NCBI GenBank assembly: GCA_048938025.1
Contig: JBHLMP010000018.1
Location: 1 to 27,913, forward strand
DNA from: Promethearchaeota archaeon
Lineage (GTDB): Archaea; Asgardarchaeota; Lokiarchaeia; Sigyniarchaeales; SOKP01
Reading direction: 5' to 3'
Length of the DNA: 27,913 nt
The translations under genes and the position numbers were made by a program. The stretch's first letter is position 1. The number at the start of each line of letters is the position of its first letter. The notes beneath the pieces were generated by a model. That model was not told where the DNA came from and made no database searches. It saw only the letters and a program-made list of their open reading frames with translations. Of this stretch, positions 1 through 27,913 are shown one piece after another.

Positions 1-347
1 CCTAACTTAGATTTAATTGTTTCCACTTGATTTATAGTGCGTCGATCTTGCCAAACTAATGCATTATGAAGAGGATTACCCTCTTTATCAACAGGTACTA
101 CAGTTTCTCGTTGATTGGTAACAGATAGACTTACAATATCTGTTTTATCAATCCCACTCTTTTTTATGGCATTATCAATTGTTTTTTTGATTGAATCCCA
201 CCACACTTTAGCGTCCTGTTCAACATAAGATGGAGAAGGATAAAAGCTATTCCATTCTTGATAGTCACTAGCGATTATTGTACCAGCTAAATCAAAAATA
301 TAAGTTCTACACCCTGTTGTACCTAAATCCAATGCAGCGACAAACAT
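1..347 (-). CDS. FGGY-family carbohydrate kinase (glycerol kinase/xylulokinase-like), 5' part only; runs off the window edge
   Basis: Not in the ORF track. My translation from ATG at 347 gives MFVAALDLGTTGCRTYIFDLAG...YVEQDAKVWW...SVTNQRETVVPVDKEGNPLHNALVWQDRRT, containing the DxGTT, TNQRET and WQDRRT FGGY motifs. GGAG SD-like site lies just upstream. Confidence 0.9.
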   Translation of the reverse strand, partial: MFVAALDLGTTGCRTYIFDLAGTIIASDYQEWNSFYPSPSYVEQDAKVWWDSIKKTIDNAIKKSGIDKTDIVSLSVTNQRETVVPVDKEGNPLHNALVWQDRRTINQVETIKSKL

Positions 348-446
348 TTACTCCAAATCTCTTTAATTTAACTTTTTTTTAAAACTTAATTTATCAATAT
401 TATTATAAGCATAATTATTAGTATGTTCTTTTAATAAGTTTATGAT

Positions 447-1133
447 TTAACTTCTTTTATATCCACAACGAGGACAGATTAATTTACCAAAACCAATATT
501 ATAATCCTTTATCTCAGTTAGTACTTCATTACAAATTGGACATCTTGGTTTATAAGATGGAAACCAAGCCCCTTCAATATTAGGCATATTCTTTAACATC
601 TCTACATACTTTAAATTATCAATATAATTCTTGTCAACTTGAAAAAGTTGTTGTTCCTCTGCGATTGATTTACCTTTTGGTGCTAATATCACTAAAAATT
701 TAATATTTGAAGGATTATTCAAAAGAGAAAGAGTTTTTAATATTGCTCCTTCTTTATGTTCAGCGAATAATTTAGCAAGTTCGGGGGGAGCTAAAGCAAC
801 TAAAATCCCTTGAGAATCCTCTCTTTCAATTTTTTTCACTCTTTGAAATAAAAATTGAAACATACGATTTTGGTTATCAAAAGCCCAAATAAAAGTCCAG
901 TTAGAAATATCATAATCTTCATTATTTGGTCCAACAATTCTTCTTAGGCATTTAATCCATGAATAATGATTGTAAATATATACTTTTGAAAGGATGTCGT
1001 CAAAAAATTCCTGCTGAATAACTGGAAATGTTTTAAATATATTTTTTAGGGAAAATAATTTAACTTCACTTAATAAGTTTGAATTGCGTGTATCCCAAGG
1101 CGTTAAGGTAAAAACTGTGAAATAATTGCTCAT
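447..1133 (-). CDS. Hypothetical protein with C-terminal zinc ribbon
   Basis: 228-aa ORF ending in CPIC-x16-CPRC; the rest is unrecognised. Confidence 0.7.
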   Translation of the reverse strand: MSNYFTVFTLTPWDTRNSNLLSEVKLFSLKNIFKTFPVIQQEFFDDILSKVYIYNHYSWIKCLRRIVGPNNEDYDISNWTFIWAFDNQNRMFQFLFQRVKKIEREDSQGILVALAPPELAKLFAEHKEGAILKTLSLLNNPSNIKFLVILAPKGKSIAEEQQLFQVDKNYIDNLKYVEMLKNMPNIEGAWFPSYKPRCPICNEVLTEIKDYNIGFGKLICPRCGYKRS

Positions 1134-1258
1134 ATAATAATCATATAAAGTTCAAAAATAAAAAATTGACCTTATAATTAAAAAAAAGAATTATTAAATA
1201 GCAGTCTTAACATTTAATAAATTAATATTTTAAAAGTATTTTCTAGATTTTCTTTCTT

Positions 1259-2425
1259 ATGAATACAATTTGGGATACCAAATCCGATACTGTACAAAAA
1301 GGTGACAATCTAAGAGATGTTTCTCCATTAATGGATAAAACAATAATAGATGAAACTGGTTTCACGCATTATTTTTTCAGTAAAACTGTGTTTAATAATC
1401 CATGGTACATTATCCCAGATGATGATCTAGAATTATTTAAAAAATTTATAGAAGGGGGATCAAGAGCCTATCCATCAGATGGTAATGTTCCTTGTGATAT
1501 TGTTGCAAAAGAAGCAAGAATTCTTCTTAACAAAATTATTGATCTTTCTCAAGATTCTAATTCTCATCATTTTGAAGAGGCACGTAAAGCACTTGCAAAT
1601 GGCAAAAATTCGCTCGTTAGAGGTACATTAAAACTTTACTTAGGAAAGTATACGACAAGAGATTGGAGAAGAAAAAGATTTACTGATGATATTGATTTTT
1701 GGATTCGTCAAGTTCACATATTACATCACATTTTAAGAAGATCTGGATGGTTAAGGAATAATACTACAAGGGAATGGGAAAAAAAAATTGAATGGAGAAA
1801 TCTTTTAACGAACGAAGAGAGAAGTGCAATACTTATAGCTGCAAATGATTTAGATCAATTACTTGATTTTGGAGCTGGGAGTTATCTTGAGGGATCTAGT
1901 CTCAAAGAAATTTTCCAAAAAAAATTAAAAAGGGGACATAATGTTGATCTTAGTGATATAATTAATGTTATAATGGTGAATGGAGCAGATGGAAAATACA
2001 TTGGCGATGAAATAAGAGAACAAGAATGGCATAATGCTTGGAAGGCTTTTGAAGAAGCTGCAAATACAAGAAGTACCAGAATAACATCCAATTTAATCTC
2101 ATTATGTAGAGTGTCATTAGGAATTGCTGATCATTTAGAGAGAGTTAGCAGCACCATAAAAAAATATAATGATATAATTTTTGATAAAGTGAAATATCCA
2201 GATAAGGAATTAGATAGAATCTGTAGAACTTCCATACATTGGAATAATTATTTAAAAGATAACGGTCCTGACGCAACTAGGGAAATTCTTCATAGTTTTT
2301 ATCACAAGCAAGTTGGAGAGAAGTTAAACCATGCAAAAAATCTGAGAAATTTTGTTAAAAAATTGCTGGGTTTGCTTAATTCTAAATATCAACATTTAAA
2401 GATTATCTTCGATATTGAAAACTAA
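1259..2425 (+). CDS. Putative pol-beta-superfamily nucleotidyltransferase (AbiEii/DUF1814-like motifs)
   Basis: 388-aa ORF with RGTLKLYLG, RFTDDIDFW (RxTxDxD) and KKLKRGHNVDLSD (K..R..D..D). The family call rests on motif resemblance only. Confidence 0.55.
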   Translation: MNTIWDTKSDTVQKGDNLRDVSPLMDKTIIDETGFTHYFFSKTVFNNPWYIIPDDDLELFKKFIEGGSRAYPSDGNVPCDIVAKEARILLNKIIDLSQDSNSHHFEEARKALANGKNSLVRGTLKLYLGKYTTRDWRRKRFTDDIDFWIRQVHILHHILRRSGWLRNNTTREWEKKIEWRNLLTNEERSAILIAANDLDQLLDFGAGSYLEGSSLKEIFQKKLKRGHNVDLSDIINVIMVNGADGKYIGDEIREQEWHNAWKAFEEAANTRSTRITSNLISLCRVSLGIADHLERVSSTIKKYNDIIFDKVKYPDKELDRICRTSIHWNNYLKDNGPDATREILHSFYHKQVGEKLNHAKNLRNFVKKLLGLLNSKYQHLKIIFDIEN

Positions 2426-2475
2426 ATTTAGATTAGTTTTCAAAATTTTTGAACCTGATTTATGATATCAAAAAG

Positions 2476-2499
2476 TTCGTGAAAGATACATTTCACGAA
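2476..2499. promoter_or_regulatory. Perfect 9-bp inverted repeat (operator or terminator hairpin)
   Basis: TTCGTGAAA-gataca-TTTCACGAA in the gap between the NTase-like gene and the acyl-CoA dehydrogenase. Confidence 0.45.
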
Positions 2500-2583
2500 T
2501 ATTTTTAGATTTATTATTTTTCTAATAGAACTATTAAAACTTGATTCATAATTAATAAGTAATATTGAAAAAAGTGATGATAG

Positions 2584-3828
2584 ATGTATGATTATTTATT
2601 GAGTGAAGAAAATAAAAAATTTAGAGAAGAAGTCCGTAAGTTTGTTAAAAATGCTGTCCCTCCGTCATTAATAAAAAAAATGGATAGAGATGAGATAAGA
2701 TATCCTAGTGAATGGCTTAATGCTTTAGCTAAACAAAATTTAATAGGAATAAGGTTTCCTAAAGAATATGGTGGGCGTGGATTGAACTGGGAAAGTGAAA
2801 TCATAGCGCAAGAAGAAATAGGAGTATTAGGGAGTTCACTTGCATGTTTATTTTCCTTACCCAGTATATGCGGTGAAGCGTTGAATTTGTTTGGTACAGA
2901 GGAGCAGAAACAGAAATACCTTAAACCTATGTGTGAAGGAAAAAAATTTACTGCTGAAGCGCTAACTGAACCCAGAGGAGGTTCTGACTTTTTTGGAGCA
3001 ACATGTACAGCTAAAAAAGAGAGTGATTATTATATTTTAAACGGAGAAAAAAGGTTTGTTGTTGGGGCTGAGGGTGCTGATTTCTTTTTAGTTTATGCAA
3101 AAACAAATCTAGATCCAAATGCAGACCCTCGTACTGCTTTAAGTTTATTCATTGTAGATAGGACTGAGGTCATTACCACAGAATATCTTTATGGATTGTT
3201 AGGAACACGTGGAGGTGGTGCTGGGCGTATAAAGTTTAAGGATGTTGAGGTCCCTCATGAAAATATTATTTTAGGTGAGGGTATGGGTGGTAAAATTTTT
3301 TACCAAATGATGGTTCCTGAACGTTTAACTACAGCTTCTGGATTCATAGGACTTGCAAGAGCATGTCTCCAAATAGCAACAAAATATAGTACAAAAAGAA
3401 AAGCATTTGGTCAAATAATTAAGAATTTTGAGGGTGTTAGTTTTATGATCGCAGATAGTATTACACTTTTAGATGCTACTAGAGCAATTGTCTATAACAC
3501 TGCAAAAAGTATTGATCTAGGAGCTCCACCTGCCTTACAAAGAAGATTAGTCTCTGAATCAAAAAAGTTTTCAACAAAAGCAGGGTGGAAGGTTATAAAT
3601 AATGCAATGCAAGTAATGGGCGGTATTGGTTATACAACTGTGTATCCTATTGAAAGATTAATGCGAGATGCTCGAATCGGTGAACTCTGGACTGGAACTT
3701 CAGAGATAATGAATTTAATAATTCAACACGAGTACTATAAAGAAATTGTTAGTGAAAAATGGTTTGGACGTGATGTAGAACAAGATGCAATTGATAGTGA
3801 GGCGGAAGAAGAAAAGCATTATGGTTAA
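2584..3828 (+). CDS. Acyl-CoA dehydrogenase
   Basis: Motifs PKEYGG, ALTEPRGGSD, LNGEKRFV, RKAFGQ, QVMGGIGY, ERLMRDAR, GTSEI. Confidence 0.95.
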   Translation: MYDYLLSEENKKFREEVRKFVKNAVPPSLIKKMDRDEIRYPSEWLNALAKQNLIGIRFPKEYGGRGLNWESEIIAQEEIGVLGSSLACLFSLPSICGEALNLFGTEEQKQKYLKPMCEGKKFTAEALTEPRGGSDFFGATCTAKKESDYYILNGEKRFVVGAEGADFFLVYAKTNLDPNADPRTALSLFIVDRTEVITTEYLYGLLGTRGGGAGRIKFKDVEVPHENIILGEGMGGKIFYQMMVPERLTTASGFIGLARACLQIATKYSTKRKAFGQIIKNFEGVSFMIADSITLLDATRAIVYNTAKSIDLGAPPALQRRLVSESKKFSTKAGWKVINNAMQVMGGIGYTTVYPIERLMRDARIGELWTGTSEIMNLIIQHEYYKEIVSEKWFGRDVEQDAIDSEAEEEKHYG

Positions 3829-3869
3829 TAATTCTGTTTAATTTTATTTTTTTCCCCACATTAAACAAT

Positions 3870-4130
3870 TTATTCCAATGCCTGCACTTTTGAATAATCT
3901 ATAGTAATTGTATGTTTTGTCTCAATTATTTCTCCAATGATCAACACTTTTTTGTCTAGAAATTTATGCAATTCAGGATCTTTTTGCCATAAGTGAGTTT
4001 TTTTCCTAACAAGAATCTCCGACCATTTACTTTTGTAGTCATCCAACGGTTTAATGAAATATTCAGGTCCTTCCGATCGTGTCCCCTTTCCTTTTATTAT
4101 TGCGAAAAGAATTCCTCTAATTTCATTCAT
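3870..4130 (-). CDS. Small hypothetical protein, possibly OB-fold-like
   Basis: 86-aa ORF with protein-like composition, co-oriented downstream of pfk. Confidence 0.6.
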   Translation of the reverse strand: MNEIRGILFAIIKGKGTRSEGPEYFIKPLDDYKSKWSEILVRKKTHLWQKDPELHKFLDKKVLIIGEIIETKHTITIDYSKVQALE

Positions 4131-4220
4131 AGATTAAATCCGTATTAATAATTATTGTAATAGATTAAAAATCGCAGGTTTTGATGTTTATTAAATATAT
4201 ATAAAAATAAATGAAAATAA

Positions 4221-5406
4221 TTATTTTTGTTTTGATAAATATCTAATTTTTACAAGCAAATCTCTTAATTCCATTTTATCATTGTCAGGAGTAAGATATT
4301 TCTTTTTAACTCCCTCAGCAAGGGGTACTTTTTCTATTTTGTTTCGTTGGAGAGAAACCATATAACCAAATTCATTTTTTAAAACTAATTTCATTGCTGC
4401 TAAGCCAAATCGCAATCCAAGAATGCGATCGAAACAATTTGGAGTTCCAGCACGCATTGTATGACCAAGAACTACACTCCTGCATTCAAATTCTACTCCA
4501 TTTTTTTGAAATTCTTCTTTTAAATCATCTCTTAAATGTAATTCATCAACAATTATTTGAGACATACCTAATTTAGTTAATAATGGATTTCCAAATGTAT
4601 CTTTTGGTAATTTATCTATAGTTTCTTTCGAAATCGTTTTAAAATCTCTCTTTAATGATTGGAGATTCGGATATGCTCCTTCTGAAATTGCTATTATATG
4701 ATACTTATATCCCGCATCAGCTCTTTCTTTAAGAATTTCAACGATATCTTTCTCAAAATCAAAGGGAGTTTCTGGGATTAAAATGATATCCGCACCAGCA
4801 GAAATCCCACTATACATTGTAAGAAATCCAGCATCCCTTCCCATTATTTCAACAATAAATACTCTTTGGTGGGAATGTGCTGTAGTAGTCAGATTATCTA
4901 ATGTGTTAGATGCTAATTGTACAGCGCTCCAAAATCCAAATGTATAGTGTGTTCCAGCTAAATCGTTGTCAATCGTTTTTGGAACACCAACTACTTTCGC
5001 ATTAGCAAATTTATACATAGTATAAGCCACCCCAAGAGTATCATCCCCCCCAATAGCAATTAAAGCATCAATGCCAAGCCTTTCAAATTGTAACGCTAAT
5101 TCTTTAGCTTTCTCTTCTTTTGAACTAACATCTTTAAAGGGATTAGTTCTACTTGTATAGAGGATAGTCCCCCCTACAGTGTGTAAATCATCATGTTCTG
5201 CTATTTTAAGAGGGATAGTATCATTTTCCAAAAATCCTTTCCAACCTTTAAGGATTCCAATACATTCAATGCCAAGATCGTACGCTTTAAGCATTATTCC
5301 ATAGATAACTGAATTTAAACCAGGGCAGTATACGACAGTTAAGGAAAATCTTGAACATGACTCCGCCGCCCGTTAAAATTCCTACTTTTTTTATTTGATT
5401 ACCCAT
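4221..5406 (-). CDS. pfp: 6-phosphofructokinase of PfkA family, probably PPi-dependent; two exons, join(5406..5361, 5329..4221), 384 aa after removing a 31-nt insert
   Basis: Exon 1 encodes MGNQIKKVGILTGGG plus one G; exon 2 starts AC and continues CPGLNSVIYGIMLKA. Joining them restores GGGDCPGLN. The body has GGTILYTSR, GGDDT, PKTIDND, MGRDAG and LGHTMRAG. The track ORF starting at 5294 lacks the essential N-terminal motif. Confidence 0.9.
5330..5360 (-). other. Putative bulge-helix-bulge intron in the pfk mRNA (31 nt)
   Basis: Minus-strand insert TCATGTTCAAGATTTTCCTTAACTGTCGTAT splits the GAC codon. Central helix GCGG/UCGU, bulges AG|U and AU|A, inner stem CA-GUU-AAG/CUU-AAC-UG, outer stem GGGC/GCCC. 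Confidence 0.8.
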
Positions 5407-5460
5407 TTCATTTCACACATTTTAAAAAAAATGATGATAATTTTATATTTTATATTCTAA

Positions 5461-6021
5461 TTATATTTTCTCAATTTTCTTATAAGAATAATTTGATCTG
5501 TTTTTTGGAATTATATAACTTCCTCCTAAAGTATCAGTTATTATTAACGTGAATTTAAATTTGCCATCCATAGTTTTTTTTAAATTCACTAAAAGTTCGT
5601 CTATTTCGCTTTTCTCGGGATCATTTTTATCAAGATTATTTCTGTAAATTGAAACAGCATTTTCAAATCTATATAATATACCTTCTACATTTGTATAATA
5701 GAAATCAGCTCTTGGACCAGGTTCTACGACTAAATCCAATTCTGGAATCTCTAACTTTCCTGCTGGTGAGCGATAGATTTTAGATTTGAGATCTTCTTCA
5801 TTTGTGATTTTTAAAGTCATTATTCCTGGTTCCATATTAGTAGTTAAAGGAATTATATCATTTTTATGAAAATTACAAGTATTACATTCAAATTTTAATA
5901 TAAGCATTTTGTCTCCATCTGGAAGATTATAAATATTCTTAACAATTTCGATAATTCCCTGTTGACATGAAGGACATTTGAAAGAATAGATAATATTATT
6001 ATTTTCTTTCTCATCAGACAT
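5461..6021 (-). CDS. ZPR1-type zinc finger protein
   Basis: CPSC...CNTCNF zinc finger, LEIPEL...VEPGP, TNVEGIL, FTLIITDTLGGSYI. Confidence 0.9.
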   Translation of the reverse strand: MSDEKENNNIIYSFKCPSCQQGIIEIVKNIYNLPDGDKMLILKFECNTCNFHKNDIIPLTTNMEPGIMTLKITNEEDLKSKIYRSPAGKLEIPELDLVVEPGPRADFYYTNVEGILYRFENAVSIYRNNLDKNDPEKSEIDELLVNLKKTMDGKFKFTLIITDTLGGSYIIPKNRSNYSYKKIEKI

Positions 6022-6206
6022 ATTAAAAATTCCTAGTTTAATTTATAGTGAATTTAAATGATTTTTTTTCATTACCTATCAAAAATAATTTAAAATAATA
6101 CCTTTTTGAAAATAAATTAATTAATATAACAATTATTATTTTAAATTCTATATTATTGTTTCATATTGTAGATATATAAGTTAAATCAATAGAACTTTTA
6201 TTCATT

Positions 6207-6842
6207 GTGTCTTTATTGGATATATTGCACTCAATTGAAATAAATAAAAATCAGTTGAATAAATTGTCAAACAATGAAAAGATTATAGAAATATCAATGC
6301 ATTGTAGAGGTGGTCAAACTTGTATCACCGCAAGCCAATTATTAGCTGAAATGGCATTTGAGGAAGGTTTCAAGGATACAATCGCAATTCCAATAATAGG
6401 AGCTGAGCGAAGAGGGGCTCCAATACAAGCATTTACAAAAGTATCTAAGAGTAAATCTATTAAAACCTATGACAGTGTTGTAAATCCAGATTATATACTA
6501 ATTTTTGATACTTCATTATTAGAGATACCAAGGATAAAAGCTACTATAAAAGAAGGTGTAAATCTACTAATTAATAGTCCAGATCCCATAACTACAACCG
6601 GACTCCCCAATAATATAAAAATTTTTATCGTAGATGCCACAAGTATTTGCATTAAACGAGAATTCATGCATTCAAGCGGACCAATTCTGAATATTCCTAT
6701 GTTAGGGGCTTTTGGAAAGATTACGGGGTATTATAATCTTGAAACAATGGAAAAAGTAATTAAAAAGGAATTTGGAGAAAGGAGATTAGAGAAAAATATG
6801 AGCGTCGCTAAAGACGCTTATGAATCAGTAAGGGAAATGTAA
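6207..6842 (+). CDS. porC: Pyruvate/2-oxoacid:ferredoxin oxidoreductase gamma subunit (true start may be TTG at 6264)
   Basis: HCRGGQ, GAERRGAP, VDAT, NIPMLGA; first gene of a porCDAB operon. Confidence 0.9.
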   Translation: MSLLDILHSIEINKNQLNKLSNNEKIIEISMHCRGGQTCITASQLLAEMAFEEGFKDTIAIPIIGAERRGAPIQAFTKVSKSKSIKTYDSVVNPDYILIFDTSLLEIPRIKATIKEGVNLLINSPDPITTTGLPNNIKIFIVDATSICIKREFMHSSGPILNIPMLGAFGKITGYYNLETMEKVIKKEFGERRLEKNMSVAKDAYESVREM

Positions 6843-6844
6843 TT

Positions 6845-7192
6845 ATGTCAAAATCTAAAAAATGGAAGAAAATTAATAAACCAGTAAAAGAACGTCCTAA
6901 AGTTCAAGAATATAAAAATTGGAAAGAATTATCCCCTATTCCAGTTTCATTACCAATTGATGGAAATATTGGTATAACGGGTGATTGGAGAACATTTAGA
7001 CCAGTCATTAAAGAAGGATGTAATAAATGCGGAATTTGCTGGATGTATTGTCCAGAGGGTGTAATTAAAAGGAAAGAAGATGGTTCATTTGAAATTAATT
7101 TGGTTTATTGTAAAGGTTGTGGGATATGTGCTAAAGAATGTCCAACAAATAATATTGAAATGATAAGAGAGAGTGATTTAAAAGATGGTTGA
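6845..7192 (+). CDS. porD: 2-oxoacid:ferredoxin oxidoreductase delta subunit (2x[4Fe-4S])
   Basis: TGDWRTFRP, CNKCGICWMYCP, CKGCGICAKECP. Confidence 0.93.
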   Translation: MSKSKKWKKINKPVKERPKVQEYKNWKELSPIPVSLPIDGNIGITGDWRTFRPVIKEGCNKCGICWMYCPEGVIKRKEDGSFEINLVYCKGCGICAKECPTNNIEMIRESDLKDG

Positions 7193-8441
7193 AGTTCAAA
7201 AAGATTTTGAGCAAAAAAGAGAAACAATAATAATTAAAGGAAATGAAGCTGCTGCTTATGCCGCAAAATCAGCACGAGTTCAGGTGATTAGCGCTTATCC
7301 GATAACTCCACAAACAACAGTTGTTGAAAAATTATCCGAATTTGTGGATAATGGAGAAATGCCAGGTACTGAATATATAAAAGTAGAATCAGAACATAGT
7401 GTTTTTGCCGCTGTAGTAGGTGCAAGTAAGGCAGGGACTCGAACATTCACTGCCACATCGGGTCAAGGGATATTTTATGCTCATGAAATGATTCATTGGG
7501 CTGCAGGAGCTAGACTTCCGATTGTTGTTGCTATCGCTTCTCGAGGACCAGCACCCCCATGGAATATTTGGGCTGATTTTACCGATGTGTTAAGCCAACG
7601 TGATACAGGATGGATGAGCGCCCTTTGCGCGACACATCAAGAAATATATGATGAAATTTTAATGTCCTATAAAATCTGTGAAGATTATGATATTCTCTTA
7701 CCCAAATTTGTTGCTTATGGAGGATTTATTCTTTCACACACTTCAAAACCAGTTATTATCGAAGATCAAGATCTTGTAGATAGTTTTTTACCTCCATTAC
7801 CGAGTGAGGAAGGATGGCCGCACATCTGGATGGATCCAAAAAGACCCATGATGTTTGGAAATCTTATTATGCCCTCTGGATTTTATTTAGAATTTAGATT
7901 AAAAATTCACAATGCTTTTTTCAAAGCTAAAGAAAAAATTAAAAATGTCACCAAAGAATTTCAGAAAATATTTGGAAGAAATTACGGTAATGGTTTAATT
8001 CAAGAATATCACATGGATGATGCTAATATAGGAGTAATAATTTATGGGGATTTAGCCTTACAAATGGAACAAGCTATAGATGATTTACGAGATGAGGGTT
8101 ATAAAGTTGGAATGGTAAAATTACGACATTTTAGACCGTTTCCAACAGAAGATATTATTAAAGTTGCTAAAAAGGTGAAATTGATTGGAGTTATTGATAG
8201 AGCAACAGCTTTTGGTTCTCAAACTGGAGGTCCTGTGAGTTGTGAAGTTAAAACAGCTCTGCATGAAATTAAAGGAGCTGCGAGAGTATTACCAATCATT
8301 AATGGGTTGGGGGGAAGAGAAGTTACACTTGAACAACAAAAAGATCAATTGAAAAAATTAGTTAAATTCAATGAAACCGGAGAACTTCCAAAAGACATGA
8401 TTCATGGCACTCTCTGGGACGGATTATTGGAGGTTGAATAA
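7185..8441 (+). CDS. porA: 2-oxoacid:ferredoxin oxidoreductase alpha subunit
   Basis: GNEAAA, AYPITPQT, VESEHS, TATSGQG, RPFP, GLGGR. Confidence 0.93.
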   Translation: MVEVQKDFEQKRETIIIKGNEAAAYAAKSARVQVISAYPITPQTTVVEKLSEFVDNGEMPGTEYIKVESEHSVFAAVVGASKAGTRTFTATSGQGIFYAHEMIHWAAGARLPIVVAIASRGPAPPWNIWADFTDVLSQRDTGWMSALCATHQEIYDEILMSYKICEDYDILLPKFVAYGGFILSHTSKPVIIEDQDLVDSFLPPLPSEEGWPHIWMDPKRPMMFGNLIMPSGFYLEFRLKIHNAFFKAKEKIKNVTKEFQKIFGRNYGNGLIQEYHMDDANIGVIIYGDLALQMEQAIDDLRDEGYKVGMVKLRHFRPFPTEDIIKVAKKVKLIGVIDRATAFGSQTGGPVSCEVKTALHEIKGAARVLPIINGLGGREVTLEQQKDQLKKLVKFNETGELPKDMIHGTLWDGLLEVE

Positions 8442-8445
8442 AAGA

Positions 8446-9387
8446 ATGGTTAAATTAAAAGAAGCTATAGGGTCTTGTCAGGAAGAATTTTTTCTTCCAG
8501 GAAATTCGTGTTGTGCAGGATGTGGTTTAGAACTTGCGCTTAGATGGGCAATAAAAGCGTTAGGGGCTAACACAGCTCTTGTAACCCCTGCCTCCTGCCT
8601 AAATGTAGTTGTAGGATTATGGCCTAAAACAGCACCAAATTTTCCTTTTACAAATATGGCTTTTGCTGCAGGAGCAGCAGCAGCAACAGGTCTATCTGCA
8701 GCTTTTAAGGCTAAAGCATATAGATTTCCAGGAAAAGGATGGGATGAAATGACGGCACTTACTTTTGCTGGTGATGGTGGTACTGCAGATATAGGAATTC
8801 AAGGTTTAAGTGGAGCAGCAGAAAGAAATTCCGATCAAATTTATGTATGTTACGACAATGAGGCATACATGAACACAGGAATTCAAAGATCTTCAAGTAC
8901 ACCGCATGGTGCGTGGACAAGTACAACCACAAAGGGAAAAGACCGCTTTAAAAAGAATCTTCCAGCAATTATGGCTGCTCATGATATTCCTTATATAGCA
9001 ACATGTTCTATTAGTGAACCACTTGATTTATATGATAAATTTAAAAAAGCTAAGTCCATTAAGGGATGTAAATACATTCACATTCTTGCTCCGTGCCCTC
9101 CTGGATGGGGTTTTGACAGTTCAGAATCAATAGAGATTGCTCGATTAGCTGTAAAAACTGGTTCATGGATTTTATACGAAATAGAAAATGGGATTATGAA
9201 GTTATCAAAAGCAAGTAAACTACTATTGGATCCTTCTAGGAGAACTCCACTAATAGATTACCTTTCTAAACAAAAAAGATTCGCTAATATTTCAGAAAAA
9301 GATCTAATTGAACTCCAAGAATATTTAGATCATACTTGGAAACGTCTCGAAGTTGATTTAAGTTGCCAAGACCAATATCCAAAATAA
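8446..9387 (+). CDS. porB: 2-oxoacid:ferredoxin oxidoreductase beta subunit (TPP-binding)
   Basis: CAGCG, GDGGTADIG, DNEAYMNTGIQRS, PCPPGW. Start moved from 8404 to the ATG at 8446, which follows GGAGGT and the porA stop. Confidence 0.92.
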   Translation: MVKLKEAIGSCQEEFFLPGNSCCAGCGLELALRWAIKALGANTALVTPASCLNVVVGLWPKTAPNFPFTNMAFAAGAAAATGLSAAFKAKAYRFPGKGWDEMTALTFAGDGGTADIGIQGLSGAAERNSDQIYVCYDNEAYMNTGIQRSSSTPHGAWTSTTTKGKDRFKKNLPAIMAAHDIPYIATCSISEPLDLYDKFKKAKSIKGCKYIHILAPCPPGWGFDSSESIEIARLAVKTGSWILYEIENGIMKLSKASKLLLDPSRRTPLIDYLSKQKRFANISEKDLIELQEYLDHTWKRLEVDLSCQDQYPK

Positions 9388-9447
9388 TCTTTAAATTTTT
9401 TGTTATCTCATCTTTTATTATTAATTTTAATTTTTGATTGAGCTCAA

Positions 9448-10113
9448 ATGGGATTTTTAATAAGGCTGGCTGGGAAAGATTTAAAAGACACTGAGTTTTA
9501 TTTACAAATTGCGGCAGAGAAGATAATCGAAGGAAAAGTAATTGCTTTTCCTACTAATTCTGTTTATGGTATAGGCGGTGATCCACAAAATCTTGATGTT
9601 GTTGAGCGAATATTTGAGATAAAATTTCGAGAGCGATCTAAAGGATTATTATTACTCGTTTCTGACTTTGAGGAAGCTTCTAAAATAGTTGAATTTAATG
9701 AAATTGCTAAAAAATTAGCGGATAAATATTGGCCAGGACAATTAACTCTAATTTTAAAAAGAAAGGAACCAAATATCATCCCCTTAGAAGTATCAGCTCA
9801 TCAAGATACATTAGGTCTAAGAGTTCCTGAGAATAAAATCATCTTAAAAATTTTAAAGATATTAAAGGAGAAAGGGTATTTAGGGGGGATTATAGGAACT
9901 TCTGCTAATTACTCAGGTGAACCACCTTCTATTAGTGGAGATGAAGTGGTAAAAAAATTATTAAGCCCAATAGATTTAATAATAGATGGAGGGAAATCAA
10001 AATCAAAAACCCCTACAACAATTGTCGACTCTACCACCCAAAAGTTAAAATTTTTGCGAATTGGAAAGATTTCTAAAGAAGAAATAAATGAATATTTGTC
10101 TAGTTTTCAATAA
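9448..10113 (+). CDS. tsaC: L-threonylcarbamoyladenylate synthase (TsaC/YrdC type, no SUA5 domain)
   Basis: FPTNSVYGIG, KFR (KxR), WPGQLTLIL, GLRVP, TSANYSG, PTTIVD. Confidence 0.9.
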   Translation: MGFLIRLAGKDLKDTEFYLQIAAEKIIEGKVIAFPTNSVYGIGGDPQNLDVVERIFEIKFRERSKGLLLLVSDFEEASKIVEFNEIAKKLADKYWPGQLTLILKRKEPNIIPLEVSAHQDTLGLRVPENKIILKILKILKEKGYLGGIIGTSANYSGEPPSISGDEVVKKLLSPIDLIIDGGKSKSKTPTTIVDSTTQKLKFLRIGKISKEEINEYLSSFQ

Positions 10114-10124
10114 GAAATATTAGT

Positions 10125-10637
10125 GTGATAAAATTGAAAAATTTTAACCTGCTAGTCTCAACATCTAGATTCAATGAAATTAATGCAAAGGCAGAACTTT
10201 GGTTTACACTATTAATATGCGGTGATGATTATCCGATTATCTCAAGATTAAATTTTCCGGGATTGGTAACAGGTTTAACCAATTTGAGTATTAAAGAGGT
10301 AATTTTAAAAATTAAGAAAATTTTAGAAAAAGATCCATATTTTTTTCAATATATTTTAAAAATAATTCCAATAGATTTTGTTTGTGAGACAAACTCTCAA
10401 GTTATAAATCAATTAGTAGAATCGCATTATAGAGATTATTTTAATGATAATGATTCTTATAAAATAACATTAAAACGTAGGAAACATGAGCAAATTGAAA
10501 GAGTTAATTTTATACAAAAACTTGCTAAAAACATTCCTAATAAAGTAGATCTTGAAAACCCTGATAAATTCATTAGAATAGAGATTCTGGGTAGTATTTG
10601 TGGAATATCATTTCTCTCAAAAGAGGATATTATTTAA
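10125..10637 (+). CDS. THUMP domain protein (Tan1-like RNA-modification adaptor)
   Basis: NLLVSTSR, KIIPID, YKITLKRR, KVDLENPDKFIRIEILG. Confidence 0.85.
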   Translation: MIKLKNFNLLVSTSRFNEINAKAELWFTLLICGDDYPIISRLNFPGLVTGLTNLSIKEVILKIKKILEKDPYFFQYILKIIPIDFVCETNSQVINQLVESHYRDYFNDNDSYKITLKRRKHEQIERVNFIQKLAKNIPNKVDLENPDKFIRIEILGSICGISFLSKEDII

Positions 10638-10660
10638 ATTAAAATTTATATAAAGTGAAA

Positions 10661-11350
10661 TTAATCAACTTTTAGCTTCTCTGTATTTAAAAGAGCCATT
10701 TTTTCACATAATAAATCATGAAGAGCCATATATATGTCGTTTAAATTATAGTCTAATTGCTTTTCGTTAAAATTATGAACTCCATAGGATTTTAAAACAG
10801 AGGAGAGTTGCTTATTGGAGATCTCATAAAAGTTTTTAATCATGTTGAATTTTTCAACTGATTGGTCGTTTATTGTTATATCTATTTCATAAGCGTTTAA
10901 ATTTAGTAATGTATTATTGTTAATTTCTTTTAAATTATTTACTGAGGAAATAATACAAGATATTAAGTTATTCTTTTTTAATTCAATATCAGTAATCCCA
11001 AAAGCATCAATTCCTTTACTAATTTGCCGATTAGTTGATAAATATAGGAATATTTCAATATTTCTTTTATTTGAAATATTTAGATTTTGAAGAAATGCCT
11101 TTTGTAGATAATATCCTGCTGTAAAGATATGATCTTGGTTTAAAATGTATTTACTCTTAATAAGTTGTATAGTTGAGTTTAAAAATTTATTTTGAATAGC
11201 TTCAATTTTATCAAAAATAAGATCTTCGGTTTTTTTCTCATCAGTAATTTTATTTCTCTCAAGAAATTTCTTTAGATCGATCTTAATTTGATTTATCCCA
11301 ATAAAATAGTGTAAATTTAAATCTTTAATTTTAAATTCCTTTACAATCAT
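10661..11350 (-). CDS. cgi121: KEOPS complex subunit Cgi121-like
   Basis: EIFLYLSTNRQISKGIDAFGI and C-terminal LLCEKMALL. The start at 11350 overlaps the ecfT stop (ATGA). Confidence 0.8.
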   Translation of the reverse strand: MIVKEFKIKDLNLHYFIGINQIKIDLKKFLERNKITDEKKTEDLIFDKIEAIQNKFLNSTIQLIKSKYILNQDHIFTAGYYLQKAFLQNLNISNKRNIEIFLYLSTNRQISKGIDAFGITDIELKKNNLISCIISSVNNLKEINNNTLLNLNAYEIDITINDQSVEKFNMIKNFYEISNKQLSSVLKSYGVHNFNEKQLDYNLNDIYMALHDLLCEKMALLNTEKLKVD

Positions 11351-12114
11351 ACTATCAATTCCCAACTCAGCCAATCTGGCATGATTGCGAAATTAATTCG
11401 AACTATAATTGAAATTATTAAAAATGATAATAAATATAATGTAAAAATCCAATCTTTAAATGAATATTTTATTCTATAATAATATGTACGTTCCTTTTTG
11501 CTTCCAAATGCTCTAGATTCAAGAGCTTCTGCTACATTGAAAGCTCTTTTTATAGAACAAATTATTAAGGGAATTAATAAGGGAAAAAGGTTTTTAATTT
11601 GATTGATAAGTCCACTTTTTTGCATTTCATATCCCCGACTTTGTTGAGCATCTATAATATTTTGTGCTTCAGTTGCAATTGTAGGGATAAATCTGAAAGC
11701 TAATGATAAAGAAAAGGCAAATTCATAAGGAAATTTCATTGATATTAAAGATAATGCTAAATCATTGGGATCAGAAGTCAAGAAAAAGATTGAAAAAGCC
11801 GATATCATTATGCAAATTCTAATAATCATTGAAATTGCAAATGACAATGACAGAAAAAAAGTATTTAAAATTATTATAAGAAGAATTAAAAATGATAAGC
11901 TTTGGATGCTTTTAAGCCATTGTTTTATTAATTTTCCTACCAAAATAAGAGGTATTAAACTCAAGAAAATTACGATTAAAGGAATGATTTCAGTAAAAAG
12001 TAAAGCACTAATAGAGTATATTAATGCAAATATTAATTTTGCTCGTGGATCCAAGTTATGGATGAATGAATCTTTTTTCATGAACTTAAAAGCATTGAGA
12101 AATTCTAAAGACAT
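11347..12114 (-). CDS. ecfT: ECF transporter transmembrane component T
   Basis: LDPRAKL, AFRFIPTI, AQQSRG and ALESRAF motifs; several TM helices. Confidence 0.93.
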   Translation of the reverse strand: MSLEFLNAFKFMKKDSFIHNLDPRAKLIFALIYSISALLFTEIIPLIVIFLSLIPLILVGKLIKQWLKSIQSLSFLILLIIILNTFFLSLSFAISMIIRICIMISAFSIFFLTSDPNDLALSLISMKFPYEFAFSLSLAFRFIPTIATEAQNIIDAQQSRGYEMQKSGLINQIKNLFPLLIPLIICSIKRAFNVAEALESRAFGSKKERTYYYRIKYSFKDWIFTLYLLSFLIISIIVRINFAIMPDWLSWELIV

Positions 12115-12996
12115 TTAATCATTACCTTCCACGATCTCACTGGTTTTATTTTTTATAAAATTTTTAATGAAATTGGTCAATTTATCTCTTGAAAATAAGT
12201 CATTTGGACATTCAATTCCTGATTTTTGTAAAGCTAAATTAAGTTGATGAGTTTGGGGTAATATTAAAGATGCTTTTTCAACTAATATTTGGTTTCCTAA
12301 TACTTTTTCTGTTGGTCCATCAGCCAAAATTAGTCCGTCTACCATTAAAATCGTTCTTGGTATATATTCATTGGCAAATTCAATGTTATGAGTAACTATT
12401 ATTATTGTTTTTCCTTTCTTCCTTTCATTGTTAATTAAGTTAATTAAAAATTCTATTTCTCTTCCATCTTGTCCCAATGTAGGTTCATCAAATACTATAA
12501 TATCAGGGTCTCTGCAGATTATGGAAGCCAGAGCTAATTTTTTTGCTTCTCCACCAGATAAATTAAGTGGAGATCTATTTCTATACTTTTCAAGGTTAAA
12601 TTCTTTTAATATTCCGTTTGTCTTGTTTTGAATTTCTTCCTTAGTGAACTCAAAACTTTTTAATGAAAATTCAATCTCATCCTTTACTGAGTTTGAAAAT
12701 AATTGATGCATTGGATTTTGAAAAATAACACCTACTTTTTTAGATAAAGTTGCTATACTTTTAGAAGCAGTATTTTCGCCATAAAGGTATATTGCTCCCT
12801 TTGTTGGCCGGATTAACCCATTTAAAGTCCTGATTAGAGTTGTTTTTCCAGCTCCATTCTTACCCATAATTCCTATTAATTCTTTATTATCGACTTTCAA
12901 ATTAATATTTCTTAATGCTTTGGTTCCGTTAGGATAAGTAAAATCTAAATTATTTATGAGAATTAAGGGTACTTGTTTCTCTATATCTTTCACCAA
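12115..12996 (-). CDS. ecfA2: ECF transporter ATPase
   Basis: GKNGAGKTT, FQNP, LSGGE, DEPT, H-loop. Confidence 0.92.
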   Translation of the reverse strand: MVKDIEKQVPLILINNLDFTYPNGTKALRNINLKVDNKELIGIMGKNGAGKTTLIRTLNGLIRPTKGAIYLYGENTASKSIATLSKKVGVIFQNPMHQLFSNSVKDEIEFSLKSFEFTKEEIQNKTNGILKEFNLEKYRNRSPLNLSGGEAKKLALASIICRDPDIIVFDEPTLGQDGREIEFLINLINNERKKGKTIIIVTHNIEFANEYIPRTILMVDGLILADGPTEKVLGNQILVEKASLILPQTHQLNLALQKSGIECPNDLFSRDKLTNFIKNFIKNKTSEIVEGND

Positions 12997-13005
12997 CCTG
13001 TTTAA

Positions 13006-13842
13006 TCATAAACTTTTTAAATAATTAATTACCTTAGAAATGGAAGTGGGTATATATTGATTAAATAATTTTTCTTCTTTTAATTGATTGAAAATTGAAT
13101 AAATGACAGGTTTATTTAATCTTAATGTATGAAAATTAGTACCATTAATAATTTTATTACTATTATCATGTTCAATTAAGTTTCCGTCTTTCATTAAAAT
13201 TAATTCATCTGCATATGGCAGGACTAAATCTAAACGATGTTCACTAATCAAGATAGTTATCTGTTTTTCTATTTGTATTTCTTTTAACAATTCAATTATT
13301 TTTTTTGCCATATAAGGATCCAATAAAGCAGTAGGCTCATCTAAAACAATAATTTTTGGTTCTAGGACTAAAATAGAAGCAATAGCTACTCTTTGTTGTT
13401 CACCACCACTTAATTCAAAGGGCGCTTTATTTAAAAGGTGTTCAATTTCTGTTATTTTAGTAACTTCTTTTATTTTCTTCGAAATTTCTACAGATTCAAT
13501 ACCCAAATTCTCTAAACCAAAGGCAATTTCATGCTCTACATTCATTGCAACTAATTGATTCTCAGGATTTTGAAACACAATGCCAACTTCAGTAGATAAA
13601 TCTGCGATTGCCGTTATTGTTGTATCTTTTCCAGAGACCTCAACACTTCCCCTATAAAATCCTGAATAAAATTGAGGGATTAAACCATTCATGCATCTAA
13701 TTAACGTTGTTTTACCAGATCCCGTTTCTCCACAGAGTAATATAAACTTATTGTCTTCGATCTTTAAATTAATATTGTTTAATGCATACTCTTCATTCCC
13801 TTTATATCGATAGTAAAAGTTTTTATATTCAATTAGAGTCAT
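13006..13842 (-). CDS. ecfA1: ECF transporter ATPase
   Basis: GETGSGKTT, FQNPENQ, LSGGEQQR, LDEPTALLDP. Confidence 0.92.
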   Translation of the reverse strand: MTLIEYKNFYYRYKGNEEYALNNINLKIEDNKFILLCGETGSGKTTLIRCMNGLIPQFYSGFYRGSVEVSGKDTTITAIADLSTEVGIVFQNPENQLVAMNVEHEIAFGLENLGIESVEISKKIKEVTKITEIEHLLNKAPFELSGGEQQRVAIASILVLEPKIIVLDEPTALLDPYMAKKIIELLKEIQIEKQITILISEHRLDLVLPYADELILMKDGNLIEHDNSNKIINGTNFHTLRLNKPVIYSIFNQLKEEKLFNQYIPTSISKVINYLKSL

Positions 13843-13884
13843 GCTTACAGAAAATTCATTTCCATTTTTGATTATTAATAATAT

Positions 13885-14898
13885 CTATTCATTTAAAACT
13901 TGTTTAATTTTCTCAATGATTTTATCTAAAATATTTTTTACTTCTATTTTGCAAGTTAAAGATGCCGCACCATCATGTCCACCACCACTTCCTTCACAAT
14001 ATTCTGACATTTCTTCTAAAATTTTGCCAACATGTAAACCTGTTCTTAAACAAAGGTTTTTTTTTGCCCTTATTGTAATTATTGATTTTAACTTTTCTTT
14101 TGAATGTACAATACCAATATCAAATCCTACTTTAATCAACATCGATGCAATATTAGATCCGTAACTACTAACATTTGTTATTCCAATTAAATAATCTCCT
14201 TCACGATATAGTTCAACTCTTTGTAAGCCTTTTATTTTTGCAATTTTCTCAGACAGATCTACCTCTGTCTCAAGTAATAATTTTATATCTTGAATATCTA
14301 AATCATTATCCAATAATTTACATACGTTTTTAATGGTTCTATTATTTCCATATCTAAAGTAACCTGTGTCTGTTAAAATAGCAGCAGCTATAAGATATCT
14401 AATTGGAAGGGTTAATTTTAAGTTATTCTTTTCAATCAACTCTAAAATAATTTCTGCCGTAGAAGAAAAGTTCTCAAGTATTAAATTTAATGGATTTAAA
14501 GTATCTAAATTATTTTTTTTTTCTATATAATGATGGTCTATAAAAATAAAGGGAATTTTAGATCCTGAAATTTCGAAATTTCTATCTAAAGCTGTTTGGC
14601 TTGTTTTATTCGTATCTAATATTAAACAGACGTTAAAATTTGATAAGTTAATCGATTTCTCATAAAAAAACGTAAAATCAAGGAACTTTTCACAGAATTT
14701 TTTCATAAATTCTTTTGTAGGTTTTAAAAGATCTGAAAAAATGATAGTGACTTGTTGATTTTCAAAGTATTGGGTTAAAAAATATTTTAACACATAGCAA
14801 GAAGCAAAACCATCAATATCAACTAAATCATGGGTTGTAATCAAAATTTTCTTATTTTTTAGATATGCTAGAAAAGCACTAAATTCATTAGTGGACAT
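13885..14898 (-). CDS. DHH/DHHA1 family phosphoesterase (exosome-superoperon-associated type)
   Basis: THDLVDIDG, IDHH, LTDTG, GGGHDGAA. Confidence 0.9.
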   Translation of the reverse strand: MSTNEFSAFLAYLKNKKILITTHDLVDIDGFASCYVLKYFLTQYFENQQVTIIFSDLLKPTKEFMKKFCEKFLDFTFFYEKSINLSNFNVCLILDTNKTSQTALDRNFEISGSKIPFIFIDHHYIEKKNNLDTLNPLNLILENFSSTAEIILELIEKNNLKLTLPIRYLIAAAILTDTGYFRYGNNRTIKNVCKLLDNDLDIQDIKLLLETEVDLSEKIAKIKGLQRVELYREGDYLIGITNVSSYGSNIASMLIKVGFDIGIVHSKEKLKSIITIRAKKNLCLRTGLHVGKILEEMSEYCEGSGGGHDGAASLTCKIEVKNILDKIIEKIKQVLNE

Positions 14899-15053
14899 AA
14901 ATTTGAAAAATCAATTATTATATTATTAAAATTATTTAGAACCTAATTAATTAAGTTTTTTTATATAAATAGAAAAGTTAATTTAAAATTAAAAATTAAG
15001 ATTATTAGATTAGTTATCAAGGCTATTCATGTCTGTAGTTTGAAGTGATTTAA

Positions 15054-15344
15054 ATGCCCAGTAAAAAGGTTGGAATCAGTGGTCGGTTTAAGGCGAGATA
15101 CGGTGCTACTCTCAGAAAAAGATGGAGACAGATCATGGAAAAACAAAAAGTTGATAGTATGCGATGCCCTAAATGTGAAACAAGAGGATCTATTTATCGT
15201 GTCTCAGTAGGTATTTGGCATTGTAAAAAGTGTAACGCAAAGTTTACTGGTGGAGCTTATAATCTAGATACACCGCGAGGTACAGAATCTTTTCGCGTTG
15301 CAAAACGTAAGCAGAGAGAATTAGAAGTAATTGAGGAAGAATGA
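15054..15344 (+). CDS. rpl37ae: Ribosomal protein L37ae (eL43)
   Basis: GRFKARYGATLRK, CPKC, GIWHCKKC, FTGGAY. Confidence 0.95.
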   Translation: MPSKKVGISGRFKARYGATLRKRWRQIMEKQKVDSMRCPKCETRGSIYRVSVGIWHCKKCNAKFTGGAYNLDTPRGTESFRVAKRKQRELEVIEEE

Positions 15345-15613
15345 ATCCAACTAATTATTTTACAATAAAAGCTACAATTGAAATAATATTTAAGACTCCT
15401 CAATTACGTGATATTTCTTATAACTCTTTTTCCCCAGAATTCAAGAGGTTACAAACAAAAAGATCAGTAGTTTCAATGGAAAAAAATAGTAATAATTCTT
15501 TATCATTTCAAATAGAGAGTCAAGATATTACTGCTTTTAGAGCCACTCTAAATGAGATCATAAGTTTTGGGAAAATAATTGATAATACATTAAAAATTAC
15601 TGATAATTCATAG
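15341..15613 (+). CDS. pcc1: KEOPS complex subunit Pcc1
   Basis: SPE...RS...IESQDITAFRATLN; lies between rpl37ae and pfdB as in other archaea. Confidence 0.85.
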   Translation: MNPTNYFTIKATIEIIFKTPQLRDISYNSFSPEFKRLQTKRSVVSMEKNSNNSLSFQIESQDITAFRATLNEIISFGKIIDNTLKITDNS

Positions 15614-15681
15614 GAAAAAGATTTATTATTTAATATATAGAATAATTTATTGATATAATAAACATAGAGTAATGGAAAAGT

Positions 15682-16044
15682 ATGACTATAAATCTAGACG
15701 AGTTAGATGAAGAACAAAGAAAGAAAATCATTAATTTAAACAATCTACAACAATCCTTTGAATTTATAACAACTCAAAGAATCCAGCTTGAAAGCAATCT
15801 CGGGGATACTGAGATAGCTATAGAAGAGTTAGAAAAAATTAATTCAGATGTTAGTGTATACAAAGCAATAGGAGGAATTTTGTTAAAAAGTGAAAAAAAT
15901 AAATTACTCGATGAGAAAAAGAGTTTAAAAGTTGCATTAGAAATGCGGTTGAAAACATTGAAGCAAAAAGAAGAACGTGTAAAGAATCAAATTGAGACTA
16001 TGAGAAAGGCTCTACAAGCCGACTTTCAAGCTAAAGGAGATTAA
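15682..16044 (+). CDS. pfdB: Prefoldin subunit beta
   Basis: Coiled coils flanking the VYKAIGGILLK hairpin; genomic context. Confidence 0.92.
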   Translation: MTINLDELDEEQRKKIINLNNLQQSFEFITTQRIQLESNLGDTEIAIEELEKINSDVSVYKAIGGILLKSEKNKLLDEKKSLKVALEMRLKTLKQKEERVKNQIETMRKALQADFQAKGD

Positions 16045-16133
16045 TTGGAGGAGTTTTTCTTTTTAAATTTCTCATATACTATTTTTTTATACTAGATTAA
16101 GATGATTTTAAATAATTTGAATTTTTTATTCTC

Positions 16134-16154
16134 TAAAGCATTCTTTTTGCTTTA
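16134..16154. terminator. Possible hairpin/oligo-T terminator between convergent pfdB and rrp42
   Basis: TAAAGCA-ttctttt-TGCTTTA with T/A runs on both sides. Confidence 0.3.
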
Positions 16155-16185
16155 AATAAGTTAAAAAAAATTTTAAATAAAAAAA

Positions 16186-17013
16186 TTATTTATAATTCGT
16201 TTTATATTGCCAAAGATTCAAATCTTTTCTAAGTTTCTTACCAATTTCTAATGATTTGTCACCTAACATTTTAATTTCATCTATGGAAAAGGTAGCAGCT
16301 CCACTTTTTTGAATTGAAGTTATTTTATCTTCTGTAACTGATATTGAAATTTTACCATCACACACTAATTCTTCAGGCAAATTGGGGTCTAAAAAGATTA
16401 TATTATCAATTTTGCCATAAGTAATTACAAAAGGTAATTCATTTACTATTGATTCTCCAGTATAATATTTACCTGTCCACTCAAGATTACCATTCTCAAT
16501 TTTTCCTTCAGGAATATGAGCTGATATTAATGTTGTAAGAGCACTTATTCCTCCTGCATCAATTAGATTTCCATCATAATTTATAACATACATGTCAACA
16601 AATAATATATATACAGCTTCATTTTCTTTGATACAAAGCTTCTTGGTTTGAACACAATCTGCATGTCTAATTCCACGATCAACTACCCTAGCTAATTCAA
16701 TCGACTGTTCATCAGGTGGTCCCCTTTCAAATAGGGGAGAGGCTATAGGTAACAATTCAGCCATGACAGTACAAACTCCTTCATTTGGTAGATCGGGAAA
16801 TGGTGGGCCAACTTCATATTTCAAACCTGTAATTATCCTTGTTTCACCAAGAGAAACATCTGCAGAACCTTCAGCTGAAGAGATAATATCGCTTTGGATT
16901 TTAAATTTACGGTAATCCCAAAGCCCTCTACCATCAATTCTCTCTTGCTTTTTTAAATTATTTATTATATAATTTTTTTCAATTTTTGAAATGACTCTTT
17001 TAACATCCATCAT
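16186..17013 (-). CDS. rrp42: Exosome complex component Rrp42
   Basis: RIDGR, AEGSA, PFPDLPNEG, ELARVVDRGIR, DGNLIDA, SIQKSG. Confidence 0.95.
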   Translation of the reverse strand: MMDVKRVISKIEKNYIINNLKKQERIDGRGLWDYRKFKIQSDIISSAEGSADVSLGETRIITGLKYEVGPPFPDLPNEGVCTVMAELLPIASPLFERGPPDEQSIELARVVDRGIRHADCVQTKKLCIKENEAVYILFVDMYVINYDGNLIDAGGISALTTLISAHIPEGKIENGNLEWTGKYYTGESIVNELPFVITYGKIDNIIFLDPNLPEELVCDGKISISVTEDKITSIQKSGAATFSIDEIKMLGDKSLEIGKKLRKDLNLWQYKTNYK

Positions 17014-17015
17014 TT

Positions 17016-17795
17016 TTAACTTTCACCCTGATTCTCTTTATTGATTTTATCACTTTTTTCTTGTATTGTTAAAAACTTGCTTTTAAGAGCGTCTAATTGA
17101 ATTTGATGAATTCTTTCAAGAGCATCTTTAGCTAGATCAAAAAATTCGCTCATCTCATTCAAATCCATACCTCCATCAAATTGTAATAACGATATTTCTT
17201 TATTATACCATGTTATTGCACATGGTAGATCTGCTTCGCCTGCTTTATCTTCAATTCCAGACAGATCAACTACAATTTTTCCATCAATTTTTCCCACAGC
17301 GACAGCTGATACCAAACTTTTCATAGGTATTCCTGCGTCTGCTAAAGCTAAAGCTGCAACAGTAGTACTTGCACATCTTGTCCCACCATCAGCATCTATA
17401 ACTTCAATAAACACTTCAAAACTCGTACCAGGATATAATTCAAGAAAAAGGATAGGTTCTATACAGTCTGAAATTATCATTGAAATCTCCTTTTCTCGTC
17501 GTCCAGGAGCAGGTCTTTTTCTATCAAACACAGAAAAAGTAGCCATTCTATAAAAAACTCTTAAAACTCCTTGATCTGGTTTAGCTAAATGATGAGGATG
17601 AACTTCTCTTGGCCCATAAACAGCAGCAAAAATTTTATTGTTTCCCCATTCCAAATATGCTGATCCATCAGCATTCTTTATAACACCTACTTCCATCTTG
17701 ATGGGTCTCAACTCATTTTTTTCTCTACCATCAAGTCTTTTACCATCTTCCCGGAATAAAACCTCAGGATATTCATCTTTAATTATTAAAGGCAT
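17016..17795 (-). CDS. rrp41: Exosome complex exonuclease Rrp41
   Basis: RLDGR, ADGSAYLEWG, YGPRE, YRMATFS, RREKEIS, ADGGTRCA, ADAGIPM. Confidence 0.95.
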   Translation of the reverse strand: MPLIIKDEYPEVLFREDGKRLDGREKNELRPIKMEVGVIKNADGSAYLEWGNNKIFAAVYGPREVHPHHLAKPDQGVLRVFYRMATFSVFDRKRPAPGRREKEISMIISDCIEPILFLELYPGTSFEVFIEVIDADGGTRCASTTVAALALADAGIPMKSLVSAVAVGKIDGKIVVDLSGIEDKAGEADLPCAITWYNKEISLLQFDGGMDLNEMSEFFDLAKDALERIHQIQLDALKSKFLTIQEKSDKINKENQGES

Positions 17796-18572
17796 TTATT
17801 CGATACCTCTTTTCTCTTTTTCTTTTATAATAAATTCTTGCATTCTATCTGTTAAGCCCACAGTGTGAGCTTCTGATGCAATTTTATAAATAGATTCAAT
17901 AACTAACCTCTCATGAGCTAAATCTTCGCCCTTTAACCAAATTCGACCATTTTGCGTAACAAAGATATTACAATTCGTTAAATTTTTTAACATTTTAATC
18001 ATAGATCCATTACGACCAATCACTCTTGGTATTTTTGGTGGATCTATAGAAATTACAATTCCATTCGATTTTTTACCTAAATATTTTCCAATTGTAGTCA
18101 ATTCAGGTTGATTTAGACGATCTGCTGAGAGAATTTTTACAATTAAGATATCTCCAATGTCAAATTTATCAGTGGATAATTTTTCTTGTTCAAAATCCTT
18201 TCCTCTTCCTACACGGATTCTCCCCCTTTTTACTGTATTCTTAGGTTTAAGTTGAGCATAGTCTTTAGCGTTTATATCACATTTATATTTAACAGGGTTC
18301 TTGTCAACTACAAGTGCAATTGCCTTATCTCCAGGACGAGGGGTATAGAACCCTCTTAGAGGAATGACATTTATATAATTCTTTTTAATTTGTTTTAATC
18401 CTATATTTAAGGATATAATTTTATCTCCTTCGTTATTTAAAATTGTGCCTCTTCCAGGTAAAAAATTCTTAGTATCTTCTGTTAATACTTCTCCAGGAAC
18501 TACAAGATCTCTAGTAGTTTCTTCATCTTCAAACTCATCGAGTTCTTCGGTCTGATCTTTATCATTTTCCAT
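17796..18572 (-). CDS. rrp4: Exosome RNA-binding subunit Rrp4
   Basis: LVVPGE, YTPRPGD (S1 domain), KIPRVIGRNGSMI (KH), QNGRIW, AHTVGLTDR. Confidence 0.95.
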   Translation of the reverse strand: MENDKDQTEELDEFEDEETTRDLVVPGEVLTEDTKNFLPGRGTILNNEGDKIISLNIGLKQIKKNYINVIPLRGFYTPRPGDKAIALVVDKNPVKYKCDINAKDYAQLKPKNTVKRGRIRVGRGKDFEQEKLSTDKFDIGDILIVKILSADRLNQPELTTIGKYLGKKSNGIVISIDPPKIPRVIGRNGSMIKMLKNLTNCNIFVTQNGRIWLKGEDLAHERLVIESIYKIASEAHTVGLTDRMQEFIIKEKEKRGIE

Positions 18573-18662
18573 TATAATTTTTCACTTTTCGTTAATAATT
18601 ATCCATTACCTAAGCTATATAAAAAAAACAACATAAATCAGAATGAATAAAAACCTTATAGG

Positions 18663-19454
18663 CTAGGATTTTAAGAGTTTAGTTTGAACTCTTCCATGTG
18701 TTAATTTATTTAACTTGTCTATTAACTCAATTTGAAAACCTGCTGGTAAAGAAATTACAGATACCCAAGAACCATCAGATTGCCATTCCTCCTTCTTAAT
18801 TTGAGCATATTGAGCAACAATATTGTAACCTTTTGCTGTAAAAGCTGAAGGTATTTTAATCGCCATCTCTACTTGCTCCATTCGGATTGGAATTATGGCT
18901 CTTATGCTTTTTACAATATCATCAACTTGTTCTTCAGCACTTCTCATTAAATCTATATTAACTTTTGCTTCTTCAATAGCTTTTTCAATTCTTTGATAAG
19001 GATGTGGTTTTTTATTCTGTGGGTTTATAGCATTTTTACTAATGATAGTTATTATTTGCTTTAGTTTTTTACTTCTTTCCTCTTCTCGTTGAGCTTTTGT
19101 CCAATTAATTTCTCCATCTAATAATACATAAGCAGCAATTTTCATCCCATCAGTAGTTTCGAAAACAGCCTCCATATCTCCATCAGTAGCTTTTTTACCC
19201 CTTCTTAAATCTTCAAAAACTGTAAAACTCTCAAAAATTAATTCTAAATCGATTTTTTGATCATTTAATAATTCATTAATAGTCATTCGCGACTTTTCTT
19301 TACCTGCTTTTAATCTTTTATCGATTTCTTCGCGAATAATTTTTTTAGCTTCCCATGCTTTCTCTGGATCCATTAACATTTCAAATACTCTTCCTGATTT
19401 TTCAATCCGTCCAATGATTAACCCGCCCAAGTCTATTCTTGCTCTATCTATCAT
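18663..19454 (-). CDS. sdo1: Ribosome maturation factor SBDS/Sdo1
   Basis: GRVFEM, INPQNKKPHPYQRIEKAIEEA, IPIRME, EEWQSDGSW. Confidence 0.93.
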   Translation of the reverse strand: MIDRARIDLGGLIIGRIEKSGRVFEMLMDPEKAWEAKKIIREEIDKRLKAGKEKSRMTINELLNDQKIDLELIFESFTVFEDLRRGKKATDGDMEAVFETTDGMKIAAYVLLDGEINWTKAQREEERSKKLKQIITIISKNAINPQNKKPHPYQRIEKAIEEAKVNIDLMRSAEEQVDDIVKSIRAIIPIRMEQVEMAIKIPSAFTAKGYNIVAQYAQIKKEEWQSDGSWVSVISLPAGFQIELIDKLNKLTHGRVQTKLLKS

Positions 19455-19562
19455 ATAAGGGGCTCATTTTCTATTGATTATTATACCTAGATTTTCCTTT
19501 TTTGCCAATTCTTTGTCTTTGCGTTAAAAGATAAATGTAAAAAGCTTTTACCTTGATATTAC

Positions 19563-20279
19563 CTATAATTTATTTAATAAATCCTCCTTTTGTTCCAAAT
19601 TAAGTAGCCTAAAAGTTTTATCTTCCTTCAAAATAAAGGCTACATCACAGGTATTTTTATTTAAATTATCTCCCATAAGTTCTTTTAAAGCTCTTAATGG
19701 TAATAATTTTAATTCCTCATCTATCATATCTTCTTTATAATGTTCTTCAAGGTATGCTCTTGCTTCTGTTGCTCCGGAACCAATCGCGAATGCGTAATAT
19801 GACCACATTGCACCACTAGGATCCGTTAAATAAAGGGATGGTCCATTACCATCAATCCCAGCAATCAGAAACGATACACCGAATGGTCTAACACCCGCAT
19901 TCTGGGTAAAAACCTGCTTATATTCACATATATTTAATGTGCTGTCCTTCACGGAGATCTTCTCATCATAGTTCAATATATTAATCTGAGCTTGAACCCT
20001 GGCTCTATCAATTAAAACTCGGGCATCTGCGGTAAGTCCCGCAATGGCTACCCCAATATGATCATCAATTTTAAATATTTTCTCTGAACCTAGGGTTTCC
20101 TCTTGTAATTGAGAGCTCTTTTTCTCAACCGCAAATACTACTGAATTTTTATTTCTGCACACTATTGCGGTAGTACCCCTTCGAACGGCTTCAATAGCAT
20201 ATTCTACTTGAAATAGCCGTCCTTCAGGTGAAAATTGGGTTATGGCCATATCATATCCTCTTCCCGCTTGCTGGAACAT
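19563..20279 (-). CDS. psmA: Proteasome subunit alpha
   Basis: YDMAITQFSPEGRLFQVEYA, GLTADARVL, VRPFGVSFL, TDPSG. Confidence 0.97.
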   Translation of the reverse strand: MFQQAGRGYDMAITQFSPEGRLFQVEYAIEAVRRGTTAIVCRNKNSVVFAVEKKSSQLQEETLGSEKIFKIDDHIGVAIAGLTADARVLIDRARVQAQINILNYDEKISVKDSTLNICEYKQVFTQNAGVRPFGVSFLIAGIDGNGPSLYLTDPSGAMWSYYAFAIGSGATEARAYLEEHYKEDMIDEELKLLPLRALKELMGDNLNKNTCDVAFILKEDKTFRLLNLEQKEDLLNKL

Positions 20280-20434
20280 TCTAATCCACCTAAAAGATTT
20301 TTATTTGTTTTTTAAATTTATATTATTTTTTTATTACTGATTAAAAAGTAGTAATAAACAATATAATAAATATTTTTTTTATATATTTTAAAAATAGAAT
20401 TCAATTAAATAGCTTATATTTTAATCTATCATCT

Positions 20435-21412
20435 TTATTGATTATTTTCTTCTATTTTTTTTGTTTTTTCAGCCTTGGACTCTTCTCGCTTTTCTTTAAT
20501 TTTTTGAATAGTTATGCCTCGTAAATTAAGCATTTTTCTAATAAAAATAAATGATGCTAATGTTATACCAATCAAATAGAAGATATTAATTGTCCAAAAC
20601 ATATTAGAAATTTCAGTGTAAAAATACAAGTTAAAAATCGGTGAAACAGTAGCTATTATACCAATACTTGACATTGCTATGATTATAGCTATTTTTTCAT
20701 AATTTTTGGGTCCTTCATCCACATATTCAAAAATACCCAACCAGAACATGATACAAATAAAAGTTATGGGTGTAAAAGTTAAACAGGTTGCGATTATCAA
20801 TAAAAAATATATTGCAAGCTTGCCTTGCCATAAATTTAGTAGTTCCTTTATCGTCATTTGATCTTGTATCTGTACTTTTGCGTAATCTTTTCTAAATTTA
20901 AAATATTTTTTTTTAATTCCTCTTCCCATTCTCTTAACCGATTTTTTGAATTGCTGAAATTTCCCTTGTTCTATTGCTTTATCGAATTGTTCTCTAATTA
21001 TTGGAATTATGTATAAATTAATAAGTAAAGAAGCAATTCCATAAACAAAGATTATCAAATCAATCCAAAAGATGAATTTGTCTTGGGAAAATAATCCAGG
21101 ATAAAAGTAACTTGAAATTACCTGATAAATGGCCCAGACAATTAATATAATTGGTATAATGACTTGAGCAATAACAATACTGTTAACAATTTTTTCCTTT
21201 TTACCGATCTTTTCTTTTGTTTTGTCTAACAATATCAAAAATCCATTAGAAATGCTAAGGATCAGTCCAAAACCCGATAGAAATTTAACAACCCAGAAAA
21301 AGATTAGAAATGTAAATTTCACATTTAAAATTCCAAATAAGATAATAATCATAAAAATTGATGTAAGAGCTAAACCAATAATATAGATTATGAGATAATT
21401 TCTATCGTTCAT
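20435..21412 (-). CDS. Hypothetical polytopic membrane protein (about 7-8 TM segments, long basic central loop)
   Basis: Alternating hydrophobic stretches and a Lys/Arg-rich loop; no recognised motif. Confidence 0.75.
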   Translation of the reverse strand: MNDRNYLIIYIIGLALTSIFMIIILFGILNVKFTFLIFFWVVKFLSGFGLILSISNGFLILLDKTKEKIGKKEKIVNSIVIAQVIIPIILIVWAIYQVISSYFYPGLFSQDKFIFWIDLIIFVYGIASLLINLYIIPIIREQFDKAIEQGKFQQFKKSVKRMGRGIKKKYFKFRKDYAKVQIQDQMTIKELLNLWQGKLAIYFLLIIATCLTFTPITFICIMFWLGIFEYVDEGPKNYEKIAIIIAMSSIGIIATVSPIFNLYFYTEISNMFWTINIFYLIGITLASFIFIRKMLNLRGITIQKIKEKREESKAEKTKKIEENNQ

Positions 21413-21460
21413 GAATAAAGTAAAAAACGGTTAAATATAATGTTTTTCTAGTTATTTGGA

Positions 21461-21832
21461 TTATGACCAAGCAATTTTATTGATAAAGATTGACCATTCC
21501 AGCAATATCATACCTTCATCTCTAGTATGAGCAATAAGGTAATACCCCTCCTTAGTAATTGAACCTACAATATTTCCTTTCCCAGCACCAATATTTTTAG
21601 CGGCTAATTGGATCTCGTCGTTTTTTAAAATAGCAAATCGGTGATTTTGAAACATAAGAGCGGATTCTTTTGATTTCCAAGCCTCAAGGATTGCTTTTGC
21701 TTCTTCATTAGTTAAAGGAAAATCTCCAGACTTGAAGATTAGATCTCCCTCTCCATTTATAAGAAAAGTTTCTTCAACACCTTCATATTCGTTTAATGCA
21801 TTTACCAAATAATCAAATCTATTTTTATCCAT
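21461..21832 (-). CDS. Profilin-like protein (Asgard eukaryotic signature protein)
   Basis: 123 aa. FLINGEGDLIFKSGDFPLTNEEAKAILEAW...LMFQNHRFAILK...KNIGAGKGNIVG resembles the strand/helix order of eukaryotic and Lokiarchaeal profilins (recognised by eye). Confidence 0.7.
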   Translation of the reverse strand: MDKNRFDYLVNALNEYEGVEETFLINGEGDLIFKSGDFPLTNEEAKAILEAWKSKESALMFQNHRFAILKNDEIQLAAKNIGAGKGNIVGSITKEGYYLIAHTRDEGMILLEWSIFINKIAWS

Positions 21833-22009
21833 TTTTTTTCAGCTTCTCAACAATTTTATCTTTAATTTTATTGAAAAGTAAAACTTTTGTAATTTAAATC
21901 TTTTTAGAACTATAGGTAAAATATTTTATAATTGCATCTAAATTATTTTACTCGAAATATGTTAGTAACTTTTAGGTTAGATTGTTTATATTAATTCAAA
22001 ATTCGCTTT

Positions 22010-22795
22010 ATGACAAAAATAGTAGTTCTATTTGATAAAATTTATAATATTTCTTCGGAAGAGAAGAAAAGAGAGATATTTATTAGATATCTTAAATATT
22101 TGAATGAACATATCAAAGGTTTTTCAAAAACATCTATAAATATCAATAAACTACGAAATTTTGATCACAGATTTGAGATTAATATTCAAGGACAAGATGA
22201 GAATTTCATTTTTAATGTATTGCAAAAAGAGATAGGCACTATAATTGAATTCAAAGATGTAAAAGAAGGACAGATATATAAAGGATCAATGGTCGATGTC
22301 GGGAATGTTGGGTTTGGAATATTTGTTGATTGTGCTATTCTCAATCCAAAAGTAGATGTCTTAATTAATTTGCATTCTCTTCGAACTCAATTATGTAATG
22401 GTAAAGAAAAATCTTTAAGGCAAATTGTAGAAGCATATGATTTTATTGACCATTTTCCCGTATATGTTAGAATTACCAGAATTGATGAGGTAAATAACAA
22501 ATTACAAGGAGAAATAGACCAGAAATCATTAAAACTATTTAAAAAAATATTAAAGGAAAATATCGAATGCGTATTTCTAAGTGGTGATACTAAAGGGCAA
22601 TTTAAAAAAGCATTAGCTAAAAAAGGACATTTACGAGACATTATCTCCATAAAAAGGTTTGGATTTTTAGAAAATCTTGTATTATTAAAGAAAAATTCTG
22701 ATGCCCCCGGAATTATTGCTCATATTGGTAGGGAATTAAAAAATTGTAAATTAAGCGCTTTAAGACCTGAACGTATAAAAAGGTTACTCGATTAG
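22010..22795 (+). CDS. DUF2110-family protein (S1/OB-fold-containing)
   Basis: GQIYKGSMVDVGNVGFGIFVD, FIDHFPV, GHLRDII, DAPGIIAHIG. Confidence 0.75.
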   Translation: MTKIVVLFDKIYNISSEEKKREIFIRYLKYLNEHIKGFSKTSININKLRNFDHRFEINIQGQDENFIFNVLQKEIGTIIEFKDVKEGQIYKGSMVDVGNVGFGIFVDCAILNPKVDVLINLHSLRTQLCNGKEKSLRQIVEAYDFIDHFPVYVRITRIDEVNNKLQGEIDQKSLKLFKKILKENIECVFLSGDTKGQFKKALAKKGHLRDIISIKRFGFLENLVLLKKNSDAPGIIAHIGRELKNCKLSALRPERIKRLLD

Positions 22796-22805
22796 GTTAA
22801 ATAAA

Positions 22806-22881
22806 TGGTGGGCCAGGAGAGACTTGAACTCCCGACCTTCGCGGTGTAAACGCGACGTCATACCAACTAGACCACTGGCCC
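22806..22881 (-). tRNA. tRNA-Val(TAC), CCA encoded
   Basis: GGGCCAG...TCGCG TT-TAC-AC CGCGA...GTTCAAGT...CTGGCCC ACCA. Confidence 0.95.
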
Positions 22882-22892
22882 TATATTTTAAG

Positions 22893-22996
22893 CGCTCAGG
22901 GTGGGATTTGAACCCACGAATCCATACGGACACCGGTTTAGCAGACCGGCGCTGTTGGCACAATTATATTGTTCTACCAGGCTAAGCGACCTGAGC
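22893..22996 (-). tRNA. tRNA-Ser(GCT) with a 20-nt D-arm intron (22954..22973, about position 22/23)
   Basis: GCTCAGG/CCTGAGC acceptor, CCGGT CT-GCT-AA ACCGG, long variable arm, G discriminator. BHB with UGGU/GCCA helix and bulges AG|A, AC|A. Confidence 0.92.
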
Positions 22997-23133
22997 ACAA
23001 TTTTTTCAATAGTAAAGTGTTTTACATTTTGAATATAACCATTCAAAATTTTAATATTTTATTATAAAATAATGAATCTTATGATAAAAAAAAAGAAAAA
23101 GGGAAATTTGATTATTTGTATTTTAATCTAATT

Positions 23134-24333
23134 TTAGATTGATTTAATATCAAGATTTTTGTTTTTTAATCGGTAATTGCGTATTTTAGTTTCACTATAC
23201 CACCATAAAACACCGATTGGAATGCATATCAGCCAATTAATTACAACATAAACAAAAACTACATTAAGTTTATATTCTAAATTAATGCCAATTATACTTG
23301 CCCCATAATGATCTCCCCATATATTAATAACAATTGCAAAATATAAAATCTGTGTTAGTAAAATATGATATGTTGATTTGCCGATTATTGCAATTCCTTT
23401 AATAAATTTATTATCTTGCTTCTTAGGGAGTAATTGCAATCCTACTAAAAATAAAAATGCGGAATAGGGGAATACGAATAAATTGTAATCACCAACTATG
23501 AAGTCAAAATAAAAATCAAAGAATTGATATAGTATTAGATAAAATAGACTTAAAGGGAATAAAATCCATAACAATATATTTTGCTTAGCAAATATTTCAT
23601 GATTTCTTGAAATCCACATACCTAATCCAATAGCAGATAACATGAAAAACGGTGTCGTTACAATAAATCTGTAATAAAAAAGGAAATCATAATAATCAGG
23701 CCATGTTGAAATATTTTGAGGATCAAAAATGAAAAAAACTGCTAATTGAATGGATAATTCAACAACATAACACAGGAACAAGGTTATAATTCTCCATCTC
23801 AACTTCCCTGAAAATCCTTTATATAAGAGGGGCATGATTAAAATAGACCAGAAAATAACAGGTAAAAACCAATTTCCTGGACCGTAGAAAGGTAGGATAC
23901 CAATGAAAAGATGCTCAAAACTCCATGAGTGTTGATACTGTTTAAGAGCATCGGGATCAAAACCATTAATAGCTAATCCTATTAATGTTGATAAAAAGTA
24001 CAATAGAAGGAAGGGAAAAATATATCGCCAAAATTTTCGTTTGAAATAATTCCATGAATATAACTTTCTTAAAGATGTTTCGCCTTTTCTATCAAATGAA
24101 AGCCCCATATTGAAACCCATTATAACTAAAAAAACTGGAATTGAAATACGTTCCCATAAGGCAACTCCCATGCTATTTTTTAAAGGATCCCAAGGAAATG
24201 TATGATCAAAAATAACTAAAAATATCATTATTGCCTTTATTATATCAACTTGAATAAAATGGCTATCCTTTGGATATAAACTATTTTGCTCTTTAATCCT
24301 TAATTTATTCTCATTTATGATATAAATCCCCAA
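23134..24333 (-). CDS. Acyltransferase family 3 (OafA/YrhL-like) membrane protein
   Basis: VDIIKAIMIFLVIFDH, IPVFLVIMGF, KRKFWRYIFP, WFLP, GKSTYHILL. Confidence 0.85.
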   Translation of the reverse strand: MGIYIINENKLRIKEQNSLYPKDSHFIQVDIIKAIMIFLVIFDHTFPWDPLKNSMGVALWERISIPVFLVIMGFNMGLSFDRKGETSLRKLYSWNYFKRKFWRYIFPFLLLYFLSTLIGLAINGFDPDALKQYQHSWSFEHLFIGILPFYGPGNWFLPVIFWSILIMPLLYKGFSGKLRWRIITLFLCYVVELSIQLAVFFIFDPQNISTWPDYYDFLFYYRFIVTTPFFMLSAIGLGMWISRNHEIFAKQNILLWILFPLSLFYLILYQFFDFYFDFIVGDYNLFVFPYSAFLFLVGLQLLPKKQDNKFIKGIAIIGKSTYHILLTQILYFAIVINIWGDHYGASIIGINLEYKLNVVFVYVVINWLICIPIGVLWWYSETKIRNYRLKNKNLDIKSI

Positions 24334-24452
24334 TTTCTAATAGAATTAATATGGTATCAATAAATTTGTAAATTAGTTTTAAACTTTTGGGTATTATTAG
24401 CTTTCTGACTAAAAATTAAAAATAATAGAGAAATAAGAAATTTAGAGAAATT

Positions 24453-24935
24453 TTATTCAGAAATTGTCTCGAATACCATTTTCTCGATGATTGGTTTTTT
24501 TGTATAACGCTTATCATAAAACCATCCAACAAGGTGTGGTTTTTGTTCTTTTTCAGGTATAGGGGGTATTACAATAATCATTACTCCATTACTGAGATAC
24601 TTTAAAATTCTTTTATCAATTGTATGTAATTTATCATTCCCAGATGGGTGTGAATGCCATTGCCAAACGATATCAACTCCGAGTTCTTGTTTAAATTTCC
24701 GCATATTATAAATTTTGGATTTTTTATAACGCATCCAGCTCCTTGGCTTCATATGAACTTTCGTTTTTCTTAGATCGGGATTCATAATAAATTTTGTGCA
24801 AATTCCAAAGTTCTCTTTACGTTCGGCAAATAACCAGCCATGTATAATATTTGGTAATTCATCTGCCGCTTTTTGGGTAATCTCTTGAAATAAACTTTCT
24901 GGTATTAAATAGCGAAAATCTTTTATTCCACTCAT
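24453..24935 (-). CDS. JAB1/MPN domain protein with atypical JAMM motif
   Basis: WQWHSHPSGNDKLHTID (HxHP...D); the N-terminal PNIIHGWL sits where PxExxG usually is. Confidence 0.75.
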   Translation of the reverse strand: MSGIKDFRYLIPESLFQEITQKAADELPNIIHGWLFAERKENFGICTKFIMNPDLRKTKVHMKPRSWMRYKKSKIYNMRKFKQELGVDIVWQWHSHPSGNDKLHTIDKRILKYLSNGVMIIVIPPIPEKEQKPHLVGWFYDKRYTKKPIIEKMVFETISE

Positions 24936-25111
24936 TTTATCACCATCTCAATTATGGGTCAATGAAGCATAGAATTTATATTTTTTTTAAATTTTAAGAG
25001 AGTTTAATAGTAAGGAAGGGAAAAATAATAAGAAATTTATTTTTTTTAATATAATCTATTTTAATAACAAAAAATTAGAATAAATATTAAAGTCATATAT
25101 CATTTAAATTT

Positions 25112-25213
25112 GCAGATGTAGCCTAGCTGGTAAGACGCCGGCCTTGAGTTTTTCTTACAAGCAAGATAGCCGGTGCGCGTAAGCGCTCGGGGGTTCGAGT
25201 CCCTCCATCTGCG
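25112..25213 (+). tRNA. tRNA-Ser(TGA) with a 19-nt intron at 37/38 (25149..25167)
   Basis: GCAGATG/CATCTGC acceptor, CCGGC/GCCGG anticodon stem, CT-TGA-G|intron|A, long variable arm. BHB with CUUG/CAAG helix and bulges AG|U, AU|A. Confidence 0.92.
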
Positions 25214-25258
25214 TATTTTATTATATAGATTATATTGGCAATTAAAAAATAAAATTAG

Positions 25259-25332
25259 GGGCTATTGGCGCAGGCAGGTAGCGCAGCAGGCTCTTAACCT
25301 GACGGTCGGGGGTTCAAATCCCTCATAGCCCG
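25259..25332 (+). tRNA. tRNA-Lys(CTT)
   Basis: GGGCTAT/ATAGCCC acceptor, GCGC D-stem, CAGG CT-CTT-AA CCTG, GGTTCAAATCC. Confidence 0.95.
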
Positions 25333-25371
25333 CTTTTCCTTAAAAAATTCATAATAAATAGTTAGGACAGA

Positions 25372-26304
25372 CTATAAGAATTGAAAAATAACTTCAAAAT
25401 CAGAAAAATCGAATGGTTTTAGAATATAGCCATCTGCCTTTCCTATATTTTTCTCTACTTCCGATCCAGGGATAGCTGTTAAGAAATAAACTGGGATATC
25501 TTTAAACTTTTTATCTTTTTTAATCATATCACAAATTTCATAGCCCGAGATGTCTGGAAGGATTATATCTAATAGTATTAACCTTGGACTATTTACACGT
25601 AGTTCCTCGATACCTTTTGTTCCACTTACTACTCCTTTACAGGTATAGTCTTTACTTTCAAAATAACTTGTCAATAATCGAATCGTGGCTAAATCATCTT
25701 CAATCAGGAGAATATCATATTGAGTTTGAGCTTCTTCTACCTTAATTTTATCGAGAATGTTAATGATTTTATTTTCAAGAAGCATGCTTTGGTCAAATAT
25801 ATTTTTAACAGTTGATAAGACATCCTCTTCTAATTCGTCTTTATAATTTTCAAGAAGTAGTTGACTAAATCCCTTAATACTGGTCAAAGGTTCCTTTAAT
25901 GCATGTGAAATATTAGCAATTGTTTTTTCATCCATTTTATGTATACCTGAGCTTATTAAGTTCGTTTTTTGCTCAATAAAATGATCAACACTATCTCTAA
26001 TTAGCTTCGAAATAGTAGTATAATTATGATCTCTTATAAATTCTTGCCATTTCTCTTTTGTATCCTCAGATACATATAAAGAAATTCTCTCTTTATCCCT
26101 ATCGTAGATCTTTTCCCCCTTCAACCATTTTTTAAACCCTTCAGTTATCTTTTCTTGCCAAATTGCGTATTTACCTGTCTCATCTTCATATTTTTTCATT
26201 AATTTATTAGCTTTTTCACTTTTCAAATCAAGTTTGGCAATGTCTTCATCAGATATTATCTGTTTGTTTTTATTTCCTTCCTCATTCTTTGAAATATAAC
26301 TCAT
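25372..26304 (-). CDS. Signal transduction protein: ribbon-helix-helix-like + HisKA(DHp) + receiver, no HATPase domain
   Basis: RISLYVSEDTKEKW...TISKLIRDSV (RHH-like), ISHALKEPLTSIKGFSQLL (H-box), LLIEDD...LILLDIILP...FLTA...ILKPF (REC). Confidence 0.85.
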   Translation of the reverse strand: MSYISKNEEGNKNKQIISDEDIAKLDLKSEKANKLMKKYEDETGKYAIWQEKITEGFKKWLKGEKIYDRDKERISLYVSEDTKEKWQEFIRDHNYTTISKLIRDSVDHFIEQKTNLISSGIHKMDEKTIANISHALKEPLTSIKGFSQLLLENYKDELEEDVLSTVKNIFDQSMLLENKIINILDKIKVEEAQTQYDILLIEDDLATIRLLTSYFESKDYTCKGVVSGTKGIEELRVNSPRLILLDIILPDISGYEICDMIKKDKKFKDIPVYFLTAIPGSEVEKNIGKADGYILKPFDFSDFEVIFQFL

Positions 26305-26527
26305 CTCTTAGTCGTATAATTTAATCCTTTCAGAATTACAGGATTTAACTCATTAGTTTATGATTTATGTAGTAAATTATTCAAAAATTTTTTTATAAAA
26401 ATTATATTTAACAGTATTTTCTTTATCATTTTTAGTAATTTTTTATCTCTTATTAAATCTTTTTGAATATAATGTTAATTGGAAGTGATCAAACAATTTT
26501 AAAAAAAAAGGAATTCATTTAGAAATT

Positions 26528-27457
26528 TCAATTTTTCACTTTCTTATCGTTTAAAAAAGTAAATATTGGTTCAAAATCTGAGAAATTAAAGGGTTTTAAG
26601 ATATATCCATTAGCTTTTCCTAAATTCTTTTCTACTTCAGATGCAGCTATGGCAGTTAGGAAATAGACAGGAATATGTTTATATTCATTATCAGATTTAA
26701 TTGTTTCACAAATTCTATATCCATCTAAATCTGGTAAAATTATATCTAATAATATTAGCTTTGGAATTGATTTCCCCAATTCTTCTAATCCTTTAGAACC
26801 ACTCACAACTCCCTTGCATATAAAACCTCTGCTTTCAAAGATCTGCTTTATTAATCGAATTGTAGCAAGATCATCTTCAATTAATAAAACGTCGTATTCT
26901 GTTTCTACTTTAATATTATCTAGAAAGCTAATAATCTTATTTTCAAGAAGTATACTTTGGTCAAAAATATTTTTTACAGTATCTAATATCTGATCGTTCA
27001 ATTTATCCTTATAATTCTCAAGAAGTAATTGTGAATATCCTTTTATTGATGTTAGTGGCTCTTTTAATGCATGTGAAATATTAGTGACTCTAAGTGGACT
27101 AATTTTAAATAAATCACTTTTATATTGATCCTTTTTGGATTCAATAAAGAATTCTACAGCTTTTCTTATCAATTTAGAAATCGTCGGAGTCTCATTATTC
27201 TTTATATATCTTAACCATTTTTCCTTTGTATCCTCTGATACATATAACGAAATTCGCTCCTTATCTCGTAGATAAATTTTCTCTCCTTTTAACCACTTCT
27301 TAAATCCTTCTGTTACAAATCCCCGCCATATAGCATATTTTCCTGTGTCTTTTTCATATTGGTACATTAATTCTTTGACTTTATCACTATTTAAATCTAT
27401 AATTTCCTCATTTATCCTGTCATTTTCCTTAGAAATGCTATTATTTTGACTTTCCAT
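26528..27457 (-). CDS. Tandem paralog: ribbon-helix-helix-like + HisKA(DHp) + receiver, no HATPase domain
   Basis: Same motifs and order as 25372..26304, with long identical blocks. Confidence 0.85.
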   Translation of the reverse strand: MESQNNSISKENDRINEEIIDLNSDKVKELMYQYEKDTGKYAIWRGFVTEGFKKWLKGEKIYLRDKERISLYVSEDTKEKWLRYIKNNETPTISKLIRKAVEFFIESKKDQYKSDLFKISPLRVTNISHALKEPLTSIKGYSQLLLENYKDKLNDQILDTVKNIFDQSILLENKIISFLDNIKVETEYDVLLIEDDLATIRLIKQIFESRGFICKGVVSGSKGLEELGKSIPKLILLDIILPDLDGYRICETIKSDNEYKHIPVYFLTAIAASEVEKNLGKANGYILKPFNFSDFEPIFTFLNDKKVKN

Positions 27458-27690
27458 TGCTTTCCGTGTATCTTTCTCGTTATTATTAATTAAAAACTCA
27501 CCCTAAAAAAAGACGTAAATATATTTATTACCATAAGTGATTTTTTTTTAAACACTTTTATAATAAAAATTGTCTTTTTTAAGTTTTTACACAAACAAAA
27601 TAGTTAGAAACAATATCATAAACTAAGATTTTTTAAAGTTCACTCTTATATTAAAAAAAAAGTTATGAAATAAATATTAAAAAAATATGA

Positions 27691-27716
27691 ATTGAATAAT
27701 ATGGATTGAATAATAT
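27691..27716. repeat. 12-bp direct repeat with 14-bp period
   Basis: ATTGAATAATAT-gg-ATTGAATAATAT in the AT-rich region upstream of the regulator pair. Confidence 0.35.
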
Positions 27717-27913
27717 TATGTCAGGATATCTTAACACTATTATATTTGTTATAAAAAAATTATAATTTGCACATATCACATTTATTTTTATAAAAAATTG
27801 TTTAATGATCTATGATTTTATGTCGGGAATTAAACTATAATTCTCGAAATTTTCATGAAAACTATGATGTAGGTAATATTCTATTTTTAAAATATTTGTA
27901 TCTAAAATAAAAT

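Follow-up and report, generated by a model that had tools for sequence, protein, structure and literature searches.

A probable bulge-helix-bulge intron in the pfk gene of a Promethearchaeota archaeon

In a metagenome-assembled Promethearchaeota genome (G000; 88 contigs, 5.1% contamination, 29% GC), the sole PFK-family match, a single-copy phosphofructokinase (pfk) gene, is interrupted by 31 nt. Within the window, which is the whole stretch of 27,913 nucleotides that was analysed, the unspliced gene appears as two open reading frames on the minus strand, one of 39 aa (5287..5406) and one of 357 aa (4221..5294). The locus thus raises the question of whether the gene is broken or whether the insert is removed on the way to the protein, and by what means. 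The answer that we consider highly likely, judging from the sequence features described below, is that the 31 nt at 5360..5330 are an intron of the archaeal bulge-helix-bulge (BHB) type, present in the pre-mRNA of the genome's one pfk gene. The parts of the gene are as follows.

5361..5406, minus strand: pfk exon 1, opening with ATG, 15 codons (MGNQIKKVGILTGGG), then the G of the Asp codon
5330..5360, minus strand: proposed BHB intron of 31 nt, also recovered motif-free in a two-genome comparison
4221..5329, minus strand: pfk exon 2, opening with the remaining AC of the Asp codon, then 368 codons and a stop codon (4221-4223)

Exon 1 runs from the ATG at 5406 to 5361, where it closes with ...GGCGGCGGAG, and exon 2 begins with ACTGCCCTGG at 5329. 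The insert splits the GGG|DCPG loop and divides the Asp codon (G|AC), at a phase 1 junction with 17 open codons upstream, and in frame 0 it contains no in-frame stop. In-silico deletion of the 31 nt yields 384 aa containing ...GILTGGGDCPGLN..., and both the restored enzyme and the 39-aa unspliced frame stand as they were given in an earlier, sequence-only reading of this DNA; no direct repeat was seen at the insert borders when the sequence was read by eye, in agreement with its claim that a target-site duplication is absent. The downstream piece is a PFK, matching Pfam PF00365 (1.4e-77) over profile positions 25-276 of 277, and the NCBIfam PFK models begin on it at position 11-12; because these matches begin late, the N-terminal motif that they lack is what the sequence upstream of the insert encodes. 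The cofactor may be ATP or PPi: the best NCBIfam match above cut-off is NF002872, and TIGR02483 falls below its cut-off on this truncated query. The PFK domain with its N-terminal GGDxPG loop is complete only once the 31 nt are deleted.

The sequences on both sides of the insert borders can be drawn as a BHB motif with the following elements.

5367..5371, minus strand: outer helix h, 5′ strand (exon 1), columns 5-9 of alignment A1
5363..5366, minus strand: central helix H, 5′ strand GCGG (exon 1), 4 bp
5360..5362, minus strand: 5′ bulge AG|U, proposed cut between 5361 and 5360
5336..5359, minus strand: inner stem-loop h′ (intron), 8 pairs, two single-base bulges and a 6-nt loop
5332..5335, minus strand: central helix H, 3′ strand UCGU (intron)
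5329..5331, minus strand: 3′ bulge AU|A, proposed cut between 5330 and 5329
5323..5328, minus strand: outer helix h, 3′ strand (exon 2), C, bulged U, GCCC

This structure is a slightly relaxed hBHBh′ whose helices are imperfect, in that H is made of two G-C and two G-U pairs, h has five pairs and one bulged U, and h′ contains single-base bulges. At the pfk junction the scanner scored H 4/4, h 5 and h′ 2 with sliding impossible, and the BHB cuts coincide with the borders set independently by alignment to intron-less orthologues, which bears out the geometry originally proposed for the protein-defined junction. Over 17 sequences, 98.8% of cells are paired in h, 98.5% in H and 96.3% in h′; for the named structure as a whole, 97.6% of cells pair, as against 30-55% with slid partners. 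Little covariation is to be seen, since the sequences share 91% identity: a double change occurs in one of 17 pairs (in h′, from G-C to A-U), and column shuffles are not exceeded. An alignment of orthologous loci, as proposed in the sequence-only reading, recovers the insert (17 distinct sequences, three genera) with this one compensatory pair. Strong indirect support for the fold comes from synonymous exon sites that show fixation in carriers only (see below).

The splicing machinery that such a motif would call for is encoded in the source genome. Two EndA paralogues are present, alpha on contig C66 and beta on contig C33, one corresponding to the C-terminal catalytic half and the other to the N-terminal half of fused EndA models, and RtcB is encoded on contig C68. 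According to the available parts of the sources, Asgard EndA is an (alpha-beta)2 enzyme whose L1 loop is linked to a broad substrate range (PMC5829648), and EndA cleaves each bulge between its residues 2 and 3 (PMC2738675). From these features we infer cleavage, ligation, the enzymes acting and the fate of the intron in pfk. A 4-bp helix would arise between the GCGG of exon 1 and the UCGU in the 3′ portion of the intron, with the 3-nt bulges AG|U and AU|A on its flanks, the exon-exon helix outside it and the intron hairpin inside it. The two-subunit EndA (alpha C66, beta C33) would then cut between residues 2 and 3 of each bulge, after which RtcB (C68) would ligate the exons and restore the Asp codon and the GGGDCPG nucleotide-binding loop, and the intron would probably be released as a 31-nt circle. 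The conserved insert, the exon constraint confined to carriers (see below) and the presence of EndA alpha and beta and RtcB argue for the BHB intron first suggested for pfk, and it is very probable that the insert is an EndA/RtcB-spliced mRNA intron and one of a set.

The other members of this set come from a motif-free search for short inserts in one genome pair, the source genome and a congener (G023). Besides the pfk insert, this comparison recovered BHB-type inserts in genes for a Ras-like GTPase, aIF2-gamma, thioredoxin, a JAB/MPN protein, a DnaG-like protein and a Fer4 protein in the source genome, and in purA and aEF-2 in the congener, so that the supposition that such introns occur elsewhere in the genome is supported by candidates in other genes. 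In the source genome the sites other than pfk are C39:14890-14918, C12:22112-22140, C9:20655-20685, C14:21819-21858, C4:12494-12522 and C48:85756-85780. The exon pieces match the expected families, those of aEF-2 being consecutive parts of one profile, and aIF2-gamma, pfk and aEF-2 are each single-copy in their own genome. A continuous match running through the aIF2-gamma insert was obtained in 27 of the family's 134 other genomes. Among the motif-free short inserts, a BHB at the aligned border is rare except in coding-breaking inserts and tRNA genes. Pfk itself harbors a second insert in other species, at IGG|DDT, which is 30 nt long, includes in-frame stops and is represented by 10 distinct sequences; 90% of its cells are paired, as against 33-44% when slid, with a constant G:A mismatch in H, and some species carry both pfk inserts together. 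An exon context of ...GGAG^AC... at a Gly-Asp codon pair is common to both pfk introns and the purA intron.

Two further candidates from this comparison are uncertain, namely an insert 14 codons into a SepSecS-family gene (G000 C48:22741-22769; H 4/4, h′ 1, h 3) and one in an unknown zinc-ribbon protein (G023 1097293-1097324). Several other differences are not regarded as introns: at gene ends, G023 163613-163660 and 1658550-1658610 each represent a tandem duplication; G000 C55:27000-27092, C7:40970-41052 and C51:1926-1958 are between-gene or gene-end differences; G023 879175-879207 and 888441-888470 lie in tRNA genes by their flanks and are not coding introns; and the helix of G023 2246895-2246913 consists of A and U only. 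A search of the source genome by structure only, for a BHB joining two open frames around an intron of 12-120 nt in approximately the first 50 contigs, returned no excess of BHBs over six slid-partner controls at every stringency (for example, 340 matches vs 369-390 in the controls with sides of at least 50 codons, H 4/4, h of at least 4 and h′ of at least 3). Because the genome has 29% GC, such a scan is powerless and neutral on other introns; of the genome-wide search suggested in the sequence-only reading, the structural version had no power and the motif-free comparison returned the candidates above. In the source genome, ARAGORN with intron search called 32 tRNAs, 18 of them with introns, many of which are implausible.

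If the insert is removed from RNA, the remover could in principle be something other than EndA acting at the bulges drawn above, with another nuclease and ligase at work or with the RNAalifold fold as the substrate, and this alternative, although unlikely, is the most probable of the rivals. Thermodynamic folding (MFE and RNAalifold) does not return the exact two-bulge BHB and yields a related structure that departs from it: RNAalifold retains the outer helix, three of the four H pairs and the hairpin and closes the 5′ bulge through A14-U39 and G15-C38, and in the MFE fold of the single sequence the exons are paired otherwise (z -1.49; 19 of 200 shuffles are equally stable). The motifs of several inserts are also relaxed, as in the Fer4 gene, in which h′ is 0, and in the second pfk insert with its G:A mismatch in H. 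Against these points, in pfk, purA, the Ras-like GTPase gene and aEF-2 both borders separate bulge residue 2 from residue 3 without any sliding, which is where EndA cuts, and the tRNA introns found in the same comparison (18-33 nt) have the same geometry as the coding inserts. In addition, no Rfam family was matched in the region 5150-5550 up to E = 1, and this result, together with a length of merely 31 nt, also led to rejection of a group I or group II self-splicing intron.

It is very improbable that the ribosome deals with the insert instead, by translational bypassing similar to that of T4 gene 60 or by programmed frameshifting. Bypassing in T4 gene 60 takes place on the ribosome and requires matching take-off and landing codons. 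Like that gap, the pfk insert is a short non-coding interruption within the coding sequence of one protein, and it contains a hairpin, is preceded by a GGA codon and lacks stops in frame 0. However, the Asp codon is split, so that GGGD can be obtained only by precise removal of the 31 nt, and no GGN landing codon precedes the 3′ border. Simple read-through would add approximately 10 residues to the nucleotide-binding loop and lose the Asp, and the in-frame stops in the second pfk insert and in the aEF-2 insert also speak against such handling. Moreover, the exon bases that never vary among carriers belong to the BHB helices.

The idea that the 31 nt inactivated pfk, or left a protein starting from Met 5294 that lacks the GGDxPG loop, is strongly disfavoured and slightly less probable still. 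It can appeal to the unspliced frame that stops at 39 aa, to the 357-aa open reading frame that begins downstream, and to the non-ATG codon (ATA or ATT) at the start position in four carrier species. The insert is nevertheless 31 nt long in all of its 17 distinct sequences from three genera (g1, g21 and g22), is found at the identical site in 4 of 20 other pfk loci of the same genus, and leaves an intact frame on removal in 15 of 15 full-length carriers, with exon 1 staying in register (a 16th carrier locus, which runs off its contig, is left out of this count). Among carriers dN/dS averages 0.059 (range 0.030-0.090) and pS 0.69, values that support purifying selection on carrier pfk with synonymous sites near saturation; the rest of the gene was correctly described from the outset as intact. 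The intron is also more conserved than synonymous positions, with a mean identity of 0.80 vs 0.44 at four-fold third positions and a higher value in 105 of 105 pairs. Those synonymous exon positions which take part in BHB pairing, helix h included, are fixed in carriers only. The Gly14 codon ends in C in 19 of 19 carriers vs 5 of 38 non-carriers, the third base of Asp16 behaves likewise, and the Gly15 codon ends in A, the bulge A, in 19 of 19 carriers vs 22 of 38 non-carriers, although the Fisher tests on carriers and non-carriers ignore relatedness and the loci are phylogenetically related and include a few duplicates. Finally, the genome has no second pfk copy. A quick PFK tree, which leaves 17 of its 48 inner branches open, places the carriers at scattered positions in one 40-row clade (support 95) and none among the 8 rows from other families; carrier labels show no more clustering than shuffled ones.

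An assembly or binning artefact, which might be suspected in a metagenome-assembled genome with this number of contigs and this contamination, is the least credible explanation, since the insert recurs in separate assemblies from many species as well as in contigs obtained from other runs. Among these contigs, X1 record 7 and X2 records 15 and 16 span the insert with at least 35 letters on each side, X3 record 22 covers the whole insert with 2 other letters, and relatives within the same runs show a net difference of exactly 31 nt. Being DNA, these contigs, whether they carry or lack the insert, are silent on splicing, and among the runs listed none contains the locus as RNA.

It is very probable, from comparison at the sequence level, that the pfk insert is of the same kind as the intron of crenarchaeal cbf5, in a new host gene and a new lineage. 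Watanabe in 2002 and Yoshinari in 2006 reportedly described a BHB intron in crenarchaeal cbf5 pre-mRNA. In the available part of one source (Yokobori 2009, PMC2738675), cbf5 pre-mRNA of Crenarchaeota is the only experimentally confirmed case of archaeal pre-mRNA splicing, whereas the pfk insert is known here from sequence; a 2025 paper, in its available part, still cites just three cbf5 papers for this process. By the same partial source (PMC2738675), the cbf5 intron resembles that of pfk in its half-exon BHB-like motif with cuts between bulge residues 2 and 3, in its association with a hetero-oligomeric EndA of broad specificity, in its patchy presence among related species, and in being misread by gene callers as a frameshift. 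The two differ in host gene and lineage, pfk belonging to Promethearchaeota (Asgard), so that the mechanism would be the same and the intron not orthologous; furthermore, two introns occur within one gene in some species, and the same genomes have BHB-type inserts in several further genes, including aIF2-gamma and aEF-2. Non-canonical BHB introns in tRNAs are described as very frequent in some Asgard archaea in the accessible portions of two studies (PMC11291895; bioRxiv 10.64898/2026.10.13.758758), and they share with the pfk insert the motif, the size range (18-33 nt for the tRNA inserts of the two-genome comparison), the enzymes and a presence that varies between close species. Unlike tRNA introns, the pfk insert has an mRNA as its host, so that no tRNA body aids recognition, and its removal must be base-exact for the frame and must compete with translation. 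In HAC1/XBP1 mRNA, cleavage by Ire1 is followed by ligation by Trl1 or RtcB, which forms a regulated stress switch. That system resembles the splicing proposed for pfk in needing no spliceosome and in combining a short mRNA intron, an endonuclease, a tRNA ligase and a change of frame, but Ire1 acts on two stem-loops and not, as proposed for EndA, on a BHB. The regulatory switch considered in the sequence-only reading gains no support from the present results.

In this Asgard lineage, conserved BHB-type inserts break up a central-carbon gene, and essential single-copy translation factors are interrupted likewise, aIF2-gamma in the source genome and aEF-2 in the congener. No report of BHB introns in Asgard protein-coding genes was found in a literature search that left subscription journals and supplements largely uncovered, and the supplements of the 2026 Asgard tRNA-intron preprint, which lie outside that search, might list such cases. 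A wider proposal, to which we give a little less than an even chance, is that one Promethearchaeota family possesses a whole population of BHB introns of 25-40 nt in protein-coding genes, removed by EndA and RtcB, several of them in nucleotide-binding loops (pfk twice, aIF2-gamma, aEF-2, purA and the Ras-like GTPase), which may have been gained and lost repeatedly, new copies surviving only where the exon sequence rebuilds the motif. Such selective survival would explain the common GGAG^AC context of the two pfk introns and the purA intron.

If the inserts are spliced, gene callers would systematically truncate or split such genes and thereby distort metabolic reconstructions, and EndA and RtcB would have an mRNA role in archaeal relatives of eukaryotes, with a bearing on how unconventional XBP1/HAC1-type splicing arose and on where the eukaryotic tRNA splicing endonuclease got its mRNA activities. 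In that case, the uneven distribution among closely related species would offer a natural system for the study of intron gain and loss in protein genes. Should the proposal of an intron population hold, it would supply an archaeal precedent for RtcB-type mRNA splicing, and a routine dependence on mRNA splicing, for core metabolism and for translation, would be known for the first time in prokaryotes, namely in the closest prokaryotic relatives of eukaryotes.

The phosphofructokinase gene, pfk, lies on the minus strand of the window, which comprises the first 27,913 nt of a 58,056-nt contig (C7) in an assembly (G000) of 3.52 Mb, 29.3% GC and 88 contigs, with 96.7% completeness and 5.1% contamination, and is the only PFK-family match in this genome. 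The sequence-only reading held that 31 nt interrupt the gene, and this was reproduced on the minus strand: the unspliced frame stops after 39 aa, and in-silico removal of the 31 nt restores 384 aa with the motif GGGDCPGLN. Exon 2 alone carries the PFK domain from position 25 of 277 of the Pfam profile, and its match to the NCBIfam PFK models starts at position 11-12. The main features are as follows.

5406, minus strand: start codon ATG of pfk, with the opening sequence MGNQIKKVGILTGGG
5360..5330, minus strand: 31-nt insert in pfk, located after the first base of a codon and followed by AC TGC CCT GGT
Outer helix h of this insert: 5 pairs with one bulged U
Central helix H: 4 bp, GCGG/UCGU
5′ bulge: AG|U
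Intron hairpin: between the 5′ and 3′ bulges
3′ bulge: AU|A

The presence of the insert in pfk is confirmed. DNA contigs of other runs also carry it, as the earlier reading had proposed to check, so that it is not an assembly artefact, and intron-less relatives in those runs show a net difference of exactly 31 nt. Directly upstream of pfk, window positions 5461-6021 (minus strand) encode a 186-aa ZPR1-type zinc-finger/jelly-roll protein (Pfam PF22794, 3.7e-18). The pfk start-codon position, behind a GGTGAT Shine-Dalgarno-like motif, is ATA or ATT instead of ATG in four carrier species (L020, L145, L147, L151) and TTG in L149; these codons may act as near-cognate starts, unless translation begins at another position.

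Topologically, the proposed fold corresponds to the canonical hBHBh′ motif (BHB, bulge-helix-bulge). Both insert borders, as defined by the protein, separate the second bulge residue from the third, which is where the borders of EndA substrates, cbf5 pre-mRNAs included, are placed in the accessible part of Yokobori et al. (PMC2738675). The claimed coincidence of fold and protein-defined junctions holds, because a scanner recovered the BHB geometry at exactly the pfk junction and any sliding of the border would alter the product. Among 17 distinct insert sequences, every one of 31 nt, the named structure is paired in 97.6% of cells vs 30-55% with slid partners. Compensatory changes, which had been suggested as a further check, amount to a double change at one pair, a number that column shuffles equal. 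Covariation cannot decide the fold, because the 17 sequences differ too little (91% column identity). Single-sequence minimum-free-energy folding and RNAalifold both predict related structures that lack the 5′ bulge, and the two-bulge form accordingly rests not on energy but on the coincidence with the protein borders, the constraint on the exons and analogy. No Rfam family matched around the insert (5150-5550).

Half of any BHB is exon. Synonymous third positions that would pair in h or H were scored in 19 carrier loci and 38 intron-less loci, and are fixed across the carriers apart from a single exception at Thr12, whereas the same sites in the intron-less loci reflect the genome-wide A/T bias.

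Thr12 third base: G in 18/19 carriers and 2/38 non-carriers
Gly13 third base: C or U in 19/19 carriers; C or T in 16/38 non-carriers
Gly14 third base: C in 19/19 carriers and 5/38 non-carriers
Asp16 third base: C in 19/19 carriers and 5/38 non-carriers
Cys17 third base: C or U in 19/19 carriers; C in 7/38 and T in 31/38 non-carriers

The bulge A, which is the third base of Gly15, is likewise A in 19/19 carriers. Fisher values of about 7e-11 are overstated, since the loci are related and a few of them are duplicates. Even so, this pattern is the one predicted for a BHB and would not be predicted for a neutral insertion.

Comparison of orthologues, also suggested at the outset, showed a patchy distribution of the insert. 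It is present in 5 of the 21 readable same-genus pfk loci (L001, L003, L004, L013, L020) and missing from the other 16; one further locus was masked, and the N-terminal region of L007 and L032 (G006:C1 around 1698400), which consists of about 100 N, was left unscored. A pattern search of 154 genomes of the order gave exact or one-mismatch matches in the genera g1, g21 and g22. In line with the earlier statement that the rest of the gene is intact, it is not decayed: all 15 full-length carriers have an intact frame and a conserved C-terminus once the insert or inserts are removed, and over their 105 pairs dN/dS averages 0.059 (range 0.030-0.090) at a mean of 0.69 synonymous differences per site. 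Intron identity averages 80% vs 44% at four-fold third positions, with the intron more conserved in 105/105 pairs. Low dN/dS together with an intron conserved above four-fold sites indicates that the protein is needed and that the insert itself is under selection.

A second insert with in-frame stop codons interrupts pfk at IGG|DDT in other species. It is represented by 10 distinct sequences, every one of 30 nt, and can be drawn with BHB-like geometry; the pfk of the window has no insert at this site.

L004:2308-2366, L020:2308-2366 and L022:2308-2366, minus strand: second pfk insert
L017:1736-1794, L039:1736-1794 and L048:1736-1794, plus strand: second pfk insert
L145, L146, L147 and L149, no coordinates given: second pfk insert
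Outer helix h: UAUCG/CGAUA
Central helix H: a constant G:A mismatch and three pairs
Bulges: AG|U and AG|A (or AC|A, AA|A)
Hairpin: up to 10 bp

Its structure is paired in 90% of cells vs 33-44% with slid partners; 3 sequences have G-C in place of A-U at one pair. Seven distinct genes contain both pfk introns.

Removal of the 31-nt insert is very probably performed by EndA and RtcB. The genome encodes RtcB and two EndA paralogues, each about 200 aa long. Against fused EndA models, one paralogue aligns with the C-terminal half, which is catalytic, and the other with the N-terminal half, an arrangement that fits an (alpha-beta)2 enzyme. Asgard archaea possess an (alpha-beta)2 EndA with an L1 loop that has been linked to a broad substrate range (PMC5829648, in its accessible part). 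By extension from the known pathway (general knowledge and the accessible part of PMC2738675), the pfk pre-mRNA would fold into the BHB, EndA alpha/beta would cleave both bulges, and RtcB would ligate the 2′,3′-cyclic phosphate and 5′-OH ends to restore the Asp codon. Because the intron starts 46 nt from the start codon, ribosomes on unspliced mRNA would yield a 39-aa peptide. The interpretation as a BHB intron is supported, short of RNA proof.

The suggestion that such introns occur elsewhere in the genome is supported by BHB-type candidates in further coding genes, found by a motif-free comparison with a congener whose pfk lacks the intron (G023; single contig, 2.27 Mb). Alignment of 2,152 orthologous regions yielded 465 distinct gaps, 10-200 nt long and flanked by conserved sequence, the pfk insert among them, and each gap was scored on each strand as a separate unit. 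A strict BHB core (H 4/4, h′ at least 2) at the aligned border occurs in 8/87 coding-breaking and 12/843 other units; with borders movable by up to 5 nt, the counts are 13/87 and 15/843, and at least 5 of these 15 lie in tRNA genes, as judged by their flanks. One duplicate, two tRNA genes and one A/U-only case were dropped from the protein-coding candidates. The G000 candidates are frame-breaking, 25-40 nt long, with BHB-type borders, and are absent from G023; purA and aEF-2 show the reverse distribution.

G000 C12:22112-22140, minus strand: 29 nt in a Ras-family GTPase
G000 C39:14888-14916, plus strand: 29 nt in aIF2-gamma at GHVDHG|KTTL; passes the strict test only
G000 C48:85758-85782, minus strand: 25 nt in a thioredoxin
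G000 C9:20651-20681, minus strand: 31 nt in a JAB/MPN protein at HSHPGF|K
G000 C14:21820-21859, minus strand: 40 nt in a DnaG-like Toprim protein
G000 C4:12494-12522, plus strand: 29 nt in a Fer4 protein; h′ 0, relaxed
G000 C48:22741-22769, minus strand: uncertain insert
G023:C1:292004-292034 (L167:12004-12034), minus strand: 31 nt in purA at WG|DEGKGK, context GGAG^AC; absent from G000
G023:C1:1382056-1382085 (L222:2056-2085), plus strand: 30 nt with stop codons in aEF-2 at SD|DEEQERGITI; absent from G000
G023:C1:1097293-1097324, plus strand: uncertain insert

The families of the candidate host genes were confirmed by Pfam, and the aEF-2 pieces flanking the insert align with positions 2-35 and 49-187 of the same profile. 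As eIF2_C is matched only once in G000, and EFG_IV only once in G023, essential single-copy genes are interrupted. One continuous match spans the aIF2-gamma insert in 27/134 other family genomes of several genera, and in many others two abutting matches indicate that it is absent. Upstream of the aIF2-gamma P-loop the frame is open for 117 codons with an HHH_5 match (6e-12; L268:1039-1389, plus strand, equal to G000:C39:14538-14888), and this helix-hairpin-helix frame is either an N-terminal extension or an upstream gene sharing the frame by chance. The comparison detects only inserts that differ between G000 and G023 within well-conserved flanks, and this restriction accounts for at least part of the apparent preference for conserved loops.

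The window also holds a tRNA gene at 22892-22994 (minus strand) that looks like tRNA-Ser(GCU), its variable arm being long. Its D-loop region contains a 20-nt insert (22953-22972) that is absent from the congener, and the gene was missed by ARAGORN and by Rfam at gathering score. A 102-nt Rfam tRNA match at 25112-25213 (plus strand; 44.3 bits) was missed by plain ARAGORN and is read with the intron option as tRNA-Ser with a 19-nt intron.

The crenarchaeal cbf5 pre-mRNA intron is the nearest known parallel; the pfk insert resembles it in motif rule, enzyme type and patchy distribution but not in gene or lineage, and the two therefore share a mechanism without being the same intron. According to the accessible part of Yokobori et al. 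(PMC2738675), no archaeal pre-mRNA splicing had been confirmed outside cbf5, although introns had been predicted in other genes. The accessible parts of papers on Asgard tRNA introns (PMC11291895; bioRxiv 10.64898/2026.10.13.758758) do not mention protein-gene introns, and no report of BHB introns in Asgard protein-coding genes was found in a literature coverage that was incomplete and did not extend to supplements. The evidence thus supports a known kind of intron, of the cbf5-type mechanism, in a new gene and lineage. The exon context GGAG^AC, at a Gly-Asp codon pair, is common to the two pfk introns and the purA intron; as a hypothesis, this may mean that a new intron copy is retained only if the exon is able to re-form helix H. 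The pfk insert is probably a first glimpse of a larger set.
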